Shown piece after piece: positions 1 through 64,000 of a stretch of 64,000 nucleotides of DNA. The position numbers were made by a program, and so were the translations under genes. Positions within the stretch are counted from its first letter, which is position 1, and each line of letters starts with the position of its first letter. Source of the stretch: Actinomycetes bacterium (GTDB taxonomy: Bacteria > Actinomycetota > Acidimicrobiia > Acidimicrobiales > Bog-793); assembly GCA_021797795.1 (NCBI GenBank), contig JAJZZB010000001.1:10775-74774 (forward strand), in the 5' to 3' direction. The notes below the pieces were generated by a model that saw only the letters and a program-made list of their open reading frames with translations, ran no database searches and was not told where the DNA came from.

Positions 1-561
1 GGGGACCCGGTCGTCGTCGACACCGACGAGGGGGTGCGCCCCGAGACGACAGCGGAGGCGCTCGGCAGGCTGAAGGGTGCCTTCGAGGCCGGCGGGACCA
101 TCACCGCCGGCAACGCCAGCCAGATCTCCGACGGGGCCGCCGCCCTCCTCGTCATGTCGCGCGAGCGGGCCGAGCGCCTCGGCGTCACGCCGCTCGGCGA
201 GATCGTCGGCTACGGCCAGGTGGCCGGGCCGGACACGTCGCTGCTCACCCAGCCCTCCCGGGCGATCCGCCAGGCGCTCGAGCGTGCCGGGGCCTCCCTC
301 GGCGACGTGGACCTGTTCGAGATCAACGAGGCCTTCGCCGCCGTCGGGGTCGCCTCGATGGACGACCTCGGCATCTCCGCCGAGGTGACGAACGTCAACG
401 GCGGTGCCATCGCGCTCGGCCACCCGATCGGGATGTCGGGTGCGCGGCTCGCCCTGACGGCCCTCACCGAGCTGCGCCGCCGCGGGGGCGGCACCGCAGC
501 CGTGGCCCTCTGCGGCGGCGGCGGCCAGGGCGACGCCGCCCTTCTTCACAGCCTGGCCTGA
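1..561 (+). CDS. acetyl-CoA C-acetyltransferase (thiolase), C-terminal part; 5' end lies outside the window
   Basis: The frame of ORF 34..561 is open back to position 1. C-terminal thiolase signatures are present: NVNGGAIALGHPIGMSGARL and ALCGGGGQG. Confidence 0.85.
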   Translation, partial: GDPVVVDTDEGVRPETTAEALGRLKGAFEAGGTITAGNASQISDGAAALLVMSRERAERLGVTPLGEIVGYGQVAGPDTSLLTQPSRAIRQALERAGASLGDVDLFEINEAFAAVGVASMDDLGISAEVTNVNGGAIALGHPIGMSGARLALTALTELRRRGGGTAAVALCGGGGQGDAALLHSLA

Positions 562-578
562 CGGCGAGGAGCCGGGGG

Positions 579-1472
579 GTGGCCGGGGCGATCGTGGACT
601 CATCTCGCCGCCGGATCGGCGACGAGATGACCTGCGGGCCGCTCGGCTTCGGCTGCTGGCGCTTCGTCCACGACGACCTGGCCGCCGCCGTCGACCTCCT
701 CGAGCACGCCGTCTCCGCCGGCCTCGACCTCGTCGACACGGCTGACATCTACGGCGATCACGTCGGCGGGGCCGAGGAGCTGCTCGGCGAGGTGCTCGCC
801 GCCGACAAATCGCTGAGGGAGCGGATCGTGCTGGCGACCAAGGGGGGAATCCGCCCCGACGTCCCCTACGACTCGAGCGCGGCGGCGCTCACGGCGGCCT
901 GCGAGGCGTCGCTGCGGCGCCTCGGGGTCGACCACGTCGACCTCTACCAGGTGCACCGCCCCGACCTCTTCGCCCACCCCGGAGAGGTGGCCCACGCACT
1001 TGCCCGCCTGCTCGCCGACGGGAAGGTGAGAACCGTCGGCGTCTCGAACTACAGCGTCGACCAGTATCGGGCGCTCGCCCACCACCTCGGCCCGGGGAAG
1101 CTCGTCACCTCCCAGCCGGAGTTCTCCGCCGCCGAGCTCGCTGCCATGCGGGACGGGACGCTCGACTGGTGCATGCGGGACGGCCTCACGCCCCTCGCCT
1201 GGTCCCCCCTCGCCGGCGGGCGGCTGGCGACCGGGGAAGGGGTCCGGCCAGAGCTCGTCGCCGTCCTCGACGGGCTGGCCACGAGAGAGGGCACCGACCG
1301 GGCGGCCGTCGCCCTCGCCTTCGTCCTCGCCCATCCCTCGAGGCCCGTCGCCCTCATCGGGACTCAGCGACCGGAACGGGTCGACGCCGCCCTCGGCGCG
1401 CTCTCCGTGCAGCTCGACCGCGCCGACTGCTACCGCATCGTGGAAGCCTCGGAGGGCGAGCCGCTCCCGTGA
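579..1472 (+). CDS. aldo/keto reductase family oxidoreductase
   Basis: 297-aa ORF with AKR-like N-terminus (LGFGCWRF), DTADIYG and LATKGG motifs. Start is GTG 579; an alternative ATG lies at 627. Confidence 0.85.
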   Translation: MAGAIVDSSRRRIGDEMTCGPLGFGCWRFVHDDLAAAVDLLEHAVSAGLDLVDTADIYGDHVGGAEELLGEVLAADKSLRERIVLATKGGIRPDVPYDSSAAALTAACEASLRRLGVDHVDLYQVHRPDLFAHPGEVAHALARLLADGKVRTVGVSNYSVDQYRALAHHLGPGKLVTSQPEFSAAELAAMRDGTLDWCMRDGLTPLAWSPLAGGRLATGEGVRPELVAVLDGLATREGTDRAAVALAFVLAHPSRPVALIGTQRPERVDAALGALSVQLDRADCYRIVEASEGEPLP

Positions 1473-2599
1473 ACCGCCCGGTGCTGCGCTACGGCATCGT
1501 CGGGACCGGGATGATGGGTCTCGAGCACGTGCGGAGCCTCTCGGCCGTGCCGGGCGCCGAGGTCGTGGCGCTCGCCGACCCCGATGGCGGCTCCCTCGCC
1601 CGGGCGCTCGAGGCGGCCCCTCCGGGCGTGGCAGCCTTCGCGGACGCAGGCGAGCTCGTCGAGGCGGGCGGCGTCGACGTGGTCGTCGTGGCCTCGCCGA
1701 ACCACACCCACCGCGAGGTGCTCGAGCACGTCTGGGGGAGGCCGGTGCACGTCCTCGTCGAGAAGCCGATGGCCACCACCCTGGACGACGCCTGCGCCGT
1801 CGCCCGGCGGGCGTCGCGCCACGGCGGGATCGTCTGGGTCGGCCTCGAGTACCGTTACATGCCGGCCGTCGCCGCCCTCCTCGACGAGGTCCGGGGCGGC
1901 GCAGTCGGGCGTGTGAGGATGGTGGCGGTGCGCGAGCATCGCTTCCCGTTCCTCGTGAAGGTCGGCAACTGGAACCGCTTCAACCGCTACACCGGCGGGA
2001 CGCTCGTCGAGAAGTGCTGCCACTTCTTCGACCTCATGAACGCCCTCACCGCCGCCCGGCCGCTGCGGGTCTTCGCATCGGGAGGCCAGGACGTCAACCA
2101 CCTCGGGGAGAGCTACGACGGGGAGCGCCCCGACGTTCTCGACAACGCCTTCGTCGTCGTCGAGTACCCCGATGGCGTCCGGGCGTCTCTCGACCTGTGC
2201 ATGTTCGCCGAAGGGTCCCGCTTCGAGCAGCAGCTGAGCGTGGTCGGCGACCGGGGCAAGGTGGAGGCGCTCCTGCCGGGCTTCATGGAGGTGGCCCGGG
2301 GCCGGTGCTCGGAGCTCGTGGTCGGTTCACGAGGCGAGGGATGGCCCGTCGAGACGAGGGAGGTCGGCCCGGATCCCACCGTCGGCTACGAGGGGTTCCA
2401 CCACGGCTCGACCTACCTCGAGCACCTCGCCCTGCGTCGGGCGATCGTCGCGGGCGAGCGCCCGACGGTCTCGGTCGACGACGGCCTCTGGTCGGTGGCG
2501 GCCGGCCTGGCGGCCCAGCAGTCCATCGCCGAGGGGCGGTGCGTCGAGCTGTCCGAGCTGCTCGGTGCTCAGTGCTCGGGCGGCGCCTGGCGGGTGTAG
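1469..2599 (+). CDS. Gfo/Idh/MocA family NAD(P)-dependent oxidoreductase
   Basis: GTG 1469 overlaps the upstream stop (GTGA). The N-terminal Rossmann motif is LRYGIVGTGMMG, followed by an EKP motif (VLVEKPMA). The upstream part of ORF 1169..2599 is Arg/Pro junk overlapping the AKR gene. Confidence 0.85.
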   Translation: MNRPVLRYGIVGTGMMGLEHVRSLSAVPGAEVVALADPDGGSLARALEAAPPGVAAFADAGELVEAGGVDVVVVASPNHTHREVLEHVWGRPVHVLVEKPMATTLDDACAVARRASRHGGIVWVGLEYRYMPAVAALLDEVRGGAVGRVRMVAVREHRFPFLVKVGNWNRFNRYTGGTLVEKCCHFFDLMNALTAARPLRVFASGGQDVNHLGESYDGERPDVLDNAFVVVEYPDGVRASLDLCMFAEGSRFEQQLSVVGDRGKVEALLPGFMEVARGRCSELVVGSRGEGWPVETREVGPDPTVGYEGFHHGSTYLEHLALRRAIVAGERPTVSVDDGLWSVAAGLAAQQSIAEGRCVELSELLGAQCSGGAWRV

Positions 2600-3318
2600 T
2601 CAGCCCACGCCCGCCCGTCCCACCAGCGGAGCGGCGCCGCTCTGGCCGGGTCCGGGTACCAGCCGGCAGGGATGGTGATCGGCGGGACGTGTCCAAGTCC
2701 CGCCGGGGCTCCGCTCGTGGCGGCCAGCTGCTCGAGCTCGCGCACCGCCGAGACCGGGCCGGAGAGGTCGACCGGACCCCGCTCCTTGCTGGCCGCGAGC
2801 ATGCGGCCGAGCAGCTGGCGGATGACGGGGTGGGTGGCGAGCTCGGCCGGGATGGCGACCTGAGCCGGCACGGGGACCCGGGAGTCCGCACGCAGCCGGA
2901 GTAGGACCGCGCCGCTTCGGGCCGCTTTCATCCAGCGCCACGGGGCCGAGAAGCCGTCCGGTCCGATCCGGATGGCGCTCACCCCGGCGAGATCGAGCTC
3001 GTGTCGCTGACTGCCGTCCAGGCGCTCGAGGCGCAGAGAGTGGTCGGTCGCCACCACGGCCGTCGGCCGCATCCGCAGGACCACCCGCCCGAGGCGCAGC
3101 GCCCAGACGGCGCCGGCGACGGCCGGAAGGAACGGAAGGCCCAGACCCGATGCCCCCGAGACGACCTCGAAGGCGGTCACGGCACAGCCGACCGCCAGGC
3201 CGAGGCCGGCAGCCACCGCCAGGCGGGCACGGGAGCGCTGCCACTCCCTCGGCGTCGGGCTCGACTTGATCACGAGCCCTTCGGCGGTCTCGAGCTGCTC
3301 GACGCTCACACCCGCCAC
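2569..3318 (-). CDS. membrane protein with C-terminal DUF2510-type GWYPDP...WWDG motif
   Basis: 249-aa ORF with two hydrophobic helices near the N-terminus. The C-terminus reads IPAGWYPDPARAAPLRWWDGRAWADY. Codon third positions are GC-rich. Confidence 0.6.
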   Translation of the reverse strand: MAGVSVEQLETAEGLVIKSSPTPREWQRSRARLAVAAGLGLAVGCAVTAFEVVSGASGLGLPFLPAVAGAVWALRLGRVVLRMRPTAVVATDHSLRLERLDGSQRHELDLAGVSAIRIGPDGFSAPWRWMKAARSGAVLLRLRADSRVPVPAQVAIPAELATHPVIRQLLGRMLAASKERGPVDLSGPVSAVRELEQLAATSGAPAGLGHVPPITIPAGWYPDPARAAPLRWWDGRAWADYTRQAPPEH

Positions 3319-3324
3319 GATAGG

Positions 3325-4281
3325 TCAGCTCCGGCGGCTGCGGACCTCGACTCGGCCGTCCCGGGCGCGGACCTCGAAGACCGGCTGCGGGCTCGCAGCA
3401 GGACCTCTCACGACGGAGCCGTCGTCGAGGCAAAAGCGGCTCCCGTGGGCGGGACAGGTGACGCACCCGTCCTCGAACTTGCCGGGGTCGAGCGCCCAGC
3501 CGGCGTGCGAGCAGCGGTTCGCCATGGCACGCAGCTCGCCCTCGCCGCGGGTGAGGAGCACCTCCACCTCGCCCGCCCGCACGAGCTTGTGGCCACCCTC
3601 GAGCACCTCCTCGGCGGCGGCGACGTCGGTCCAATCCTCGATAGGGGGCTGGAAGGCGGTGTGGTCGACGCCGATGCCGAGCACATAGGAGAGGTGGCCG
3701 CCGAGATAGCCGGTGGCCGCCAGGACGGCGAGGCCGGCGAAGGACGAGAGGCGCCCGCCCCCGTGCCGGTCCGAGGCTTTGTGCCGACGCCCGCGGTGAA
3801 GGAACGAGATGCCGTACAGCCCGAGGGCGAGCGAGTTCCCGGCGGCGTGCACGAGGCCGATGCGCCGGGCGTCGCCGTAGACGTCGATCCAGTCCGACAT
3901 CCCCGAAGCGGCGGTCGGGAGCGCCGCCGTGACGCCTGCGGCGATGAGGCGGCGGGCGATCTGGGGGTGGCGCGGGGCGAGCACGTCGACGAGGGCGGCG
4001 CCGGCGAAGGCGCCGATCGCCACATCCGTCAGCATCGGGTGGAGACGGTGCCCGAGCCACACGCCCGACAGGGCGTTTCGAAGCCCGCCTGACTCCAATC
4101 TCGGTCTCAGCAGGCGCTCGAGCTGCTCGCCGACCGCATCCAACTGCTCGAGCCGGCCGATGGCGTCGACCGCCTGGCGGACGGTCTTCTGCGATGACGG
4201 TGCAGAGGTGAGGCTCACGGTCTGTCGGTACCCGCTCCCGCTCCAAAGCGAACAGCTGCCCGGGCGCGACCCGTCAGCCAC
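3325..4281 (-). CDS. membrane-anchored Rieske [2Fe-2S] protein (DUF2231-like N-terminal domain)
   Basis: Rieske ligand motifs CSHAG...CPAHGSRF in the C-terminal domain. The N-terminal half is hydrophobic. The start overlaps the recR stop by 8 nt. Confidence 0.75.
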
Positions 4282-4873
4282 TCACCTCCCGGCGGCCGGC
4301 GAGCGCCCTGCCGAGGGTGAGCTCGTCGGCGTACTCGAGATCCCCGCCGACAGGCAGCCCGCTCGCGATCCTCGTGATGCGGATGCCGAGCGGTCCGAGC
4401 AGGCGGGCGAGGTACATCGCCGTCGCCTCTCCCTCGAGGTTCGGGTTGGTGCACAAGATGACCTCGCTGATGCGGTCGTCCGCCAGGCGTTCGAGCAGGT
4501 CCCGGACCCTCAGCTGCTCCGGCCCGACCCCCTCGATGGGGTTCAGGGCGCCCCCGAGCACGTGGTAGGTGCCGTGGAACTCCCGCGTCCGCTCGACGGC
4601 GACGATGTCACGGGGGTCCTCGACGATGCAGAGGACGGTCGGGTCGCGTCGGGAGTCGTCGCAGATGGCGCACAGCTCGCCTTCTGAGACGTTGAAGCAG
4701 CGTTCGCACAGGCGGATCCGCTCTTTCACCTCGGCGATCGACGAGGCCAGCCGCAACGCCTCCTCCTTCGGGACCTCGAGGAGGTGGAAGGCGATCCGCT
4801 GGGCGGACTTCGGTCCGACGCCAGGGAGTCGGCCGAGCTCGTCCACGAGCTCCTGGATGGGTCCGGCGAACAT
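4274..4873 (-). CDS. recR: recombination protein RecR
   Basis: N-terminus [24 protein letters not shown], a Cys4 zinc finger ([16 protein letters not shown]) and a Toprim-like C-terminus. Confidence 0.95.
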
Positions 4874-4879
4874 CTCGTC

Positions 4880-5446
4880 CTAGGAGGGGTCTTCCGACTC
4901 GTCCTCGCCGGACTCGTCCTCGCCGTCCTCGACCTCTGGGGGTCGGGCCGTGCCGAGGATCTCACCGACGAGGTTGCCGAGATCGCCGAGACCTGCGAGC
5001 GGGCCCGCCCCCGCGCTCACCCCGCCGAAGAGGCTCCCCATCATCGCCTCGAGGTCGAGCCCCGGGCCGAGAAGGCTCTCGGCGGCGCGCTCGCGCACGC
5101 CGAGCGCCTCGGCGAGTGCCTGGCGCATGGCGGCGAGGAGGAGATCCTCCAGCATGCCGACGTCGCTCGGGTCGACGACCTCCGGAGAGATATTGACCGC
5201 CGTCACCTCGAGGTCCCCGGTCAGCACCACCTCGACGGCTCCCCCGCCGGCGCTTCCTGTCACCGTGGCGTGGCCGGCCTCCTCGGAGGCCTCGTCGAGC
5301 TGCTGGCGTGCCCGCCCGAGCAGCTCCCCGAAGCCGGAGAGGTCTCCCATCGAGGGGAAGCCCCAGTCGGGCTGCTGCTGCAGCTCCGCGCCCTGCTCCG
5401 GGTCGTCTCGGCCCTCGGGCGGCGTGGCGCTCTCGTCGGCGGTCAT
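4880..5446 (-). CDS. YbaB/EbfC family nucleoid-associated protein
   Basis: The core [33 protein letters not shown]...LEDLLLAA is typical of YbaB. ATG 5446 overlaps the dnaX stop (ATGA). The C-terminal tail is acidic. Confidence 0.85.
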
Positions 5447-7239
5447 CGGTTCACCTCCTCCGCCCCGGGAAAGGCCTCCCGCAGGCGGCTCTCGGCCCAC
5501 GACGCCGAGTCGTGCGGCCCGGTAGCGGTCTGGAGCCCGTCCACAGGAGATGGCGGCTCGTCATCGGGCGCCTCCTCCTCGGCAGCCGAAGCCGCCTCCG
5601 GCGCGGCCGCCTCCGGACCAGGCCGGAGGCTGCCGGCGCCGGCGTCGGTCACGAGCTCGAGACGGAGGCGGGAGCCGAAGTGGGCGTTGATGGCGGCCGC
5701 TACGTCCGCGCTGAGGGCGGCGGCGTGCTGGACGTGGGCGGCGTTCGGCAGGGCGAAGACGGCCGCGCCGTTCTCGATCGCCAGCCACCGGCCCACCTGG
5801 TAGATCGCCCTCGCACGGGGCTTCAGCACCTTCAAGATGCTGTCGGCCCAGGCGGTGACGAGGTCCTCGCGGGAGGGCTCCGCCGCTCTCGGCTGTGACG
5901 GTGGCGGGCTCGGGACGGGAGCCGCCGGCGCCGCCGGGGGGGCTGGAGGCGTGGCCGGCTGCCGTCGCGAGAGGAAGGCGCCGAGGGCCGGGTTGCTGCC
6001 TGGCACCTCGCCGACCGACGGTCCCGGCTCGGCCACGGCGGGGGGGCCCGACGGCGCCGGCTGCCGCGACCCGCCGCCGCGCTGCTCGAGATCGGCCAGC
6101 CTCCGCTCGAGCCGCTCGATGCGGTCCGTGAGGGCGGACGCCGAGTCGTCGACGTCCGGGTTGGTCAGCCGGACCATCGCCACCTCGAGGGTGGTGCGGG
6201 GATCGAGGGCCTCCCGCATGTCGACGATCGCCGTGCCGACGACCTCGAGCGCCCGCACGCAGCGGGCTGGAGGAAGGAGCGGCCTGCCGTCGGCGGCGAG
6301 CGACTCCGGCTCGGGGCGCACGACCCGGCGGGCCACGCTCGCGAGGAACTGCTCCCGGAGCGCCTCGACGAGCTCGACGGCGAGGCGCTGGGGATCGAAG
6401 CCGGCCGTGACTGCGTCGGCCACCACCGCCAGCGAGGCGGCGGCGTCCTCCTCGGCGATGGAGGCGACCAGGCGGGCGAGGAAGCGCGCATCGTCCTCGA
6501 CGATGCCCGAGGCGGCGACCTGGTCGAGCGTGGAGAGGGCGTCGCGGGCCGAGCCGCGCCCGCGGCGCACGGCGGCCTCGATCCCCTCCTCGGGCAGCTC
6601 GAGGCCGGCGTCGGCGGCCACGTCGGCGAGCAGCTGTTCGAGCACCGGCTGCTCGAGCAGGTGGAACTCGAAGTGCTGGGTCCGGCTCCGGATCGTCGGC
6701 AGCACCTTCTGCGGGTCGGTCGTCGCGAGGACGAAGACCACGTGGTCCGGCGGCTCCTCCAGGGTCTTCAAGAGGGCGTTCGACGCCGCCGTCGAGAGCA
6801 TGTGGACCTCGTCGATGATGTACACCTTGCGCTTGCCGGGCGTGGCGAGCGAGGCCCTCGAGACGAGATCCCGCATGGCGTCGACGCCGTTGTTCGAGGC
6901 GGCGTCGAGCTCATGGACATCGAGCGACGCCCCGCGGGCGATGTCGAGGCAGGGCTCGCAGCGCCCGCACGGCTCACCCTCCTTCGGATCGAGGCAGTTG
7001 AGCGCCTTGGCGAGGATCCTCGCGGTCGAGGTCTTCCCCGTCCCGTGCGGGCCGGAGAAGAGGTACGCATGAACGATGCGGCCGTCTCTCACGGCATTGC
7101 GCAGCGTCGTCGTGGCGAGCTCCTGCCCGCGCACCTCCGAGAAGCGCTGCGGGCGGTACCGCCGGTAGAGGGACTGGTACTCGCCCGCGGGAGCACCGCG
7201 GGTCGATCCGTCGGGGGGAGGGGGAGCGGCTTGGACCAC
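5443..7239 (-). CDS. dnaX: DNA polymerase III subunit gamma/tau
   Basis: [12 protein letters not shown], Walker [10 protein letters not shown], a Cys cluster CGRCEPC, and IIDEVHMLS. The start is set at GTG 7239 because the longer ORF (to 7473) would run through the SRP RNA and tRNA. Confidence 0.9.
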
Positions 7240-7264
7240 GACGTCCGAGATTACGAGACGGCGC

Positions 7265-7370
7265 TGTCGTGCGCAGCAGCCAGGTCCCCTGCGGCACATC
7301 GGCTCGTCCGCTGAGAGCTGCTGCCTTCCGGCCCTGACTCGGTTCACGGTGGCTGATTGCGCAGAACCCG
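7265..7370 (-). ncRNA. ffs: signal recognition particle RNA (small/4.5S type)
   Basis: The reverse complement contains the conserved domain IV core GUCAGGGCCGGAAGGCAGCAGC. It is flanked by complementary arms (UGCGCAAUCAGCC / GGCUGCUGCGCA). Its position upstream of dnaX matches other actinobacteria. Ends are approximate. Confidence 0.75.
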
Positions 7371-7419
7371 GCCACTGCGCACGGCAGCGCCAAGTGCACA
7401 GAGTACCCTCACTGGCTCG

Positions 7420-7504
7420 GGAGGAGTGCGAGAGCGGCCGAATCGGCACGATTGGAAATCGTGTGACCTGCAAGGGTCCGTGGGTTCAAATCCCACCTCC
7501 TCCG
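7420..7504 (+). tRNA. tRNA-Ser (anticodon GGA)
   Basis: Hand-folded. Acceptor GGAGGAG/CTCCTCC; anticodon stem CACGA/TCGTG with loop TTGGAAA; a long variable arm; T-arm GTGGG-TTCAAAT-CCCAC; discriminator G. CCA is not encoded. Confidence 0.9.
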
Positions 7505-7888
7505 CTCGGGCCCGGCGCGGACAGGCCCGGGCAACCTTGGCGTGTCAGAGCCGCGCGCTGCGCCGTCCGTGCGAGGAGATCGGCCCGGGTGGCCCGCCCC
7601 ACCGAGTGGACAGGTCGCCGAGTGCAGGCACCAAGCCCTCCCGAACGGCAACCGTGGACGGCGGGCCCGCGAGCAGGCGGCGAGGTGGGCCCGGGCGACC
7701 TCGATCCCTCGCCTGACGCATCGTCGCCGACCCCCCAGCCGACGAGCCTCCGGCCGGTCTCCGGCAGCGTTCCAGGCGGGTGCTCGTCCCGCGAGGGCCG
7801 TTTGGGTTTCCCATCAGACGGTGCGGGTAAACCTCCGACGCCCGGGCAGCGCCGGCCGGGTGACGGGTCGAGGACGCCGGGGTGTCGG

Positions 7889-8428
7889 ATGGCAGTGCTG
7901 CAGCAATCTCACGTCGTCGACTGCGACCAAGACGACGCGATGCCGGCGCGAGACGCCGAGGCGCACCTCACCGGAGTCCTCGCCCCCGACTCCGTCGTCA
8001 TCACCTCGCCCCGGCACCCAGCTCTGCTGACTCGAGGGCTCGCCGGCCGGGAAGCCTGTCTCGCCCCTCGGCGCTCCGAGGAGCTCCTGGTCGAGGCCGG
8101 GCCGAATGGGTCGTTGGGCAGGCTCTTCGTCGACGGCGAGCTGGACGCTGCGCCCTTTGACGCCGCGACCGCCGGACTCCTCCGGCCGCTCGGTCGGCTC
8201 CCGCCACCCGGGCTCTCGGCGGGACGGTCGACGTGCTGCGGCGCCGCCGCGGGGTGCTCGCCGCCCGCCCCCTCGAGTCGGCATGGAACCATCCCCCGCA
8301 GCGGCACGGCCCCCAGGCCTGCTGCTGTGACCAGGCCGACAGCGTGCAGGGCGACGAGGAGGCGCTGGCGCGGGTGCCGGAGCTGCACCCCGGCGTCGAA
8401 GCCGCCGCCGACGCGAGCGGCTGGATGA
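7889..8428 (+). CDS. hypothetical protein (frame ambiguous in the 3' half)
   Basis: ATG 7889 opens a stretch with GC-rich third positions. The stop TGA 8426-8428 overlaps ATG 8425 of the next gene (ATGA). After about 8230 a second frame looks equally or more coding-like. Confidence 0.3.
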   Translation: MAVLQQSHVVDCDQDDAMPARDAEAHLTGVLAPDSVVITSPRHPALLTRGLAGREACLAPRRSEELLVEAGPNGSLGRLFVDGELDAAPFDAATAGLLRPLGRLPPPGLSAGRSTCCGAAAGCSPPAPSSRHGTIPRSGTAPRPAAVTRPTACRATRRRWRGCRSCTPASKPPPTRAAG

Positions 8429-8817
8429 GGTGTCGTGCGGCGAAGTGGTTCGCCCCCGAAGTCGCCTCGATCCGGGCTGCGCGACTCTTCGTCGCAGAGC
8501 TGCTCCAGGCATGGGAGGTCGATGCCGACCTCGATGACGCCGCCCTCGTCGTCTCCGAGCTTGCCACGAACGCGCTCTGCCACGTCGGCACCCCGTTCGA
8601 GGTCGTCGTGTCGAGCCGACCCGGCTGCCTGCGCATCGCCGTTCGCGACGCGAGCCCGCTGGTGCCGGTGGCGGTCGAGGCGACCTCGGATGATCCGGGT
8701 GGTCGCGGCCTCGTCCTCGTGGCAGCCCTCACCCGGGACTGGGGTGTGGATCTCGAAGGGCCCGGCAAGACGGTGTGGGCCGATCTCGCGACCTCCGTCG
8801 ACAGACCACGCGACTGA
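8425..8817 (+). CDS. anti-sigma regulatory factor-like ATP-binding protein (RsbW/SpoIIAB-type HATPase_c)
   Basis: ARLFVAELLQAW..., SELATNALCH (N-box), DDPGGRGLVLVAALTRDWGV, GKTVWADL. Typical size (130 aa) with ATG 8425. Confidence 0.75.
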   Translation: MRCRAAKWFAPEVASIRAARLFVAELLQAWEVDADLDDAALVVSELATNALCHVGTPFEVVVSSRPGCLRIAVRDASPLVPVAVEATSDDPGGRGLVLVAALTRDWGVDLEGPGKTVWADLATSVDRPRD

Positions 8818-8863
8818 CCGGGGGGCGACACCTCCCCGGCCGTGAGGGTGCCAGCCGGGGCGC

Positions 8864-9256
8864 TCACCTGCCGTCCGACGACCACGGTCGCCTCGACCGA
8901 GATCGAGGTGCGCAGGCTCGCGTGAGAGCCGCCGACTCTGCTCGGTAGACCGCCCCGGCCGTGCGCCCGACCGAGATCCACAGGCCAGCGTCCCGGCGGG
9001 CGGCGGTGGCCGGGAAGTTCACGTAGTGCTCGAGACCCGGGACGTCCCCCTCCAAGTGGACGACACCCCCGAGCAGCTCGACGGTGACCTGACCCGAGCC
9101 GGGGGGAAGCCGCTCGGTGATGGTCTGGGTGCCCTGACTCCCCGTCACGGCACCCGACGCTGTCAGCGAGAGGTGAACCCCGTTCGCCGAGTGGGTCGTC
9201 GTGGCCCGGTAGCGCAGCGACCGCTTGCCCCGCGCCCGTGCGAGAGCACCCCGCAC
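8864..9256 (-). CDS. hypothetical protein
   Basis: Codon third positions are GC-rich across KRSLRYRATTTHSANGVHLSLTASGAVTG.... Candidate start is GTG 9256. The last ~20 codons are Arg-rich, and another frame looks coding there. Confidence 0.35.
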   Translation of the reverse strand: MRGALARARGKRSLRYRATTTHSANGVHLSLTASGAVTGSQGTQTITERLPPGSGQVTVELLGGVVHLEGDVPGLEHYVNFPATAARRDAGLWISVGRTAGAVYRAESAALTRACAPRSRSRRPWSSDGR

Positions 9257-9300
9257 GAGGGTGGCCGGGGCCGCCGGCTCGGGCGCGCGAGGCTCGTCGC

Positions 9301-10116
9301 ATGCTGGCGATCCCACCGGCGGTGCTGGCCGAAGCCGAGGCGCTCGGCCTGGGCGGCTGGGCAGGCGAGCTCGAAGCCTCCCTGTCGTGGGCGCAGGCCA
9401 GCTGGGACCTCACGATCGGCAGAGCCTACGACTGCGCCACCGAGGCCTTCCTCCCAGAGGCGACGCAGCGCGACGGCCCTCCCGCAGTGCTGAAGGTCCC
9501 GCTCGCGATCGGCGCCCCCGTGCCCAACGAGATCGCCGTGCTGCAGCTGGCCGGCGGCAGGGCCGTCGCCGCGCTCCTCACCTGCGACGAGCAGCGCCGG
9601 CTGCTCCTCCTCGAGCGTCTGGGCACGCCCATGTCGGCCCTCGGCATCCCGGTCGACACCCGGCGGGAGTTGCTCTGCGGCGGCGCCAGCGGGTGGGAGG
9701 AGCTCGACCGCCGGTGCTCGTCGCGGGCGATCGACCACGCCCTCGCCTGCGCCGAGCGCCGGAACGCCGCCCACGACGGCCGGCGGGCCGTGCTCGTGCA
9801 CGGGGACGTCCACCGGTGGAACGCCCTCGGAGCGCCGGATGGCTTCAAGCTGGTCGATCCCGCCGGTCTCCTGGCCGAGCCGGAGCTCGACCTCGGCGTG
9901 ATCACGCGGGAGGACCCCCTCGAGCTCATCGTGTCCGACCCGTTCGCACGGGCGCAGCGGCTCGCTGCCTTGACCGGCCTGCAGGCGGAGGCGATCTGGC
10001 AGTGGGGCGTGCTCGAGCGGGTCTCCACCGGCCTGCTGGCCCTCCGCATCGGTCTCCAGCCGATCGGCTCGCAGATGCTGCGTGCGGCCGAGGCGGAGGC
10101 GGACGGCGCCTGGTGA
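9301..10116 (+). CDS. aminoglycoside/streptomycin 6-kinase-like phosphotransferase (APH family)
   Basis: ATG 9301. Kinase-like catalytic loop VLVHGDVHRWNAL and KLVDPAG (Brenner/DFG-like). Confidence 0.75.
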   Translation: MLAIPPAVLAEAEALGLGGWAGELEASLSWAQASWDLTIGRAYDCATEAFLPEATQRDGPPAVLKVPLAIGAPVPNEIAVLQLAGGRAVAALLTCDEQRRLLLLERLGTPMSALGIPVDTRRELLCGGASGWEELDRRCSSRAIDHALACAERRNAAHDGRRAVLVHGDVHRWNALGAPDGFKLVDPAGLLAEPELDLGVITREDPLELIVSDPFARAQRLAALTGLQAEAIWQWGVLERVSTGLLALRIGLQPIGSQMLRAAEAEADGAW

Positions 10117-11000
10117 CCCCAGGCTCGGGTGGCGACCTCCGGATCCCGGCGAACCTGGCGGGGTCGGCCAGGCGAGAGGGCCGGCTCGGCTGGCTCGAGG
10201 CGCTGCCGGCACTGGTCTCGCAGACGGCCGGGCGCCTCGGCCTCGTGCTGGGCGAGCCGTACGAGCCGGGCGGCCGCAACGCCTGGGTGGCGCCGGGGCG
10301 GACGGCGACCGGCGACGATGTCGTCGTGAAGGTGGCCTGGCGGCATCCCGAGGCGAGGGACGAGGCAGAGGGACTTCGCCTGGCCGGCGGCGAGGGAATG
10401 GTCAGGCTGCTCTCGGAGGAGTCGTGCGGCGAGAGCACGGTGCTCCTCCTCGAGCGGTGCGTCCCGGGTACGCCCCTCTCCGAGCGCCCGGAGCCGGAGC
10501 AGGATCTGGTCATCGCCGGCCTGCTGCGGCGGCTGTGGCAGGTGTCGCCCGATGCCGGCTCCTTCCGATCCCTCGAGTCGATGTGCCGCCGGTGGACCGA
10601 GGAGTACGCGGCGCGCCCCGACCACGAGAGATCCCTGGTCGACCCCGGCCTCGCGAGAGAGGGCATCGCCCTGTTCGGCTCCCTTTGCCGGCCCGCCCCC
10701 GACGACGTCCTGCTCTGCACGGACCTGCACGCCGGGAATGTGCTCGCCGCCACCCGCGAGCCCTGGCTCGGGATCGACCCGAAGCCGTACGTGGGGGACC
10801 GCACCTACGACGTCCTCCAGCACCTGCTCAATTGCCGGAGCCGGCTCGCGAGGGACCCGCTCGGCCTGGTCGGGAGGATGGCCGATCTCGCCGGGCTCGA
10901 GGCGGACCGCCTCCGGCTCTGGCTCTTCGCCCGCTGCGTCCAGCAGTCGCCCGGCTGGCCGTTCCTCGCCCCTGTGGCGCGCCGGCTCGCGCCGGGGTGA
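10113..11000 (+). CDS. aminoglycoside/streptomycin 6-kinase-like phosphotransferase (APH family), paralogue
   Basis: GTG 10113 overlaps the upstream stop (GTGA). Motifs VVVKVAW, LLCTDLHAGNVLA and LGIDPKPYVGD. Confidence 0.75.
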   Translation: MTPGSGGDLRIPANLAGSARREGRLGWLEALPALVSQTAGRLGLVLGEPYEPGGRNAWVAPGRTATGDDVVVKVAWRHPEARDEAEGLRLAGGEGMVRLLSEESCGESTVLLLERCVPGTPLSERPEPEQDLVIAGLLRRLWQVSPDAGSFRSLESMCRRWTEEYAARPDHERSLVDPGLAREGIALFGSLCRPAPDDVLLCTDLHAGNVLAATREPWLGIDPKPYVGDRTYDVLQHLLNCRSRLARDPLGLVGRMADLAGLEADRLRLWLFARCVQQSPGWPFLAPVARRLAPG

Positions 11001-11013
11001 GCGGGAGGCCTCG

Positions 11014-11243
11014 TCAGATCGAGAGCAACTGCCCCGAGGGGAAGGCGGGTCGCAAGTTCCCGACCTCGTGGCGAACAACTCGGCGTCCTCCTCGCAAAGG
11101 AGCGCCCGCTCGTGTGTCTCGAGATTGACCCACCCGACGGCACGGCCCTGCCCGGCGTGCACGTAGAGCCGGTCCGTCCCGAAGCGGCGCCACCGCTCGA
11201 CAGAGAGAGAACCGACGGGGTGCTGCTCGATGACGTCCCCCAC
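11014..11243 (-). pseudogene. orphan N-terminal gene fragment (no nearby in-frame stop)
   Basis: The first ~60 codons of ORF 9426..11243 look protein-like (MGDVIEQHPVGSLSVERWRRFGTDRLYVHAGQGRAVGWVNLETHERALL). The frame then runs antisense through both APH genes without a stop. A stop exists only in another frame, at 11014. Confidence 0.3.
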
Positions 11244-11362
11244 CGCCTGACGCCTTCGTCTCGACGTCTCTCATCGGCCCGAGGGCGGCGATACTTGAGC
11301 ACGCGGCCGCAGGGCGGCGGGCCGCCGAGCACGAGGACCGAGGAAGCATTGCAGGAGCAGGC

Positions 11363-13210
11363 GTGAACGAACGGGTGGACGAGCTGGGCTTCCGCGAACT
11401 CGTCGCACGGCTCGAGCCGCGGCTGCGGGAGGCCCTCATCGCCCTCTACGGACCCGGACGCGGCCGCGAGGCGACCGCCGCCTGCCTCGCCTGGGCCTTC
11501 GAGCACGGCGTCGGCGAGGGCGCCGAGGTCGCAGGAACGGTGCGCAGCCTGGTCGGGGTCGCCCAGCACCAGTCCTTCCTCCTCCGGACGCCTCCCCTGT
11601 TCGATCGCAGCGCCGGACGCGTGCCCTGGCTCGAACCAGGGCTCGCCTCGGCCCTGTCGGTCCTCCCGCGAGGTGACCGCGTCGCCGTCCTGCTCGTCCA
11701 CGGCGCAGGATGGACCACCGGCGAGGTCGCGGCCCTGCTCGACCTCGCCGAGGAGGCCGTCGAGAGCCGCGTCCGCCGCTGCCTGCCGAGGCTCCGCCGC
11801 TCGCTCGGACCGAGCGCGATCGCGCCGCCGGAGGAGGCCGAGGAGGCGGCCGAACGTGCCCGGCTGCTCGCCGTCGAGGAGGCGGCCCGGGACGAGGTGC
11901 TCGGGGAGCGCTTCCGCACCATGTTCCGCGACATCGTCGGTCCGGTGAGTGCCGACGAAGCCCTGCAGCCGGTCCTCATGCCGCTCGAGGAGCCCGCGCC
12001 CGGCCCGGGTCCGCGGCCATGGCGCCTCGTGGCTCTCGGGGTCGCCGTGCTCGTCCTCCTCGTCGTCGGCATCGTCATCGGCCTCGGCGCCACGCGCTCG
12101 ACGACGGTCACCGCCTACACCACCCCGGGGCCCGAGCCGCTGCCGGGTGCGCTCTCGGACTCGGTGATCGTCGTGCCCAACCCTCCCCAGACGACCGGGC
12201 CCCATCCGGCGAAGCTGCGGGCGGTCTACGAGGTGGACGCCGAGACGAACCGCACGCTGCGCACGCCCGTCGCCCTCGAGGTGCCCGCCGCGTCCAACCC
12301 CGTGGCGACCGGTCCCTTCGTCGTCGACGTCGTCTTCCACAACCTGCGCTCCCGCCCGAACGCCGGCGAGGCGATCGCCTTCCGCTCGGCCTCCACCAAG
12401 ACGGTGGACCTCGGCCCGGCCTCCATCGCCTACCCCGGCCTGCGGTCGGGCACGGTGTGGCTGCTGCTCCACAACTCGACGCTGTCGGGCGAGCGCTCAC
12501 GGCGGTGCTCGCTGCGTGAGGTGTCGCTGACGGGAGGCCTGCTGGTCCCGCCGGCACGGGTCCCGTGCGCATGGCAGTTCCTCGACGCCGTGCAAGGAGG
12601 TGTGCTCGTCCTCGCCCCGCCCGGGGTCACAGAGGTCTGGCACCCGAGGACCGGGCTCACGGCGCCTCTCCCCGGCTTCTCGGCACCGCTCGTCGAGGCG
12701 GTCGGCTCGACCGCCGTCGCCGAGCACTGGACCCAGTTCTGCTCGGTCGAGTGCCGGCTATGGGTCGCCAACCCGGTCTCCTTGCACATCGTCGACGTCC
12801 ACCTCGGCACGCCGACCGGCGTCTCGCTCACCACCTCGGCGGCGCTCTCGCCGAACGGCCGGTTCCTCGCCGTGGCCGCGCTCCCGATCGGGGTCGCCAC
12901 CACGATCGAGAACTCGCCCATCGTCTCGGCGGGCTGCTGTAACACGGGAACGCGGCGGGTGGAAGGCCGCCTCGTCATCATCCGGGTCGCCACGGGCCAG
13001 GTTGCGATGTCCCGTCCGGCAACCTTCCTCGACCCGCCGGTGGTCGAGTGGGCACCGGACGGCAGCTACGTCTTCCTCACGCGCTCGCTGCATGCCGTCG
13101 AGGCGGTGCCGGTCTGGGCGGACGGGGCCCCGGTGCACGTCATCCGCTTTCCCACCCGGGTGACCACTCCCCCCGACCCGGGCGAGCGCTTCCTCGTCGT
13201 GAACCGGTGA
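11363..13210 (+). CDS. ECF/sigma-70-like domain fused via one TM helix to a large extracytoplasmic domain
   Basis: The N-terminal ~150 aa have sigma region 2/4 character (LSVLPRGDRVAVLLVHGAGWTTGEVAALLDLAEEAVESRVRRCLPRLRRSL). TM helix WRLVALGVAVLVLLVVGIVIGLG. The C-terminal ~370 aa carry TolB-like SPNGRFLAV and WAPDGSYVFL strands. Confidence 0.7.
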   Translation: MNERVDELGFRELVARLEPRLREALIALYGPGRGREATAACLAWAFEHGVGEGAEVAGTVRSLVGVAQHQSFLLRTPPLFDRSAGRVPWLEPGLASALSVLPRGDRVAVLLVHGAGWTTGEVAALLDLAEEAVESRVRRCLPRLRRSLGPSAIAPPEEAEEAAERARLLAVEEAARDEVLGERFRTMFRDIVGPVSADEALQPVLMPLEEPAPGPGPRPWRLVALGVAVLVLLVVGIVIGLGATRSTTVTAYTTPGPEPLPGALSDSVIVVPNPPQTTGPHPAKLRAVYEVDAETNRTLRTPVALEVPAASNPVATGPFVVDVVFHNLRSRPNAGEAIAFRSASTKTVDLGPASIAYPGLRSGTVWLLLHNSTLSGERSRRCSLREVSLTGGLLVPPARVPCAWQFLDAVQGGVLVLAPPGVTEVWHPRTGLTAPLPGFSAPLVEAVGSTAVAEHWTQFCSVECRLWVANPVSLHIVDVHLGTPTGVSLTTSAALSPNGRFLAVAALPIGVATTIENSPIVSAGCCNTGTRRVEGRLVIIRVATGQVAMSRPATFLDPPVVEWAPDGSYVFLTRSLHAVEAVPVWADGAPVHVIRFPTRVTTPPDPGERFLVVNR

Positions 13211-13226
13211 GGCGGCCGCCCGGCGG

Positions 13227-13751
13227 CTACTCGGCCCAGTAGTTCGCCGGGTGCTCGAGGAACTCCTCGAGCGTCATCGGAGGACCCGGGTGCTCGCCGG
13301 GATCGAAGCCGGGCTGGGCGAGCTGGATGAGCGCGCCCCCGGCCGAGCGGGGATGGAGGAAGCACTCCTTCCAGAGCGGGACCTCGAGGAAGATCCCGAA
13401 CGGCTCGATCCCCGTCCTCCGGCAGGCGTCGATCGCCTCCTCGATGTCGGGGACGAGATAGGTGACGTGGTGGAGTCCTCCGTCGCCCATCTTGGCGAGG
13501 AAGCTGTCGAGGAAGGACGAACCCTCCGTGGGCTCGAGCAGCTCGATCTTCCCGCCGCCCTCGAAGCGGAGGTGGACGGTGCGAAATCCGACCCTCGGGT
13601 TCTCGCCGCCGCCGATGAACTCACCCCCGAGCAGGTCCCTGTACACCGGGAGCAGGCTCCTGATGGAGGAGGCGGCATGCGCCACATGGTCGTAGGTCGC
13701 CCGCAGAAGCGGGCCCCGCGGCAACTCGGTTCGCTCGGGCACGGCCGCCAA
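13227..13751 (-). CDS. VOC family protein (glyoxalase/methylmalonyl-CoA epimerase-like)
   Basis: YDHVAHA..., ELLEPTEGSSFLDSFLAKMGDGGLHHVTYLVPDIEEA is typical of the vicinal oxygen chelate fold. Confidence 0.8.
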   Translation of the reverse strand: MAAVPERTELPRGPLLRATYDHVAHAASSIRSLLPVYRDLLGGEFIGGGENPRVGFRTVHLRFEGGGKIELLEPTEGSSFLDSFLAKMGDGGLHHVTYLVPDIEEAIDACRRTGIEPFGIFLEVPLWKECFLHPRSAGGALIQLAQPGFDPGEHPGPPMTLEEFLEHPANYWAE

Positions 13752-13860
13752 ATATAGGAGCGGCGCCTCGCCGTCCGGTCCGGGCCCCTCCCCGCCCGTC
13801 GCCCCGGGTCGGGCCCAGTATGCCGAACGACCCCGGGACGAGGGCCGCCGGCGGGCGTGC

Positions 13861-14433
13861 TCAGCGGACCCTTCTGAGGGGCGTCGGCCGCTGCGAGACC
13901 TCGTCGACGAAGCCAGCGAGGTGGGCCTCCTCTGCGGTGAGGTACCTGCCCTCGGCGCACCACCGCTCCACCTCCGAGACCGGCGTGCTGCTCGAGCGTG
14001 CGAGCACCTCGTGGAACCGTCGGACCATGTCGAGATGCGAGGCGACCGTGTGCTCCAGCTGCGAGGAAGGCGCCTCGAGGGTGACCTCGGGGTCGCAGAG
14101 GCGGAACTGGGTGTGAGGAAGGGCGAGCCGGTGCGAGCAGACTGCCGCCACAGCCACCGCCGTTCCCTCGAGACGTCCGAGGCAGACGGCGTTCACGGGA
14201 ACGCCGAGCATCTCGATCACGTCGACGAGGGCGAAGGCCGAGCTGAGCGGGCCACCGGAGCTGTCGATCTGCAGCGTGAGGGCGGAGTCACCCGTCGCGT
14301 CGAGCGTCATGAGCTCGGTGGCCACCCGGGTGGCCACCGGGTCGTCGAGCGGGCCCTTCACGACCGCGATCCGCCGGTCGAAGAGGAAGCCCTCCAGCCA
14401 GTCGCCGAACTCGGGACGTGTTGTCTCCATCAC
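13861..14433 (-). CDS. ClpP-family paralogue lacking the catalytic triad (predicted inactive)
   Basis: Aligns by eye along its whole length with ClpP (LQIDSSGGPLSSAFALVDVIEML..., RYLTAEEAHLAGFVDEV). GQAASMG is replaced by GRLEGTA, IMIHQP by FRLCDP, and ERDR by AEGR. Confidence 0.75.
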   Translation of the reverse strand: MMETTRPEFGDWLEGFLFDRRIAVVKGPLDDPVATRVATELMTLDATGDSALTLQIDSSGGPLSSAFALVDVIEMLGVPVNAVCLGRLEGTAVAVAAVCSHRLALPHTQFRLCDPEVTLEAPSSQLEHTVASHLDMVRRFHEVLARSSSTPVSEVERWCAEGRYLTAEEAHLAGFVDEVSQRPTPLRRVR

Positions 14434-14699
14434 CTGTCCTCTCTGGTCAGCCGGAGCTCGAGGGAGGCCTCGAGGGCCGCCGCGTAGCGCTCGAGCGTGG
14501 AGACGCGAATGTCGGCCTCCCCGGACTCGAGCCGGGCGACGGCGGATTGGGAGGTACCCATCCGGGCGGCCACCTCGGTCTGGGTGAGGCCGAGGGCCAT
14601 CCGCTGCTCGACGAGCCGTCCGACGAACTCGCGGCGCCGGGCGGCGATCTGCTTGAAGCCCGGGAAGACCGGCTCGTGCCGGCGCTCGTCTCTGCTCAT
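14430..14699 (-). CDS. XRE-family helix-turn-helix transcriptional regulator (ClgR/HigA-like)
   Basis: LGLTQTEVAARMGTSQSAVARLESGEADIRVSTLERYAAAL. The stop overlaps the start of the ClpP-like gene. Confidence 0.85.
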   Translation of the reverse strand: MSRDERRHEPVFPGFKQIAARRREFVGRLVEQRMALGLTQTEVAARMGTSQSAVARLESGEADIRVSTLERYAAALEASLELRLTREDR

Positions 14700-14712
14700 C
14701 GCGCGTCTATCT

Positions 14713-14725
14713 TATCTATGAGATA
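14713..14725. promoter_or_regulatory. palindrome TATCT-ATG-AGATA in the AT-rich divergent intergenic region (candidate operator)
   Basis: Read directly from the sequence. It lies between the XRE gene start (14699) and the clpP start (14756). An RBS AAGGAAGG sits at 14741-14748. Confidence 0.35.
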
Positions 14726-14755
14726 CCGAAAACGATATACAAGGAAGGCCGTGAC

Positions 14756-15445
14756 ATGGACATCCGCCATTCCATCATCCCGACGGTGCTGGACCAGACC
14801 GCCCGCGGCGACCGGTCCTACGACATCTTCTCGCTCCTGCTGCGTGAGCGGATCGTCTTCCTCGGCCAGGAGGTGGACGAGCAGATCGCCAACCTCCTCG
14901 TGGCCGAGATCCTCTACCTCGAGGCCGAGGACCCGGAGAAGGACATCCACCTCTACATCAACTCCCCCGGCGGCCTCGGCTACGCCGGCATGGCGATCTA
15001 CGACGTGATGCAGCACGTGAGATGCGAGGTCTCGACCATCTGCGTCGGCATGGGGATGTCGGCCGCTGCCATGATCCTGGCCGGCGGGGCAACCGGGAAG
15101 CGCTACGCCCTCCCGAACGCGAAGATCATGATCCACGAGGGGTCGGCCGGAACGCGGGGCGCTCCGCGCGACATGGAGATCCACCTGCGCGAGGTGCTGG
15201 CGACGACCCGCAGGATGGTCGAGATCCTCGCCCACCACACGGGCCGGGCGATCGACGAGGTGGCACGCGACATCGAGCGGGACCGCTACATGACGGCCGA
15301 GGAGGCCGTCGCCTACGGGCTCGTCGACGAGATCATCGTCCCCCGCAGGGGTGTCTCGGCTCCGAGGGACCGGGCAGCCCTCTCGGAGGGGGCGCTGTCG
15401 GGCGAGCCGGCCGACGTCTCCCTCGCCGAGGCCGTCGCCTCCTGA
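14756..15445 (+). CDS. clpP: ATP-dependent Clp protease proteolytic subunit
   Basis: SYDIFSLLLRERIVFLG, YINSPGG, GMGMSAAAMILAGG (Ser), IMIHEG (His), ERDRYMTAEEAVAYGLVDEI (Asp). There is a ~35-aa C-terminal extension. Confidence 0.9.
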   Translation: MDIRHSIIPTVLDQTARGDRSYDIFSLLLRERIVFLGQEVDEQIANLLVAEILYLEAEDPEKDIHLYINSPGGLGYAGMAIYDVMQHVRCEVSTICVGMGMSAAAMILAGGATGKRYALPNAKIMIHEGSAGTRGAPRDMEIHLREVLATTRRMVEILAHHTGRAIDEVARDIERDRYMTAEEAVAYGLVDEIIVPRRGVSAPRDRAALSEGALSGEPADVSLAEAVAS

Positions 15446-15538
15446 GGCTCCGGGCGTCCGCCCGTGCCGGTAGGGTGTCGCCCGTGCGCAGCTGATCTTT
15501 CGTCGAGCCCACCTGTCCTTCGAGCTCCGGGAGACGCC

Positions 15539-17212
15539 GTGCCACTCTCGTCCAGTCCTCAGACCCTGGCGACGCTCGTCGCCCATCAGATCTCGAAGTT
15601 CCGCGGCCTCGCACCTGTGCTCGTCGAGGTCGACCTCAGCCTCGGGAGCGAACACCGCCTCGGCGTCATCGGACCGAACGGCGTCGGCAAGACGACGCTG
15701 CTCAGGATCCTCGCCGGCATGGAGGAGGCCGACTCGGGACGCCTGTCGCTGCTACCGCCGACGGCGACCGTCGGCTACCTCGCCCAGGAGCCCGTCCCCG
15801 AGGCCGGTGAGACGCTGCGCCGCGAGCTCGGGCGCCGGACGGGCGTCGACGGGGCAGAGCAGGATCTCGAGCGGGCGGCCGAGTCCCTGGCGGCGGGGCA
15901 CCCTCGTGCCGAGGAGGCCTACGCAGGCGCCCTCGAGCGGTACCTCTCTCTCGGCGCGTTCGACTTCGACGCCCGTGCCCTCGAGCTCTTCGACGAGCTC
16001 GGGCTCCCCGAGCGCCTCCTCGCGGTCCCGACGGCTGGCCTCTCGGGCGGGCAGCGGGCGAAGGCCTCGCTGGCGGCGCTGCTGCTGTCGCGCTTCGACG
16101 TCCTGTTGCTCGACGAGCCGACGAACAACCTCGACTTCGAGGGCCTCGAGCTCCTCGAGGCCTTCCTCAGGGAGCGGGCGGGGGCCCTGGCGGTCGTCTC
16201 GCACGACCGGGCGTTCCTCGAGCAGGTGGTGACCGACGTCCTCGAGATCGACGAGGGCTCGCACCGGGCCGCCCTCTACGGAGGTGGCTTCTCCGCCTAC
16301 CTGGAGGCGAGAGCGACCGCCCGGCGACATGCCACCGAGGCCTTCGAGGCCTACGTCGACGAGCGCTCCCGCCTGCGGGCACGAGAGCGGGAGCAGCGCC
16401 AGTGGGCGGCCCAGGGGGTCGGCCGCGAACGCCGCGCCCCGAAGGACAATGACAAGGCGCAACGGGACTTCCGGATCAACCGCACCGAGAAGCAGGCCTC
16501 CAAGGTGCGCATCACCGAGAAGGCCCTCGAGCGCCTCGAGGTGGTCGAGCGACCGTACGAACCCTGGCGCCTCGATCTCGACCTGGCGGCCGCCCGGCGC
16601 TCGGGCGACGTGGTCGCCCGGCTCGAGCAGGCAGTCGTCGAGCGGGGGGAGTGGCGCCTCGGTCCGGTCGATCTCGAGCTCTCCTGGGCCGAGCGGGTGG
16701 CGGTGCTCGGGCCGAACGGCAGCGGCAAGTCGACGCTCATCGGGGCGCTGCTCGGCCGTCTCGAGCTCGCCGCCGGCCGGCGCCACCTCGGGCCGTCGGT
16801 GGTCGTGGGTGAGCTCGGGCAGGAACGTGACCGCTTCGCCGGCTCGGGGCGCTCCCTCGTCGAGGAATTCCTCGCCGCCACGGCGCTCCCCGTGGCCGAG
16901 GGGCGCTCGCTGCTCGCCAAGTTCGGTCTCGGCGCCGGGCACGTCGGCCGGTCGGCCGCCTCCCTGTCGCCCGGGGAGCGGACGCGGGCCGAGCTCGCCC
17001 TGTTGGCGGCGCGGGGCACCAACTGCCTCGTCCTCGACGAGCCGACGAACCACCTCGACCTGCCCGCCATCGAACAGCTCGAGCAGGCCCTCTCGCAATG
17101 GCAGGGAACGCTCGTGCTCGTCACACATGACCGCCGTCTGCTCGAGGCGGTCACGGTCGGCCGCCACGTTCGCCTCGAGCAAGGCAGGGTCGTGGGCGAC
17201 GAGCGTGCCTAG
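15539..17212 (+). CDS. ABC-F family ATPase (two ABC domains, no TM domain)
   Basis: Walker A GPNGVGKTT and GPNGSGKST; signatures LSGGQRAK and LSPGERTR; a charged inter-domain linker. GTG 15539 follows GGGAGA. Confidence 0.85.
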   Translation: MPLSSSPQTLATLVAHQISKFRGLAPVLVEVDLSLGSEHRLGVIGPNGVGKTTLLRILAGMEEADSGRLSLLPPTATVGYLAQEPVPEAGETLRRELGRRTGVDGAEQDLERAAESLAAGHPRAEEAYAGALERYLSLGAFDFDARALELFDELGLPERLLAVPTAGLSGGQRAKASLAALLLSRFDVLLLDEPTNNLDFEGLELLEAFLRERAGALAVVSHDRAFLEQVVTDVLEIDEGSHRAALYGGGFSAYLEARATARRHATEAFEAYVDERSRLRAREREQRQWAAQGVGRERRAPKDNDKAQRDFRINRTEKQASKVRITEKALERLEVVERPYEPWRLDLDLAAARRSGDVVARLEQAVVERGEWRLGPVDLELSWAERVAVLGPNGSGKSTLIGALLGRLELAAGRRHLGPSVVVGELGQERDRFAGSGRSLVEEFLAATALPVAEGRSLLAKFGLGAGHVGRSAASLSPGERTRAELALLAARGTNCLVLDEPTNHLDLPAIEQLEQALSQWQGTLVLVTHDRRLLEAVTVGRHVRLEQGRVVGDERA

Positions 17213-17221
17213 TCTCCGGGG

Positions 17222-17707
17222 ATGACCGCACCACTCTCTGACGAGCAGGCGATGGCCATCGCCCTCGAGGAGGCCGCTCTCGCGGCTGCCGGCGGGGACG
17301 TGCCCGTCGGCGCCGTCGTCCTCCTCGAGGGACGCGTCCTGTCGCGGCGGCACAACGAGCGGGAGGCCGCCTGCGACCCGACTGCGCACGCCGAGGTCCT
17401 CGCCCTTCGCGAGGCGGCGACGATCCTCGGTTCCTGGCGCCTCGGCGGAGCCACCCTCGTGGTCTCGCTCGAGCCGTGCCCCATGTGCGCCGGAGCAGCC
17501 GTGGCCGCGCGGGTGGGGCGTGTCGTCTACGGGGCCGCCGACCCGAAGGCCGGCGCCTGCGGCTCGCTGTACAACGTCTGCGCCGATCCGAGGCTCAACC
17601 ACGAGCCCGAGGTCCTCCCCGGCGTCCTCGGGGAGGACTGCGCCGAGCTCCTCCGGGGCTACTTCGAGAGCAAGAGGGAGCCCCCGGCCCGCAAGCCGGC
17701 GGGCTGA
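17222..17707 (+). CDS. tadA: tRNA adenosine(34) deaminase
   Basis: HAEVLALREA and LEPCPMCAGA zinc-binding motifs; size 161 aa. Confidence 0.9.
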   Translation: MTAPLSDEQAMAIALEEAALAAAGGDVPVGAVVLLEGRVLSRRHNEREAACDPTAHAEVLALREAATILGSWRLGGATLVVSLEPCPMCAGAAVAARVGRVVYGAADPKAGACGSLYNVCADPRLNHEPEVLPGVLGEDCAELLRGYFESKREPPARKPAG

Positions 17708-17756
17708 GCTCCTTCCCCGGCACCGCCTCCGCCTAGCCCACCCCTCTGGAGCCGAC

Positions 17757-20177
17757 ATGGACATACGGGTCAAGATCGCCGTCATCGGCGGGGGTGCCGC
17801 CGGCTGCAGCCTGGCCTACCACCTCACCGCCCTCGGCTGCCCGGATGTCGCCATCCTCGAGGCCGACGACCTGGCGAACGGCTCGACCTGGCACGCGGCC
17901 GGGCTGTGCACCCAGTACCACAGCAGCCTCAACATGATGCGGCTCCTGCAAAAGAGCGTCGAGCTCTACGACGGCGGCCTCGGCGCCGACACCGGCGAGG
18001 AGGTCGACTACCACCGCTGCGGCAGCCTGCGACTCGCGACGACGGCTGAGCAGCTCGACGAGTTGCTGGCCCGCCAGGCGATGGCACGCTCCATCGGCAT
18101 CCCCTTCGAGGTCGTCGGGCCGGAGGAGGCGGCCGGGCTCTGGCCCCTGCTCCGGCCGGAGGGAGTCCTCGGTGCCGCCTTGATGCCCACCGACGGGTGG
18201 GTCGACCCGGCCCGGCTCACCCGCGCCTACGCCGAGGGCGCCCGAGGGCGGGGCGCCACCGTCCTTCGCCGCACGCCCGTCCGGGCGCTGTCCTTCGCCG
18301 GCGGGCTGTGGACGATCGAGAGCGACCGAGGACAGGTTGTCGCCGACCTGGTCGTCAACGCGGCGGGCCAGTGGGCCCGCTCCGTCGGGCAGCTGGCAGG
18401 CGTGGAGCTGCCGGTCGTCCCGCTGCTCCACCAGTACCTGGCGACCGTCCCGCTGGCGGCGGTCGCGGCTCTCGACCGGGAGCTGCCGGTGCTGCGCGAC
18501 CCGGCCGGGTCCTACTACGTCCGCCAGGACCAGGACGGCCTGCTCGTCGGACCCTTCGAGCAGCGGCCCCGCAGCTGGGCCCGCGAGGGCGTGCCCGAGG
18601 GGTTCCACGGTCGCCTCCTCGATCCGGACTTCGACCAGGTCGGCGAGGTCCTCCAGGCGGTGGCCCGCCGCGTGCCCGCCTTCTCCGACGCCGGGATCCG
18701 CACCGTCGTGCACGGCCCCGACGGCTACACCCCGGACGGGCTGTGCCTGATGGGTCCCGTGCCGGGGGCGCGGAACTTCCACGTGCTGGCCGGGTTCAGC
18801 ATCTTCGGGATCGTCTTCAGCGGCGGTGCCGGCAGGTACGCCGCCGAGTGGATCCTCGAGGGCCAGCCCGGACAGTCGATGTGGGACGTGGACGTCCGCC
18901 GCTTCGGCCCCTACGCCGGCTCGCTCGCCTACACCGAGGCCCGTGCCAAGGAGACCTACGAGCGGGAGTACGCCGTCCACTTCCCGAACGAGGAGCTCGA
19001 GGCCGGACGGCCGCTACGCACCGACCCCCTCTTCGAGCCGCTGGCCGGCCGTGGTGCAGCCTTCGGAGCAGCCTCGGGTTGGGAACGCCCGCTGTTCTTC
19101 ACCCCGGAGCCGGCCGAGGCAGGCGAGCTCACCTTCCGGCGGGCGAGGTGGGAGACCCGGGTCGCCGACGAATGCGCGGCGGTGGCCGGCGGGGTGGGCG
19201 TCCTTGACCAGACGAGCGTCGGCAAGTACGTGGTGAGCGGACCCGGCGCGGCGGGCTTCCTCGACCACATCTCCGCCAACCGGCTGCCGTCGGGTGACGG
19301 GCGGGTCACGCTCACCCAGCTGTGCAACGGGGCGGGAGGAGTCGAGTGTGACCTCACGGTGATCCGAGTCGCGGAGGACCGGTACTACCTCGTGTCGGCC
19401 GCCGCCACCGAGACCCACGACCTCGCATGGCTTGCCGAGCACGCGCCGGCGGGCGGGGTTGCCATCTCCAACGTCACCTCGGCGGTCGGCGTGCTGACGC
19501 TGGCGGGACCGGCAAGCCGGGCGCTCCTCGAACGGGTAGCCGACGGGGACTGCTCGGCCGCCGGCCTCCCTGACTTCCGGGCGGTCGAGACGAGAGTGGG
19601 CGCCGCGCCCGCCCGGATCGTGCGCGTGTCGTACGTCGGTGAGCTCGGCTACGAGATCCACCACCCGATCGAGTACCTGAGGTACCTCTACGACGTCCTC
19701 CGCGACGCCGGCCAAGACCTCGGCCTGGCTGACTTCGGCTACCGGGCGCTCGAGTCGATGCGCCTCGAGAATGGCCACCAGCTCTGGGGATCGGAGCTCT
19801 CCCCCGACGTCACGCCGCTCGAAGCAGGCCTTGGCCGGTTGGTCTGCCTGCAGGGCCGGTCCTTCGTCGGGAGAGATGCCCTCGTCGCCCAGGCCGAAGC
19901 CGGGCTCGCGCGGACGCTGTGCTGCCTCGTGGTCGATGCCGACGACGCCGATGCGCACCGCCACGAGCCGGTGCGCCACGACGCCACAGTGGTCGGGCAC
20001 GTGACCTCCGGCGGCTACGGGCACCGGGTCCGCCGCTCGCTCGCCCTCGCCTACCTCCCTGTTGAGCATGCCGCCACCGGCACCCGGCTCGAGGTGGACC
20101 TGCTCGGGTCTCCCCGGATCGCCACAGTCGTCGACCGACCCGTCTACGACCCCACCGGTGAGCGGGTCAGGGGCTGA
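17757..20177 (+). CDS. FAD-dependent oxidoreductase fused to an aminomethyltransferase (GcvT) domain (dimethylglycine/sarcosine dehydrogenase-like)
   Basis: ATG 17757. FAD motif IAVIGGGAAGCSLAYHL. The C-terminal GcvT-like region reads SYVGELGYEIHHP. Confidence 0.85.
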   Translation: MDIRVKIAVIGGGAAGCSLAYHLTALGCPDVAILEADDLANGSTWHAAGLCTQYHSSLNMMRLLQKSVELYDGGLGADTGEEVDYHRCGSLRLATTAEQLDELLARQAMARSIGIPFEVVGPEEAAGLWPLLRPEGVLGAALMPTDGWVDPARLTRAYAEGARGRGATVLRRTPVRALSFAGGLWTIESDRGQVVADLVVNAAGQWARSVGQLAGVELPVVPLLHQYLATVPLAAVAALDRELPVLRDPAGSYYVRQDQDGLLVGPFEQRPRSWAREGVPEGFHGRLLDPDFDQVGEVLQAVARRVPAFSDAGIRTVVHGPDGYTPDGLCLMGPVPGARNFHVLAGFSIFGIVFSGGAGRYAAEWILEGQPGQSMWDVDVRRFGPYAGSLAYTEARAKETYEREYAVHFPNEELEAGRPLRTDPLFEPLAGRGAAFGAASGWERPLFFTPEPAEAGELTFRRARWETRVADECAAVAGGVGVLDQTSVGKYVVSGPGAAGFLDHISANRLPSGDGRVTLTQLCNGAGGVECDLTVIRVAEDRYYLVSAAATETHDLAWLAEHAPAGGVAISNVTSAVGVLTLAGPASRALLERVADGDCSAAGLPDFRAVETRVGAAPARIVRVSYVGELGYEIHHPIEYLRYLYDVLRDAGQDLGLADFGYRALESMRLENGHQLWGSELSPDVTPLEAGLGRLVCLQGRSFVGRDALVAQAEAGLARTLCCLVVDADDADAHRHEPVRHDATVVGHVTSGGYGHRVRRSLALAYLPVEHAATGTRLEVDLLGSPRIATVVDRPVYDPTGERVRG

Positions 20178-20288
20178 GGGCGACGCAGCGTCGCACAGCC
20201 GGGCCATTCTCCTCGTGCGCCCCGGCTCGGACAGGGCCATAGGGCGTCGCGTAGCATGCGTCATCGTCTCGTACAGGGGGCAGAGCCG

Positions 20289-20810
20289 ATGATCGGACGG
20301 ATGGCTGTGCTGGCGACCGTCGGGCTCGCGATGGCGACCGCGTCGGGATGCAGCTCGTCGGTGGCCAACGGCCTCGATGCTCCGATCAAGGCCATCCCGG
20401 CGACTGACGTCGTGATCGAGACCAACATCCAGGCCGTCGAGCAGGCGACGCAGGCGACGCTCGAGACCACGGGCTCCTTTGTCGACTTCAACACGGCCGA
20501 CGCCGGTGGGACGGCCGTGACGACGGGCCCCTCACCAGGACCCGCCGACATCTCCTACGCCCTCGTCGGCGCCGGATCCGGCATCATCCTCGCCGGCTGG
20601 AACCACGCCGACCGCCACTGCATCGGAGTGCTCTACGTCCACCAGGCCCTCTCCACCCCCGTGCTCGGCGAATCGAACGCCGGCACGTACGACTTCGTGG
20701 CCCCGGCATCGAGCAGCGCCGCGTGCAGCGCCGTGGCCCTCGCCGCCTCGAGCGGCGCTCCTTCGGCATGGCCGGAGTCACCGTCCAGCTCAGGATGGCC
20801 GCCGGCGTGA
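20289..20810 (+). CDS. putative lipoprotein
   Basis: MIGRMAVLATVGLAMATASGCSS is a signal peptide plus lipobox Cys. An RBS AGGGGG lies upstream of ATG 20289. Confidence 0.6.
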   Translation: MIGRMAVLATVGLAMATASGCSSSVANGLDAPIKAIPATDVVIETNIQAVEQATQATLETTGSFVDFNTADAGGTAVTTGPSPGPADISYALVGAGSGIILAGWNHADRHCIGVLYVHQALSTPVLGESNAGTYDFVAPASSSAACSAVALAASSGAPSAWPESPSSSGWPPA

Positions 20811-20845
20811 TCCCGGGGCGGCAGTGATGGCCTAGGCTCTCGGCC

Positions 20846-20931
20846 GGAGGGATGCGAGAGTGGCCGAATCGGGCGGTCTCGAAAACCGTTGTACGTCCTG
20901 CGTACCGTGGGTTCGAATCCCACTCCCTCCG
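20846..20931 (+). tRNA. tRNA-Ser (anticodon CGA)
   Basis: Hand-folded. Acceptor GGAGGGA/TCCCTCC; anticodon loop CTCGAAA; a long variable arm; T-arm GTGGG-TTCGAAT-CCCAC; discriminator G. Confidence 0.9.
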
Positions 20932-20935
20932 CTCG
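20924..20935 (+). repeat. left copy of direct repeat TCCCTCCGCTCG (tRNA 3' end, attL-like)
   Basis: An identical 12-mer occurs at 22657-22668. Confidence 0.55.
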
Positions 20936-20953
20936 CTCGCTCGCCGGCCGGTG

Positions 20954-20981
20954 GTGGCTGGCTGGCGAGCCAGCCAGCCAC
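20954..20981. repeat. perfect inverted repeat GTGGCTGGCTGGC-GA-GCCAGCCAGCCAC
   Basis: Read directly from the sequence, 23 nt downstream of the tRNA. Confidence 0.7.
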
Positions 20982-21012
20982 GTGCGTGGGGTGTTGACAC
21001 ATCGATCACCAG

Positions 21013-21789
21013 GTGTTGGCTTGGCAGTTCAGCGACCCGCGGGCGGTCCGCGATGACTGGAGCCCCACGGGACAGCATTGGCTCATGCAATCCTCCAGGC
21101 GATGCGGATGGCTGGTCACGACCTCTGGCCTTCCCTGCGAGAACATCGTGGCCGAGGGGAGCACGCATTGCGCGGCGGGGCACCCAGTCGCGCCGACAAC
21201 AACAGGGCCGACATCAGGTGAACCACTCGCGAAGATGTCAACTGGTCTTCCCGACGTGGGGACTGTCCTCAGCTCTCCGGACAGGGGGTCTCGGATGGGG
21301 AAAGGCGAGCCCACCGGCAGCGCTCGGAGCCCTTCGCGCGACATCGCAGAAATGGTCGTCTCTGGTGAATTGGAACGCGTGTCACCTAACCCGAGGTACG
21401 TCGAGCAACGCCTAAGGGAGGCGGACGAGTCCCTGAAGGCAGCGCAGATGATCCGAGAGCTCGAACACAGCTCTATTACGGCAAGCTACGACGCCTCCAG
21501 GTTTGCGATCGATGCCCTAGTGAACTGGGAGGGGTATCGGGTACCCAACAGGCCTGGTGCCCATCAGTCGACGATCAAGTTCGCCGAGGCGAGGCTAAGC
21601 GGAGTCATGTCAGCAGAAGAGATAGCTGGCTTGGACACCCTCCGCACCCTGCGCCATGCCATCGAGTATCCCAACCCGACGAGACCGCCTGCGCCTGACC
21701 CGAAGGGCTCAGATGTCAGCGCCGCGATCGAGCTTGCCAGAAGAACGGTCGCCGCTGTGAAAGCGGAGATCAAAACGCCGCGTCAGTGA
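21013..21789 (+). CDS. HEPN-like domain protein with Cys/His-rich N-terminal extension
   Basis: The C-terminal ~130 aa resemble HEPN helices (ASYDASRFAIDALVNWEGYRV...GAHQSTIKF...LDTLRTLRHAIEYPN). The N-terminus has RRCGW..GLPC..(12)..HCAAGH. The start is uncertain: GTG 21013, ATG 21085, or later. Confidence 0.55.
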   Translation: MLAWQFSDPRAVRDDWSPTGQHWLMQSSRRCGWLVTTSGLPCENIVAEGSTHCAAGHPVAPTTTGPTSGEPLAKMSTGLPDVGTVLSSPDRGSRMGKGEPTGSARSPSRDIAEMVVSGELERVSPNPRYVEQRLREADESLKAAQMIRELEHSSITASYDASRFAIDALVNWEGYRVPNRPGAHQSTIKFAEARLSGVMSAEEIAGLDTLRTLRHAIEYPNPTRPPAPDPKGSDVSAAIELARRTVAAVKAEIKTPRQ

Positions 21790-22396
21790 GGCCCCTTACC
21801 GACTGCCCCTCTCCGGCAAAGGGAAGGGACAGTCTGACAAGCGGATTCTTCTTCAGCTCAGCGATGAACTGATCCGTCGAGCTCTTCCACTCGCCGGACG
21901 ACACGACATAGGGCTGCACGTCCATCAAAAGCCTCCTCGAGACAGTCGACAGAGCGGCCCCGACCTCCATGACGCTGGCAGTCCCCACTACGACGACGTC
22001 GACATCGTGCGGCACCGGACCGGTCTTGCCCGCGTGACGCGCCGCCCAAGAGCCGAAGATGTAAGCGTCCTCGACGCCGGGCACCTCTGAGAGCGCCTCT
22101 GCGACGTAGACGTAGGGCCCGTAGGTGACGTCGAGCAGGCGAGCGAGTGGGGCGACTTGAGGGTGATCCCAGTTGACACCCACGAGATGGTTTCTCCCCT
22201 GCACCGTCACGGTTAGGTAGCCGTAGCTCGCCAACCTGTTGACCTCGCGGGCGACCGTAGAGAGAGTCGCTTCGAGAGCCTGGGCGAGCTCGGATACCGT
22301 GCGCGACACACCGGAGCGACACAGCAGTTCTCCGAGGAGCCGCTCTTGGAGAGGAGAGCGGAAGATCGGTGCGATGCCCGGGGCCTTCACTCGCAT
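21770..22396 (-). CDS. winged-helix DNA-binding domain fused to a minimal nucleotidyltransferase (MNT-like)
   Basis: wHTH: RTVSELAQALEATLSTVAREVNRLASYGYL. NTase motif: IFGSWAARHAGKTGPVPHDVDVVVVG (GS...DxD). ATG 22396 is preferred, being 7 nt after a TATAGT -10. The ORF also opens at GTG 22405. Confidence 0.7.
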   Translation of the reverse strand: MRVKAPGIAPIFRSPLQERLLGELLCRSGVSRTVSELAQALEATLSTVAREVNRLASYGYLTVTVQGRNHLVGVNWDHPQVAPLARLLDVTYGPYVYVAEALSEVPGVEDAYIFGSWAARHAGKTGPVPHDVDVVVVGTASVMEVGAALSTVSRRLLMDVQPYVVSSGEWKSSTDQFIAELKKNPLVRLSLPFAGEGQSVRGLTDAAF

Positions 22397-22403
22397 ATAA
22401 TGC

Positions 22404-22433
22404 ACTATAACTGGCGTTTATCGTCACTGTCAA
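22404..22433 (-). promoter_or_regulatory. near-consensus promoter (TTGACA-18 nt-TATAGT) giving a probable leaderless MNT-like transcript
   Basis: The minus strand reads CCCTTGACAgtgacgataaacgccagtTATAGTgcattatATG. The -10 ends 7 nt before ATG 22396. Confidence 0.5.
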
Positions 22434-22656
22434 GGGAGCCGCTCGCCAAGGCCGGATGCTTATGCATCCTTGGCGGCCAGTTTCTGTGAGCCTCCTGAGA
22501 AATTCTCCACGCGATGGCGGCGAAGTTTCCACGCGCTCCTACCAGGACTTCTGTCGGAAAGGAAGCCAAACCGTGCAGCGGACGGTTCTCCGGCCGACCA
22601 GCGTCTGCCCTGGTCACGAGCGCCACTTGTCAACACCCCGCTCGGGGGTGTTTACA

Positions 22657-22668
22657 TCCCTCCGCTCG
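22657..22668 (+). repeat. right copy of direct repeat TCCCTCCGCTCG (attR-like)
   Basis: Identical to 20924-20935. It is embedded in a tandem duplication of CCGCTCGGGGGTGTTTACA (22638-22656 and 22662-22680). Confidence 0.55.
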
Positions 22669-23000
22669 GGGGTGTTTACAGGAGCGACCACCGGCGAGGC
22701 TCCCGCTGGTGGCCCCGGGCGCGGACCCTCTCGCCGCGGCGGGCCGGGGGCACGAGCAGGACGCGGCGCCCGCCCCGGGCCTCTCACCGAGAGGGTCCGC
22801 CCCTCGACCGGCGCCGGGCCGGCTCCCAGAGAGGCGGCTCGCCTCCGGCCACCGCGGGCCGGGCCGCCGCACGATCGGGCTACGGTGCCGGTCAAGCCGG
22901 TGGTTCTCCGTAGCCTCGTCGCGGTGCTGTCGAGTAACACCCTGGGCTTGGGCTCCCCGTCCCCTGATACGCCGCCATCGGGCGCGGCAGACTCGCGCAC

Positions 23001-25760
23001 GTGAGCCTTCGCTCCACGACCTCGCATCCTGCCGAGCTCGTGCTCGACGCCGTGCCCGACGCCCCGACCGCCGCCCGGCACTACGTGCGGGCGGCGCTCG
23101 CCGGCCTGTCCCAGGACACCCTCGAGTCGGCGCAGCTCATCGTCACCGAGCTGGTGGCGAACGCCTACCTCCACGGCGCCCCGCCGATCGTCGTGCGCCT
23201 CACCCGCTCGGACGGGCGGGCCCGTCTCGAGGTCGCCGACACCGGACACCTTCTCCCAGTCGAGACGCGACCGTCGCCGGAGTCGACGACAGGGCGCGGC
23301 CTCTCCCTCGTCGCTCAGCTGTCGTCGGCCTGGGGAGTCGATCTCGCTGCCGACGGAGGAAAGGTGGTGTGGGTCGAGCTCGGTGAGGCCTCCGACGCCG
23401 GGCCGCTCCCGAACGGGCCCCGGATGGACGTGCCGTCCATGCTGAACGCCCTCGCCCCGGACGCGTCGGTACCGCGCTACGTCGTCCGTCTCGGTTCGGT
23501 GCCCACCGAGCTCCTTGTCGAGGCCAAAGCCCACATGGACAACGTGGTGCGAGAGCTGCTCCTCATGCAGGCGGCCGAGTCGATCACCGGCGTCGAGCTC
23601 CCGGCTCCGATGGCAGAGCTGGCGGCGGTCGCCACCAGAGAGTTCGTCGAGGCACGCGCCGAGATCAAGCGCCAGGCACTGGCCGCCGCCGCGCGGGGCG
23701 AGGCCGTCACCGAGCTCGAGCTCCATCTCCCGCTCTCCGCCGCAGGTGCCGGTGAGCGGTACCTCGCCGCCCTCGACCAGGCCGACCGGTACGCGAGAGC
23801 GGCGCGACTGCTCACGCTGGCGCCGCCGCACTCCCACCGCCTGTTTCGTGAGTGGTACGTGCGTGCTCTCGTCGAGCAGCTGCGGGCGGCGGCCGCGGGA
23901 CAGGAGGTGCCGGTCCCGCGGCCCTTCCCGCAGCTCCTCGCCGAGGAGGCCGACCGCCTGTCGGTGTTCCAGGTCGCCTGGCACCGGCTCCAGCTGCTGC
24001 AGAAGGTGACGGCCGAGCTGACCGGCACGCGCTCGGTGCAGGAGATGGCCGAGGTCGTCACACGCGCGTCCGGCCAGCACCCGGGCGTCGTCTCGTCACG
24101 CGTCTACGTGCTCACCCGGGGGCGCATCCTCCGTTCGCTCGCCTTCAACGGCGAACCCTTCGAGGAGCGCCACTACGAGGAGTTCCTCCTCGGTGAGAAC
24201 CTCCCGGCGGCGGTGGTGGCCCGGACCGGCGTCCCCGAGTCGCTCCGGTCGCTCGCCGAGATCTACGAGCGGTTCCCGGCCCTCGACGGTTACTACCCCG
24301 ACGAGCGCAGCCTGCACGTGGTCCCCCTCGTCGTCGAAGGTCGTGTCATCGGCGTCTTCTCGCTCACCTTCGTCGGGGGCGAGATCAACGACGACGCCCA
24401 GGTCGCATTCGTCCACGCCGTCGGGAACGTCCTCTCCCACGCGCTCGGCCGAGCCCGCGCCGCCGAGCGGGCCGAGACCGAGCGGCAGCGGCGTCTGATG
24501 CTGCTCACGGCGCAGCTCGACGTGCTGACGGGAATCGTCGGCGGGCAGCCGCTCGTGGACGCCCTGGGCGCCCTGCTCGCCGCCGTCGAGGGGGTCTCCG
24601 CCGATGGCGTGCTTGCCTCGATTCTCCTCCTCTCCGAGGACGGCCTGCACCTGCAGCACGGGTCCGCCCCGAGCCTTCCCCGCTTCTACAACGCTGCGAT
24701 CGACGGTGTCGCCATCGGCCCGGCCGTCGGTTCCTGCGGGACCGCCGCCTACCGCCGCCGACGGGTGATCGTCGAGGACATCGCGACCGACGCCCTCTGG
24801 GCCGACTACCGGGAGCTGGCGGCATCCGCAGGGCTCCGGGCATGCTGGTCGACCCCGATCTTCGGTTCCCGTGGCCAGCTGCTCGGGACCTTCGCCATGT
24901 ACTACCGCCAGCCGCAGCGCCCCGCACCGGCAGATCTCGCTCTCGTCGACGTGCTGGTCCGTACTGTCGGGACCGCGATCGAGCGCTCGCGAGCCGACCA
25001 GGCACGCGAGCAGGCGATCGCCGCCGAGCGGGAGGCCGCCCTCGTCCTCCAAGAGAGCCTGGTCCCGGCGGTCCCTGCGTCCCTCGGTCCGGTCGCCCTC
25101 GAGGCCCGCTACCGCGCGGGCGACCCCGGTGTCCAGGTGGGCGGCGACTGGTTCGACGCGGTCGACGGCCCGAACGGGACGGTGCTCGTCGTCGGCGACG
25201 TGCAGGGCCACGACCTGAACGCCGCCGCGGTGATGGGCCAGCTCCGCACCGTCGCCCGGGCGGCAGCCGGCGAAGGCCAGTCGCCTGGTGCCATCCTCGC
25301 CAGCATCAACCGCTACCTCGAGCGTCTCGACTCCGACCTCCTCGCGACGGCCGTGGTCGTCCGGCTGGAGGACGACCAGGGTACGGCCACGATGGCGAGC
25401 GCCGGCCACCTGCCGCCGGTGCTCGTTCGAAGGGGGGTGTCGGGTGCCTGGCAGGCAGAGGAGGTCGTCGCCAAGACCGGCCTTCCTCTCTCGATCGGCC
25501 ACTCCTGGCCCGAGAGCGCGACCGTCCTCCCGGCCGACAGCGTGCTCCTCCTCTACACAGACGGCCTCGTCGAGACACGCTTCTGGGCTCTCGACGAGGG
25601 GCTCGGCATGCTGTGCTCCGTCCTCGAAGCCCTGCCGCCCGACGCTGGGCTCACCGAAGTCCTCGACGCCGCCCTCGACCTGCTGCCCACCGGGTCCCGC
25701 GGCGACGATGTGGCGGTCCTCGCCGCCTCGAGGTCGGGGGTCCCCGCCGTCGCCCCGTGA
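23001..25760 (+). CDS. multidomain regulator: RsbW-like HATPase_c + GAF domains + PP2C/SpoIIE phosphatase
   Basis: N-terminus TELVANAYLHG...GRGLSLVAQLSSAWGV...GKVVWVEL. The middle region is GAF-like. The C-terminus carries PP2C motifs GGDWFD, VVGDVQGHD, YTDGLVE. Confidence 0.8.
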   Translation: MSLRSTTSHPAELVLDAVPDAPTAARHYVRAALAGLSQDTLESAQLIVTELVANAYLHGAPPIVVRLTRSDGRARLEVADTGHLLPVETRPSPESTTGRGLSLVAQLSSAWGVDLAADGGKVVWVELGEASDAGPLPNGPRMDVPSMLNALAPDASVPRYVVRLGSVPTELLVEAKAHMDNVVRELLLMQAAESITGVELPAPMAELAAVATREFVEARAEIKRQALAAAARGEAVTELELHLPLSAAGAGERYLAALDQADRYARAARLLTLAPPHSHRLFREWYVRALVEQLRAAAAGQEVPVPRPFPQLLAEEADRLSVFQVAWHRLQLLQKVTAELTGTRSVQEMAEVVTRASGQHPGVVSSRVYVLTRGRILRSLAFNGEPFEERHYEEFLLGENLPAAVVARTGVPESLRSLAEIYERFPALDGYYPDERSLHVVPLVVEGRVIGVFSLTFVGGEINDDAQVAFVHAVGNVLSHALGRARAAERAETERQRRLMLLTAQLDVLTGIVGGQPLVDALGALLAAVEGVSADGVLASILLLSEDGLHLQHGSAPSLPRFYNAAIDGVAIGPAVGSCGTAAYRRRRVIVEDIATDALWADYRELAASAGLRACWSTPIFGSRGQLLGTFAMYYRQPQRPAPADLALVDVLVRTVGTAIERSRADQAREQAIAAEREAALVLQESLVPAVPASLGPVALEARYRAGDPGVQVGGDWFDAVDGPNGTVLVVGDVQGHDLNAAAVMGQLRTVARAAAGEGQSPGAILASINRYLERLDSDLLATAVVVRLEDDQGTATMASAGHLPPVLVRRGVSGAWQAEEVVAKTGLPLSIGHSWPESATVLPADSVLLLYTDGLVETRFWALDEGLGMLCSVLEALPPDAGLTEVLDAALDLLPTGSRGDDVAVLAASRSGVPAVAP

Positions 25761-26342
25761 TCACCGCCCGGTGGCGGCGTGGCCGGCGAGCGGATGGCGG
25801 AACGTGAGGCGGGCCTCACCTGGGCAGCGCGGGTAGGCGTCCGCCTCGATCGCGCGCAGTTCGCAGCCCACCTCGACGTAGAAGTGGAATGCCGCGACGT
25901 TCACGTCCTGCGTCTCGACCTCGAGACCTCGCCAGCCGGCGGCCGCCACCAGGCCGGCGGCCGCCTCGAACAGCGCCCGGCCGATACCCGCGCCTCGATT
26001 CTCGGGCCGGACTCGCAGGTCGTGGAGGATGGCCGCCCCGGCCCCGGCCGGCGGTGGGGTGACGACAGCCCCCCCGACGCGCCGGTGCCCGGCGAGGGCG
26101 GCGAGCACACGCCAGGAGGAGACGTCATGGTGCGCGGGCCACGAGGCCGGGGCGTTTCCCTCGATCGCGTCGTAGTCCTTCCACCACGCATCGGCGACAG
26201 GGCGCTCCTCGAGCCCGAGCCCGCCGAGGCAGCCGGCACGGACCACGGGCACGAGGACCCGCCGGACGAGAAAGGCGCTCGGCACCTCGCCGTAGGCCTC
26301 GAGATCAGGCGGGCGCTCTTCGACGATGTCGAGCTGGCCCAC
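25761..26342 (-). CDS. GNAT family N-acetyltransferase
   Basis: LRVRPENRGAGIGRALFEAA (acetyl-CoA binding Q/RxxGxG/A motif). Start GTG 26342. The upstream part of ORF 25761..26882 overlaps the next gene antisense. Confidence 0.75.
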   Translation of the reverse strand: MGQLDIVEERPPDLEAYGEVPSAFLVRRVLVPVVRAGCLGGLGLEERPVADAWWKDYDAIEGNAPASWPAHHDVSSWRVLAALAGHRRVGGAVVTPPPAGAGAAILHDLRVRPENRGAGIGRALFEAAAGLVAAAGWRGLEVETQDVNVAAFHFYVEVGCELRAIEADAYPRCPGEARLTFRHPLAGHAATGR

Positions 26343-26450
26343 TCGACCTCCCGCCGGTGCCGACCCCCTGTGCGCCGCGAGCCTCACGACGGTCCCATCC
26401 CTTCGAAGCCAGCCCCCAGCCGGCTCGTGCGCGCCAGCTACCGTGAGGCT

Positions 26451-26924
26451 ATGCCCGGCATCCACCCTCTTGTCGAGCCCGTCGCCTTCCTCCTCGGCGA
26501 GTGGGAGGGCGGTGGCGAGAGGCTCTGGCCTGGCGGCTTCTCGTTCACCGACCACCTCCGGTTCACGACCGACGGCCGCCCGCTCGTCGAGTACCGCCAG
26601 ACGACAGCGACGCCCGAGGGCACCCCCTCTCACGGCGAGGTCGGCTACCTCCTGTTGAAGCCGGGTGGCACGGCCCACATGACCGTCGCCCAGCCGTCCG
26701 GCATCACCGAGACGCTCGAGGGAAGCGTCCTCGAGGGCGTCCTCTCCCTCTGCTCGGTCGAGATCGGCCGCACTCCGGGAGCCAAGGCTGTGACCGCCAG
26801 CGAGCGGCGCCTCTCGCTTCGCGACGGAGTGCTCATCGCAGAGCTCGCCATCGCCATGAACGGCGAGCCGCTCGCACCCCACACCCGCTCGCAGCTGCAG
26901 CGGACCCTGCGCACCGAGACCTGA
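26451..26924 (+). CDS. FABP/nitrobindin-like beta-barrel protein (DUF1794-type)
   Basis: N-terminal LVEPVAFLLGEWEGGGE motif and a beta-rich 157-aa sequence. ATG 26451. Confidence 0.7.
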   Translation: MPGIHPLVEPVAFLLGEWEGGGERLWPGGFSFTDHLRFTTDGRPLVEYRQTTATPEGTPSHGEVGYLLLKPGGTAHMTVAQPSGITETLEGSVLEGVLSLCSVEIGRTPGAKAVTASERRLSLRDGVLIAELAIAMNGEPLAPHTRSQLQRTLRTET

Positions 26925-26983
26925 CCGGTTACGGTGGGCGGCCGTGCCGTCGACCAGTCGCTCGCCCGTCTGCGGGCTGGATC

Positions 26984-28492
26984 GTGCCTGAGCTCGATCC
27001 GAGCTTTCTCGCTCTCCCGCTCGACGCCCTGAGCACGGCCGGCCTCGAGGCGGCCGCAGCCCGCGGCTGCGAGCACGCAGAGGTGCGGACTGAGCGCGTC
27101 CGATCCCAGCTGCTCCGCCTCCGCGACGGGCAGCTCGAGACCTCCGTTGACGAGACCGAGCTCGGCTCGGCGTGCCGGGTCGTCCGGGACGGCTCGTTCG
27201 GCTTCGCGGCCACCGTCGAGCTCAGCGTCGACGCAGTGGCCGCCGCCGCCAACCAGGCGACGGAGGCCGCCGAGGTGACCAAGGACGCGCTCCGGCGTCG
27301 CCTCGAGCTCGCCCCCGAGCCCTCCCATGGCCGCGTGGAGTGGGTCTCCTCCTACGAGGTCGACCCGACGACGGTCGGCCTCGAGGAGAAGGTGGCGCTG
27401 CTCGGGGAGTGGAGCCGACGACTGCTCGCCGCAGACGGCGTCGACCACGTGACGGCGTCGCTTCTCTCGGTCGTCGAGGACAGCCATTACGCCGATTCGA
27501 ACGGGACGGTCGCCCTGCAGCGGCGGGTTCGCGTCTATCCCGTGCTCGAGGCGCTCTCGGTCGACCCGGACTCCGGCGAGTTCGAGACGATGGAGACGCT
27601 GGCCCCACCCGTCGGACGGGGTTACGAGTATCTCTGCGGGACAGGCTGGGACTTCGAGGGCGAGCTCGCCGTCCTGCCGGAGCACCTCTCGGAGAAGCGC
27701 CGGGCCCCGAGCGTGGAGCCCGGCCGCTACGACCTCGTCATCGACCCGACGAACCTGTGGCTCACGATCCACGAGTCGATCGGCCACGCCACCGAGCTCG
27801 ACAGGGTGATGGGCTACGAGGCGGCCATGGCGGGCACCTCATTCGCCACCTTCGACCGGCTCGGCTCGCTCCACTACGGCTCGGAGGTGATGCACGTCTC
27901 GGGCGACCGCACCGTCGAGCATGGTCTGGCCTCGATCGCGATCGACGACGAGGGCGTCGCGGCCGGGTCGTTCGACCTCATCGTCGGCGGCGTCCTCCAG
28001 GGCTACCAGCTCGACCGTCGCATCGCGAGGGAGATGGGCTTCGAGCGCTCGAACGGGTGCGCATACGCCGCAGGCCCGCTGTACGCGCCAATCCAGCGCA
28101 TGGCGAACGTCTCGCTGCAGCCCGCTGCCTCGGGCGACCCCTCGGTGGAGGACCTCGTCGCCGGGGTGGAGCGGGGCATCTACGTCGTCGGCAACAAGAG
28201 CTGGTCGATCGACATGCAGCGCTACAACTTCCAGTTCACCGGTCAGCGCTTCTTCGCCATCGAGCAGGGCCGGCTCGCCGGGCAGCTGCGTGACGTCGCC
28301 TACCAGGCGACCACGACCGACTTCTGGGGCTCGATGGAGGCGGTCGGAGGGCCCTCCACCTACCTGCTCGCCGGTTCGTTCAACTGTGGCAAGGGCCAGC
28401 CGATGCAGAGCGCGCCGGTGAGCCACGGCTGCCCGGCCGCACTCTTCCGGCAGGTCAACGTGCTCAACACGAGAGCCGAGGCGGGGCGATGA
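26984..28492 (+). CDS. tldD: TldD family metalloprotease
   Basis: GTG 26984. HESIGHATELD (HExxxH-type) and a C-terminal GxC motif FNCGKGQP. Confidence 0.85.
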   Translation: MPELDPSFLALPLDALSTAGLEAAAARGCEHAEVRTERVRSQLLRLRDGQLETSVDETELGSACRVVRDGSFGFAATVELSVDAVAAAANQATEAAEVTKDALRRRLELAPEPSHGRVEWVSSYEVDPTTVGLEEKVALLGEWSRRLLAADGVDHVTASLLSVVEDSHYADSNGTVALQRRVRVYPVLEALSVDPDSGEFETMETLAPPVGRGYEYLCGTGWDFEGELAVLPEHLSEKRRAPSVEPGRYDLVIDPTNLWLTIHESIGHATELDRVMGYEAAMAGTSFATFDRLGSLHYGSEVMHVSGDRTVEHGLASIAIDDEGVAAGSFDLIVGGVLQGYQLDRRIAREMGFERSNGCAYAAGPLYAPIQRMANVSLQPAASGDPSVEDLVAGVERGIYVVGNKSWSIDMQRYNFQFTGQRFFAIEQGRLAGQLRDVAYQATTTDFWGSMEAVGGPSTYLLAGSFNCGKGQPMQSAPVSHGCPAALFRQVNVLNTRAEAGR

Positions 28493-29877
28493 GCGGCGGG
28501 CTCCTTCCCGCCGGGGAGCTCGCCGAGCGGGCGCTCGAGGGCGCACCGGCCGGCGGCCGCATCGCCATCGTGGAGGAGCTCTCCGAGGCGGAGCTCCGCT
28601 ATGCCAACAACACCGTGACGACGAACGGCGTGCGCCAGAGCCGGGTGGTCACGGTCATCAGCTTCGACGCACGGCCCGACGGAGTGGCGGCGGGGGTCGC
28701 CACCGGCAGCGGCGCCCTCGACCTCGACGGTCTCGTGACGGCCGCCGACGCCGGAGCGGCCAGCTCGCCCCTGGCAGAGGACGCCTCCCCGCTCGTCACA
28801 GGCGACGCCGCCCCGGACTTCCACGACGGGCCCGGGCGCACGAGGCTCCAGCAGCTGGCCCCGGTGATCGCCGGCCTGCCGGAGCTGTTCGGGCGGGCCG
28901 AGGCAGAGGGACGGGTCATCGCCGGCTTCGCCCATCACCGCGTGCGGACGACCTACCTGGCCTCGACGACCGGGCTCCGGGCGCGCCACGTCGACCCGGG
29001 CGGCCGGGTGGAGCTCGTCGGCCGGTCCGTCGACGGCACACGATCGGCGTGGGCCGGCGCCGGTACCAACCTCTTCGACGACGTCGACCTCGCCGCGCTC
29101 GAAACGCGGCTCGTGCGCGGCCTCGGCTGGGCGCGCCGGCGGGTCGAGCTCCCCGCCGGCCGCTACGAGACGGTCATGCCCGGTGACGCCGTCGCCGACC
29201 TCGTGACGATGTTCGAGGGCCATGCCTCGGGCAAGGATGCCGAGGAGGGGGGGAGCGTCTTCTCGGGCCCGGGCGGCGGCACCCGCATCGGGGACAGGCT
29301 CTGCCAGCTCGGCTTCGAGCTGCGGAGCGATCCCGCCGACCCGGTGGTGCCGACCATGCCCTTCGTCGCCACGGCGGCTTCGCAGGCGGACATCTCCGTC
29401 TTCGACAACGGGGCGCCCATCCCACCGGTGAGGTGGTTGTCGGGCGGCGTCCTCGAGCGCCTGCGATACCACCGCGCCGGCGCCAGGCGCTCGGCGCAGG
29501 CCTTCACGCCCGACGTCGGGAACCTCGTCCTCGAGCTGCCCGGCGCAGACGGCGGCCTGGACGACCTGATCGGCCGTACCGAGCGCGGCCTGCTCGTCAC
29601 GTGCCTGTGGTACATCCGGACAGTCGACCCGGCGACGCTGCTGCTCACCGGGCTCACCCGCGACGGCGTCTACCTCGTCGAGGGCGGCGAGGTCGTGGGC
29701 GCCGTCAACAACTTCCGCTTCAACGAGAGCCCCGTCGACCTCCTCGCCAAGGCGCTCGAGGCCGGGCGCACCGAGCGCGCGCTGTCCCGGGAGTGGTCCG
29801 AGTGGTACACCCGCACCCGCATGCCACCGCTCAGGGTCGCCGAGTTCAACATGAGCTCGGTGAGCCCGGCCACCTGA
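28489..29877 (+). CDS. PmbA/TldE family protein (TldD partner)
   Basis: ATGA overlap with tldD. PmbA_TldD fold features ([23 protein letters not shown]). Confidence 0.8.
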
Positions 29878-29896
29878 CGCCTCCGAGGAGAGACCC

Positions 29897-30640
29897 GTGA
29901 CGTCGTCGCTGACGTTTCTTGGCACCGGCAACTTCCTTGCCCCTCCCGGCCGCTACTGGAACAGCTTCCTCGTCGAAACGGAGGCTCTCAGCGTCCTCGT
30001 CGAGCCCTCGCCGACGGCGCTCCCGAACCTGCGCCGGGCAGGCGGCAGCGCAGCCGACCTTGACGTCGTGATGATCTCCCACTTCCATCCGGACCACACC
30101 TTCGGCTGGCCCTTCTTGCTCCTCGAGCTCGCCGAGTCGCAGCGCTCCGAGCCGCTCGTGGTCGCCGGGCCTCCCGGCGTCGAGGCGTTCCTCTCCGAGA
30201 TGATGCAGCTCGGCTCGCTGACCGGCATCGAGGACGAGGCGCGCCACCACCCGGGGCTCGCCTTCGTCGAGGCCGACCCGTCCTCGACCGGGCAGTCGGC
30301 CGGGCCCCTGGCCTTCTCGGCGGTGAGGGTCGAGCACGTCCCGGAGCTCTCCTGCTTCGGCTACCTGCTGGAGCTCGGCGGTCACGCCCTCGGCTACACC
30401 GGGGACGTCCATCCGTGCCCCGGGCTCGACGAGCTTGCCGGGCGCGCCGACACGCTGGTCGTCGAGTGTGCCGCGATGCACGCCTCGCGCTCGCACATGG
30501 ACGTCGCCTCGTTGCGGTCGCTCGCCGAGCGCTTCCCCTCCTGCAGGATGGTCGCCACCCACCTCGGCGGGGAGGTCGAGGCGGCGATGCTGCCCGGGGT
30601 CGAGGTCCCCGACGACTTCTCCCGGATCGAGCTCGCTTGA
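29897..30640 (+). CDS. MBL-fold metallo-hydrolase
   Basis: ISHFHPDHTFG (HxHxDH) motif. Confidence 0.75.
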   Translation: MTSSLTFLGTGNFLAPPGRYWNSFLVETEALSVLVEPSPTALPNLRRAGGSAADLDVVMISHFHPDHTFGWPFLLLELAESQRSEPLVVAGPPGVEAFLSEMMQLGSLTGIEDEARHHPGLAFVEADPSSTGQSAGPLAFSAVRVEHVPELSCFGYLLELGGHALGYTGDVHPCPGLDELAGRADTLVVECAAMHASRSHMDVASLRSLAERFPSCRMVATHLGGEVEAAMLPGVEVPDDFSRIELA

Positions 30641-30761
30641 GCTCGGGGCCGGCCTGGGACGGATCTGGTCGTGCCGGGTAGATTCATGACACCGCCGGCT
30701 GGCGGCGGCACGGCAGCGAGGCAGGGCAAACGGGCCGCTCGAGGATGGGACCCCGCATTCG

Positions 30762-31538
30762 ATGATCGAGCTGAACTGGGGCGCCGTCACCGACACCGGA
30801 CTAGTACGACGGCACAACGAGGATTCGCTGCTCGCCGAGCCGCCCGTCTTCGCCGTCGCCGACGGCATGGGAGGCCACGCTGCCGGCGACGTCGCCAGCG
30901 CGATGACCATCGACGAGCTTCGGCGACTGGTCGGCCGCGACGACCTCACCCGCGGCGACGTCGAGACGGCGGTCTCGGCCGCCAACTCGGCAGTGCTCGC
31001 CAGCAGTCTCACGACCCGCTCCATGCGGGGCATGGGGACGACCCTCGTCGGCATGGTCCTCGTCGTCGACGACGGCTGCCGCCGCTGGCTCGCGTTCAAC
31101 GTCGGCGACTCACGCCTGTACCGCTTCGCCGGGGGGACGCTCTCCCAGGTCTCCCATGACCACTCCGAGGTGCAGGAGATGCTCGACGAGGGAGCCATCA
31201 GCGAGGAGGAGGCCCGGGTGGCGGCCAACCGGAACATCGTGACGAAGGCGATCGGGACCGAGAGCGGTGCCGACGCGGACTACTTCCTCCTCGACGCGCT
31301 CGGCGGGGAGCGCTTCCTCATCTGCTCCGACGGGCTCACGAACGAGCTCGAGGACGACGCCCTCGCCGCCGACCTCGGCGCGGGCGAGGACGCGTCGGCG
31401 ACCGCCCGCCTGCTCACCGAGCACGCCCTTCGCGCCGGCGGGCGGGACAACGTCACCGTCGTCGTCGTCGACGTCGTCTCGAACGACTCGGGCGGCGACG
31501 GGAAGCCATCCGAGAGCGAGGCGGCCGGGGTTGACTGA
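30762..31538 (+). CDS. PP2C-family Ser/Thr protein phosphatase
   Basis: TDTGLVRRHNEDS, VADGMGGHAAGDVAS, ICSDGLT, GGRDNVTVVVVD. Confidence 0.85.
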   Translation: MIELNWGAVTDTGLVRRHNEDSLLAEPPVFAVADGMGGHAAGDVASAMTIDELRRLVGRDDLTRGDVETAVSAANSAVLASSLTTRSMRGMGTTLVGMVLVVDDGCRRWLAFNVGDSRLYRFAGGTLSQVSHDHSEVQEMLDEGAISEEEARVAANRNIVTKAIGTESGADADYFLLDALGGERFLICSDGLTNELEDDALAADLGAGEDASATARLLTEHALRAGGRDNVTVVVVDVVSNDSGGDGKPSESEAAGVD

Positions 31539-31542
31539 CACG

Positions 31543-32391
31543 ATGCCCGTCGCCTTCATCGGGCACGGCTCGCCGATGAACGCTCTCGAGGACAACCGCT
31601 ACACCGAGTCCTGGCACGCCTTGGCCGCCGCCCTCCCCCGCCCCCGGGCGGTGCTCGTCGTCTCGGCCCACTGGTACATCAACGCGACGGCGGTGACCGC
31701 CATGGCGCGGCCGCGGACGATCCACGACTTCTACGGCTTCCCGCCCGAGCTCTTCGCCCTCGACTACCCGGCGCCGGGCGATCCCGAGATCGCCGAGGAG
31801 ATCGTCGAGGCGGTGAAGCCGGAGTGGATCGGCCTCGACGTCGACAGCTGGGGCCTCGACCATGGGACCTGGTCGGTGCTCCGCCACCTCTTCCCCGAGG
31901 CGGACGTGCCGGTCGTCCAGCTCTCGATCAACGCCTTCAAGCCGCTCGGGTACCACCTCGAGCTCGGCGCCAGGCTTGCACCGCTGCGCCGGGCGGGTGT
32001 GCTCATCCTTGGGAGCGGCAACGTCGTCCACAATCTCGGAGCGCTCCGCTTCGAGATCGGCGAGCACGCCTTCGACTGGGCCGGGCGCTTCGACGACTCC
32101 GTGCGAGAGCTCATGGAGACCGAGCCGGGCGACATCTTGAAGAGCCGGGAGCGCGCCGAGTTCCGCCTCGCCGTCCCGACGCCGGACCACTTCGTCCCTC
32201 TCCTGTACCTGGCAGCGCTCGCCGCCGAGGCCGGCGAGCGCTGCGACGTCCTCGTCGACGGTGCGCTCGGCGGGTCGCTCACCATGACCGCCTACGTCGC
32301 CGGGAGCGATGTCGCCGCCTCGGGGCACAGCCCGACCGCAGCCTCGGTCCCGCCCTGGCCGGCCGCACCCGCCGATCAGGCCGGCCTGTGA
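31543..32391 (+). CDS. LigB-family extradiol dioxygenase (4,5-DOPA dioxygenase/YgiD-like)
   Basis: ATG 31543. MPVAFIGHGSPMNALEDN, VVSAHW, GLDHGTWSVL. Confidence 0.8.
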   Translation: MPVAFIGHGSPMNALEDNRYTESWHALAAALPRPRAVLVVSAHWYINATAVTAMARPRTIHDFYGFPPELFALDYPAPGDPEIAEEIVEAVKPEWIGLDVDSWGLDHGTWSVLRHLFPEADVPVVQLSINAFKPLGYHLELGARLAPLRRAGVLILGSGNVVHNLGALRFEIGEHAFDWAGRFDDSVRELMETEPGDILKSRERAEFRLAVPTPDHFVPLLYLAALAAEAGERCDVLVDGALGGSLTMTAYVAGSDVAASGHSPTAASVPPWPAAPADQAGL

Positions 32392-32410
32392 GCGGTGCCG
32401 TGGGGCCACG

Positions 32411-33244
32411 GTGAAGGTCCGCTTCGCCGTCTCGCCGGGACCCGGTCCCTACGACTCCGGGCGCTTCGGCGCCTTCGTGGACGGGCTCGAGGCAGGCGGC
32501 TTCGACACCATGTGGTTCTCCGACATCCCGCTCGGCGACGAGGTCGAACCGATCGTCGGGCTGGCGCTCGCCGCCGAGCGCACGGCGCGTCTGATGCTCG
32601 GGGCCAACCTCGTCCCCATCGGGCGAAGCCCCGTCCAGCTCGCGAAACAGCTGGTGCAGCTGCAAGAGGCGCCGGGCGGACGGATCCTGCTCAGCCTCGT
32701 CCCGGGAACCGGGTCGGCACCCGAGCGAGCGGCGCTCGGCCTCGGCCGGGCGAGCCGCTCAGCCGCCTTCGAGGCGGCCGTCGCCGCGCTGCGCCGGGCG
32801 TGGGACACGGGCGCGGGCGGCGCTCGCCGGCCGCTCGAGCTCTGGCTCGGCGGCCACGGACCCCGGGCTCTCGAGCGGGCGGGGCGTCTCGGCGACGGCT
32901 GGCTCGGCGCCGCCATGACGCCCGAGGAGGCGGCGGCGGCCGTCGCCCGGATCACTGCAGCGGCGGCGTCAGCGGGCAGGTGGATCGACCCGGAGCACTT
33001 CGGCATGTCGATCCCCTATGCCCGCGACGACCCCGGGCCCGGGGCCTTCGAGGCACTCGCCTCCCGGCGCCCGGACGCCGATCCGCGCGAGCTCCTCCCG
33101 GTCGGCTCGAAGGCTGTTCACCGCCTCCTCGACGGCTACCTCGAAGCCGGCTGCTCGAAGTTCGTCCTCCGGCCGGTGGGGGTGGTCGATCTCGACGACG
33201 AGCTCGACTGGCTGGCGAGGACGGTGCTCCCCCGCCAGAGCTGA
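32411..33244 (+). CDS. LLM-class (luciferase-like) flavin/F420-dependent oxidoreductase
   Basis: GTG 32411. GFDTMWFSD and a TIM-barrel LLM-like pattern. Confidence 0.7.
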   Translation: MKVRFAVSPGPGPYDSGRFGAFVDGLEAGGFDTMWFSDIPLGDEVEPIVGLALAAERTARLMLGANLVPIGRSPVQLAKQLVQLQEAPGGRILLSLVPGTGSAPERAALGLGRASRSAAFEAAVAALRRAWDTGAGGARRPLELWLGGHGPRALERAGRLGDGWLGAAMTPEEAAAAVARITAAAASAGRWIDPEHFGMSIPYARDDPGPGAFEALASRRPDADPRELLPVGSKAVHRLLDGYLEAGCSKFVLRPVGVVDLDDELDWLARTVLPRQS

Positions 33245-33288
33245 CGGTGACCCTGGACAGATGTCCAGGGTGGTGGTTGACTCCCGCC

Positions 33289-34692
33289 ATGAGCAACGAC
33301 TACCCGTACGCCGGGCGCTTTGGCGTCAACCGGGTGCTCCCCGAGCAAGGCCTGCCGCGGGACCAGATCCTGGCCGAGCTGCAGGCGATGGCCGCCGGCG
33401 AGGACGCAACGTGGGAGTCGGGCAGGGTGTCGGGGACCATGTACTGCGGCGACCACGAGCACTACGCCTTCTTGAACGAGGCGTTCGGCCTGTTCGCCCA
33501 CGTGAACGCCCTCCAGCGCGACATCTGCCCGAGCCAGACGCGCTTCGAGGGGGAGATCCTCGCGATGGCGCTCGACCTGTTCCACTCCGGCGCCGTCGCC
33601 GGCACCGAGCCCGCCGGCCTCGTCACGACCGGCGGCACCGGCAGCATCTCGCATGCGATGCTCGCCTACCGCGAGCACGCCCGGGAGACGCGAGGTGTCG
33701 TCTTGCCGAACGTCATCAAGCCGGAGACGGCGCACCCGGCCTTCGACAAGGCGTGCCACCTGTTCGGCATCGAGCTCCGGCGGGCGCCCGTCGACCCGGT
33801 CACGACCCTCGTCGACCTCGACTTCGTGAGCGAGCACGTCGATGACAACACCGTCGCCCTCGTCGGATCGGCCTGCAACTACGGCTACGGCACGATCGAC
33901 CCGATCGGCGAGCTCGGGGCGATCGCCCTCGAGCGTGGCGTCGGCCTGCACGTCGACGCCTGCCTCGGCGGCTTCATCCTCCCCTTCGGCGAGGAGCTCG
34001 GCTACGAGGTGCCACCGTTCGACTTCCGGGTGCCCGGGGTCACCTCGATCTCGGCCGACACCCACAAGTACGGCTACGCCTTCAAGGGCTCCTCCACGGT
34101 GCTCTTCTCCGACAAGGCGCTGCGCAACTCGCAGTACTTCTACCTGACCGACTGGAGCGGCGGGAAATACTGCTCACCGGGGACGGAGGGCTCCCGCTCC
34201 GGCGGTCTGCTGGCGGCCACGTGGGCGTCGCTCGTCTCGCTCGGCCGGGAGGGCTACCGGCGCTACGCGAAGGAGATCTTCGAGACGGCCGGGACGATGA
34301 AGTCGGCCATCTCCTCGCATCGAGAGCTCTCGATCATCGGGCAGCCGAGCTTCCTCTTCTCCTTCACGAGCAACGAGTTCGACGTGTACCACCTGGCGGA
34401 CTTCATGAGACCCCGCGGCTGGCGCTTCAACGGCCAGCAGTACCCGAACGCCCTCCACATGGCGGTCACCCGGCCCCAGACAAGGCCCGGCGTCGCCGAG
34501 GCGTTCGCCGCCGACCTCGCCGAGGCGACCCAGTACGCCAAGGCGGAGAACGAAGCCGGCCACGCACCGGCGAGCGGCGCCATCTACGGTGGCGTCGCCG
34601 GTGGGATGACGGCGGAGGTGGACGAGCTCATCAAGCAGGTCATGGCCGAGATGATGGACCGGCAACAGTCCGTCCCCCCGCTGGAGCGGTGA
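33289..34692 (+). CDS. PLP-dependent decarboxylase/lyase (group II; sphingosine-1-phosphate lyase/glutamate decarboxylase-like)
   Basis: ATG 33289. TSISADTHKYGYAFKG contains the PLP-binding Lys motif. Confidence 0.8.
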   Translation: MSNDYPYAGRFGVNRVLPEQGLPRDQILAELQAMAAGEDATWESGRVSGTMYCGDHEHYAFLNEAFGLFAHVNALQRDICPSQTRFEGEILAMALDLFHSGAVAGTEPAGLVTTGGTGSISHAMLAYREHARETRGVVLPNVIKPETAHPAFDKACHLFGIELRRAPVDPVTTLVDLDFVSEHVDDNTVALVGSACNYGYGTIDPIGELGAIALERGVGLHVDACLGGFILPFGEELGYEVPPFDFRVPGVTSISADTHKYGYAFKGSSTVLFSDKALRNSQYFYLTDWSGGKYCSPGTEGSRSGGLLAATWASLVSLGREGYRRYAKEIFETAGTMKSAISSHRELSIIGQPSFLFSFTSNEFDVYHLADFMRPRGWRFNGQQYPNALHMAVTRPQTRPGVAEAFAADLAEATQYAKAENEAGHAPASGAIYGGVAGGMTAEVDELIKQVMAEMMDRQQSVPPLER

Positions 34693-36257
34693 GCGGCCCC
34701 GGGGGAGCCGCCGGCGGGACGGGGCTCTGCCTGGCGGTCGACCTCGGCACGGGCGGCCCGAAGGTCGGCTTCGCCCGCCTCGACGGCGAGCTCGTCTGGC
34801 TCGACCACCAGCGGGTCGAGACCCGCTGGAGCGGGGGCGGCGGAGCCACCCAGGACGCGGGCGGCTGGTGGCGGCTCGTCCGCGAGGCCGTCCGACGCGG
34901 GCTTCGAAGCGGTGCGGTCGACGTCTCGCATGTCGTGGCGGTCTCCTGCACGGGCCAGTGGGCCTCCACCGTCCCCGTCGACAGCTCGGGCGAGCCGGTC
35001 GGGGACTGCCTCATGTGGATGGACCACAGGGGCGGTCCGTACTCCCGCAAGGTCATCGGCGGCCCCGTCGCCGGCTACTCCCCCCGTCCGGCCATCCAGT
35101 GGATCCGCCGCAGCGGCGGGGCACCCTCGGTCAACGGCGCCGATCCCATCGGGCACATGCTCTACCTCCAGCACGAGGAGCCGCGGGTCACCGCCGACGC
35201 GGCCTTCTTCCTCGAGCCCGTCGACTACCTCTCGATGCGCTTCACCGGGACCGCCGCCGCCTCGCATGCCTCCATGACGGCCGCCTGGCTCACCGACAAC
35301 CGCCGCCTCGACCGTCTCGACTACGACCCGGTGCTCGTCCGCCTGTCGGGAGTGGACCGCTCCAAGCTGCCGCCGCTCGTCGCCACCGGCTCGGTCGTCG
35401 GCGAGGTGCGCCGGCAGGTGGCCGACGAGCTCGGGCTCCCCGCCGGGGTGAAGGTCGTCACCGGCATGCCCGACCTCCACTCGGCCGCCTGCGGCGCCGG
35501 CGCGGTGCGGGACTACGACACGCACCTCGCCATCTCGACGAGCGCCTGGATCGGCGCTCCGGTGCCCTTCAAGAAGACCGATGCCCTGCGGTCGATCGCC
35601 TCGGTCCCGGGCCTGACGCCGCGCCAGTACCTCATCGCCGACAACCACGAGGCGGGCGGGCTCTGCCTCGAGTGGGCGCGGGACCTCCTCTTCCCCGGCG
35701 CCTCCTTCGAGGAGGTCGTGGCCGAGGCGGAACGCTCGCCAGCCGGTGCCGGCAAGGTGATCTTCACCCCCTGGCTGACCGGCGAGCGCTCCCCGGTCGA
35801 CGACCGCTACGCCCGCGGTGGCTTCCACAACGTCTCGGTGAGCACCACCCGGGCAGACCTCGCCCGGGCGGTGCTCGAGGGCACGGCGCTCAACAACCGC
35901 TGGCTGCACGAGGCGGTCGAGTCCTTCGCCAGGCGGCGGCTCGAGCCCTTGCGCATCATCGGCGGCGGTGCCCAGTCCGACACCTGGTGCCAGATCCAGG
36001 CCGACGTCATGGGCCGTCGCCTGGAGCGTGTCGTGCGGCCGCTGCACGCCAACCTCCGGGGCGCGGCCATCTTCGCCAGCCTCTCGCTCGGCGTCGTCAC
36101 GGCTGACGAGGTCAACGAGCTCGTCCCTGTCGAGCGGGTCTTCGAGCCGAACCCGTCCCGCCGGGCGATCTACGACGAGCTCTTCGCCGAGTTCCCCCGC
36201 CTGTACAAGGCACAGCGCCACATGTTCTCCCGCCTGAACAAGCCGCAACGCCGGTGA
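34689..36257 (+). CDS. FGGY-family carbohydrate kinase
   Basis: GTGA overlap with the upstream gene. LAVDLGTGGPKV at the N-terminus and GGGAQSDTWCQIQADV at the C-terminus. Confidence 0.8.
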   Translation: MSGPGGAAGGTGLCLAVDLGTGGPKVGFARLDGELVWLDHQRVETRWSGGGGATQDAGGWWRLVREAVRRGLRSGAVDVSHVVAVSCTGQWASTVPVDSSGEPVGDCLMWMDHRGGPYSRKVIGGPVAGYSPRPAIQWIRRSGGAPSVNGADPIGHMLYLQHEEPRVTADAAFFLEPVDYLSMRFTGTAAASHASMTAAWLTDNRRLDRLDYDPVLVRLSGVDRSKLPPLVATGSVVGEVRRQVADELGLPAGVKVVTGMPDLHSAACGAGAVRDYDTHLAISTSAWIGAPVPFKKTDALRSIASVPGLTPRQYLIADNHEAGGLCLEWARDLLFPGASFEEVVAEAERSPAGAGKVIFTPWLTGERSPVDDRYARGGFHNVSVSTTRADLARAVLEGTALNNRWLHEAVESFARRRLEPLRIIGGGAQSDTWCQIQADVMGRRLERVVRPLHANLRGAAIFASLSLGVVTADEVNELVPVERVFEPNPSRRAIYDELFAEFPRLYKAQRHMFSRLNKPQRR

Positions 36258-36937
36258 CAGCGACCCCGGCCGGGGCGGGGGCGCCGAGACGCCGCTCCTC
36301 GGTCCAGCGGCGCGACGCACTCTTGCAGGCGGCGATCGAGATCGTCGGCGAGGCCGGCGCCGGCGCGGCCACCCACCGCGCCATCGCGGCGCGTGCCGGC
36401 CTTCCGCTCGCTACGACGAGCTACTTCTTCTCCTCGATCGACCAGCTGCTCGAGGAGGCCACCCGTCGCTTCACCGCCATCAGGGCGGCCGAGATCGAGC
36501 GGGTGGCCGACGAGCTGCCCGACCAGGCGAGCTTCGAGGAGGTGGCCGCCCTCTTCGCCGATCTCCTCCTCGCCGGCGAGCGCTCGATGGAGCTCGCCCA
36601 GGTGGAGGCCTACCTGCATGCTGCCCGCCGCGAAGCGCTGCGCCCGGCCGTCGGCGGCGCCATGGCGGCCTTCGAGCGGGCCGCCGAGCGCGCGTTGTCG
36701 GCAGCCGGCGCCGCCCGGCCGGCGGAGGGGGCACGCGCCTTCGTGGCGCTCTCCGACGGCTTCGTCCTCGGACACCTCGCCCGCCCGCGCGACGACGACC
36801 GCGAGGTCTTCGCCGAGGCGCTCAGGTCCCTCTTCGTCGCCTACCTCATGGAGCCCACCGAGCGCGACCGCGTCGAGGTCCGCCTCGGCGGGCGTCGGGG
36901 CGTCGGGACGCACGCCGGCGCTCCCGGGCCGGCCTGA
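36254..36937 (+). CDS. TetR/AcrR family transcriptional regulator
   Basis: RRDALLQAAIEIVGEAGAGAATHRAIAARAGLPLATTSYFF is an HTH. GTGA overlap with the kinase gene. Confidence 0.8.
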   Translation: MTATPAGAGAPRRRSSVQRRDALLQAAIEIVGEAGAGAATHRAIAARAGLPLATTSYFFSSIDQLLEEATRRFTAIRAAEIERVADELPDQASFEEVAALFADLLLAGERSMELAQVEAYLHAARREALRPAVGGAMAAFERAAERALSAAGAARPAEGARAFVALSDGFVLGHLARPRDDDREVFAEALRSLFVAYLMEPTERDRVEVRLGGRRGVGTHAGAPGPA

Positions 36938-37191
36938 GGACTTCTGCACCACCCTCCGCCACCTCCGACCCGCGCCGTGAGTGGGTCCGGCTCCCGCAAA
37001 TGCGGCTCGGGGGAGGTGGGCCACCCCGAGAAACGACAGGGCCCGCGGCCGGCGCCGCCTCTCGAGTGTGACAGGGAGTGGCGCACCGCTCACGCTGCGC
37101 GGTCGTGACGTCCTGGCTGCAAAGTTCCCCTTTCCCCAGGCCGCCGGCTGCGCGAAAGTGACGTCACCACGACAGGAGCGAGGGGGTCGCC

Positions 37192-38223
37192 ATGCGTGCC
37201 ATGCGGCGGATCTGTCGACAGCTGGTCACTGCAGGCGCGGCGGGGGTGGTGGTCATCCTCGGCGCCGGCCTGCTGCCGGCACCGAGCGCAGGAGCAGCCC
37301 CGCAGGGCGCCGCCCTCACCCAGCTCCAGATCGTGAGCGGCGGCCACTCCTTCAAGGCGGACGGCGTCTCCTGGACGGCAGCCGTCGACGCGAGTCTCTA
37401 CACCCCCACTCCGAGCGTCACCATCGGCGGGGTCAACGTCTCCGTCTCCCGCTCGACCCTCGCCGGGACCGAGAGCCACTACTGGAACCTCCAGGTCCCA
37501 GGGAGCAGCTTCACGAACAAGGGCGGGGGTTCCTGGCTCGTGGCGCCCGGCAGCTCCACGTCGCCGGTCCTCTCCTTGAGCGTCACCTTCCACCCCTCCA
37601 CGCGTGTGGCCGAGCGCTGCAAGAGCGGGAGCGCCGCGACCTACACGGGCACGCTCTCCGGGCGCCTCGTGCTGACCTCGGGTCTGAACAAGCTCGGACG
37701 AGTCGGGGCGGACCGCTGGAGTTTCGGTACGACGACCCTGTACGCCGACTACGGCTGTCTTCCGTACTCGATCAAGCGTCCCTGCCGGGCGGGGGTCCTC
37801 TACGGGACCGCCGGCACGGGTCTCGGGTCGCGCTATGCCGAGGTCTACGGCATACAGGCCGGCAAGACCGACATCGTCTCCCTGACGAGGGGAGTCACAC
37901 TCAGCGCGCCGACCAACGCCTACCGCTTCGACTACGTCACCTCGAGCGAGCCGAAGGCCACCCTCCGATACGGGGTCCTCAAGGTCGTGACCCGCACGGG
38001 TGCCCTCGTCCGCGGCAGCGCCACCTTCAAGGGCACCGGGGCAAAGCACACCTCCTACGTCTGCTACGAGAAGGGTGTGAAGCACACCGCCAGAGTGACG
38101 ATCTACTCGACCGTCGTCTTCTCGAGCCCGGGGAGGCTCACAGGTCGGACGCTGCTCACCGGCACCTTGTCCTCGCTCAAGTCGGCGAAGCACGCCTACA
38201 TGTCGGTCACGACCATCTCCTGA
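37192..38223 (+). CDS. secreted hypothetical protein (beta-rich)
   Basis: Signal peptide MRAMRRICRQLVTAGAAGVVVILGAGLLPAPSAGA. An RBS lies upstream of ATG 37192. No recognisable domain. Confidence 0.6.
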   Translation: MRAMRRICRQLVTAGAAGVVVILGAGLLPAPSAGAAPQGAALTQLQIVSGGHSFKADGVSWTAAVDASLYTPTPSVTIGGVNVSVSRSTLAGTESHYWNLQVPGSSFTNKGGGSWLVAPGSSTSPVLSLSVTFHPSTRVAERCKSGSAATYTGTLSGRLVLTSGLNKLGRVGADRWSFGTTTLYADYGCLPYSIKRPCRAGVLYGTAGTGLGSRYAEVYGIQAGKTDIVSLTRGVTLSAPTNAYRFDYVTSSEPKATLRYGVLKVVTRTGALVRGSATFKGTGAKHTSYVCYEKGVKHTARVTIYSTVVFSSPGRLTGRTLLTGTLSSLKSAKHAYMSVTTIS

Positions 38224-38236
38224 CGCCGCCAGCGCC

Positions 38237-39163
38237 TCAGGGCGCCGAGTCGCCTCGTGAGCTCGTCTCGATCCAGCGCCTCAGCCCGGCGGCGTTCGAG
38301 TGGACGCCGTTCAGGGTCTCGAGCTTCTCGCGGTACTCGGGCGGCGCCGAGTCGAATTGGCCGCCGAAGCGCTCCTCGAGGGCCGTCGCGATGTCCTCGC
38401 CGCGCTCGAAGGCACCGGTCGCCACCGCCCCCCATGCGCGCAGCGTCTCGGACGCCTCCTCGAGCAGCTCCCCGGGCGGGATCGGCACGAGCCCGTAGTG
38501 GGTGAGGGCGATTCCGACCGGGCAGTGCCCGGCGAACTTCTTGAGCGAGGTGAGGGCCTGGTCGAGGTCGAAGTCCGGCGGCGGGGTGGCCGGCCGGAGG
38601 ATGCCGCCATCGGGCAGGCGCACCCCGACGGCATCGCCGGCGAAGAGGAGCCCCGAGCTCGAGTGGAGGAAGCCGAGATGGTGCTTGGCATGCCCGGGCG
38701 AGTCGATCGCCCGGAGCGTCCGACCGTCGCCGATGTCGATCTCCTCCTCGTCATGGAGGACGTGCAGCCGCTCGGGCGGCGTCGGGTCGAGCCGCCCGTA
38801 GAGCGAGTCGAGCAGCGGGCCGTAGACGCGGGCGGCCGAGTCGACCAGGCGGGTCGGGTCGGCGAGGTGCCGGGCGCCCTTCTCGTGGACGTAGACGGTC
38901 GCCTTCGGAAAGGCGCGCGCCACGTCGCCGACGCCGCCGGCGTGGTCGAGGTGGATGTGGGTGACGGCCACCCCGGCGAGGTCGGAAGCCGCCACGCCGA
39001 GCGAGGACAGCTCCTCGAGCAGCGTGTCGACCGAGCTCTGGCTGCCGGTCTCGACGAGCACCGGCCGCGGGCCTTCGATCAGGTAGCCGGCGGTCATCCG
39101 CTCCCAGCCGCCGAGCAGGGTGTCGATCTCGATGACCCCGTCTGCGAGACGCGTCGTGCTCAT
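38237..39163 (-). CDS. MBL-fold metallo-hydrolase
   Basis: VTHIHLDHAGG motif; DSPGHAKHH. Confidence 0.8.
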   Translation of the reverse strand: MSTTRLADGVIEIDTLLGGWERMTAGYLIEGPRPVLVETGSQSSVDTLLEELSSLGVAASDLAGVAVTHIHLDHAGGVGDVARAFPKATVYVHEKGARHLADPTRLVDSAARVYGPLLDSLYGRLDPTPPERLHVLHDEEEIDIGDGRTLRAIDSPGHAKHHLGFLHSSSGLLFAGDAVGVRLPDGGILRPATPPPDFDLDQALTSLKKFAGHCPVGIALTHYGLVPIPPGELLEEASETLRAWGAVATGAFERGEDIATALEERFGGQFDSAPPEYREKLETLNGVHSNAAGLRRWIETSSRGDSAP

Positions 39164-39179
39164 GGTCTGGTCCCTCCTC

Positions 39180-40229
39180 TCAGTCCGACGACACCTGCAG
39201 GACGACCTTCACGTCGTCCGGCTCGCGCTCGAAGGCGCCGGCGAACTCCTCGATCGGCACCTTACGGGTGACGAGCTTGGCCAGCCAGTCCCGCGAGGCC
39301 GTGGCGAGGGCGTCGGCGGCCGCCTCGTAGTGCCGCCGGTTGGCGTTCACCGAACCGACGATGCCTTCGTTGGTGAGCACCATCGAGCGGTTGACGAGGC
39401 CGGCGTCGATCGAGAGAGCCCGGCCGGTCGGCGAGACGCCCGTGAGGCAGACCACGCCGCCGGAGCCGACGTGCTCGATGGCGTCGAAGACGAGGGCGGG
39501 CACCCCTGTGCACTCGATGATCACATCGGCGTCCTTCGCCGACGCCTCGATGGGGCCCGTATGGTACGTGGCCCCGAGCTCGCCCACGAGGTCGGGCTTG
39601 AGACCCTTGTCGACCTGGTCGAAGACGTGGACCTCGAGGCCCTTTTGGACGCCGATCATGGCGGCGAGGAGCCCGATCGGCCCGGCGCCCGTGACGACGG
39701 CGACCCTCGGGTGCCAGGTGGCCCGGTTGCCGACCTTCTCGGCCTGCTCCCAGGCCTTTGCCACGACGCTCGTCGGCTCGAGCAGCACGCCGAGCTCGCC
39801 GAGGCGCGAGTCGACCTTCACGAGGGCGTCCGGCGCGGCCCGGTAGCGCTCCCGCATGAAGCCGTCGAGCGACTTGATCCCGTGCTCGGTGTACTGGCCG
39901 TTGCGGCAGAAGTCCCACTCGCCGGCGGCGCAGTTGTAGCAGGGCACCGGGTCGGGGCGCCGCACGATCCCGACCACGTAGTCGCCCGCCGCCAGCCCGG
40001 AGCCCTCGGGCGCCTCGACGACGCGGCCGATCGACTCATGGCCGAGGACGAGGCGCTCATGGCCGGGGGGTGCCCAGCCGTACTGGCCGGAGACGATCTC
40101 GAGGTCCGTCCCGCAGATGCCGACGGCGATCGTCTCGACGAGGACCGGACCCTCGCTCTCCTGGGGGTCGTCGAAGTGCTCGAGACTGGCCGAGGCCGCA
40201 CTGCCTGGTACGACGGTGATCGCTTTCAC
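39180..40229 (-). CDS. zinc-dependent MDR dehydrogenase (glucose 1-dehydrogenase-like)
   Basis: GICGTDLE, GHESIG, and Rossmann VVTGAGPIGLLAA. Confidence 0.85.
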   Translation of the reverse strand: MKAITVVPGSAASASLEHFDDPQESEGPVLVETIAVGICGTDLEIVSGQYGWAPPGHERLVLGHESIGRVVEAPEGSGLAAGDYVVGIVRRPDPVPCYNCAAGEWDFCRNGQYTEHGIKSLDGFMRERYRAAPDALVKVDSRLGELGVLLEPTSVVAKAWEQAEKVGNRATWHPRVAVVTGAGPIGLLAAMIGVQKGLEVHVFDQVDKGLKPDLVGELGATYHTGPIEASAKDADVIIECTGVPALVFDAIEHVGSGGVVCLTGVSPTGRALSIDAGLVNRSMVLTNEGIVGSVNANRRHYEAAADALATASRDWLAKLVTRKVPIEEFAGAFEREPDDVKVVLQVSSD

Positions 40230-40275
40230 GTGGGCTCCTTGTCTTGGTCCGCCGGCGGCGGCGAGCCCCGGGAGG

Positions 40276-42186
40276 TCAGTGGTGGAAGGCCTTCCGGAGC
40301 AGCTTCGGGCGCCGGAGGGTGCTCCGAACGCCGTGTATGTGCGGCTTCATACCCGAGAGGCGCGCCGCGTGGCTCACCGGGTGGGGGTGCTCGGGCGCCT
40401 GGGAGAGGCCGGCTGCGGTGTTGACGAGCGAGACGTGGCTGAAAGCCTGCGGGACGTTGCCCACCTGGCGCTTTGCCACCGGGTCGTACTCCTCTGAGAG
40501 CAGCCCGAGGTCGTTGCGGAGGTCGAGCAGCCGCTCGAACAGCGTCACCGCCTCCTTGGTCCGCCCGATGAGGTGGAGCGAGTCGGCCAGCCAGAACGAG
40601 CAGGCGAGGAAGGCTCCCTCCCTGCCCGAGAGCCCGTCGACCTGCTCGGAGTGGGAGGAGTCGTAGCGCATGACGAAGCCGTCGGCGGTGAGCTCACGCT
40701 GGATGGCCTCGACCGTGCCGACCACCCGCTCGTCGCTCGGCGGGAGGAAGCCGACGAGGGGGATCATGAGGGTGCTGGCGTCGAGCTCCCGCGAGCCGTA
40801 GTACTGGGTGAAGGTGCGCCGGTCGGCGTCGTAGCCCTGCTGGCAGACCTCCCTGTGGATCTCGTCGCGCAGCCCCCGCCAGCGGTCGACCGGGCCCTCG
40901 AGGCCGAACTCCTCGATGTCCTTCACCGCCCGGTCCACCGCCACCCAGGCCATGACCTTGGAGTGGGTGAAGTGCCGGCGCGGGCCGCGCACCTCCCAGA
41001 TGCCGTCGTCGGGCTCCTTCCAGCCGGACTCGATGAAGTCCATGATGGCGAGCTCGAGGTCCCAGGCCGGCCCGGAGCTGTCGAGGCCGAGCCGGCGGCC
41101 CTCGTGCAGGGCGCCGAGGACCTCGCCGTAGACGTCGAGCTGGAACTGGTCGGCGGCCGCGTTGCCGATGCGCACCGGCGCGGCGCCTTCGTAGCCCGGC
41201 AGCCAGGTCAGCTCGCGCTCGAGCAGCGTCCGCTCACCGGCTGGGCCGTACATGATCTGCAGCTTGGAAGGCTCCCCGGCAACTGCCCGGAGCAGCCAGT
41301 CCCGCCAGGCCTGCGCCTCGTCGCTGTAGCCGGCGACCATGAGGGCGGAGAGCGTCAGGGTGGCGTCCCGCAGCCAGGAGTAGCGGTAGTCCCAGTTCCG
41401 GTTGCCCCCGAGGCTCTCGGGGAGCGAGGTCGTCGCCGCCGCGATGATGCCTCCGGTCGGGGCGTAGGTGAGCGCCTTCAAGGTGACGAGCGAGCGCACG
41501 ATGGCCTCCTGCCACTCGCTCTGCTCGATGGCGTCCATGTCGGCCCAGTTGTCCCAGAAGACGCAGGTGTGGGCGACCGCGAACATGGCGTCGACCGGGC
41601 GGGGCACCGACTCGTGCGAGGCGAAGTAGGTGAGGGTGAACGGCACCCGCTGGCCCTCGCGGATGGTGAACTCGGCGACGGTCGTCATGTCCTCGCCCCG
41701 GGTGTGCACCGGCGTCCACAGGGCCACGCCGTCGGGTCCGGCGATGGCGGTGAGGACGCCCTCGACGTGGCGGACCCAGGGGATGGCCGTCCCGTACTCG
41801 AAGCGCATGACGAGGTCCATGCGCATGGCGACCTCGCCCGACAGGCACTCGACCACCCGGACGATCTCGGGATACTGCTCCCGGATCGGCATGCAGTCGG
41901 TCACCCTGACGGTCCCCCCCGGGAGCTCCCACTCGCTCTCGAGGACGAGGGAGTTGCCCCGGTAGCGGCGTCTCGTGGCGAGCAGCGGGGCGTCCGTCCC
42001 CGGCCGCGGGCTGGCAGCTGGGGCGATCCGCCAGAAGCCGTGGCGCCCATCGCCGAGCAATTTCGTGAAGACGGCGGCCGAGTCGAAGCGGGGCAGGCAG
42101 CACCAGTCGATCGATCCGTCCCGGCCGACGAGGGCACAGGTCTGTGTGTCACCGATGAGGCCGTAGTCCTCGATGCGCAGGCTCAC
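40276..42186 (-). CDS. glycoside hydrolase family 15 protein (glucoamylase/trehalase-like)
   Basis: IEDYGLIGDTQTCALVGRDGSIDWCCLPRFDS and NWDYRYSWLRD are typical GH15 motifs. Confidence 0.85.
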   Translation of the reverse strand: MSLRIEDYGLIGDTQTCALVGRDGSIDWCCLPRFDSAAVFTKLLGDGRHGFWRIAPAASPRPGTDAPLLATRRRYRGNSLVLESEWELPGGTVRVTDCMPIREQYPEIVRVVECLSGEVAMRMDLVMRFEYGTAIPWVRHVEGVLTAIAGPDGVALWTPVHTRGEDMTTVAEFTIREGQRVPFTLTYFASHESVPRPVDAMFAVAHTCVFWDNWADMDAIEQSEWQEAIVRSLVTLKALTYAPTGGIIAAATTSLPESLGGNRNWDYRYSWLRDATLTLSALMVAGYSDEAQAWRDWLLRAVAGEPSKLQIMYGPAGERTLLERELTWLPGYEGAAPVRIGNAAADQFQLDVYGEVLGALHEGRRLGLDSSGPAWDLELAIMDFIESGWKEPDDGIWEVRGPRRHFTHSKVMAWVAVDRAVKDIEEFGLEGPVDRWRGLRDEIHREVCQQGYDADRRTFTQYYGSRELDASTLMIPLVGFLPPSDERVVGTVEAIQRELTADGFVMRYDSSHSEQVDGLSGREGAFLACSFWLADSLHLIGRTKEAVTLFERLLDLRNDLGLLSEEYDPVAKRQVGNVPQAFSHVSLVNTAAGLSQAPEHPHPVSHAARLSGMKPHIHGVRSTLRRPKLLRKAFHH

Positions 42187-42241
42187 CGTGACATCATGTC
42201 CGACGGGACCCCCGGCCGGGTACCCGGGCGCCGGTCTCTCC

Positions 42242-43426
42242 TCAACTGCCGAGGCACGTGCCGGTCCCCGAACGCGAGCCCACCGGGCGCCGCTCGGCCT
42301 CGCGCACCCGCTTCAGCACTCCGGGAGAGGCGAGCGCGTAGCCGATGTGGTCGTTGCTCGACTGGCGGGAGAAGACGATGCCGATGACGACGCCGTCCGC
42401 CTCGACGAGCGGACCTCCGGAGTTGCCCGGGCGGACGAGCGACTCGATCTCGTACATCTCCCGGGTGGTGAGGACGTTCCCGTAGATGTCGTAGCCGGTG
42501 GCGTCGAGCAGGCCGCGGACGCCCGCCGGCTGGGCGTTCAGGAAGGGTCGGCCGCCGGGGAAGCCGAGGACGGCCGCCTCGGTGCCCCGGCCGACGTAGC
42601 TCGGGTCGAGCCGGACCGCCCGGTCGGTGAGGTTCGCCACCCTCAGCACCGAGAGGTCGTAGCGGGGGTCGAACAGGACCGGGTAGGCGTTGTGGTAGCC
42701 GGCCGCGTCGGTCACCACGACGTGGTTCGACCCGGCGACGACATGGGCGTTCGTGACGACCAGTCCCGGGGCGACGACGATGCCCGAGCCCTTCTCGACG
42801 AGATCGCCGTGGTCGCACCCGAACGCCGTCACCTGAACCGTCGAGTTCCCGATCCGGGCGACCGCCTGGCGTACGAGGGCGGAGCCGGGCAGCCGGACGG
42901 GGGCGATCGTCCCCGAGTTGAGGACGATCGGGAAGATGTTGTCCCGGTTCAGCAGCTTCTCGATGGAGACGAGCTCGGAGGGGATCGGCGGCATCAGGTT
43001 CGAGAGGTTCTCGAGGATGGCCGAGTTCGCAGTCTCGTTGGAGATCGACGCCACGGGTGAGCTCACCATCACCGAGGCGAGGATCCACACGAACATGAGG
43101 GTGCCGACCATCGCGATGGCCGCACCCGCGCCGGCGTCCAGCTTGGCCATGCCCCGACCCTGGAACCTGCCCCACACCTTGGCGCCGAGCTGCCGTCCGG
43201 CGCCGCCGAGCAGGCCGCAGGGAAGGATGAGCAGCAGCAGCGAGACGAAGGTCCTCGCGAAGGTCGCCTGGATGTGGGGGCTCACCACCGAGACGACGGC
43301 GACGCCGACCACGAGGCCGAGGAGGGCGCCGGCGAAGGAGAGGAGCTGGACCGCCGCCCCGACCCGCACCCCGTGCAGAGCCGAGAGGAGGACGAGGACG
43401 ACGATGAGCCAGTCGAGCAGGTTCAT
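42242..43426 (-). CDS. MarP-like membrane serine protease (CvpA domain + trypsin-like S1C domain)
   Basis: Four N-terminal TM helices (MNLLDWLIVVLVLLSALHG...). Protease motifs TNAHVV and PGNSGGPLV. Confidence 0.8.
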   Translation of the reverse strand: MNLLDWLIVVLVLLSALHGVRVGAAVQLLSFAGALLGLVVGVAVVSVVSPHIQATFARTFVSLLLLILPCGLLGGAGRQLGAKVWGRFQGRGMAKLDAGAGAAIAMVGTLMFVWILASVMVSSPVASISNETANSAILENLSNLMPPIPSELVSIEKLLNRDNIFPIVLNSGTIAPVRLPGSALVRQAVARIGNSTVQVTAFGCDHGDLVEKGSGIVVAPGLVVTNAHVVAGSNHVVVTDAAGYHNAYPVLFDPRYDLSVLRVANLTDRAVRLDPSYVGRGTEAAVLGFPGGRPFLNAQPAGVRGLLDATGYDIYGNVLTTREMYEIESLVRPGNSGGPLVEADGVVIGIVFSRQSSNDHIGYALASPGVLKRVREAERRPVGSRSGTGTCLGS

Positions 43427-43439
43427 CGATCGGCTGCTC

Positions 43440-44024
43440 TCAGAGCGGCTCGATGCCGAGGTCCTCGTAGGTGAGGACGCGCACGTAGGGCACCGTGAGG
43501 CCGAGCTCCTCGAGGCGCGAGGACAGGTGCTCGCCCCGGTCGAGCATGGTGCAGACGCCGACGATCTCCGACGGCGTCGCGCTGACCACCTCGAGCGCCT
43601 CGAGGAGGGACCGCCCGGTCGAGACGGTGTCCTCGAAGACGACCACCCGCCTGCCGGCCGACAGCTCGGCGCCCTCGATCCGCCGAGCAGTCCCGTGCTC
43701 CTTCGGCGCCTTGCGCACCGAGAACCACGAGCAGCCGTTGAGGAGCGCCACGGCGTGGGCCACGGGGTCCGCCCCCATCGTCATGCCGCCGATGGCGTCG
43801 AAGGCGACGCCGGCGCCCTCGAGACCGGCCGCCACCGCCCGAGCGGCGAGCGAGAGGTCCCGGCCGCGGCTGACCGCTCTCCGCAGGTCGACGTAGTCGT
43901 GGCTCGACCCACCCGAGGAAAGGGCGAATGCCTGCTCCCGGCGCTCGTAGCCACGCGAGAGGACGAGACCGAGAAGGTCCCCCCTGAGCGACGAAGGTGT
44001 GGGCTCCCCTGGGATCGCGTCCAT
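43440..44024 (-). CDS. pyrE: orotate phosphoribosyltransferase
   Basis: PRPP-binding loop VVVFEDTVSTGRS; FALSSGGSSHDYVD. Confidence 0.85.
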   Translation of the reverse strand: MDAIPGEPTPSSLRGDLLGLVLSRGYERREQAFALSSGGSSHDYVDLRRAVSRGRDLSLAARAVAAGLEGAGVAFDAIGGMTMGADPVAHAVALLNGCSWFSVRKAPKEHGTARRIEGAELSAGRRVVVFEDTVSTGRSLLEALEVVSATPSEIVGVCTMLDRGEHLSSRLEELGLTVPYVRVLTYEDLGIEPL

Positions 44025-44104
44025 AGTCGGCGGCCAGTGTAGGCAACGCAGGGAGGTGCCCGAAGGTGGTCGCGCACCCCCGCGACGTGCATTAGACCAT
44101 TGGC

Positions 44105-44851
44105 ATGGCTCGCGTAGACGCCCCGGCGCGGCAGGTCCGGCGCCGGCGACCGGGGCAGGAGCACTACCACCGTGACATCCAGGGAGGGGGAGCCAGAGCC
44201 GCCGTCTTCGGCGTGAGCGACGGCCTGGTCTCCAACGTCTCGCTCATCCTCGGGCTCTCCGGCGCACACCCGGCAGGCTCGGTCATCCGCCTCGCGGGGC
44301 TGGCGGGCCTGCTCGGCGGTGCCTTCTCGATGGCGGCCGGCGAGTACATCTCCATGCGCGCCCAGAAGGAGCTCTTCGAGCGGGAGATCGAGGTGGAGCG
44401 CCGCGAGATCGAGCGGCACCCGACGGCGGAGCTGCGCGAGCTCGTCCACCTCTACGAGCAGCGTGGGATCCCGAGCGACCTCGCCGAGCAGCTGGCGAAG
44501 GAGGTGATGTCCAACCCGGTCATCGCGCTCGAGACCCACGCCCGCGAGGAGCTGGGCGTCAACCCGGACTCCCTCGGCCAGCCGATCCAGGCGGCGGCCT
44601 CCTCCTTCGTCACCTTCTCGATCGGCGCCGTCGTGCCCCTCGTCCCTTTCCTCGTCGGGGGCGGGACCGGCGCCGTCCTCGCCGCCATCCTGGCGGCAGG
44701 CATCGCCGCCCTCGTCGTGGGCGGCCTGCTGTCGTTCTTCACCGGCAGGTCCTGGTGGTGGTCGTCGATCCGCCAGCTGCTCATCTGCGTCGTCGCCGGG
44801 GCGGTGACCTACGCCCTCGGCAGTGCCATCGGCGTCTCCGGCGCCGGCTGA
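44105..44851 (+). CDS. VIT1/CCC1 family iron/manganese transporter
   Basis: AAVFGVSDGLVSNVSLILG, a cytosolic acidic helix region (EREIEVERREIE), and C-terminal TM helices. Confidence 0.8.
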   Translation: MARVDAPARQVRRRRPGQEHYHRDIQGGGARAAVFGVSDGLVSNVSLILGLSGAHPAGSVIRLAGLAGLLGGAFSMAAGEYISMRAQKELFEREIEVERREIERHPTAELRELVHLYEQRGIPSDLAEQLAKEVMSNPVIALETHAREELGVNPDSLGQPIQAAASSFVTFSIGAVVPLVPFLVGGGTGAVLAAILAAGIAALVVGGLLSFFTGRSWWWSSIRQLLICVVAGAVTYALGSAIGVSGAG

Positions 44852-44858
44852 GGCGACG

Positions 44859-45350
44859 GTGCGCCTCTACCTGGTGCGCCACGGGAAGGCGGGCGACCGC
44901 TACGAGTTCCCGGGAGACGACCTCGAGCGCCCGCTGACAGGGGCCGGCCGCCGCCAGGCCCGGGCGATCGCTCTCCAGCTCTCAGCCTGCGACCCGGTGC
45001 CGGCGGTCCTGCTCACGAGCCCGGCGGCACGCTGCCGCGAGACCCTCGAACCCCTCTCGACCCGCCTCGGGGTCGCCATCGAGACCCACCGCTTCCTCGA
45101 GGAGGGCGCCGATGTGGCCGTCGCCATCGAGCGCCTCGCCGCCCGTAGCGAGCAGGCCGTGGCGGCCTGCTCCCACGGCGACGTCATCTGGGGGGTGCTC
45201 GAGTGGCTCGCCCGCGCCGGCGTCGACCTCGGGGAGCGTCCCGATGTCCAGAAGGCGGCGACCTGGGCGATCGACCTCGCCGGCCCCGACATCCCTCTCC
45301 GTGCCGAGTACCTGCCGCCCCCGGACCGCCCCGTCCGGGCGTCGGACTAG
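44859..45350 (+). CDS. histidine phosphatase family protein (SixA-like)
   Basis: LYLVRHGKAG (RHG catalytic motif). GTG 44859 lies after a GAGG RBS. Confidence 0.7.
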   Translation: MRLYLVRHGKAGDRYEFPGDDLERPLTGAGRRQARAIALQLSACDPVPAVLLTSPAARCRETLEPLSTRLGVAIETHRFLEEGADVAVAIERLAARSEQAVAACSHGDVIWGVLEWLARAGVDLGERPDVQKAATWAIDLAGPDIPLRAEYLPPPDRPVRASD

Positions 45351-45359
45351 GCCGCACCG

Positions 45360-46058
45360 GTGAGCGTCCAGCCGAGGCCCGGCTCCACGACCGGTCCGCT
45401 CGCCCTCGTCGGGGGCGCCGAGTGGCGCGAGGGCGCCGACTTCGACGCCGAGCTGCTCGAGCGCTCCGGATCGGACGAGGTAGTCGTCCTGCCGACGGCG
45501 GCGGCCTACGAACGGCCCGAGCGCGCGGTCGAGTGGGCGACACGCTGGTTCGCCTCCCTCGGAGGCCGGGTGCGCCCGCTCATGGTCCTCCGACACGAGG
45601 ACGCCCTCGGCGCCGAGGTGGCCAAGGTCGTCTCCGAGGCCCGCTTCCTCTACCTCGGCGGAGGGTCGCCCCTGCACCTGCGCTCGGTGCTCAAGGCGTC
45701 CCCGCTCTTCGACGCCCTGGCGGCCGCCTGGCACGGCGGCGCCGTGGTCGCCGGCTCCTCAGCCGGGGCGATGGTGCTGTGCGACCCGATGGTGGACCCC
45801 CGGGGCGGCGCCTTCACCGTCGGGCTCGGCCTCGTCGAGCAGATGGCGGTCGTTCCCCACCACGAGCCCGGCGGAGGCCGCCTGCTCTGGCGGACGCTCG
45901 AGCTCGCACCGCCCGGCATCGCCGTCGCCGGCATCCCCGAGCGCACGGCACTCCTGCGGGAGCCGGGGGGCACCTGGCGAGCCTCCGGAGCGCGCGCGGA
46001 AGCGGTCTCGGTGTACCTCGACGGCGAGCTCGCCGGCCTCGAGGCCCTCCCCGGCTGA
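45360..46058 (+). CDS. peptidase S51/cyanophycinase-like (class I glutamine amidotransferase-like fold)
   Basis: YLGGGSP...AGSSAGAMVL is a nucleophile-elbow-like motif. Confidence 0.6.
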   Translation: MSVQPRPGSTTGPLALVGGAEWREGADFDAELLERSGSDEVVVLPTAAAYERPERAVEWATRWFASLGGRVRPLMVLRHEDALGAEVAKVVSEARFLYLGGGSPLHLRSVLKASPLFDALAAAWHGGAVVAGSSAGAMVLCDPMVDPRGGAFTVGLGLVEQMAVVPHHEPGGGRLLWRTLELAPPGIAVAGIPERTALLREPGGTWRASGARAEAVSVYLDGELAGLEALPG

Positions 46059-46075
46059 CCTCTCGGAGAGGAGGC

Positions 46076-46630
46076 TCAGTCGGCCTCTGAGATCGTCACC
46101 GACTCGATCACGACGCGCTCGTCCGGCCGGCCGGACGACGAGCCGACGGCGTCGATCGCCGCCAGGACGTCACGGCCGGAGACGAGCTGGCCGAACAGCG
46201 AGTACTGCGGCGGGAGCCGGACGCCGTCTGGGCCGGAGATGACGAAGAACTGGCTGCCGTTGGTGTTCGGGCCGGCGTTCGCCATGGCGAGCGAGCCGAT
46301 CTCGTAGCGGCCGGGCTTCGGGAGCTCGTCCTCGAAGCGGTAGCCGGGCCCGCCGGCACCGGTCCCCTCGGGGTCGCCACCCTGGATGACGAAACCCGGG
46401 ATGACGCGGTGGAAGGAGATCCCCTCGAAGTAGTGGTACCTCGCCAGGAAGACGAAGTTGTTGACCGTCCGGGGCGCAAGGAGCGCGTCGAGCGAGAAGG
46501 CCATCGTCCCCTTCGAGGTGGCCATCTCTGCTCCGTAGCGCTTGGTCAGGTCGATGCACATCGGAGGCGGCTGGCTGAAGTGCTGTCGCTTCTCCGATGA
46601 GCCGTCCTCTGCCGGGCAGTCGATCGTCAT
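46076..46630 (-). CDS. peptidyl-prolyl cis-trans isomerase (cyclophilin type)
   Basis: VNNFVFLARYHYFEGISFHRVIPGFVIQGGDP, GSLAMANAGPNTNGSQFF. Confidence 0.85.
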   Translation of the reverse strand: MTIDCPAEDGSSEKRQHFSQPPPMCIDLTKRYGAEMATSKGTMAFSLDALLAPRTVNNFVFLARYHYFEGISFHRVIPGFVIQGGDPEGTGAGGPGYRFEDELPKPGRYEIGSLAMANAGPNTNGSQFFVISGPDGVRLPPQYSLFGQLVSGRDVLAAIDAVGSSSGRPDERVVIESVTISEAD

Positions 46631-46642
46631 GGGCAGCTCCTC

Positions 46643-47500
46643 TCAGCTCTTCACTTGCTTCACGGTCACCTTCAACAGGTAGACCCGGACGGTGGGGGTT
46701 CCGGTGTTGTTGCCCGCCGGGGCACCATAGGAATTGATCTTGTCGACCACCGACATCCCGCTCGTCACCTGCCCGAACACCGTGTAGACCGGGTTCGAGT
46801 TGATGCCGAGGCCGCCGTTGCCGACGACCACGAAGAACTGGCTGCCGTTCGTGCTCGGGGTGCCGGTGTTCGCCATCGCCACCGAACCGGCCGGGTAGCA
46901 GTCCTTGTTTGCGATGCAGGACTTCGGCGGTGTGTTCCCGGTGAACGAGTAGCCGGGGAAGTGGAGAGGACCGCCGGTGCCCGTCCCGGCCGGGTCGCCG
47001 CCCTGGTCCATGAAGCCCTTGATCACCCGGTGGAAGAAGGTGCCGTTGTAGTAGTTCCAGCGGGCGAGGAAGACGAAGTTGTTCACGGCGGCGTACGACT
47101 TGGCGGCGTCCATGCTGACGACGAAGGAGCCGGCCGACGTCTCGAAGGTGGCGTCCCAGACCGAGGTCGGGGCGATGCAGTGCGGCGGAGCGGCCTTGAA
47201 CAGCACGACCCGCTTCGCCTCCGCCGCCGTCGGGCAGGTCGGCGCCGCGGCCGTCGTCGTGAGCGGCTGGGTGCTCGGCACCGGGAACGTGCTGGTCGTG
47301 GTCGTCGAGGCGGCGGCCACGTGGTGCTTCTTCGCCGGCGTGCCGGAGCTCAGCGCGATGACGATGCCGACGATGGCGGCCGCGATGACGAGCATGCTGG
47401 CGCCGCGGCGGATCGATCGGCGGCGCTTCAGGCGCCGCTGCTGCTCAGCCTGCTTCTGGTATCGGGCCGCGCGCTGGCGAGCTCGTTTCTCGGTGGGCAC
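46643..47500 (-). CDS. membrane-anchored cyclophilin-type peptidyl-prolyl isomerase
   Basis: GTG 47500. A basic N-terminus is followed by TM helix MLVIAAAIVGIVIAL, a Thr/Ala linker, and the cyclophilin core (NNFVFLARWNYYNGTFFHRVIKGFMDQGGDP). Confidence 0.8.
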   Translation of the reverse strand: MPTEKRARQRAARYQKQAEQQRRLKRRRSIRRGASMLVIAAAIVGIVIALSSGTPAKKHHVAAASTTTTSTFPVPSTQPLTTTAAAPTCPTAAEAKRVVLFKAAPPHCIAPTSVWDATFETSAGSFVVSMDAAKSYAAVNNFVFLARWNYYNGTFFHRVIKGFMDQGGDPAGTGTGGPLHFPGYSFTGNTPPKSCIANKDCYPAGSVAMANTGTPSTNGSQFFVVVGNGGLGINSNPVYTVFGQVTSGMSVVDKINSYGAPAGNNTGTPTVRVYLLKVTVKQVKS

Positions 47501-47590
47501 GGCGCCCCACCCTACCTGAGCCACCTGGGCCCGAGAAAGCCGAGGCGCTCCAGCCCGAGACCTGCGGCCCCGCCAGGTAGCTTGGCCGCC

Positions 47591-48808
47591 GTGACTCTCG
47601 TCGTCCAGAAATTCGGGGGGACCTCGGTCGCGGACGCCGACCGCATGCAGGCGGTCGCCGAGCACGTGGCGCGGACGAGGCGTTCGGGGGACGACGTCGT
47701 CGTCGTGGTGAGCGCCATGGGCAGGACCACCGACGACCTGCTCCACCTCGCCGAGCAGGTCTCCGGCGTCCATCCCGCCCGGGAGATGGACATGCTGCTC
47801 ACCGCCGGCGAGCGGATGTCGATGGCGCTGCTGTGCATGGCGCTCGCCGAGCGGGGGGTACCGGCCGCGTCCTTCACCGGCAGCCAGGCCGGCATCATCA
47901 CCGACACCCTCCACCGCAAGGCGAGGATCCTCGAGGTGAAGGGCGACCGGCTGCGCGCCGCACTCGCCGAGGGGGTCGTCCCGGTGGTGGCCGGCTTCCA
48001 GGGCGTCTCCTCCACCCGGGACATCACCACGCTCGGCAGAGGGGGCTCCGACGTCACCGCCGTGGCGCTGGCGGCCGCCCTCGGCGCCGCCCGGTGCGAG
48101 ATCTACACCGACGTCTCGGGTGTCTTCTCGGCCGACCCACGCGTCGTGCCGACCGCCCGCAAGCTGCCCCGGGTCTCCTTCGAGGAGATGCTCGAGATCG
48201 CCGCCACCGGCGGGCGGGTGCTCATGCTGAGATCGGTCGAATTCGCCCGCAACCACCACGTGCCGCTGCTCGTCCGCTCGAGCTTCACCTGGGAGCCGGG
48301 CACCATCGTCATCGAGGAGGACCCGTCCATGGAGCAGCCCGTCGTCTCCGCCGTCACCCACGACACCTCTCAGGCCAAGATCACCCTTTCGGGCGTGGCC
48401 GACCGGCCGGGCATCGCGGCCACGCTGTTCCGGCGCCTGGCGGAGCGGTCGGTCAACGTCGACATGATCGTCCAGAACATCTCGCACGACGGGATGACCG
48501 ACATCTCCTTCACGGCCCCGCGGGAGGACCTCGCCGCCAGCCGGGAGGTGGCCGAGTCCATGCTCGGCCCCCTCGAAGCGGCCGAGGTGATCACCGACGA
48601 GGACGTGGCGACGGTCTCCCTCGTCGGAGCCGGGATGAAGACCCATCCCGGCGTCACCGCCACGATGTTCGAGACGCTCGCCGCCGAGGGCATCAACATC
48701 GAGATGATCTCGACCTCGCCGATCCGCATCTCCTGCATGGTGAGAAGCGACCTGGCCGAGAAGGCGGTGCAGGCCCTGCACCGGGCCTTCGAGCTCGACG
48801 CCGCCTGA
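47591..48808 (+). CDS. ask: aspartate kinase
   Basis: VVQKFGGTSVADADR, VVVVSAMGRTTDDLL, and C-terminal ACT domains. GTG 47591. Confidence 0.9.
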   Translation: MTLVVQKFGGTSVADADRMQAVAEHVARTRRSGDDVVVVVSAMGRTTDDLLHLAEQVSGVHPAREMDMLLTAGERMSMALLCMALAERGVPAASFTGSQAGIITDTLHRKARILEVKGDRLRAALAEGVVPVVAGFQGVSSTRDITTLGRGGSDVTAVALAAALGAARCEIYTDVSGVFSADPRVVPTARKLPRVSFEEMLEIAATGGRVLMLRSVEFARNHHVPLLVRSSFTWEPGTIVIEEDPSMEQPVVSAVTHDTSQAKITLSGVADRPGIAATLFRRLAERSVNVDMIVQNISHDGMTDISFTAPREDLAASREVAESMLGPLEAAEVITDEDVATVSLVGAGMKTHPGVTATMFETLAAEGINIEMISTSPIRISCMVRSDLAEKAVQALHRAFELDAA

Positions 48809-48831
48809 GAGCGGCGCAGCGGCGCCCGTAG

Positions 48832-49878
<1,047 letters not shown>

Positions 49879-49922
49879 CCGCCCGCGGGGTCGCTCGGGA
49901 TCGGGCAATAGCCTCCCCACCG

Positions 49923-50765
49923 ATGGAGCTCGGTCGATTCGGCATCTGGTGGAGCGGTACCTGGCAGGCCGGCGCGACGCCCGGCGACCAGGTGGCGGCG
50001 GAGATGGAACAGCTCGGCTACGGCACATTGTGGGCCTCGGCCGGCTTCGAGCGCGGCATCCCGCGGCGTTTCGGCGACCTCCTCGAGTGGACCGAGCGGG
50101 CCGTCGTCGCCACCGGCATCCTCTCGGTGTGGCCGAACGACCCGGCCGAGGTCGCCGCCGAGGCCGCCTCGCTCGGGCCCCGTTTCCTGCTCGGCCTGGG
50201 GGCGAGCCACGCCCCGATCGTCGAGCGCTCCGGGGAGCAGTACCGGCGTCCCCGCCACAAGGTGGCGGAGTTCCTCGACGGCCTCGACGCAGCGGGAACC
50301 TCGCCTCCGAGGATCCTGGCCGCCCTCGGGGACCGGATGCTCCGGCTCGCAGGCGAGCGGTCGCTCGGAGCGCACCCCTACTTCGTCCCGCTCGAGCACA
50401 CGGCGCATGCCCGCCAGGTTCTCGGCGAGGGACCGCTCCTCACCCCCGAGCTCGCCGTCGTGCTCTCGGACGTGGCAGCCGACGCCCGGGCGCTCGCCCG
50501 CGGCTACACCACCGGCTATCTCCGCCTCTCGAACTACGCCGGCAACCTCCTCGCGCTCGGGTGGTCGCCGGACGACCTGCAGGCCGGAGGGAGCGACCGG
50601 CTCGTCGATGCCGTCGTCGCCTGGGGGACGGCCGAGCGGGTGGCCGAGCGCATACGGGAGCACCTCGAGGCGGGTGCGGATCACGTCTGCATCCAGGTTG
50701 TGCACGGGACGCGGGACGCGTTCCCGCTCGCCGAGTACAGGGAGCTGGCCGCAGCCCTCGTGTGA
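49923..50765 (+). CDS. LLM-class F420-dependent oxidoreductase-like protein
   Basis: MELGRFGIWW N-terminus and the LLM pattern. 280 aa. Confidence 0.7.
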   Translation: MELGRFGIWWSGTWQAGATPGDQVAAEMEQLGYGTLWASAGFERGIPRRFGDLLEWTERAVVATGILSVWPNDPAEVAAEAASLGPRFLLGLGASHAPIVERSGEQYRRPRHKVAEFLDGLDAAGTSPPRILAALGDRMLRLAGERSLGAHPYFVPLEHTAHARQVLGEGPLLTPELAVVLSDVAADARALARGYTTGYLRLSNYAGNLLALGWSPDDLQAGGSDRLVDAVVAWGTAERVAERIREHLEAGADHVCIQVVHGTRDAFPLAEYRELAAALV

Positions 50766-51198
50766 CACCGGGTCTCGAGGCGCACCTTCTCTCTTGCGCA
50801 GCCGGGACGCACGACGAGGAGGCCGAGCCTGCAGCCCTCCGGCCTGCGAGGGAGGTCGCAGTGCTCGACGAGCCAACGGTTCGGTCGCGCCCGCGCCAGG
50901 GGGTGATCGCCAAGATCGCCCGGGCGGGCAGCTCGTAGCGGGCACGGCGTCCCGCCCACCGCCGGCGCCGACTGTCGAACGAGCGCCGCCGACCCGGCCG
51001 GCGCGGTCGTGAGCTGGCCTGCAGATTCCGCGGCCCGGCCGACTTCGGGCGGGCCCCTGCGGGGCCTTCCGGCTCGCCGACCACGGCGTCCGGTCAACTC
51101 CGACGTCATCGCGGGCAGCTCCACGAGATGGGCCCGGCGACGCCACGCTGCGCCGCAGGGGTGCTACCCCGACGCAGGCGGACAGTCCCGGCGGCCCG

Positions 51199-51582
51199 TC
51201 ATTCGCGGGGCGGCTTCCCGGGGCGCCTGCTCTGCGCCCGTCGCTTCATCTCGTCGCGCAGCTCGTGCATCTCCTGGCGGTGGCGGTCCCGGATCGCCCG
51301 CGCCTCCCTCCTCACCTGCCGCTTGATCTCCGCCACGTCCTCGTGGAAGCGCTCCCACGCCGCCTGGCGGCTGACGCCGACGGAGCTGCCGATGGCCTCC
51401 CACGTGGCGCCGGCGGCGGCGGCCTCTCTGGCGAGCTTCGCCTCCCAGGTGGACAGCAGCCCGACGAGGGCCCGGGTCGCACCGAGCGCCGCCAGCGGGT
51501 CCGGATCCGATGTGGCGCTCTCCCAGGCGACCTGCATGAGCGGCGGGACCGGCCGGGGCGCACGGTCGTCTGAGTCAGCCAC
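51199..51582 (-). CDS. small helix-turn-helix protein (putative regulator of the adjacent exporter)
   Basis: GATWEAIGSSVGVSRQAAWERF is an HTH, followed by a basic coiled C-terminus. GTG 51582 sits 6 nt after a possible -10 (leaderless candidate). An alternative ATG lies at 51537. Confidence 0.55.
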   Translation of the reverse strand: MADSDDRAPRPVPPLMQVAWESATSDPDPLAALGATRALVGLLSTWEAKLAREAAAAGATWEAIGSSVGVSRQAAWERFHEDVAEIKRQVRREARAIRDRHRQEMHELRDEMKRRAQSRRPGKPPRE

Positions 51583-51584
51583 TC

Positions 51585-51601
51585 GTCAAGATTGCCTTGA
51601 C
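51585..51601. promoter_or_regulatory. operator-like palindrome GTCAAG-ATTGC-CTTGAC (copy 1); overlaps -35 TTGACA 51597-51602
   Basis: Read directly from the sequence. Confidence 0.5.
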
Positions 51602-51612
51602 AGCTGCGTCTT

Positions 51613-51629
51613 GTCAAGATATTCTTGAC
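51613..51629. promoter_or_regulatory. operator-like palindrome GTCAAG-ATATT-CTTGAC (copy 2); overlaps -10 TATTCT 51620-51625
   Basis: Read directly from the sequence. The two palindrome centres are 28 bp apart. Confidence 0.5.
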
Positions 51630-51745
51630 GAGCGCCCGGGTGTGCGGCCCCGAACGCCTCCGCCGGGCACCCGGTGGACCCGGCACCCGCCGGCGCTCGG
51701 GGTGCAGGATCTCGCCCGGCTGTCCCGACGGCAAAGGAGCCCAGG

Positions 51746-52768
51746 ATGACGTCGCCACGAACCGACTGGTCCGGCCCGGCCATCTTCGTCGAAGACGTCC
51801 ACAAGTCCTTCGGCGAGGTGCGCGCCCTCGCCGGGATCGACCTCGTGGTGGAGCGGGGCGAGGTGCTCGGGCTGCTCGGCCCGAACGGGGCCGGCAAGAC
51901 CACGGCCGTCAAGATCCTCACCACGCTGCTCGCACCCGACACCGGCCGGGCGCTCGTCGAAGGCCGCGACGTGGTGCGCTCGCCCGAGGCGGTGCGCGAG
52001 ATCATCGGCCTCGCAGGGCAGTCCGCCGCCATCCAGGAGGAGCTCACCGGCCGGGAGAACCTGGAGATCATGGGTCGGCTGTACCACCTCGACGCCGCGA
52101 CCCGCGCTCGGCGGGCGGTCGAGCTGCTCGAGCGCTTCGACCTCATCGAGGCGGCCGACCGGCCCACCAAGGGCTACTCGGGCGGGATGCAGCGCCGCCT
52201 CGACCTCGCGCTCAGCCTCGTGGCGACGCCCCAGGTGCTCTTCCTCGACGAGCCGACGACCGGCCTCGACCCCCGCAGCCGCATCGGGATGTGGGACGTC
52301 ATCCGCGAGCTCGTCTCGGCCGGGACGACGCTCCTGCTCACCACCCAGTACCTCGAGGAGGCCGACGAGCTCGCCGACGAGATCGTCGTCATCGACCGCG
52401 GCAAGGTGATCGCGGCCGGCACGGCCCATGAGCTGAAGAACCGGGTGGGCGGGGACATCCTCCAATTCAGCGTGGTCGAGCGGGGCCGCCTGGGAGAGGC
52501 TGCCGAGGCGGTCGGCGTCCTCTCGGACGCCGAGGCGGTCCTCGACGCCGAGTCGGGCAGCCTCGCCCTGGCGGTCGGGGGAGACGGCTCACATGCCCTC
52601 GTCGAGACCGTCCGGCGGCTCGACGCGCTCGGGATCCACACCGAAGGGCTCGGCATCCGGCGCCCCTCGCTCGACGACGTCTTCCTCTCCCTCACCGGGC
52701 ACGCCGCCGAGGACGAGGAATCGGCCGCGACCTCGCCCCGTCGACAGCGCGCCAATCGCAGGCACTGA
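51746..52768 (+). CDS. ABC transporter ATP-binding protein (DrrA/daunorubicin-resistance type)
   Basis: ATG 51746 after AAAGGAG. GPNGAGKTT, YSGGMQRRLDLA, LFLDEPTTGLD. Confidence 0.85.
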   Translation: MTSPRTDWSGPAIFVEDVHKSFGEVRALAGIDLVVERGEVLGLLGPNGAGKTTAVKILTTLLAPDTGRALVEGRDVVRSPEAVREIIGLAGQSAAIQEELTGRENLEIMGRLYHLDAATRARRAVELLERFDLIEAADRPTKGYSGGMQRRLDLALSLVATPQVLFLDEPTTGLDPRSRIGMWDVIRELVSAGTTLLLTTQYLEEADELADEIVVIDRGKVIAAGTAHELKNRVGGDILQFSVVERGRLGEAAEAVGVLSDAEAVLDAESGSLALAVGGDGSHALVETVRRLDALGIHTEGLGIRRPSLDDVFLSLTGHAAEDEESAATSPRRQRANRRH

Positions 52769-52779
52769 TCGGAGACCCC

Positions 52780-53607
52780 ATGACCACGACCACGCTGCCG
52801 CCGCTCGCCGCCCTCGACATCCCGCCGCCGCCGATGAGCCGGCGCGTCCGCCTCGGGCTGTCCGACGTCGTGACGCTGACGCGCCGCGAGCTCAGGATCT
52901 GGTTCCGCAACCCGGCCTACCTCTTCTTCACGATCATCCAGCCGATGATGTTCGTGCTGTTGTTCCGCTACGTCTTCGGCGGTGCCATCCCGGTCAACGT
53001 CCCCGGCGGCTACGTCGACTTCCTCATGCCGGGGATCATCGCCCAGTCGGCGGCCTTCGCCTCCTTCGGCACGGCCATCGCTCTCGCCCGCGGCCTGCAA
53101 AAGGGGGTGATCGACCGGTTCCGGGCCATGCCGATGGCCCGCTCGGCGGTGCTCCTCGGGCGCCTCGTCGCCGACACCCTGCGCCTCGTCGTCACGCTGC
53201 TCGTCATCCTCGCGGTGGGCTACGCCGTCGGCTTCCGGTTCCACAACGGCATCGGCCCGGCCGTGCTCATGGTGCTCCTCGGCATCGCCTTCGGGGTGAC
53301 CATCTGCACGGTGAGCGCCTTCGTCGGCCTGGCGATCAAAGACGAGGAGTCGGTCGGCTCCTTCGGCCTCGTCTGGCTGTTCCCGCTCACCTTCGTGAGC
53401 GCAGCGTTCGTGCCGGTCTCCTCCATGCCCGGATGGCTCCAGGCGTTCGCAAAGAACCAGCCGGTGACGATCGTCATCGACGAGATGCGCAGCCTCGCAC
53501 TCGGTGGACCCCTCGCTCTGCACGCCTGGCAGAGCGCGCTCTGGCTCGCCGCCATCGTGGCGGTCTTCGTGCCACTCGCCGTCCGGGCCTACCGGCGGGC
53601 CACCTGA
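52780..53607 (+). CDS. ABC-2 type transporter permease
   Basis: Six predicted hydrophobic segments. The position and size are typical of a DrrB-like partner. Confidence 0.8.
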   Translation: MTTTTLPPLAALDIPPPPMSRRVRLGLSDVVTLTRRELRIWFRNPAYLFFTIIQPMMFVLLFRYVFGGAIPVNVPGGYVDFLMPGIIAQSAAFASFGTAIALARGLQKGVIDRFRAMPMARSAVLLGRLVADTLRLVVTLLVILAVGYAVGFRFHNGIGPAVLMVLLGIAFGVTICTVSAFVGLAIKDEESVGSFGLVWLFPLTFVSAAFVPVSSMPGWLQAFAKNQPVTIVIDEMRSLALGGPLALHAWQSALWLAAIVAVFVPLAVRAYRRAT

Positions 53608-53689
53608 CGGGCTGCCGGCGGCCGCGAGGGACCTCCCGGTCAGCGCTCCCCGCGACGGGAGAAGCGAGGGCTGCCGGCAGCAGATGACC

Positions 53690-54691
53690 TCATAGCAGGT
53701 GGTAGCCGGGAACGCGCTCGTGTGCCGAGTCGAGGTAGACCTTGGCCTCGGGCGGCTGGCGGAAGCGGCCGTGGCTCCAGCGGATCTCGACGTGGCCCTG
53801 GACGACCTGCTCGCCGTCGCCGCGGCGCCGCTCGCAGAGCGCGCTCCAGGCGATCCTCGGCTGGCCGCCCTGTTCGGCCTCGACCTCGAGGCGCCGGAGC
53901 CGGAACGACCGCCGCCAGTCCCACGGCGTGTCGATCCTCAGGCGGACCGGTCCCGCTGCACCCGAACCGAGGACGAAGTAGGGCACTGAGCCGATCCGGA
54001 GCAGCCGCCACAGCACGATCTCGGCGCTCGAGTGCGCGATGTTCCGCCGCCAGGCGTCGGCCGTGCGCTCGGCGACGGCACGGCACAGGCGGCCGTAGGC
54101 CCGCTCGGCACCGCTCGGCCAGCCGGCCGTGAGTCTCGCCGAGAGCTGGCGGCGCTGTGCCGGGTTGAGGCTCATGGCGAACATCGGCAGACCCGCCCCG
54201 CCGCTCGAGTCGAGGCAGGCCTCGTACAGCTCCTGGTACTCCTCCGGCGCGATCCGGGCGTACCAGTCCCTGGCGTCGCCCACCGGGGCGTTCGACAGCA
54301 GCCCCTCGACGAGGCGCGCCGGACTCGGGTTGTGCAGGATGCGCGACTGGTACTTGCAGCTGACGAGATAGACGTGGTCGATCCGGAGATCGGCCGGCAC
54401 GACCTCGTCACCGGGCGGCCGCCGTCCGCCGGTCCACTCCACCCGCCGGGGTCTACGACCCGCCAGGGCGTCGTCGGCCAGGAGGAAGGCCCGTCCGTTC
54501 GCCCAGCCCTGGCGGAACTCCTCGGAGTGTGCGCCGTCGAGGAAGAGCCGCACCAGGCGGGTCCACTCCTCGGGGGCGAGGTCGGAGAAGGCCGGTGGCG
54601 GGACGAGAGCGCCCATCAGCTGCTCGAGTGGCGCTCCGGTGGCGCCGAGCGCCGTCGAGAGCTCGGTGACGAAGGTCCGGTCGGAGGGCAC
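53690..54691 (-). CDS. hypothetical protein; candidate restriction endonuclease partner of the upstream methyltransferase
   Basis: 333-aa ORF whose GTG start lies 3 nt after the MTase stop. Codon third positions are GC-rich. A possible PD...SxK-type motif is PADLRIDHVYLVSCKY. No domain was recognised with certainty. Confidence 0.6.
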   Translation of the reverse strand: MPSDRTFVTELSTALGATGAPLEQLMGALVPPPAFSDLAPEEWTRLVRLFLDGAHSEEFRQGWANGRAFLLADDALAGRRPRRVEWTGGRRPPGDEVVPADLRIDHVYLVSCKYQSRILHNPSPARLVEGLLSNAPVGDARDWYARIAPEEYQELYEACLDSSGGAGLPMFAMSLNPAQRRQLSARLTAGWPSGAERAYGRLCRAVAERTADAWRRNIAHSSAEIVLWRLLRIGSVPYFVLGSGAAGPVRLRIDTPWDWRRSFRLRRLEVEAEQGGQPRIAWSALCERRRGDGEQVVQGHVEIRWSHGRFRQPPEAKVYLDSAHERVPGYHLL

Positions 54692-54694
54692 GCC

Positions 54695-56152
54695 TCAGCG
54701 AGGGTCGCGGCCGGCCTCGGCGTACCGGCAGAGTCGCTCCCGGTCGGCGTCGTTCAGGAGCTCCACGACGTCGAAGACGGCGCCCGACGGTCCCCTGAGG
54801 GCGTCGAGGGCGAGGCGCCCGGCGCTGTTGCGGGAGGGGACGTCGGTCGTGAGCAGGACGAGGGCGGCGTCGGGATCGCTCGCGTGGAGCACCGCCGCCC
54901 GGCCGAGGGCACGCCAGAGCAGCTCGGCGCGCCGCAGTCCCCCCCTCGTGGCGGTGAAGGCGCCGGAGAGGTCGAAGGCCCACCTGCCGCCGGTGCGGTC
55001 GCGGGCGGTGAAGTGCAGCTCGAGACCGGCTCCGGCCACCTTCACGTCCCGGCGCACGTCGAGGAAGCCGACCTCGCCGAGAAGGGTCTCGGCGAGCTCC
55101 CTTGCGAGGCGGCCTTCGATCAGGCCGCTGGCGAAGCCTTCCCGCCCGTCGTGGTCCGGGCGCCCGGCGGGCAGCCGGACCGCCGGCCGGGCGCCCCCCT
55201 CCCGGTCGAGCCGCCGTCGCTCGTCCGCCACCCGCTGGCGGGCCTGGTCGCAGTAGGTCGCGTCGGTGTCGAAGCCGACGAAGTGGCGGCCGCGGCCGAG
55301 GGCAGCGACGGCCGTCGTACCGGAGCCCATGAAGGGGTCGAGGACGATGTCGCCCTCGTAGGTGTAGAGGTCGATCAACCGGGCCGGCAGGCCGACCGGG
55401 AACGGCGCCGGGTGGTTCACCCGCCTGGCGCTCTCGGGCGGGAGCTCCCACAGGTCCGTGGTCGCCTCGAGGAACTCGTCCCGGCCGATGGTCGCCGTCG
55501 ACGGCAGGCCGCGCCGGCGGCGCTCCTCCGGCCTGAGCGCCCGGTCGAAGCGGCCCTTGCTCGCGATGACGATGCGCTCGGTCACGTCCCGCAGCACCGG
55601 GTTGCTCGGATGCTGGAAGGTCCCCCAGGCGCACGAGCCGCCGGCCGCCCTGCCCTTCCACCAGACCACCTCCCCCCGCAGCAGCAGGCCGAGCTCCTGC
55701 AGGATCGAGGTCACGTCGCCGGCGAGCGACCGGTACGGGCGCCGGCCGAGGTTGGCGACGTTGACGGCGATGCGGCCCCCCGGCTCGAGCACCCGCTTGC
55801 ACTCCGAGAGGACGTCGCGCAGCAGGGCGAGGTACTCGAAGTAGCTCCCCGGCACCCCGTTGTGCCCGAGGCTCTCCTCGTACTCCTTGCCGGCGAAGTA
55901 CGGCGGAGAGGTGACGACGAGGGCAACCGAGCTCGCCTCGAGGGCGCTCATCGAGCGGGCGTCCCCGTGGTAGATGACGTCGAAGGCGCTCGGGAGGGCA
56001 ACGTCGTCGTCGGGGCTCAGCTCGGGCGAGACGAAGCGGTCGTAGAAGGCCGAGGCGTCGTGGCTCTCGCGCCGGGACGACCCGAAGCGGGCCGTCGAGG
56101 TCGCCCGGCGGGCGCGGGGCCGGGACGGCTGCGAGGCGGTGTCGAGGCTCAC
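54695..56152 (-). CDS. site-specific DNA methyltransferase, beta-class (motif IV SPPY before motif I), with extra C-terminal domain
   Basis: VVTSPPYFAGKEYE (motif IV) precedes VLDPFMGSGTTAVAA (motif I). NHPAPFP is also present. About 150 aa beyond the MTase core are unassigned. Confidence 0.85.
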   Translation of the reverse strand: MSLDTASQPSRPRARRATSTARFGSSRRESHDASAFYDRFVSPELSPDDDVALPSAFDVIYHGDARSMSALEASSVALVVTSPPYFAGKEYEESLGHNGVPGSYFEYLALLRDVLSECKRVLEPGGRIAVNVANLGRRPYRSLAGDVTSILQELGLLLRGEVVWWKGRAAGGSCAWGTFQHPSNPVLRDVTERIVIASKGRFDRALRPEERRRRGLPSTATIGRDEFLEATTDLWELPPESARRVNHPAPFPVGLPARLIDLYTYEGDIVLDPFMGSGTTAVAALGRGRHFVGFDTDATYCDQARQRVADERRRLDREGGARPAVRLPAGRPDHDGREGFASGLIEGRLARELAETLLGEVGFLDVRRDVKVAGAGLELHFTARDRTGGRWAFDLSGAFTATRGGLRRAELLWRALGRAAVLHASDPDAALVLLTTDVPSRNSAGRLALDALRGPSGAVFDVVELLNDADRERLCRYAEAGRDPR

Positions 56153-56295
56153 GACGGGGAGTCCCCGGGCGGGAGCTTGGCGAGGAACTCCTCGACGGCA
56201 CGGGTGACGAGGAAGTTCACCGACACCTCGCGGGCCCGGGCAGCCGCGTGAAGCGCCTCACGCAGCGACACCGGAAGGCGGATGGCCGTCGCCAT
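56149..56295 (-). CDS. small ribbon-helix-helix (Arc/MetJ/CopG-like) protein
   Basis: MATAIRLPVSLREALHAAARAREVSVNFLVTRAVEEFL fits a beta-strand/helix/helix pattern. The stop overlaps the MTase GTG start (GTGA). An alternative ATG lies at 56328. Confidence 0.55.
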   Translation of the reverse strand: MATAIRLPVSLREALHAAARAREVSVNFLVTRAVEEFLAKLPPGDSPS

Positions 56296-56345
56296 CCTCG
56301 GCTCGTCTGAACACCTCGGTCTGCCCATGACGAGACCATAACGAC

Positions 56346-56396
56346 GGGCTGTCGCGAGGTGGTGGATTATGCGCGCGTTAACGCCCGCGACAGCCC
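56346..56396. promoter_or_regulatory. 11-bp inverted repeat GGGCTGTCGCG...CGCGACAGCCC enclosing the palindrome GCGTTAACGC (56375-56384)
   Basis: Read directly from the sequence. It lies in the divergent region between the RHH-MTase operon and the peptide ABC operon. Confidence 0.5.
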
Positions 56397-56563
56397 GGCT
56401 CGATGGGCGGGCAGGCAAGCACCACTGTCGAAATTCGCAGGTCAGACCGGCGACCGCCGAAAACATGGCATGGGCATAGGCAAACGGCGATCTGCCGACT
56501 ATCTTACGACCAGGCGTAGTCCAGATGACGACTGCGTGACAACCGACCCGAAAGGGGGCCCGT

Positions 56564-58468
56564 ATGCGGGCATGGATCAAGGGCGCACGCGCCGGGGCAG
56601 CGGTCGCCGCAGGCGCGCTGGTTCTCGCCGCGTGTGGGAGCGGGACCGGCAGCGGCGGCGGAGGGACCGGCGGCGGCAACACGAGCGCCTTCAACGCGCC
56701 GGGCGGCTACGGGAAGCTCCCGACGCAGTCCGGCACGCCGAAGAAGGGCGGCATCGTCACGATCGCCGAGTCGCCCGGTGCAGGCCCGAACTACATCTTC
56801 CCGATCACGCCGGCCGCCAACGAGTCGGTGTACACGATCGACCAGTTCCAGTACTACATGTGGCGCCCGCTCTGGTGGGCTCCGCAGGGCGCGACCCCGA
56901 CCATCAACTTCCCCCAGTCCATAGCGAGCGCGCCGGCCTTCTCGAACAACAACAAGACCATCACAATCCACATGAAGTCAGGCTGGAAGTGGTCCGACGG
57001 GGCGCCGGTGACCTCGAAGGACGTCGCCTTCGACCTGTGGCTCACCAAGGCCGCCGTCAAGATCAGCCCGGCGAACGACGGGAACTACACCCCCGGCCTC
57101 TACCCGGACTTCATCACGTCGATCCAGACACCGAACTCCACGACGGTCGTGCTCAAGGTCAACAAGACCTACAACCAGAACTTCATGTTCTACAACCAGC
57201 TGGGTCAGATCGTCCCGCTGCCGGCGCAGGCATGGTCGAAGACGAGCGCGAGCGGCGCGACCATCCCCTTCGCCAACCTGGCGAACGCGGAGAAGATCTA
57301 CAAGTTCCTGAACGCCCAGTCGGGCAAGCTGGCGACGTACGCCACGAACCCGCTCTGGCAGGTGGTGGACGGCCCGTTCAAGCTGAAGACCTTCGACCCG
57401 TCGACCGACGCCAACACCCTCGTGGCGAACCCCGCCTACGGCGGGCCGGTGAAGCCCAAGATCGCCGGGATCGACAACGTCGCCTTCACCTCGACGAGCG
57501 CCGAGTTCAACCAGCTCCTGAGCGGCAACCTCGACGTCGGCTTCGTCGACTTCAGCAACCTGCCACAGGTCAACACGCTGAAGGCGAAGGGCTACAACGT
57601 CTGGGGCTACCCGGACTTCGGGTTCTCCTACATCGGCTACAACTTCAAGGACCCGACGGGCGACTTCAACAACATCATCTCGCAGCTCTACATCCGTCAG
57701 GCGCTGGCGCACCTGCAGGACGAGCCGGCGGTGATCCAGTCCAAGGGTGTGTTCGACGGAGCTGCCGGCGCGGCGTACGGCCCGGTCCCGGCCGTCCCGA
57801 AGAGCCCGTTCGCCCCGGCGAACGCTCTGACGAACCCGTACCCGTTCAGCATCTCGGCAGCCAGCAACCTGCTGACGAGCCACGGCTGGAAGGTCGTCCC
57901 TGGCGGCACCACGACCTGCCAGAAGCCCGGGACGGCTTCGAACGAGTGCGGCGCCGGCATCCCGAAGGGGACGGCGCTCACCTGGAACCTCATCTACGGC
58001 AACTCGCCGGCCGTCATCGGTGCGCAGGATGAGATCTGGGCATCCAACGCCAAGAAGGTCGGGATCACGATCAACCTGAGCTCGAAGACCTTCAACTACA
58101 TCATCTCGAACCTGTCGGACGTCTCGAACCCGTCGAACGACAAGATCTGGGCGATGCAGGACTTCGGCGGATTCACCAACAGCCTGTACCCGACGACGAA
58201 CGAGCTGTTCAACACGAAGGGCTCGTTCAACTTCGGCGGCTTCTCGAACCCGCAGATCGACAAGGCGATCCAGAACTCGATCAGCTCGCTCGACAACACC
58301 GCGGTCCAAAAGGAGATCGGGCTCGTCACCGCACAGCAGCCGGGTCTGTTCCAGCCGAATGCCGACCTCGTGTTCGCCTTCAAGAACACCCTCTCCGGCC
58401 CACCGGCGAGCTTCGCCGACGCCTCCCAGTACCAGTTCTCACCGGAGTACTGGTACTTCAAGAAGTAA
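56564..58468 (+). CDS. ABC transporter substrate-binding lipoprotein, peptide/nickel (family 5) type
   Basis: Signal peptide plus lipobox (ALVLAACGSG) and a Gly-rich linker. The size and sequence are SBP_bac_5-like. An RBS AAAGGGGG lies upstream. Confidence 0.85.
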   Translation: MRAWIKGARAGAAVAAGALVLAACGSGTGSGGGGTGGGNTSAFNAPGGYGKLPTQSGTPKKGGIVTIAESPGAGPNYIFPITPAANESVYTIDQFQYYMWRPLWWAPQGATPTINFPQSIASAPAFSNNNKTITIHMKSGWKWSDGAPVTSKDVAFDLWLTKAAVKISPANDGNYTPGLYPDFITSIQTPNSTTVVLKVNKTYNQNFMFYNQLGQIVPLPAQAWSKTSASGATIPFANLANAEKIYKFLNAQSGKLATYATNPLWQVVDGPFKLKTFDPSTDANTLVANPAYGGPVKPKIAGIDNVAFTSTSAEFNQLLSGNLDVGFVDFSNLPQVNTLKAKGYNVWGYPDFGFSYIGYNFKDPTGDFNNIISQLYIRQALAHLQDEPAVIQSKGVFDGAAGAAYGPVPAVPKSPFAPANALTNPYPFSISAASNLLTSHGWKVVPGGTTTCQKPGTASNECGAGIPKGTALTWNLIYGNSPAVIGAQDEIWASNAKKVGITINLSSKTFNYIISNLSDVSNPSNDKIWAMQDFGGFTNSLYPTTNELFNTKGSFNFGGFSNPQIDKAIQNSISSLDNTAVQKEIGLVTAQQPGLFQPNADLVFAFKNTLSGPPASFADASQYQFSPEYWYFKK

Positions 58469-58568
58469 CGAAGTAATCCGCACGACTCGGGAAGGATGCG
58501 AAACCGGGCCCACCGGCCCGGCCTAGCATCCTTCCCGAGCGGGTTCTCAGGGGAGGTGCGCCAGGAGC

Positions 58569-59516
58569 GTGACTGCTTATCTCATCCGTCGCCTGGTCAC
58601 GTCGCTGATCGTCATCCTCGGCATCGCGCTCGTGACCTTTCTCATGACCCACATCATCGCCCCCTCTCCCGGGCGGGCGATCCTCGGTGACCGTGCCAGC
58701 CGGGCCGCCGTCAACGCCTTCGACAACGCCCACGGCTACGACCGCCCCGTCTGGGTCCAGTTCGGCAGCTACCTGTGGCAGCTCGTCCACGGGAACCTCG
58801 GCTACTCATACAAGCTCAACCAGACGGTCGACTCGCTCATCGCCGAGAACGCCCCCCACAGCATGTGGCTGAGCGGCATCTCGGTCTTTCTGAGCATCGT
58901 GATCGCCATCCCGCTCGGGATCTTCCAGGCGGTGAAGCGCAACTCGGTCGCCGACCAGGCCATCACGGCCGCCGCCTTCACCGCCTACTCGATGCCCCAG
59001 AACTTCCTCGGCATCCTCCTCATCGGCTTCCTCGCCATCCAGTGGCACCTCTTCCCGGCCGAGGCAAGCCAGAGCGAGCGGATCATCCCGTACATCTTCG
59101 CCTTCCATTCGAACTTCCTGCCGATCGCGACGCTCACCATCACGGCGGTCGCCGGCTACTCCCGCTACATGCGCTCGGCCGGCCTCGACGCCCTTGCCCA
59201 GGACTACATCCGCCTCGCGCGAGCGAAAGGCCTCACCGAGCCGACGGTCCTCCGGCGTCACCTGCTCCGCAACGCCATCCTGCCCATGGTCACCCTGATC
59301 GGGCTGTCGATCCCCCTGCTGCTCGCCGGCAACCTCGTCGTCGAGTACCTGTACAACTCCCACGGCCTCGGCCTTCTGTTCATCAACGAACTCGGCAACG
59401 AGGACTTCCCGACCGTCATCGCCCTGACGCTGCTCGGAGGCATCGCGACCGTCGTCGGCAACTTCGTCGCCGACGTCGCCCTGACCGTGGCGGACCCGCG
59501 GATCCGGATCAACTGA
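58569..59516 (+). CDS. ABC transporter permease (DppB/OppB-like)
   Basis: N-terminus YLIRRLVTSLIVILGIALVTF and the EAA-loop region YIRLARAKGL. Confidence 0.85.
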   Translation: MTAYLIRRLVTSLIVILGIALVTFLMTHIIAPSPGRAILGDRASRAAVNAFDNAHGYDRPVWVQFGSYLWQLVHGNLGYSYKLNQTVDSLIAENAPHSMWLSGISVFLSIVIAIPLGIFQAVKRNSVADQAITAAAFTAYSMPQNFLGILLIGFLAIQWHLFPAEASQSERIIPYIFAFHSNFLPIATLTITAVAGYSRYMRSAGLDALAQDYIRLARAKGLTEPTVLRRHLLRNAILPMVTLIGLSIPLLLAGNLVVEYLYNSHGLGLLFINELGNEDFPTVIALTLLGGIATVVGNFVADVALTVADPRIRIN

Positions 59517-59526
59517 GGAGGCCGCG

Positions 59527-60456
59527 ATGACCGTCAGCATCGGTGAGATCTACGAGGAGGTCCAGCCCTCCGACGTCGCCCCGGAGGGAGGTCAGATACA
59601 CGGGCCGAGGGCCGGCTGGAAGCTCGCGCTCTCCTCGTTCGTCGAGAACCGGCTCGCCGTCGCCGGCGCGGGGATCGTGGTGTTCTTCATCCTCTTCTCC
59701 TTCGTCGGGCCGCTCATCTACCACACCAACCAGAACTCGACGAACCCGATCAACGCCTTCCTCCCCCCGAGCGGTGCCCATCTGCTCGGCACGGACAGCA
59801 ACGGCTTCGACGAGCTCGGCCGCATGATGAAGGGTGGACAGGCAGCCCTCGAGATCGGCTTTTTCGCCTCGCTCATCGCGACGGTCATCGGCACCCTCGT
59901 CGGTGCCGTGGCAGGCCTGCTCGGGGGCGTCGTCGACGCCTTCCTGATGCGCATCGTCGACGTCATGCTGTCGATCCCGCTGCTGTTCGTCATCCTCATC
60001 GTCGGCGACCGCTACAACGGCGCCACGGTCTTCAGCCTCTCGATCATCATCGGCATCTTCTCCTGGCTCGTCTCGGCCCGCCTCGTGAGAGGGGAGGTCC
60101 TCTCGCTCCGGGTCCGGGACTTCGTGTTCGCCTCCCGCACGATGGGGGCCAGCCGCCGCCACCTCATCTACAAGCACCTCATCCCGAACGCGCTCGGCGT
60201 CGTGATCGTCAACATCACCTTCCAGGTCGCCGACACGATCAACCTCCTCGCCATCCTCGGCTTCCTCGGCTACGGCCTCAACTACCCCCAGGTGAGCTGG
60301 GGGGACATGCTCTCGAACGCCCTCAACTACCTCTCTGACGGGTACTGGTGGGTGGTCTACCCGGTCGGGGTGTGCCTCGTCCTCGTCGTGATGGCCTTCA
60401 ACTTCATCGGCGACGCGCTGCGCGACACTGTCGACGTCCGCCTGCGGCGGCGCTGA
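59527..60456 (+). CDS. ABC transporter permease (DppC/OppC-like)
   Basis: HLLGTDSNGFDELGRMMKG and the EAA-loop region FVFASRTMGAS. Confidence 0.85.
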   Translation: MTVSIGEIYEEVQPSDVAPEGGQIHGPRAGWKLALSSFVENRLAVAGAGIVVFFILFSFVGPLIYHTNQNSTNPINAFLPPSGAHLLGTDSNGFDELGRMMKGGQAALEIGFFASLIATVIGTLVGAVAGLLGGVVDAFLMRIVDVMLSIPLLFVILIVGDRYNGATVFSLSIIIGIFSWLVSARLVRGEVLSLRVRDFVFASRTMGASRRHLIYKHLIPNALGVVIVNITFQVADTINLLAILGFLGYGLNYPQVSWGDMLSNALNYLSDGYWWVVYPVGVCLVLVVMAFNFIGDALRDTVDVRLRRR

Positions 60457-60479
60457 GCCCGGAAGGATCCGAAGCGGGA

Positions 60480-62663
<2,184 letters not shown>

Positions 62664-62712
62664 GCTGCCGTCGCCGACCGGCCGCGGGCCGTCAGGAGAC
62701 GCGGGCCGCGCC

Positions 62713-63504
62713 GTGACGGGCGGGGCCGAGGGCGGCGACCGCACCGACTACTCGAGCTACCTGCTCATCGACGACCTGCTCCGCCTCCAGCGTCCGCTGA
62801 CAGAGGGGGCCGACGACGAGATGCTCTTCATCGTCGTCCACCAGGCCTACGAGCTGTGGTTCAAGCTGCTCCTGCACGAGCTCGGGCTCGCCCGCGACCA
62901 CCTGCTCCAGGGTGCGTGCTGGCTCGCCACCCCCCGCCTGCGACGCGCGGTCGCCATCGACGAGCTGCTCCTCGGGCAGCTGAAGGTGCTCGAGACCATG
63001 AGCCCGGAGGGCTTCCTCGCCTTCCGCGACCCGCTCGCACCGGCGTCAGGATTCCAGTCCGAGCAGTTCCGCGAGATCGAGCTGCTGAGCGGGGGTGGCC
63101 CCCCAACCATCGGTGGCCTGCACCCCGGCGGGGAGACGGCCGACCGGCTCGCACGCCAGCGGGGTGGGCCCACGCTCTGGGAGGCGACACTGCGGTCCCT
63201 CGCCGCCCACGACCTGCTGGCGAGGGAGCCCGGCCCCGCGGGACAGGCTCTCGTGCGACGGGCCGTCGGCGCGATCTACCGGTCGCACGACGATCCGGTG
63301 CGCGCCCACTTCCACGAGCTGTTCGAGCTGCTGGTCGACCACGACGAGGCGCTGGCGCGCTGGCGCCACCACCACATGATGATGGCGGCACGCGAGATCG
63401 GGCGGCGACCCGGCACCGGCGGCTCGCTCGGCGTCGCCTACCTCGAGCAGACGGTGGCGCAGCGCTTCTACCCCGTGCTGTGGGAGATCCGGTCCGAGCT
63501 GTGA
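62713..63504 (+). CDS. kynA: tryptophan 2,3-dioxygenase
   Basis: DYSSYLLIDDLLRLQRPL...DEMLFIVVHQAYELWFKLLLHEL and GTGGS near the C-terminus. The GTG 62713 start is tentative. Confidence 0.8.
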   Translation: MTGGAEGGDRTDYSSYLLIDDLLRLQRPLTEGADDEMLFIVVHQAYELWFKLLLHELGLARDHLLQGACWLATPRLRRAVAIDELLLGQLKVLETMSPEGFLAFRDPLAPASGFQSEQFREIELLSGGGPPTIGGLHPGGETADRLARQRGGPTLWEATLRSLAAHDLLAREPGPAGQALVRRAVGAIYRSHDDPVRAHFHELFELLVDHDEALARWRHHHMMMAAREIGRRPGTGGSLGVAYLEQTVAQRFYPVLWEIRSEL

Positions 63505-63574
63505 TGAGAAGGCGGCGACCGCGGCGCCTCCCGGGCGCCGCGATACTGGAGTCCAGTCGACGGGAGGTGACCAC

Positions 63575-63820
63575 ATGGACGACCACGACCTCGTGCGCCA
63601 GGTCGACGAGCTCGCCGGCGAGGAACGTGCCCTGCGCCTCAGGGCCGGGGCCGGCCACCCCCTCGGTCCCGAGGACCGCGAGCGCCTGGCGGAGATCCAG
63701 GTGAGGATCGATCAGCTGTGGGACCTCATCCGTCAGCGACGAGCCCGCGAGGAGATCGGCCTCGATCCCGACGAGGTGCACGAGCGCTCCCCCGACGTCG
63801 TCGAGGGCTACGAGCAGTAG
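63575..63820 (+). CDS. DUF2630-like small protein
   Basis: 81-aa charged helical protein (IDELAGEE...L...ERL..I...LDQLWDLIRQRRA pattern). Confidence 0.65.
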   Translation: MDDHDLVRQVDELAGEERALRLRAGAGHPLGPEDRERLAEIQVRIDQLWDLIRQRRAREEIGLDPDEVHERSPDVVEGYEQ

Positions 63821-63840
63821 CAGTCTGCGACAATGGAGGG

Positions 63841-64000
63841 GTGAGCGCGCTCCCTCCAGCCGGCTGGTACCCGGACCCTTCCGACGCCTCGTCGCTGCGG
63901 TGGTGGGACGGGAAGGGCTGGACACCGCACGTGCGCCAGGACGGGGGGGCGGGCCCGAGCGTCTTCGTGCCCACCGCCGGCCAGGTGGCCACCAAGGGCG
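63841..64000 (+). CDS. DUF2510-motif protein, N-terminal part; 3' end lies outside the window
   Basis: GTG 63841 follows GGAGGG. The translation is VSALPPAGWYPDPSDASSLRWWDGKGWTPH. The frame is open to the window end. Confidence 0.55.
   Translation, partial: MSALPPAGWYPDPSDASSLRWWDGKGWTPHVRQDGGAGPSVFVPTAGQVATKG

What the first reader, a model, noticed from the sequence alone, without database searches (positions are those of the whole stretch)
13861..15445. XRE regulator coupled to a triad-less ClpP paralogue, divergent from an intact clpP
The 190-aa minus-strand protein aligns by eye with ClpP over its full length. All three catalytic positions are substituted. The Ser in GQAASMG becomes Gly (GRLEGTA). 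The His in IMIHQP becomes Cys (FRLCDP). The Asp in ERDR becomes Gly (AEGR). Its start overlaps the stop of an XRE HTH gene whose sequence looks like ClgR/PopR regulators or HigA-type antitoxins. Across a 56-bp AT-rich spacer lies an intact clpP with a ~35-aa C-terminal extension. It is not accompanied by tig or clpX. Inactive ClpR subunits are established in cyanobacteria and plastids. Actinobacterial ClpP1/ClpP2 are both catalytic, so a dead paralogue co-expressed with a regulator is unusual. It might form mixed rings with the neighbouring ClpP, or act as an adaptor or decoy. It could also be the partner in a TA-like pair with the XRE protein.
Basis: partly seen in the sequence, partly recalled or inferred. 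Interest (0 to 1): 0.55.

Follow-up and report, generated by a model that had tools for sequence, protein, structure and literature searches.

The report
Dead ClpP paralogue in regulated cassette
The window holds a three-gene module conserved across Acidimicrobiales (a normal ClpP protease gene, a dedicated DNA-binding regulator and a ClpP copy that has lost all three catalytic residues), which appears to be an undescribed non-catalytic ClpP partner outside cyanobacteria and plastids.

Summary
The gene at 13861-14430(-) encodes a genuine ClpP-fold protein (Pfam 81.5 bits; AF2 pLDDT 89.6; TM 0.86 to solved ClpPs). It has Gly, Cys and Gly at the Ser/His/Asp positions. Its start overlaps the stop of an 89-aa XRE gene. 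A canonical, intact clpP lies divergently across a 56-bp spacer (46% GC).

This is not a one-off. The dead paralogue defines a large clade: at least 171 species-level genomes, nearly all Acidimicrobiales MAGs, and 232 clusters at 50% identity. No listed homologue or representative has an intact triad. All 74 loci with enough upstream DNA carry the same trio. An 18-bp palindrome (TATCTCA-N4-TGAGATA) lies between the divergent genes in 77 of 78 distinct spacers.

The dead clade also lacks the N-terminal gating segment, the unfoldase-docking pocket and the oligomerisation sensor, yet it is under purifying selection. Most members, though not the window's, end in an IGF-like tail.

Best reading: a ClpR-like non-catalytic partner of the neighbouring ClpP, co-regulated by a dedicated XRE repressor that is not ClgR/PopR-like. 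A toxin-antitoxin reading is not supported. Physical association between the proteins is inferred, not shown.

The parts
13861..14430 (-). Triad-less ClpP paralogue ('dead ClpP'). It is 189 aa from the ATG at 14430; an alternative GTG start at 14433 gives 190 aa.
   Evidence: ORF. Pfam CLP_protease 81.5 bits. Identical 189-aa database protein P0001. AF2 pLDDT 89.6. Foldseek TM 0.86 to ClpPs. omega 0.2-0.5.
14164..14166 (-). Codon for Gly89, at the position of the nucleophile Ser97 of E. coli ClpP. It sits inside the family motif G-R-[VLA]-E-G.
   Evidence: Alignments. This column is Gly in 95% of the family. None of the 150 representatives has Ser here.
14095..14097 (-). Codon for Cys112, at the position of catalytic His122.
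   Evidence: The column is variable across the family (T/C/S/R and others).
13948..13950 (-). Codon for Gly161, at the position of catalytic Asp171.
   Evidence: Gly in 94% of the family.
14430..14699 (-). XRE-family HTH regulator, 89 aa. Its TGA stop (14432-14430) overlaps the start of the dead clpP.
   Evidence: HTH_3 51 bits and HTH_31 43 bits. A stop/start overlap of 1 or 4 nt is seen in 71 of 86 loci. Three sampled XRE homologues sit in the same cassette.
14655..14687 (-). Codons for the N-terminal motif ERRHEPVFPGF of the XRE protein (residues 5-15), outside the HTH domain.
   Evidence: Nearly invariant in 78 distinct family members.
14700..14755 (.). Divergent 56-bp promoter/operator spacer, 46% GC in a 71.6% GC window. 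It holds the clpP Shine-Dalgarno sequence AAGGAAGG.
14708..14725 (.). 18-bp palindromic operator TATCTTA-TCTA-TGAGATA (family consensus TATCTCA-N4-TGAGATA). It ends 8 bp from the XRE start codon.
   Evidence: The spacer is always 4 bp. 77 of 78 distinct intergenic regions have 3 or fewer mismatches, whereas control pieces mostly have 5-8. Window sequence.
14733..14739 (.). Additional operator-like half-site CGATATA on the clpP side.
   Evidence: A comparable third half-site is visible in related spacers, for example TATCTCG-N5 upstream of the palindrome in L011, L012 and L021. Read by eye, not tested statistically.
14756..15445 (+). Canonical, catalytically intact ClpP (229 aa), the partner gene.
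   Evidence: Pfam 243 bits. NCBIfam PRK00277 276.9 bits, above its cut-off of 249. 235-242 bits to the best-matching solved ClpPs, E. coli ClpP (1tyf) among them. The triad, gating N-terminus and sensor are 97-100% conserved across the family.
15344..15442 (+). C-terminal extension of the partner ClpP (residues 197-229; RRGVSA...LAEAVAS).
   Evidence: An extension starting G[VL][SA]A is present in nearly all partner ClpPs. Its length and end vary by clade.

Best explanation
This is a conserved chromosomal three-gene Clp module of Acidimicrobiales.

(1) The intact gene encodes a canonical ClpP that provides catalysis, the gated pore and the surface that docks unfoldases.

(2) The 189-aa paralogue is a non-catalytic ClpP-fold subunit. 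It keeps the head domain and handle helix but has lost the Ser-His-Asp triad, the N-terminal gating segment, its own docking pocket and the Asp/Arg oligomerisation sensor. I infer that it binds the neighbouring ClpP and modulates it. The likeliest form is a mixed core with fewer active sites, in which only ClpP subunits can engage ClpX or ClpC. That is the ClpR working principle.

(3) The XRE protein, as a dimer, binds the 18-bp palindrome in the 56-bp spacer. The palindrome overlaps -10-like elements (GAGATAA/TAAGAT) for both divergent transcription units, so the protein probably represses clpP and its own xre-clpP* operon together. Translational coupling fixes the ratio of regulator to dead subunit.

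Shown here: fold, residue losses, purifying selection, strict synteny, coupling and operator conservation. Inferred: physical association, its stoichiometry, and repression rather than activation.
For: - Family membership and fold.
- Triad loss in the window protein and in every listed homologue and representative.
- Selection: omega is 0.2-0.5 for the dead gene against 0.06-0.15 for the partner. Family-specific conserved motifs GRVEG, LMTLDATGD and LGVPV exist. So this is a functional protein, not a decaying copy.
- Linkage: the trio is present in 74 of 74 loci with enough upstream DNA, while no other neighbour is conserved. Identities of the three genes co-vary (Spearman 0.72 and 0.70).
- Division of labour: the partner keeps the N-terminal loop (P4, V6, R12, G13, R15, D18 at 99-100%), pocket residues L23, Y62 and L114 at 100%, and the sensor R170 at 99%. 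The dead clade has none of these.
- Regulation: the palindrome with a fixed 4-bp spacer occurs in 77 of 78 spacers, 8 bp from the XRE start in the window. The stop/start overlap is conserved.
- Precedent: paralogous ClpPs form hetero-oligomeric cores with divided roles in Streptomyces and M. tuberculosis (PMC9765437; PMC4416901). Non-catalytic ClpR subunits sit in chloroplast cores (PMC6508832).
Against:
- The dead gene is co-translated with the regulator, not with clpP. Known core partners are co-operonic (clpP1P2; clpP3-clpR, the latter from memory).
- Loss of the sensor and of the Gly-rich handle strand could prevent canonical ring-ring stacking.
- The dead subunit contributes neither catalysis nor docking, so what a mixed core would gain is unclear.
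- The IGF-like tail of most relatives hints at a different, apical mode of binding.
- Repression versus activation is not established. The generic promoter scan found no sigma-70-type match in the spacer itself; its single hit begins at 14751 and runs into clpP.
Confidence: 0.5

Rival explanations
1. Apical cap or unfoldase mimic. The dead ClpP forms its own heptamer and sits on the docking face of the canonical ClpP. Seven C-terminal IGF-like tails plug the seven hydrophobic pockets. It thereby competes with ClpX/ClpC as an inhibitor, or opens the gate as ADEP compounds do.
For: - 56 of 79 species-level members end in L-P-G-x-P-[IL]-G-F-R-P-R, against about 1 expected from shuffles. The motif is never elsewhere in the protein and never in the partner.
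- Tripeptide motifs on flexible loops are how Clp-ATPases dock into ClpP pockets (PMC8745299 abstract).
- The dead subunit's own pocket is degenerate while the partner's is conserved.
- The equatorial features (sensor, Gly-rich strand) are lost in the dead clade.
- Partner pocket positions 60 and 112 differ between clades with and without the tail.
Against: - The window's own subclade lacks the motif (tail ...PLRRVR) yet keeps the whole cassette.
- The pocket/tail co-variation is confounded by phylogeny.
- No structural test was possible.
Confidence: 0.17
2. Regulatory partner of the XRE protein. The dead ClpP does not join the protease. It binds the regulator, for example its invariant N-terminal ERRHxPVFPGF motif in the remodelled, Gly-lined former active-site groove. 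It acts as co-repressor, anti-repressor or sensor that tunes clpP transcription.
For: - Translational coupling of xre and the dead gene in 71 of 86 loci.
- An invariant non-HTH motif in the XRE protein.
- Ser97 and Asp171 are replaced specifically by Gly in 94-95% of members, flanked by conserved Arg and Glu. This looks selected for a new binding function.
- XRE repressors paired with a downstream peptidase-fold gene are a known layout (ImmR/ImmA, DdrO/IrrE; from memory).
Against: - It does not explain why an intact clpP is always adjacent and co-diverges, unless clpP is simply the regulated target.
- It does not explain the IGF-like tail.
- There is no interaction evidence.
- It is compatible with, rather than exclusive of, the best explanation.
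Confidence: 0.2
3. Toxin-antitoxin or defence-type pair. The XRE protein is a HigA-like antitoxin and the dead ClpP is a toxin or effector.
For: - The best solved relatives of the XRE protein are Mtb HigA3/HigA2 (E 1e-6 and 2e-5).
- Weak NCBIfam hits to antitoxin families, all below their cut-offs.
- Overlapping two-gene operon with a palindromic operator.
Against: - No PADLOC model hits either ClpP.
- The gene order and the obligatory third gene are atypical.
- The context is ordinary chromosome (dnaX-ybaB-recR, tadA, ABC-F) and the module is inherited as a unit across an order.
- No ClpP-fold toxin turned up in the papers searched.
Confidence: 0.05
4. Decaying duplicate: a pseudogenised clpP copy with no function.
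For: All catalytic residues and several functional surfaces are lost. The gene evolves faster than its partner.
Against: - Intact ORFs of conserved length in at least 171 species.
- omega 0.2-0.5.
- 24 invariant residues among 17 members that share 40-66% identity with the window protein.
- A confident AF2 fold.
- Conserved translational coupling.
Confidence: 0.02

Closest known systems
ClpR, the non-catalytic ClpP paralogue of cyanobacteria, plastids and apicoplasts
   Same: It has a ClpP fold without the Ser-His-Asp triad, is kept under selection, and is encoded next to a catalytic ClpP with which it presumably works (PMC6508832 and PMC7966870).
   Different: - The lineage is different (Actinomycetota, class Acidimicrobiia).
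- It is not co-operonic with the catalytic gene. It is divergent from it and coupled to a transcription factor.
- It additionally lacks the N-terminal gating segment and docking pocket.
- Most relatives carry an IGF-like tail.
- Assembly into the core has not been shown.
Actinobacterial ClpP1P2 heterotetradecamers (M. tuberculosis, Streptomyces)
   Same: Two adjacent ClpP paralogues have divided roles. In Streptomyces, ClpP1 gives catalysis and ClpP2 docks the ATPases (PMC9765437). ATPase binding is asymmetric in Mtb (PMC4416901).
   Different: - In those systems both subunits keep the triad and are co-transcribed.
- Here one subunit has both functions and the other has neither.
- The partner scores higher against E. 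coli-type ClpP structures (about 235-242 bits) than against the listed ClpP2-named entry (6x60, about 201 bits).
Conditionally inactive ClpP paralogues (Listeria ClpP1, P. aeruginosa ClpP2, Chlamydia ClpP1)
   Same: A paralogue that is inactive or weak on its own works through hetero-complexes with a canonical ClpP (PMC12451819 and PMC13056064).
   Different: As far as I recall, those paralogues retain catalytic residues (Listeria ClpP1 has Asn for Asp). They are not linked to a dedicated regulator gene.
ClgR / PopR, XRE-type regulators of actinobacterial clp genes
   Same: A small XRE-family HTH protein is dedicated to clp gene control. The precedent includes feedback through Clp-dependent degradation of the regulator (PMC9765437).
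   Different: - The operator is different: TATCTCA-N4-TGAGATA against WNNWMGCYNNNRGCGWWS.
- No ClgR structure is among the PDB hits.
- The C-terminus is ...TREDR, not Ala-Ala (the Ala-Ala degron is from memory).
- The operator overlaps the promoters, which suggests a repressor rather than an activator.
- It carries a unique ERRHxPVFPGF N-terminal motif.
IGF/LGF/VGF docking loops of ClpX/ClpC, and ADEP-type pocket binders
   Same: The tail consensus P-[IL]-G-F-R-P of most family members resembles the tripeptide that docks into ClpP hydrophobic pockets (PMC8745299; tail logo).
   Different: - Here the motif sits on a ClpP-fold protein, at its C-terminus. I found no description of such a case.
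- It is absent from the window's own protein.
XRE repressor plus adjacent peptidase pairs (ImmR/ImmA, DdrO/IrrE; from memory)
   Same: The gene order is XRE followed by a peptidase-fold gene with overlapping or coupled ORFs.
   Different: Those peptidases are active metalloproteases that cleave the repressor. Here the peptidase fold is a serine-protease scaffold with no catalytic residues.

Membership tests
ClpP family (Pfam PF00574 / MEROPS S14 fold) | Sequence and fold membership over the full domain | tested here: met
   Pfam 81.5 bits against a cut-off of 20.2, covering profile positions 12-180 of 182. 104 PDB ClpP sequences match at E<=1e-3. AF2 model with pLDDT 89.6. Foldseek top 50 hits are all ClpP, TM 0.83-0.87.
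ClpP family (functional ClpP peptidase) | Ser-His-Asp catalytic triad | tested here: not met
   Gly89, Cys112 and Gly161 occupy the three columns. The family-wide pattern is G-x-G.
ClpP family (functional ClpP peptidase) | N-terminal axial loop that gates the pore and contacts the unfoldase | tested here: not met
   The first ~10 residues of mature ClpP are absent in about 73-91% of the dead clade, depending on the position, and the rest is not conserved. The partner has P4, V6, R12, G13, R15 and D18 at 99-100%.
ClpP family (functional ClpP peptidase) | Hydrophobic pocket for IGF/LGF loops (E. coli Y60, Y62, F82, I90, M92, F112, L114, L189; residue list from memory) | tested here: not met
   In the dead clade Y62 becomes Q/R, L189 becomes A/C/S, and Y60 becomes E/T/Q. 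The partner keeps L23, Y62 and L114 at 100%.
ClpP family (functional ClpP peptidase) | Assembly into heptameric rings and tetradecamers | not testable with these tools
   Only monomer prediction is available. The handle helix is present (H122-147), but the Asp/Arg sensor and the Gly-rich strand are lost.
ClpR (non-catalytic Clp core subunit) | ClpP paralogue lacking the triad but conserved under selection | tested here: met
ClpR (non-catalytic Clp core subunit) | Physically incorporated in the proteolytic core with catalytic ClpP subunits | not testable with these tools
   Only genomic linkage (74 of 74 loci) and co-divergence are available.
ClpR (non-catalytic Clp core subunit) | Belongs to the cyanobacterial/plastid ClpR lineage and is co-transcribed with clpP3 (operon layout from memory) | tested here: not met
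   The hosts are Acidimicrobiales. The gene is divergent from clpP and coupled to xre. No formal phylogeny with ClpR sequences was made.
ClgR/PopR clp regulators | XRE-type HTH protein encoded near, or controlling, clp genes | tested here: met
   HTH_3 and HTH_31 hits. The gene is always between clpP and the dead clpP.
ClgR/PopR clp regulators | Recognises the ClgR box WNNWMGCYNNNRGCGWWS | tested here: not met
   The conserved spacer motif is TATCTCA-N4-TGAGATA. The ClgR consensus comes from PMC2905415. Binding itself was not tested.
ClgR/PopR clp regulators | Close sequence relationship to ClgR | tested here: inconclusive
   No ClgR entry appears among the 12 PDB matches at E<=0.01, and no ClgR-specific model is among the NCBIfam hits. 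No direct pairwise comparison with a ClgR sequence was made.
Type II toxin-antitoxin (HigA-like antitoxin plus toxin) | Antitoxin-type HTH protein with a cognate toxin of a known toxin family | tested here: not met
   The HigA, HipB and MqsA models all score far below their cut-offs. The downstream gene is a ClpP-fold protein with no PADLOC hit.
Type II toxin-antitoxin (HigA-like antitoxin plus toxin) | Mobile, patchy, self-contained two-gene distribution | tested here: not met
   The pair is always accompanied by clpP, the three genes diverge together, and the context is housekeeping chromosome.

The most novel reading that the evidence does not exclude
The dead ClpP family may be an endogenous protein regulator of ClpP that works from the outside. 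It would form a heptamer of ClpP-fold subunits whose seven C-terminal IGF-like tails insert into the seven unfoldase-docking pockets of the canonical ClpP, matching its symmetry. It would thereby exclude ClpX/ClpC, or open the pore as ADEP antibiotics do. The XRE repressor's invariant PVFPGF motif would tie transcription of the module to the occupancy of this complex. The window's tail-less subclade would be a derived variant that keeps only ring or regulator contacts.
Probability: 0.18. Interest if true: 0.85.

Novelty: new variant of a known kind. Interest (0 to 1): 0.62.

Why it matters
In the literature I could search, non-catalytic ClpP subunits are described only for cyanobacteria, plastids and apicoplasts. 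This clade would be an independent invention of a ClpP pseudo-protease in Actinomycetota, and it is currently annotated everywhere as an ordinary 'ATP-dependent Clp protease proteolytic subunit'.

It comes with a compact, testable regulatory circuit: one operator, one dedicated XRE protein and two divergent promoters. Most members also carry a docking-type IGF motif on a ClpP scaffold.

If the dead subunit caps or remodels ClpP, it would be a natural protein counterpart of ADEP-like ClpP modulators. That is relevant to how Clp proteases are restrained or redirected, and to ClpP as a drug target. It would also correct genome-based counts of active Clp proteases in abundant soil and peat Acidimicrobiales.

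Tried and rejected
- **Exact look-up of the 190-aa GTG-start protein** found nothing. The database copy starts at the ATG (189 aa).
- **Generic promoter/terminator scan.** It gave one sigma-70-like match that begins in the last 5 bp of the spacer and runs into clpP, and no terminators. This was uninformative for a high-GC actinobacterium.
- **The repeat finder missed the operator** because the window copy has one mismatch. It was recovered by comparing 78 orthologous spacers.
- **PADLOC.** No defence-system model matched either ClpP; only generic HTH hits appeared for the XRE protein.
- **'Another crotonase-fold family'** (SppA, enoyl-CoA hydratase) was rejected. Only marginal enoyl-CoA hydratase hits appear (20 bits against a cut-off of 272), and all the listed best structural matches (the top 50) are ClpP.
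- **'A proper alignment restores the triad'** was rejected by three independent alignments and by family-wide columns.
- **An alternative Cys/His catalytic pair** was considered. Cys112 is not conserved (T/C/S/R), so it is unlikely.
- **Tail/pocket co-variation.** It is present but confounded by phylogeny, so I do not count it as evidence.
- **dN/dS.** dS is 0.7-1.2 for most pairs, near saturation, so the omega values are approximate.
- **Other clpP/clpX loci in the same genomes.** I could not determine whether they exist, because only +-10 kb around looked-up genes is readable. The only hint is a comparative paper reporting three clpP copies and a tig-clpP-clpX context in acidophile genomes that include cultured Acidimicrobiia (PMC10490939).
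- **Literature searches** for an actinobacterial ClpR, a ClpP pseudoprotease or an Acidimicrobiia ClpP study found nothing relevant.
Full report
**Observation.** They are a 190-aa ORF at 13861-14433(-), an 89-aa ORF at 14430-14699(-) and a 229-aa ORF at 14756-15445(+). Pfam assigns both larger proteins to CLP_protease, at 81.5 and 243.2 bits against a cut-off of 20.2. The small one is HTH_3/HTH_31. NCBIfam places the 229-aa protein above the cut-off of the ClpP subfamily model PRK00277 (276.9 against 249). The 190-aa protein reaches at most 83 bits against ClpP models whose cut-offs are 228-361. The minus-strand junction reads GTGATG, so the XRE stop TGA overlaps either candidate start. The public copy of the protein starts at the ATG and has 189 aa. 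The spacer to the intact clpP is 56 bp with 46% GC, in a window of 71.6% GC.

**Catalytic residues.** Three independent alignments agree that no triad can be restored: phmmer against solved ClpPs, BLASTP against the neighbour, and MAFFT with E. coli ClpP plus 120 homologues. Ser97 corresponds to Gly89, or falls in a 2-residue gap. His122 corresponds to Cys112 and Asp171 to Gly161. The neighbour keeps all three. An AlphaFold2 model built on 17 family members is confident (mean pLDDT 89.6, pTM 0.84). Its best structural matches are all ClpP, with TM about 0.86 and rmsd 1.3-1.8 Å over ~175 residues.

**It is a family, not an accident.**
- The word-indexed search found 155 relatives, and those that carry a source name are called Acidimicrobiales, Acidimicrobiia or Actinomycetota MAGs.
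- A pattern scan of one genome per species found 171 species-level hits. Nearly all are Acidimicrobiales or Acidimicrobiaceae MAGs from soil, peat and similar samples.
- An exhaustive profile search found 232 clusters at 50% identity with E<=1e-30.
- None of the 120 listed homologues or the 150 representatives has an intact triad, and none of the 150 representatives has Ser at the nucleophile column. The usual pattern is Gly-x-Gly.
- The family has motifs of its own (LMTLDATGD, LGVPV, G-R-V-E-G, RFRLxDP, GRYL) and 24 invariant positions among 17 members that share only 40-66% identity with the window protein.
- Against close relatives, dN/dS is 0.20-0.49 for the dead gene, 0.10-0.22 for xre and 0.06-0.15 for the partner clpP (dS is near saturation). 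The gene is constrained, but less so than its partner.

**The cassette.** tblastn of the window's three proteins on all 88 fetched loci shows the same arrangement wherever the DNA reaches far enough. The order is clpP on one strand, then xre and the dead clpP on the other. That holds for 74 of 74 distinct loci with at least 1.3 kb upstream. No other gene family is conserved around it, and the flanks differ completely between distant members. The partner ClpP is 69-94% identical to the window's in nearly all loci. The XRE protein is 56-85% identical and the dead ClpP 40-67%, with one close relative at 89%. The identities co-vary (Spearman 0.72 and 0.70), so the trio is inherited as a unit. The XRE stop overlaps the dead-gene start by 1 or 4 nt in 71 of 86 loci. 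Three XRE homologues picked only for their long contigs all lie in the same cassette, each with a triad-less downstream ClpP. In the window the module sits in ordinary chromosomal context (dnaX, tadA-like deaminase, ABC-F, glyoxalase). The 64 kb holds no clpX, clpC, tig or further clpP.

**What each ClpP has kept.**
- *Partner.* It is a canonical ClpP, scoring 235-242 bits to the best-matching solved ClpPs, E. coli ClpP (1tyf) among them. It has the full N-terminal gating segment, the triad, the Asp/Glu-Arg sensor next to the catalytic Asp, and pocket residues L23, Y62 and L114 at 100%. It also has clade-specific features: His at position 82, the handle strand HEGSAGTRGAPRD, and a C-terminal extension beginning G[VL][SA]A.
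- *Dead clade.* It lacks the first ~10 residues of mature ClpP. It has a degenerate pocket (Y62 to Q/R, L189 to A/C/S). It has lost the sensor and the Gly-rich handle strand. It retains the head domain and the long handle helix.
- So the dead subunit can supply neither catalysis nor an unfoldase docking face. This differs from actinobacterial ClpP1P2, where one subunit is mainly catalytic and the other docks the ATPases (PMC9765437).

**The regulator and its operator.** Comparison of 78 distinct spacers shows an 18-bp palindrome, TATCTCA-N4-TGAGATA. Its 4-bp spacer is invariant, and 77 of 78 spacers have 3 or fewer mismatches. Random pieces of the same loci mostly score 5-8 mismatches.
- In the window the palindrome is TATCTTATCTATGAGATA at 14708-14725, 8 bp from the xre start. 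A further half-site lies at 14733-14739.
- Each arm contains a -10-like hexamer on one strand (TAAGAT/GAGATAA). In many loci the xre start follows within 3-12 bp. This suggests a leaderless or short-leader xre mRNA whose promoter, and probably the divergent clpP promoter too, is occluded by the bound protein. That reading is inference.
- The motif is unrelated to the ClgR site WNNWMGCYNNNRGCGWWS (PMC2905415).
- The protein's solved relatives are generic XRE proteins (Mtb HigA3/HigA2, 434 repressor; 26-32 bits), and none is a ClgR.
- The family has an almost invariant N-terminal motif, ERRHxPVFPGF, outside the HTH domain. It is a candidate protein contact or degron.

**An unexpected feature of the wider family.** 56 of 79 species-level members end in a Pro/Arg-rich tail with the consensus L-P-G-(P/R)-P-[IL]-G-F-R-P-R. 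Shuffling gives about 1 such case. The tripeptide occurs nowhere else in these proteins and never in the partner. Tripeptide motifs of this type on flexible loops are what Clp-ATPases insert into the ClpP pockets (PMC8745299). The window's subclade ends earlier (...PLRRVR), and an intermediate group ends ...LPGFG or ...LPGLR. Partner pocket positions 60 and 112 differ between clades with and without the tail, but this is confounded by phylogeny.

**Interpretation.** The best-supported account is a dedicated Clp module. A canonical ClpP does the work. A ClpP-fold pseudo-protease associates with it and modulates it (the ClpR principle). An XRE autoregulator controls both transcription units from one operator.
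- *Shown:* fold, losses, selection, synteny, coupling and operator conservation.
- *Inferred:* the physical association, its geometry and the sign of regulation.
- *Points against a simple ClpR-like core subunit:* the gene is coupled to the regulator rather than to clpP, and the equatorial sensor and strand are lost.
- *Rivals this keeps alive:* (a) an apical cap or unfoldase mimic that uses the IGF-like tails, and (b) a binding partner of the XRE protein that tunes clpP transcription.
- *Poorly supported:* toxin-antitoxin or defence readings. A decaying pseudogene is effectively excluded.

**Comparison with known systems and novelty.** In the papers I could search, non-catalytic ClpP paralogues (ClpR) are described for cyanobacteria, plastids and apicoplasts (PMC6508832 and PMC7966870). 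Heteromeric ClpP cores with divided roles are known in Actinobacteria, Listeria, Pseudomonas and Chlamydia, but as far as I recall their subunits keep catalytic residues. Searches for an actinobacterial ClpR, a ClpP pseudoprotease or an Acidimicrobiia ClpP study found nothing. Sources annotate these proteins as ordinary ClpP subunits. I therefore rate it a new variant of a known kind. The principle of a dead ClpP paralogue beside an active one is known. The lineage, the obligatory link to a dedicated XRE repressor and operator, the simultaneous loss of gating and docking surfaces, and the IGF-like tail of most members are new.

**Limits.**
- No multimer prediction or experiment was possible.
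- I could not establish whether these genomes also carry clpP1P2, tig and clpX elsewhere. A comparative study reports three clpP copies and a tig-clpP-clpX context in acidophile genomes that include cultured Acidimicrobiia (PMC10490939). That suggests, but does not show, that the cassette is additional to a housekeeping locus.
- All relatives are MAG or metagenome sequences. A few are filed under other phyla (one Acidobacteriota bin and one Dormibacteria bin), which may be binning errors.

Noticed in passing
Relatives of 13861-14430(-): for example L007 6001-6675, L092 5261-5887, and proteins P0065-P0120: Most members of the dead-ClpP family end in a conserved tail, L-P-G-x-P-[IL]-G-F-R-P-R. 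It resembles the IGF/LGF loops by which ClpX and ClpC dock onto ClpP. The window's own protein lacks it.
   Followed up: partly
window 14655-14687(-): The XRE regulator carries a nearly invariant N-terminal motif, ERRHxPVFPGF, outside its HTH domain. Its function is unknown; it could be a contact site or a degron.
   Followed up: partly
P0236 (363 aa) and P0232 (470 aa), from the representatives search: These are single polypeptides with two ClpP-like domains in tandem. In P0236 both domains lack the nucleophile Ser. They may be natural fusions of non-catalytic ClpP domains.
   Followed up: no
L020 and L029 (both from MAG CAVWVO01, MFD09603.bin.4.860): The same MAG carries two copies of the cassette on different contigs. 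In L029 the dead gene is split between two reading frames, either by a frameshift or by a long-read indel error.
   Followed up: no
L004/L005 1065-4851: Two phage-integrase-family genes and an IS481-type transposase are inserted between the ABC-F gene and clpP in a relative. The cassette itself is left intact.
   Followed up: no
window 14756-15445(+), codons 123-136: The partner ClpP family has a clade-specific handle strand, HEGSAGTRGAPRD (Arg129 99%, Pro132 100%), in place of the usual HQPLGGxQGQAxD. The dead family has acidic residues at the matching positions. This might make ring-ring pairing hetero-specific.
   Followed up: no
window 23001-25760(+): A 919-aa protein combines an anti-sigma-type HATPase_c_2 domain, GAF domains and a SpoIIE/PP2C phosphatase domain. 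This is a partner-switching type signalling protein.
   Followed up: no
window 54695-60456: An N6/N4 DNA methylase gene (54695-56152, minus strand) lies next to a stretch of lower GC (0.64-0.67, against 0.72 overall) that encodes an oligopeptide-type ABC transporter. The stretch may have been acquired horizontally.
   Followed up: no
window 11363-13210(+): A 615-aa protein whose only Pfam match is a sigma-70 region 4 segment near its N-terminus. It neighbours the cassette only in the closest relatives.
   Followed up: no
window 42242-43426(-): A fusion of a CvpA (Colicin V production) membrane domain with a trypsin-like peptidase domain.
   Followed up: no

Follow-up and report, generated by a model that had tools for sequence, protein, structure and literature searches.

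In the window (the whole stretch of DNA analysed, 64,000 nt), a complete tRNA-Ser(CGA) gene was located on the forward strand at 20846–20932 using ARAGORN and Rfam (RF00005, 51.7 bits). The tRNA 3′ end falls at 20931/2, with the discriminator G at 20931 and CCA not encoded, and the sequence of the tRNA is identical in three related contigs (L002, L033 and L092). An Rfam scan of 20700–23100 returned this tRNA and nothing else. Directly 3′ of the gene a strong GC-rich hairpin occupies 20938–20981 of the same strand, with perfect 13-nt arms at 20954–20966 and 20969–20981 and a fold energy of -44.6 kcal/mol (z = -2.9). It may be a terminator or a processing stem for the tRNA transcript.

The low-GC islet that follows holds only two genes. 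The first, at 21295–21789 on the forward strand, encodes a HEPN-domain protein of 164 aa (called at the same length in public assemblies), the putative toxin, which PADLOC assigned to PDC-M05B (E = 7.5e-9). The second, at 21770–22396 on the reverse strand, encodes a 208-aa fusion of an ArsR-type winged helix with an MNT-type minimal nucleotidyltransferase (NTase), the putative antitoxin and autoregulator, which was assigned to PDC-M05A (E = 2.7e-42). The matching genes are adjacent and convergent with a 20-nt 3′ overlap, and they are convergent also in the closest homologue of the cassette (L077). Gene calls and PADLOC agree with a preliminary description of the locus, which had listed a HEPN-like and a winged-helix NTase gene and no recombinase in this interval. 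PDC-M05 is a TA-like pair of an NTase and a HEPN protein, with its antiviral role unconfirmed (PMC12988326).

The Pfam HEPN score of the 164-aa protein was 19.1 bits, under the 22-bit cut-off. Its AF2 model (pLDDT 94.4) matched best to PDB entry 2hsb (the HEPN protein AF_0298, TMt 0.84), with further matches to 1wol and to the sacsin HEPN domain. Over 40 family members R69, H90, R120 and Y125 are invariant and E124 is nearly so; the motif is R-x4-Y instead of Rx4HxY (LRTLRHAIEY in the window), with no His at the canonical position. In HepT the motif is RX4HXY, where R and H are catalytic and the Tyr accepts AMP (PMC11586414). Toxin activity of the window protein is not assured, because its family is without the canonical Rx4H catalytic motif. 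For the NTase, a profile of homologues matched ArsR/SmtB structures (9e-6), and the AF2 model (pLDDT 87.8) had as its top PDB match the MNT antitoxin 8xeo_B, with further matches to 8xeh_E, 6m6u, 7bxo and SmtB. All 35 homologues share G115, S116 and D133, and nearly all share D131; the GS...DxD signature is present. Together, sequence comparison and predicted structures support the assignment of the cargo as a candidate TA/defence-type pair of the PDC-M05 type. It resembles the type VII system HEPN-MNT (HepT/MntA) in combining a minimal NTase with a HEPN protein, and the two predicted folds correspond to solved structures of MNT antitoxins and HEPN proteins. It differs in the N-terminal ArsR-type winged helix of the NTase, in the R-x4-Y motif (invariant R120 and Y125) in place of the HepT motif, and in the layout, since the genes in the window and in L077 are convergent with a 3′ overlap and not a bicistronic operon of one direction.

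One promoter-like site was found within 20700–23100, a sigma-70-type sequence (TTGACA-18 nt-TATAGT, 11 of 12 positions matching) at 22404–22433 on the reverse strand, upstream of the NTase gene. Its position would imply a leaderless NTase mRNA starting from the ATG at 22396. The AT-rich sequence at this ATG is similar to a palindrome found in the corresponding position of L077. L077, which is 59% identical, adjoins IS110- and IS630-type genes, and the closest homologues of the cassette lie beside IS elements or on plasmids; none of them lies beside an integrase. No NTase relatives were found in viral contigs. In one sample the HEPN gene is apparently interrupted by an IS-like sequence.

Base composition drops between the tRNA end and the right border, as had been described by hand counts. 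GC falls from ~0.72–0.75 to ~0.61, and a three-segment likelihood fit placed the change points at 20992 (support 20806–21235) and 22684 (support 22561–22715). Nowhere in the window is GC lower than in the 1.7-kb islet (0.627 vs a mean of 0.715, sd 0.025). GC3 is 0.70 for the HEPN gene and 0.77 for the NTase gene, and 0.87–0.91 for neighbouring genes; among window ORFs with a coding-like GC pattern, the other cases with GC3 < 0.80 were only overlapping or doubtful frames.

The same site was compared in relatives. Five contigs (L033, L087, L088, L089 and L002), with flanks ~89% identical to the window in nucleotides and 87–91% in protein, align with it up to 20935 and again from ~22874; the interval between measures 1.57 kb and holds three small ORFs and HicA/HicB. 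In L092 (flanking protein 58% identical) PIN/VapC and a FitA-like RHH antitoxin lie behind the same tRNA. L075, a contig of the window's own species, is 100% identical over 19673–20933 and then continues into a fourth sequence. BLAST alignments to the window end at 20935 (L002, L033) and at 20933 (L075), and in three independent comparisons (window vs L033/L087, L092 and L075) divergence begins 2–4 nt past the discriminator base. The hairpin described above lies on the islet side of this breakpoint and is not present in L033, L092 or L075. The HicAB and VapBC islets have a GC of 0.65 and a GC3 of 0.72–0.83, both below their own flanks; islet sizes range over 0.8–1.9 kb, and each islet is essentially one TA module. 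The earlier proposal of foreign, integrase-less DNA directly 3′ of tRNA-Ser(CGA) is borne out by the left junction in all three comparisons and by the differing TA cassettes of the relatives. On the sequences compared, the 3′ flank of this tRNA is a cassette-replacement hotspot of a broadly known kind and not a new type of mobile element. The pile-up of breakpoints at the tRNA end could be mere selection against damage to an essential gene.

Every relative found had another cassette or a rearranged locus at the site, in a sample of few close relatives. Metagenome contigs with an identical tRNA half (19 loci) belonged to more distant relatives in which the locus is rearranged; in 7 of the 19, no integrase-like products were seen by eye among the downstream ORFs. 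No integrase or integrase fragment was found in any of the four site variants. A 56-aa ORF of the HicAB islet was considered as Xis-like and rejected, the match being a non-significant hint only (PHROG 66, E = 0.11).

An exact copy of the tRNA end recurs at the right side of the islet. The left copy of the 12-mer TCCCTCCGCTCG (20924–20935, forward strand) is made up of 7 nt of the acceptor 3′ strand plus the discriminator, followed by 4 trailer nt, and homology to the relatives stops there; the right copy, which the preliminary description had proposed as the attR core, lies at 22657–22668 on the same strand. The exact 12-mer occurs twice in the window (shuffle mean 0.10; 0 of 100 shuffles reached 2). 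With one mismatch allowed, 4 copies were found vs 2.9 expected, i.e. no enrichment. An unbiased test looked in the downstream 2 kb for any exact repeat of a 42-nt segment spanning the tRNA end; 1.7% of shuffles yielded one of 12 nt or more (p ~0.017). The repeat is unusual, not overwhelming. In favour of its interpretation as an integration footprint, the match is exact and its right copy falls inside the GC-boundary interval. It remains only suggestive of an att scar, because the unbiased p is only ~0.02, the tRNA contributes only 8 of the 12 nt, neither a tRNA-end repeat nor terminal repeats are present in the HicAB and VapBC islets of the same site, the empty site was not found (see below), and homology to the closest relative resumes at ~22874, 205 nt beyond the proposed attR, and not at 22680, where the right end had been placed.

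A second repeated sequence marks the borders. The four window copies of the 12-nt motif GGGGTGTTKACA (0.19 expected) all lie at the borders of the islet: copy 1 (GGGGTGTTGACA) at 20988–20999 on the forward strand, spanning the left GC change point (20992); copy 2 at 22628–22639 on the reverse strand, reading TGTCAACACCCC on the forward strand and forming a perfect inverted partner of copy 1; copy 3 (GGGGTGTTTACA) at 22645–22656 on the forward strand; and copy 4 (also GGGGTGTTTACA) at 22669–22680 on the forward strand, coinciding with the right change point at 22684. Copies 2 and 3 make up a 29-nt palindrome, TGTCAACACCCC-GCTCG-GGGGTGTTTACA. The tandem duplication noted earlier at the right end was recovered as the 19-nt unit CCGCTCGGGGGTGTTTACA at 22638–22656 and 22662–22680. 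The two corresponding 24-nt units differ at 3 positions, all within their first 5 nt, by which one unit matches the tRNA end and the other completes the palindrome; by our own calculation such confinement would be unlikely to arise by drift (~0.005). In gapped alignments of the copies, similarity of the border motif ended at 12 nt. Neither the motif nor the palindrome occurred in the unrelated loci fetched in the first part of the comparison, and an exact scan of species-representative genomes for the tRNA 3′ end followed by 0–30 nt and GGGGTGTTKACA gave 0 matches. The sole viral-contig match to the palindrome was an ordinary phage terminator. The motif was rejected as a promoter (TTGACA and TTTACA occur, but with no -10 element at usable spacing) and, in a by-eye comparison with attC and dif consensus sequences, as an attC- or dif-like site; the fit was poor, the palindrome being too short for attC and the orientation of the arms wrong for dif.

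These repeats might carry no mechanistic meaning, with illegitimate or homologous recombination having brought in the cassette, the 12-mer being a chance match aided by a low-complexity, CTCG-rich trailer, and the GGGGTGTTKACA palindrome being a hairpin of the cassette itself or a protein site (operator or insulator). The lack of enrichment with one mismatch, the unbiased p and the repeat-free HicAB and VapBC islets all agree with this, as does the DNA-binding winged helix of the NTase, which needs target sites. The motif copies lie 200–300 nt from the only recognisable promoter, however, and a chance origin accounts poorly for a right 12-mer within the GC-boundary interval and for the 24-nt-unit differences confined to their first 5 nt. 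We regard this explanation as unlikely.

The right boundary differs between methods. The non-coding spacer 22681–22873 is without counterpart in the closest relative and showed no similarity to L033 or any other fetched sequence. The 205 nt at 22669–22873 have a GC of 0.824, and the spacer (82% GC) gave no fold signal (z = -0.05). The spacer could be native DNA lost in the closest relative, or a remnant of an older insertion.

Recombinases and an unoccupied site were searched for more widely. The genes of 13–30 kb, taken from public gene calls with Pfam, included no integrase, and neither did 20 ORFs of integrase size in the rest of the window. An empty site, i.e. the predicted junction of the tRNA with GGGGTGTTTACAGG, occurred in 0 of 185,579 species-representative genomes and in none of the fetched relatives, and no integrase-bearing version of any islet at the site was found. 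The mechanism of insertion was unobserved, because neither an empty site nor an integrase-bearing islet was recovered. Viral contigs matched the 3′ 22-mer of the tRNA at the ends of proviruses or in phage tRNA arrays, in either case from other phyla, and were set aside as uninformative on the islet. A second low-GC stretch of the window, at 56–61 kb, was rejected as a helper island; it has native GC3 (0.94) and encodes a peptide ABC transporter.

A related strain was compared over the islet and its flanks. In the strain contig L064/L071, 29 SNPs fall in the 3,990 nt of flank and 0 in window positions 20583–22981 (2,399 nt), with a conditional binomial probability of ~1e-6 by our own calculation; the SNP-free tract belongs to one metagenome contig, possibly a chimera of strains. 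In L064 the tract overruns both proposed att copies. An islet free of SNPs together with its margins in an otherwise divergent strain suggests spread by homologous recombination.

The stronger reading offered in the preliminary description was of an intact, att-flanked, integrase-less element at 20936–22668 (a CIME or satellite), still excised and integrated in trans through a tyrosine recombinase whose gene lies elsewhere. Crossover would take place at TCCCTCCGCTCG, with the recombinase binding to the GGGGTGTTKACA copies, and the junction of an excised circle would read GGGGTGTTTACA-TCCCTCCGCTCG-CTCGCTCG. In its favour, the 12-mer is exact at both ends with its right copy within the GC-boundary interval, and four motif copies flank the two cores and include a palindrome (11-7-11 / 12-5-12) resembling a recombinase core site; the left junction lies exactly at the tRNA end in all variants, and the same tRNA-Ser 3′ end sequence is found at provirus ends in other phyla. 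Those viral fragments, however, were picked by a 22-nt exact match and so provide no independent standard of length for a repeat with 8 nt of tRNA only. The searches for an integrase (islet, 13–30 kb and 20 ORFs) and for the motif in unrelated loci or behind the tRNA in other genomes also argue against the element, as do the comparative right boundary, 205 nt farther out, and the identical tract of L064, which overruns both cores as homologous, not site-specific, exchange predicts. Nothing was found to favour present-day mobilisation in trans, and we consider this reading quite improbable. CIMEs are att-flanked integrase-less islets mobilised by a related ICE. The islet is like them in being small and recombinase-less, with candidate attL/attR repeats and repeated motifs as possible recombinase sites; it differs in that no cognate element or integrase was found and the att status of its repeats is putative.

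The perfect 12/12 inverted repeat GGGGTGTTGACA / TGTCAACACCCC, located at both GC change points, would alternatively define a mobile unit at 20988–22639, i.e. a transposase-less cassette of the MIC/MITE kind served by a transposase in trans, with the 12-mer coincidental. The IS110- and IS630-type neighbours of the closest homologue and the IS-like sequence inside the HEPN gene of one sample are in keeping with this. No target-site duplication accompanies the repeat, however (its flanks are TGCGT and GCTCG), the inverted repeat is not convincingly longer than 12 nt, no more copies were seen in the window or in the loci first compared, and no IS with these ends was seen. Of the readings discussed here we hold this one to be very improbable indeed.

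The explanation that we favour, to which as a whole we give a little better than even credence, is that of a hotspot at the tRNA 3′ flank of an uncultured actinomycete lineage, in the window now holding a horizontally acquired TA module of ~1.7 kb and of the HEPN/MNT PDC-M05 type. Judging from what is known of the families, HEPN is probably the toxin; the winged-helix/MNT NTase would counteract it and also repress the leaderless promoter of its own gene. The comparison of site variants shows that different foreign TA modules (HEPN/MNT, HicAB, VapBC) have been deposited after the same tRNA in different lineages. From general TA biology, such modules would persist as the residue hardest to delete, their loss being toxic. 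Within the species the islet may now be spread and maintained by homologous recombination in the conserved flanks, as one strain comparison indicates. The 12-nt and 19-nt repeats and the four GGGGTGTTKACA copies would most simply be scars of the original insertion or insertions at the tRNA end, and an older, related insertion may have left the 205 nt at 22669–22873 as its stump. The repeats define no demonstrably active element.

A bolder version was also considered, in which the 29-nt palindrome, the tRNA-end mimic TCCCTCC-GCTCG-GGGGTGTTTACA and the lone left motif copy would be recombination sites of minimal, recombinase-less, TA-only elements targeting the tRNA-Ser(CGA) 3′ end; a recombinase of the host or of a helper would move them, as with IMEX elements, CIMEs and pdif modules, and an earlier member would have left the 205-nt stretch as its stump. 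We judge it decidedly improbable.

The favoured explanation of a hotspot refilled with TA modules has known counterparts. In chromosomal integration hotspots between conserved core genes, content is turned over by homologous recombination. The site is like these in having unrelated accessory cassettes in the same interval, a tRNA at its edge and a SNP-free tract over the islet and its margins, but here all the occupants seen are TA modules, and the left breakpoint stays within 2–4 nt of the tRNA end. Of the classical features of tRNA islands, insertion at the 3′ end of an intact tRNA and atypical composition were observed; an internal integrase and an empty site were not. In the tycheposon islands of Prochlorococcus, newer insertions push older ones away from the tRNA and leave degenerate fragments and partial tRNAs (10.1101/2020.12.28.424599). 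The locus shares with tRNA islands and tycheposon remnants foreign DNA 3′ of a tRNA, a short tRNA-end repeat and content variable between relatives. It differs from them in that its islets are without an integrase and are 0.8–1.9 kb long with about one TA module each, and in that the repeat holds only 8 nt of tRNA.

Current ideas are not overturned by these results; we infer the mechanism, and the interpretation in the preliminary description is partly supported. The site provides a clean natural example of one position, a few bases from a tRNA end, refilled with unrelated TA modules (HEPN/MNT, HicAB, VapBC) and no recombinase. It bears on how TA and defence-candidate cassettes move without mobility genes of their own, and on whether such cassettes persist as the last undeletable part of a decayed island. 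It also documents an actinobacterial branch of the defence candidate PDC-M05, in which the NTase is fused to a winged helix, the HEPN motif is non-canonical and the two genes converge. More distant homologues have the NTase and then the HEPN gene in an operon of one direction, and are located on actinobacterial plasmids and on other contigs of uncultured bacteria.

The window comes from an uncultured actinomycete; MAG GCA_027417635.1 as well as several assemblies from ENA and Logan contain identical contigs. Sample ERZ27237183 and MAG GCA_027417565.1 are also relevant to this lineage. Directly 3' of tRNA-Ser(CGA) (20846-20931/2, + strand; tRNA call and Rfam), GC content drops from 0.72-0.75 to about 0.61; no other part of the window is lower in GC, and in a three-segment likelihood fit the change points fall at 20992 and 22684. 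GC3 is 0.70 and 0.77 in the two genes of this islet versus 0.87-0.91 in their neighbours. This sharp shift in composition is genuine and confirms the drop previously estimated by hand. We give slightly better than even weight to reading the stretch as a foreign HEPN/MNT toxin-antitoxin (TA) islet of PDC-M05 type, lying in a cassette-replacement hotspot at the tRNA 3' end. A second low-GC stretch (56-61 kb) was rejected as an island; its GC3 is native (0.94) and it encodes a peptide ABC transporter.

The preliminary description of two genes (HEPN-like and wHTH-NTase) and no recombinase was correct. The HEPN protein (164 aa, 21295-21789, + strand) matches PADLOC PDC-M05B at 7.5e-9, with a Pfam HEPN score slightly under threshold. 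Its AF2 model has a pLDDT of 94.4, and the best solved match is an archaeal HEPN protein (2hsb, TM 0.84). The second protein (208 aa, 21770-22396, - strand; PADLOC PDC-M05A, 2.7e-42) is a fusion of an ArsR-type winged helix and a minimal nucleotidyltransferase (NTase). Its homologue profile matches ArsR/SmtB structures, and the top solved match of its AF2 model (pLDDT 87.8) is the MNT antitoxin 8xeo_B; the model also matches other MntA chains. The G-S...D-x-D signature is kept over 35 NTase homologues (G115, S116 and D133 invariant, D131 nearly so). PDC-M05 is an NTase plus HEPN candidate system that resembles a TA module and whose antiviral role lacks confirmation (PMC12988326).

Two differences from the characterised HepT/MntA system were found. 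The HEPN family, with 181 representatives among 1.84 billion proteins, keeps R-x4-Y (R120, Y125), whereas HepT has RX4HXY (motif: PMC11586414). HEPN proteins linked to these wHTH-NTases conserve R69, H90, R120 and Y125, and have the motif R-[NH]-x-x-E-Y. Because the tyrosine replaces the catalytic histidine position of canonical HEPN RNases, the chemistry of this family may differ from that of HepT. The two islet genes are also convergent with a 20-nt 3' overlap, a layout shared by the closest homologue (59% identity, locus L077), whereas more distant homologues, including those on Mycobacterium and Rhodococcus plasmids, have the usual NTase-then-HEPN operon. The predicted NTase promoter is near consensus (TTGACA-18-TATAGT, 22433-22404, - strand), and its position implies a leaderless mRNA. 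An AT-rich, partly palindromic stretch (22396-22440, - strand) overlaps the -10 element and the NTase start codon, and is likely an autoregulatory operator for the winged helix. Its counterpart at L077 (2930-2990) is GCATATAACGC-N10-GCGTTATATGC.

In sample ERZ27237515, one contig (L074) follows the window exactly as far as 21416, within the HEPN gene, and then continues into unrelated sequence with an ORF beginning MPVPRKSPYVLDLSTDQRRELEARARRYTSPYRVVVRAKIVL. The pattern resembles an IS insertion that breaks the presumed toxin gene. The HEPN gene is intact in a second contig of the same sample (L081), so the insertion would be polymorphic. Pfam did not recognise a 42-aa fragment from the insert; 21 nt of the inserted sequence have 95% identity to DNA beside IS630-type genes (HTH and DDE_3) adjoining the L077 cassette.

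Relatives carry other sequence at this position. A sister species (about 89% nucleotide identity; L033, L087, L088, L089, L002) aligns to the window up to 20935, the exact end of the left copy of the 12-mer TCCCTCCGCTCG, and again from about 22874; the interval in between measures 1.57 kb and encodes HicA/HicB along with three small ORFs. In a more distant relative (L092), VapC (PIN) and an RHH antitoxin resembling FitA are encoded after the identical tRNA. A TldD-like gene was also seen directly after the tRNA and VapBC in L092. Within the window's own species, contig L075 (ERZ27233564) matches the window without a difference for 1,261 nt (19673-20933; 100% identity) and then enters an unrelated fourth sequence. 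Its junction directly after the tRNA reads …TCCCTCCGCT/GTGTTCGCCAGGG…, and the next 134 nt to the contig end match nothing else fetched. Low GC and low GC3 recur in the HicAB and VapBC islets, and no variant of the site encodes a recombinase. The occurrence of unrelated TA modules of such composition directly after an identical tRNA makes the 3' flank of tRNA-Ser(CGA) a hotspot for foreign TA modules. In the HicAB islet, an ORF of 56 aa (L033, 4727-4897) has a non-significant likeness to excisionase-type helix-turn-helix proteins (PHROG 66, E = 0.11) and no Pfam match; if real, it would be the sole trace of integration/excision machinery at the hotspot.

Several of the more distant relatives (L040, L043, L044, L051-L054, L056; 65-77% identity) share the order tRNA-Ser(GGA), cytidine-deaminase-like gene, tRNA-Ser(CGA) and homologues of window 42.3-44.8 kb. 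The window counterparts lie at 7420-7505, 17240-17670, 20846-20932 and 42297-44840, so the segments at 7.5-17.2, 17.7-20.8 and 20.9-42.3 kb are lineage-specific insertions or rearrangements at the two tRNA-Ser genes, albeit of native composition.

The repeat at the tRNA end was found as previously described. TCCCTCCGCTCG has two exact copies in 64 kb, at 20924 and 22657 (shuffle mean 0.10; 0/100 shuffles reached two), and with one mismatch permitted the pattern is not enriched in the window. When 42 nt spanning the tRNA end were used as the query, 1.7% of shuffles gave some exact repeat of at least 12 nt in the 2 kb downstream. The repeat is unusual, not compelling. A tandem duplication reported at the right end was borne out as the 19-nt repeat CCGCTCGGGGGTGTTTACA (22638-22656 and 22662-22680). 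The two 24-nt units differ solely in their first 5 nt, so that one corresponds to the tRNA end while its partner completes the palindrome described below, a pattern that looks designed, not drifted. A separate 12-mer, GGGGTGTTKACA, which the preliminary description merely touched on, occurs four times in the window against 0.19 expected, always at the islet borders: 20988 (+), 22628 (-), 22645 (+) and 22669 (+). The outermost copies fall on the two GC change points, and copies 2 and 3 pair up as a palindrome of 29 nt.

If the TCCCTCCGCTCG copies were attL and attR of an element possibly mobilised in trans, the excised circle should contain …GGGGTGTTTACA/TCCCTCCGCTCG/CTCGCTCGCC…. The constant left junction, 2-4 nt past the tRNA discriminator base, agrees with this, as do the right 12-mer, which lies within the support interval that the likelihood fit gives for the GC boundary, and the 5-nt difference between the 24-nt units; the border motifs could serve as recombinase-binding sites. 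We nevertheless consider it improbable. The predicted empty site (tRNA-CTCG joined directly to GGGGTGTTTACAGGAGCG) had no match in 185,579 species-representative genomes, sister-species homology resumes 205 nt past the proposed attR, and tRNA-end and terminal repeats are both absent from the HicAB and VapBC islets. The tRNA part of the 12-mer is very short (8/12 nt), and a search of 13-30 kb and of 20 integrase-sized ORFs in the rest of the window turned up no integrase. Of the original proposal, an integrase-less islet of foreign origin acquired at a tRNA is supported; the att assignment and mobilisation in trans are unproven and partly contradicted.

The 205 nt separating the two right boundaries (22669-22873) are 82% GC, with no fold signal and no likeness to anything else fetched. 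They may be what is left of an older, related insertion that started at its left end with the same CCGCTCG-GGGGTGTTTACA, the HEPN/MNT cassette having been inserted later between this stump and the tRNA. Such a history, which we infer, would reconcile the GC-based and comparative boundaries. The phenomenon is of a known kind, with islands beside tRNAs, hotspots of integration and TA modules that persist as residues; what is new in detail is this particular locus, its border motif and its three-way TA swap.

Among strain contigs of the window's species, the most divergent (L064/L071, ERZ27237159) differs by 29 SNPs over 3,990 nt of flank and by none in 20583-22981 (conditional probability about 1e-6, our calculation). 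The SNP-free 2.4 kb spans tRNA, islet and GC-rich spacer, and runs past both 12-mer copies; flank divergence is 0.6-2%. Such a tract would be expected from homologous exchange of the islet together with its flanks, not from site-specific transfer, although this is one metagenome contig and maybe a strain chimera. The same contig has a 4-SNP cluster at 22982-22991 and a 12-nt in-frame deletion (19685-19696) in a DAO/GCV_T gene.

Some public assemblies annotate a 182-aa gene at 22456-23004 (+ strand), overlapping the start of a SpoIIE-type gene. With GC flat over codon positions (0.71/0.70/0.73) and a low-complexity sequence, it is unlikely to be a real gene. At 53690-56152 (- strand), a 333-aa ORF without a Pfam match comes after an N6/N4 DNA methylase (485 aa, Pfam 8e-37), and the two could be a restriction-modification pair.

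Follow-up and report, generated by a model that had tools for sequence, protein, structure and literature searches.

A PDC-M05-type nucleotidyltransferase-HEPN gene pair in a convergent, overlapping arrangement on a tRNA-Ser islet

Few toxin-antitoxin-like pairs are as abundant as HEPN/MNT modules. In the 64-kb stretch of DNA analysed here (the window), two genes that resemble such a pair face each other on opposite strands, which raises the question of what the two proteins are, and of how a module of this kind would work when its genes converge. A sequence-only reading of the DNA had described a plus-strand open reading frame (ORF) at 21013-21789 and a minus-strand ORF at 21770-22405 that converge with a 20-bp overlap. 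Both ORFs are present as described when their positions are checked, and the 20 bp at 21770-21789 are common to the 3' ends of both genes. The two genes are carried by an islet of 1.7 kb that was acquired horizontally and integrated at a tRNA-Ser gene; its GC content is low, at 0.63 against 0.72 outside. The convergent layout is 100% identical in contigs of several independent samples and assemblies, and misassembly is ruled out as its source; within-species polymorphism is uninformative as a gauge of selection, as the islet is 100% identical in all samples. The coding features are as follows.

21013..21294, plus strand: in-frame open stretch ahead of the HEPN gene (the 'Cys/His extension'), placed outside the protein by homologues and codon GC
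21295..21789, plus strand: HEPN-fold protein of 164 aa, PDC-M05B type (PADLOC, homologues, AF2/Foldseek)
21770..21789, both strands: 3'-end overlap, coding for the last residues of both proteins
21770..22396, minus strand: wHTH (ArsR-like) plus minimal nucleotidyltransferase (NTase), 208 aa, PDC-M05A type (PADLOC, homologues, AF2/Foldseek)

No terminator-like structure is found in 21770-21789, where the fold z-scores against shuffles are -1.46 and +0.09 on the two strands. On the NTase side, the AF2 model predicts disorder over residues 198-211, the tail of the 211-aa ORF.

The minus-strand protein had been read as a winged-helix domain joined to a minimal nucleotidyltransferase, and both the conserved motifs and the AF2/Foldseek matches bear this out. 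In the AF2 model (pLDDT 87.8), Foldseek finds that the N-terminal half resembles SmtB/MarR repressors and the C-terminal half the MNT antitoxins 8xeo/8xeh/7bxo/2rff. All of the catalytic G-S...D-x-D residues are present (G115, S116, D131 and D133 in 208-aa numbering), and FGSWAAR and D131-x-D133 are invariant or nearly so in 153 relatives. HTH_20 is matched by 31 of 35 NTase relatives, Pfam NTP_transf_2 and Polbeta match the NTase only below threshold, and more generally the Pfam scores of both window proteins lie under the gathering thresholds; an NCBIfam search gave nothing meaningful. The 208-aa protein P0002 is 100% identical to the minus-strand protein. The start has to be moved, as the GTG at 22405 lies within a -10 hexamer, and the start conserved in the family is ATG 22396.

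For the plus-strand protein the label HEPN-like also holds. Its AF2 model has a pLDDT of 94.7, the top 20 Foldseek matches of the model are all HEPN structures, and the best PDB matches are 2hsb, 1ufb, 1wol and the sacsin HEPN, followed by HepT toxins. Pfam HEPN (PF05168) aligns to the window protein over model positions 1-115 of 117 with 17.4-19.1 bits, against a gathering threshold of 22, and is matched by 30 of 50 homologues (best E 2.8e-13). A profile of the family matches the PDB HEPN 9xbd, which carries 'LRNRSDY', at 5e-6. DUF86/HepT (PF01934) has no match in the window HEPN or in any of the 50 homologues. In total 181 HEPN relatives were found by phmmer, and the 164-aa protein P0001 is 100% identical to the window HEPN.

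The proposed active site fares less well. RTLRH had been taken as a catalytic-type R-x3-H motif, but His121, at the polar position next to the invariant Arg120, is Asn in 93 of 115 family members (81%), and it is Tyr125 that holds the position of the canonical His. R69, R82, H90 and R120 are invariant in 115/115 sequences, as is Y125, which adjoins the Arg motif; these and G88 are the family-invariant residues, and all six are kept in the window protein. The motif in the window is R120-H121-A-I-E124-Y125, with the invariant Tyr as the fifth residue past Arg120, and the canonical R-x4-6-H (R-phi-x3-H) is absent, there being no His 5-7 residues after R117 or R120. Judged by motif register, the family motif R117-x2-R120-[N/H]-x2-[E/D]124-Y125 would place a Tyr at the catalytic His position of HepT. 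RNase activity is uncertain for this reason: the HEPN is without the canonical R-x4-6-H dyad, and has a Tyr where the His would be.

An N-terminal extension of about 100 aa with a zinc-ribbon-like pattern had also been proposed. The corresponding product would be a 258-aa HEPN-like protein with a Cys/His domain of this type and R-x3-H as catalytic motif; the ORF is indeed open from GTG 21013, and a short similarity (SGxPCE..E.S..CA, 9/17 residues) is seen between the in-frame upstream regions of the window and of L092, a convergent relative. Such a protein is nevertheless extremely improbable. Alignments with HEPN homologues begin only near residue 105 of the 258-aa ORF, residues 1-94 have no match among 5.8 billion proteins, Pfam finds no zinc-ribbon domain, and the GC contents of 21013-21294 at codon positions 1/2/3 (0.61/0.64/0.72) are not coding-like. 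The stretch is not conserved in the convergent relatives L087 or L092: L087 is without it, and in L092 the SGxPCE-like residues come directly after a stop codon with no start codon ahead, for which reason the similarity was judged to be chance or residual DNA similarity. The frequent Asn at position 121 likewise tells against the catalytic motif. Gene callers start the HEPN gene at ATG 21295, with AGGGGG 7 nt upstream, and the 'extension' most probably belongs to the untranslated DNA ahead of the gene. The possibility of a small third gene at this place was considered and rejected: tblastn with the 78-aa ORF called in the relative L088 matched neither the window nor L092.

The classification as a HEPN-MNT-like pair, with a wHTH-nucleotidyltransferase and a HEPN partner, is supported by their folds and by PADLOC, and the latter also gives the pair a name. 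The NTase matches PDC-M05A (PDLC04370) with E = 2.6e-42, residues 1-189 aligning to positions 1-187 of the 194-position model, and the HEPN matches PDC-M05B (PDLC04378) with E = 2.2e-9 and eight more M05B models with values of 4.4e-8 to 0.016. The pair is thus an already catalogued PADLOC candidate defence system, PDC-M05, an entry that the sequence-only reading missed. As in the window, M05A consists of an ArsR-like HTH and a KNTase-like nucleotidyltransferase, and M05B is a HEPN protein (PMC12988326; bioRxiv 10.1101/2024.09.26.614923); a cold-seep paper annotates M05A as 'NT_KNTase_like' (bioRxiv 10.1101/2024.09.26.614923). The genes of PDC-M05 are adjacent, as here, whereas those of the window are on opposite strands with 3' ends overlapping by 20 bp. 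In a survey of archaeal and bacterial genomes, PDC-M05 ranked in the top ten of defence and candidate systems by prevalence (PMC12988326). Protection of E. coli B against at least one phage was seen in a single heterologous test, with a representative unrelated to the window (bioRxiv 10.1101/2024.09.26.614923), and the antiviral role is called unconfirmed (PMC12988326). Other assignments were rejected. AbiE/MenAT would require a different architecture from a wHTH fused to a minimal NTase with a HEPN partner, and neither PADLOC nor Pfam gives an AbiE or DUF1814 match at E <= 1; a CBASS-type assignment has no support in PADLOC.

NTase and HEPN homologues are neighbours in about 150 actinobacterial loci, and in 145 of about 160 independent NTase loci the HEPN homologue lies immediately downstream on the same strand. 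A failure of the two genes to co-occur in other genomes had been named as grounds for giving up the pairing; the co-occurrence is very strong. The 145 PDC-M05-related loci are co-directional with the NTase first, under one leaderless promoter with a palindromic operator, whereas the window is convergent, and the layout is atypical, as had been said. Convergent order is confined to the window and its three closest lineages (L087-89, L090-91 and L092), with 3' overlaps of 17-62 bp. In neighbour-joining trees with 200 bootstrap replicates, the convergent clade is supported by 198/200 for the NTase and recovered with only 95/200 for the HEPN. Going by these trees, the convergent loci are a monophyletic sub-lineage with an inverted HEPN gene. 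Among the next-closest HEPN homologues, P0068 and P0069 lie in co-directional pairs and P0067 is on a contig too short to show the order, and the clade could not be enlarged. It is the gene order that is new here: the locus is a convergent, overlapping variant of a catalogued pair. Inverted repeats flanking HEPN were looked at as the cause of the inversion, but the only ones present are weak (72%) and have an arm within the NTase gene, and were judged to be chance.

An inversion of this type has consequences for the promoters, and the features ahead of the NTase gene are as follows.

22394..22421, minus strand: operator-like quasi-palindrome (ATAA..N..TTAT) that covers the -10 box and reaches to the start codon
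22404..22433, minus strand: sigma-70-type NTase promoter, TTGACA - 18 nt - TATAGT, 11/12 consensus matches
22445..22474, no strand assigned: palindrome of 30 bp, GCCAAGGCCGGATGCTTATGCATCCTTGGC, shortly ahead of the NTase -35 box, read from sequence

This promoter is the sole match in 2.4 kb, where shuffles give a mean of 0.2. Its -10 box ends 7 nt ahead of ATG 22396, which implies a leaderless NTase mRNA, and a TANNNT box stands 5-16 nt ahead of the start codon in 129 of 142 family promoters (family consensus TTgac.cTtC..aTAa..gG.AgATAT.TTC.agTTATG). The wHTH domain presumably binds the quasi-palindrome, which is more degenerate in the window than in relatives: L087 and L090 have perfect 9-12-bp arms at the same position. 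Of the family promoters, 46% hold an inverted repeat whose arms measure 7 bp or more, a share that falls to 19% in control regions and to 11% in shuffles. A leaderless promoter with a palindromic operator throughout the family fits autoregulation by the wHTH domain. No operator common to the NTase promoter and the HEPN upstream region was seen. The earlier argument that each gene must have its own promoter follows from the geometry, and for the NTase it is borne out, but a search for one ahead of HEPN gave no sigma-70-like site, be it in the window, in L087 or in L092. The 362 nt upstream of HEPN (20933-21294) hold no TANNNT -10 box, and no TA dinucleotide at all. Stretches just as long without a TA are frequent in the host genome, and the absence alone is unremarkable. 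A strong hairpin also stands behind the tRNA, and expression of HEPN is uncertain.

Given a HEPN gene with no recognisable promoter, one could regard the locus as a decaying relic, in which an accidental inversion cut HEPN from its promoter and left a silent gene; the pair would be what is left of an earlier integrative element, carried along by hitch-hiking, with an overlap that is incidental. The islet has no integrase, and the operator palindrome of the window is eroded. In one strain variant, an unrelated sequence with an IS-like transposase N-terminus is inserted in HEPN at 21416, so that the gene is interrupted in one subpopulation, and in L092 it is the NTase and not the HEPN that is frameshifted. 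The longer history of the clade makes this reading very doubtful, however. Four lineages have kept the convergent layout while their proteins diverged to 37-57% identity. In the clade, each of the two genes has a dN/dS of about 0.2-0.35 (dS being close to saturation), and by this measure both are under purifying selection; every family-invariant residue is kept, and the HEPN model is, as given above, very confident. The convergent module has also moved as a unit between unrelated genomic contexts, being found in four of them: the tRNA islet, an integrase/excisionase element, IS elements, and the neighbourhood of Eco57I/N6_Mtase restriction-modification genes. The module also occurs on plasmids.

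For what the two proteins do to each other, the type VII HepT/MntA systems (Shewanella SO_3166/3165 and the HEPN-MNT pairs of Aphanizomenon and Legionella) offer the first comparison. They too combine an MNT-fold NTase with a HEPN-fold partner, and by Foldseek the window NTase resembles MntA/MNT (7bxo, 6m6u, 8xeo, 8xeh) and the window HEPN resembles HepT (7ae6, 7bxo). MntA oligoAMPylates a Tyr (PMC13000451; PMC7641770), and this residue type, in the helix of the Arg motif, is conserved here as well. Gene order and predicted Tyr nucleotidylation have been described for HEPN-MNT pairs (PMC3710099), and the MNT-first order of type VII is shared by the wider family of the window, while the window itself is convergent and overlapping. 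There are further differences: the window HEPN is of a PF05168-like branch and not of the DUF86/HepT branch of type VII, the His of R-phi-x3-H is replaced in the family by an invariant Tyr with an invariant His90 elsewhere, and the window NTase has an N-terminal wHTH, for which no counterpart was found in the MntA literature consulted. A second comparison is with the archaeal and thermophile PF05168 MNT-HEPN dyads AF_0298/2hsb, TT1696/1ufb and ST0689/1wol, which are the best structural matches (TM-score on target 0.74-0.84) at a sequence identity to the window HEPN of only about 20%. PF05168-type HEPNs have an acidic residue in place of the His and a conserved His elsewhere that is proposed to compensate (PMC3710099), and the window HEPN shares this type of motif. 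The window differs from these dyads in the wHTH fused to the NTase, in its actinobacterial lineage and in belonging to a convergent sub-lineage.

The best explanation of the whole, which we hold with a little better than even confidence, is a PDC-M05-type module with the NTase as antitoxin or regulator and the HEPN as effector, the latter uncoupled by inversion. The NTase would repress its own promoter through the wHTH domain, and would neutralise or control its HEPN partner by nucleotidylation. The invariant Tyr125 would be the most likely acceptor, because MntA of type VII oligo-AMPylates a Tyr next to R-phi-x3-H. The HEPN would be an effector that arrests growth and, if it is an RNase, would use Arg120 together with the invariant His90 in place of the canonical His. 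Hints that it is the toxin side come from the insertion at 21416 and from several relatives with split or fragmentary HEPN genes beside an intact NTase. The frameshifted NTase of L092 fits badly with a simple picture of an indispensable antitoxin, unless it is a long-read sequencing error.

By the inversion HEPN would have lost its link to the autoregulated promoter. As no terminator separates the genes and strong hairpins stand at both islet borders, transcripts from the strong NTase promoter would then cross HEPN in antisense, and those of HEPN would cross the NTase gene in the same way. Transcriptional interference or an RNA duplex could provide a second layer of control over the effector. 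Carried further, this leads to a hybrid circuit, in which HEPN is held both at the RNA level, by antisense or interference, and at the protein level, by nucleotidylation. The leaderless NTase mRNA would extend as a full-length antisense RNA of HEPN and the HEPN transcript likewise across the NTase gene, and the effector would be freed when transcription from the NTase promoter collapses, for example in phage-induced host shut-off. We consider this circuit quite unlikely. Its geometry, and only that, is shared with type I toxin-antitoxin systems such as yonT/SR6 of B. subtilis, where convergent units have complementary 3' RNA ends (PMC5848175; for the general type I definition, PMC6563280). Such systems pair a small non-coding antitoxin RNA with a toxin that is a small hydrophobic peptide, whereas the window encodes two folded proteins and its RNA-level control is hypothetical.

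A different division of labour can also be imagined. In kanamycin nucleotidyltransferase the C-terminal domain is HEPN-related, and this can serve as a model for a bipartite nucleotidyltransferase in which the HEPN is a non-toxic subunit for substrate binding or regulation. A third substrate (a small molecule, an RNA or a phage protein) would be nucleotidylated, the wHTH would have no role beyond regulating expression, and it would not matter for function which way the genes point. The canonical HEPN His is absent here, with an invariant Tyr in its place, and HEPNs exapted as substrate-binding partners of MNTs are typically without RNase residues (Anantharaman et al., PMC3710099); the 'NT_KNTase_like' annotation of M05A (bioRxiv 10.1101/2024.09.26.614923) agrees with this, and a sub-lineage that tolerates uncoupled, convergent expression argues that tight antitoxin-first co-expression is not required. 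On the other hand, the invariance of R69, R82, H90 and R120 in all 115 sequences suggests an active or specific binding site and not a passive scaffold, and a compensating His elsewhere has been proposed for PF05168-type HEPNs (PMC3710099). The NTase-first order of the family, with a DNA-binding domain on the first gene, is what is classically seen with antitoxins. Islets, integrative elements and plasmids carry the module, which also occurs beside restriction-modification genes, its HEPN was disrupted by an insertion in one strain, and one PDC-M05 representative gave phage protection (bioRxiv 10.1101/2024.09.26.614923). Taken together we regard the bipartite enzyme as fairly unlikely.

PDC-M05 is a widespread system with an uncharacterised mechanism, for which the analysis offers three testable handles: the family-wide leaderless promoter with its operator, described above, and the two that follow. 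Tyr125, at the catalytic His position of HepT, and His90 are targets for mutagenesis that could tell apart a role in RNase activity, as AMP acceptor or in substrate binding. In the rewired clade, effector and regulator are on opposite strands with overlapping ends, yet both are under selection. The clade is thus a natural comparison for whether antitoxin-first co-transcription is needed in toxin-antitoxin systems that are neutralised by an enzyme, and can show whether antisense transcription replaces co-transcription.

The borders of the islet, with the hairpins referred to above, are made up as follows.

20846..20932, plus strand: tRNA-Ser, anticodon CGA (ARAGORN; Rfam tRNA 51.7 bits), its 3' end being the left islet border
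20924..20935, plus strand: 12-bp direct repeat TCCCTCCGCTCG, left copy, candidate attL, overlapping the 3' end of the tRNA
20935..20981, no strand assigned: GC-rich hairpin(s) just inside the left border, with a perfect 13-bp inverted repeat at 20954-20981
20988..20999, plus strand: border motif GGGGTGTTGACA, one of four window copies
22628..22680, no strand assigned: right border, with an inverted border-motif pair, tandem GCTCGGGGGTGTTTACA, the right copy of TCCCTCCGCTCG and a hairpin

The 12-mer TCCCTCCGCTCG has only two copies in the 64-kb window, a number reached in 0 of 100 shuffles, and the right copy at 22657-22668 is the candidate attR. The two tandem copies of GCTCGGGGGTGTTTACA are at 22640-22656 and 22664-22680. 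The four copies of GGGGTGTTGACA, at 20988, 22628 (minus strand), 22645 and 22669, are all at the islet borders; 0.19 matches are expected in the window, and 0 of 100 shuffles reach four. The left border is also visible in a strain-variant contig (L179) that is 100% identical up to 20933 and divergent beyond. An empty tRNA-Ser site was not found in a sister strain, and the DNA of L179 after the tRNA differs from the right flank of the islet. Rfam finds only the tRNA, and no other non-coding RNA in the islet. At the left border, 20933-21010 folds with -44.6 kcal/mol (z = -2.9), and the hairpin(s) there could act as an insulator or terminator, both after the tRNA and for minus-strand read-through; the hairpin at the right border is strong on both strands, with z = -3.7 on the plus and -4.5 on the minus strand. 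In other respects the locus is an ordinary small mobile-element cargo at a tRNA gene.

The gene pair is already known, both as a member of a catalogued candidate defence system and as part of the well-known HEPN/MNT theme. In PADLOC-DB, the minus-strand winged-helix nucleotidyltransferase (NTase) matches component A of PDC-M05 at 2.6e-42, and the plus-strand HEPN protein matches component B at 2.2e-9. PDC-M05 consists of a nucleotidyltransferase (ArsR-like HTH plus KNTase-like NT) and a HEPN protein (PMC12988326, bioRxiv 10.1101/2024.09.26.614923). There it is reported to be toxin-antitoxin-like and archaea-enriched. Its antiviral role is called unconfirmed (PMC12988326); in one heterologous test, a cold-seep representative shielded E. 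coli B from at least one phage (bioRxiv 10.1101/2024.09.26.614923). What is new is an architecture, convergent with overlapping 3' ends and conserved within one defined sub-lineage, along with regulatory and active-site features at family level that render the system testable. The locus contains the following elements:

20846-20932: tRNA-Ser(CGA), just upstream of the plus-strand ORF
20924-20935 (tRNA 3' end) and 22657-22668: 12-bp direct repeat TCCCTCCGCTCG, bounding the segment
20988-20999, 22628-22639 (minus strand), 22645-22656 and 22669-22680: 12-nt motif GGGGTGTTKACA, four copies in the window, all at the islet borders
21013-21789, plus strand: HEPN ORF, converging with the minus-strand ORF
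21770-22405, minus strand: NTase ORF, converging with the plus-strand ORF
22433-22404, minus strand: sigma-70-like NTase promoter (TTGACA, 18 nt, TATAGT), the sole such site in the 2.4 kb scanned

Both ORFs are present as the sequence-only reading described them, with the 20 bp at 21770-21789 common to their 3' ends. The layout recurs with 100% identity in contigs of several metagenome and MAG assemblies made independently, GCA_027417635.1 and GCA_021816795.1 among them, and is therefore not an assembly artefact. The best start of the HEPN gene is ATG 21295, which is preceded by AGGGGG and is the one used by gene callers (164 aa, P0001); ATG 21352 is too late, because the conserved N-terminal helix (IAEMVV...LERV) starts ahead of Met114. 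When the 258-aa ORF was searched against 5.8 billion proteins, P0001 was the sole match. With the 164-aa form as query, a complete HMMER scan over 1.84 billion representatives gave 181 relatives; among the 150 matches listed, most are ~100-200 aa long, with the alignment starting around residue 15-20. The 94 in-frame codons upstream of ATG 21295, earlier proposed as a Cys/His N-terminal extension of ~100 aa, did not hold up: neither a homologue nor a Pfam domain matches this stretch, its GC by codon position does not look like that of coding sequence, and conservation is absent from the two further convergent relatives compared. For the NTase, the start common to all relatives is ATG 22396 (208 aa, P0002), and GTG 22405 falls within the -10 hexamer.

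The folds also bear out a HEPN-MNT-type pair. The NTase family is well conserved, actinobacterial and ~200 aa long, with members labelled 'ArsR family transcriptional regulator' or 'predicted nucleotidyltransferase', and with IFGSWAAR, P-x-D-x-D-V and one Trp as invariants. In the AF2 model (pLDDT 87.8) the N-terminal winged helix matches SmtB, CzrA and MarR, and the C-terminal alpha/beta domain matches the MNT antitoxins 8xeo, 8xeh, 7bxo and 6m6u, as well as 2rff; the model shows disorder at residues 198-211 of the 211-aa ORF. For HEPN, AF2 gives a helical bundle with very high confidence (pLDDT 94.7). The top PDB match is AF_0298 (2hsb, TM-score on target 0.84), followed by the HEPN proteins TT1696 and ST0689 and then by sacsin HEPN and HepT toxins. 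The window protein itself scores 17-19 bits to Pfam HEPN, below the cut-off of 22; PF05168 is matched by 30 of 50 homologues, and the family profile matches PDB HEPN 9xbd at 5e-6.

Every one of the 115 partner HEPN proteins has R69, R82, G88, H90, R120 and Y125 (164-aa numbering); 113 keep R117, and position 124 holds E or D without exception. The 'RTLRH' that had been taken for a catalytic-type R-x3-H motif is R117-x2-R120-H121. Its His is not catalytic, since position 121 is a variable polar residue after the key Arg (Asn in 93/115, His in 16/115), and an extended Zn-ribbon protein with such a catalytic motif is hardly credible. Judged by motif register, the invariant Tyr125 would fill the catalytic-His slot of the HepT motif R-phi-x3-H. 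This agrees with PF05168-type HEPNs as described by Anantharaman et al. 2013 (PMC3710099), where an acidic residue often replaces the His, with 'a conserved H elsewhere', and where a conserved C-terminal Tyr is considered a possible nucleotidylation site. The MntA antitoxins characterised so far oligo-AMPylate a Tyr adjoining R-phi-x3-H (PMC13000451).

On balance the pair is somewhat likely to be a toxin-antitoxin or abortive-infection-type module, in which the wHTH-NTase controls a HEPN effector by nucleotidylation. The NTase would be an autoregulating antitoxin or controller that neutralises a toxic HEPN by modifying it, most likely at Tyr125 by analogy with type VII systems. In the convergent clade, the inversion would uncouple the two genes at the level of transcription, and antisense control through RNA may come on top. 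The pair could also form a bipartite KNTase-like enzyme, with HEPN as a non-toxic subunit; we consider this unlikely.

Co-occurrence of homologues, set beforehand as a refuting test, was examined by scanning all six frames of 80 genome and 80 metagenome loci of NTase relatives with HMMs for the two families. The two genes are near-obligate neighbours. A HEPN homologue follows directly downstream on the same strand in 145 cases, with gaps typically of 20-40 bp in the subset for which gaps were listed. The scan found no HEPN homologue beside the NTase in 17 cases. In 7 of these a contig ends near the gene, and several of the remaining ten hold fragmentary HEPN remnants. The convergent layout is indeed atypical, occurring in four lineages only.

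Lineages with convergent NTase and HEPN genes
Window species: reference; 3' overlap 20 bp; tRNA-Ser islet
P0004 lineage (L087-89): NTase 52% identical to window; 3' overlap 62 bp; phage-type integrases and an HTH_17 excisionase-like gene
P0003 lineage (L090-91): NTase 59% identical to window; 3' overlap 17 bp; IS110 and DDE transposases
P0066 lineage (L092): HEPN 45% identical to window; 3' overlap 17 bp; beside Eco57I/N6_Mtase genes, NTase frameshifted

In neighbour-joining trees the convergent NTases form one clade in 198/200 bootstraps; the convergent HEPNs also form a clade, with support of only 95/200. Within this clade both genes are under purifying selection (dN/dS ~0.2-0.35, with dS near saturation). 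The simplest reading is a single ancestral HEPN inversion, after which the convergent cassette was kept by selection and moved as a unit between mobile contexts. NTase relatives are also found on large plasmids of Mycobacterium, Rhodococcus, Curtobacterium and Tsukamurella and on one phage-like contig. In L092 the NTase (4440-5052) is split into two frames beside an intact HEPN, which may reflect either true pseudogenisation or an indel error of long-read sequencing. Some loci carry a second NTase copy, full or fragmentary, near the first (L019 3173-3588, minus strand; L041 7626-8552; L050 3012-3587; L053 3535-3795), and in L041 the second NTase-HEPN pair is complete.

The -10 box of the NTase promoter ends 7 nt ahead of ATG 22396, so the mRNA should be leaderless. 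Across the family (L007-L172, 50 nt upstream; window 22394-22433) TTGAC lies at about -35 and the -10 box 6-7 nt before the ATG, with the consensus TTgac.cTtC..aTAa..gG.AgATAT.TTC.agTT-ATG; in 129 of 142 unique promoters a TANNNT precedes the start codon by 5-16 nt. A palindrome is centred on the -10 box, its right arm ending at the start codon. Inverted repeats there with arms of at least 7 bp occur in 46% of promoters, whereas the share is 19% in control regions and 11% in shuffles. Such a pattern would be expected if the wHTH domain represses its own promoter. Arms of 9-12 bp, perfect or with a single mismatch, are seen in L087, L090, L022, L039 and L051; the window's own palindrome is degenerate. 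A 30-bp palindrome, GCCAAGGCCGGATGCTTATGCATCCTTGGC, also lies directly upstream of the -35 box (22445-22474).

No promoter-like site was found for HEPN in the window, L087 or L092, and the 362 nt between the tRNA and its ATG contain zero TA dinucleotides, although such TA-free runs are common in the host genome. That the pair is a decaying relic whose HEPN gene is silent is nevertheless improbable, given the purifying selection on both genes. Long mutually antisense transcripts are plausible, because nothing in the overlap region folds like a terminator (z = -1.5 and +0.1) and strong hairpins lie at both islet borders (z = -2.9; -3.7/-4.5).

The islet is 1.73 kb long and carries no integrase. 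Its GC is 0.63 against 0.72 in the flanks (GC3 0.70-0.77 against 0.90), and TCCCTCCGCTCG has only its two bounding copies within the window. A tandem 24-nt duplication resembling an att site is also present at the right border. Strain-variant contig L179 (ERZ27233564) is 100% identical to the window up to 20933, at the tRNA-Ser 3' end, and then diverges into DNA matching neither the islet nor the sequence to its right, so the cargo at this tRNA site seems to differ from strain to strain. Another strain variant, contig L178 (ERZ27237515), is identical up to 21416, inside HEPN, and continues into unrelated DNA opening an ORF, MPVPRKSPYVLDLSTDQRRELEARARRYTSPYRVVVRAKIVL, that looks like an IS transposase N-terminus; this suggests an insertion disrupting HEPN in a subpopulation. 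A 182-aa plus-strand ORF (22456-23004) called in some assemblies starts in the islet, spans the right border repeat and abuts a GAF/SpoIIE/HATPase gene (23001-25760); this high-GC ORF is probably spurious. Some 7 kb downstream of the islet, a metallo-beta-lactamase-fold gene (~29897-30640; 18603-19346 in L001) has a precomputed Pfam match to Anti-Pycsar_Apyc1 (PF23023) and is likely a housekeeping MBL-fold hydrolase.
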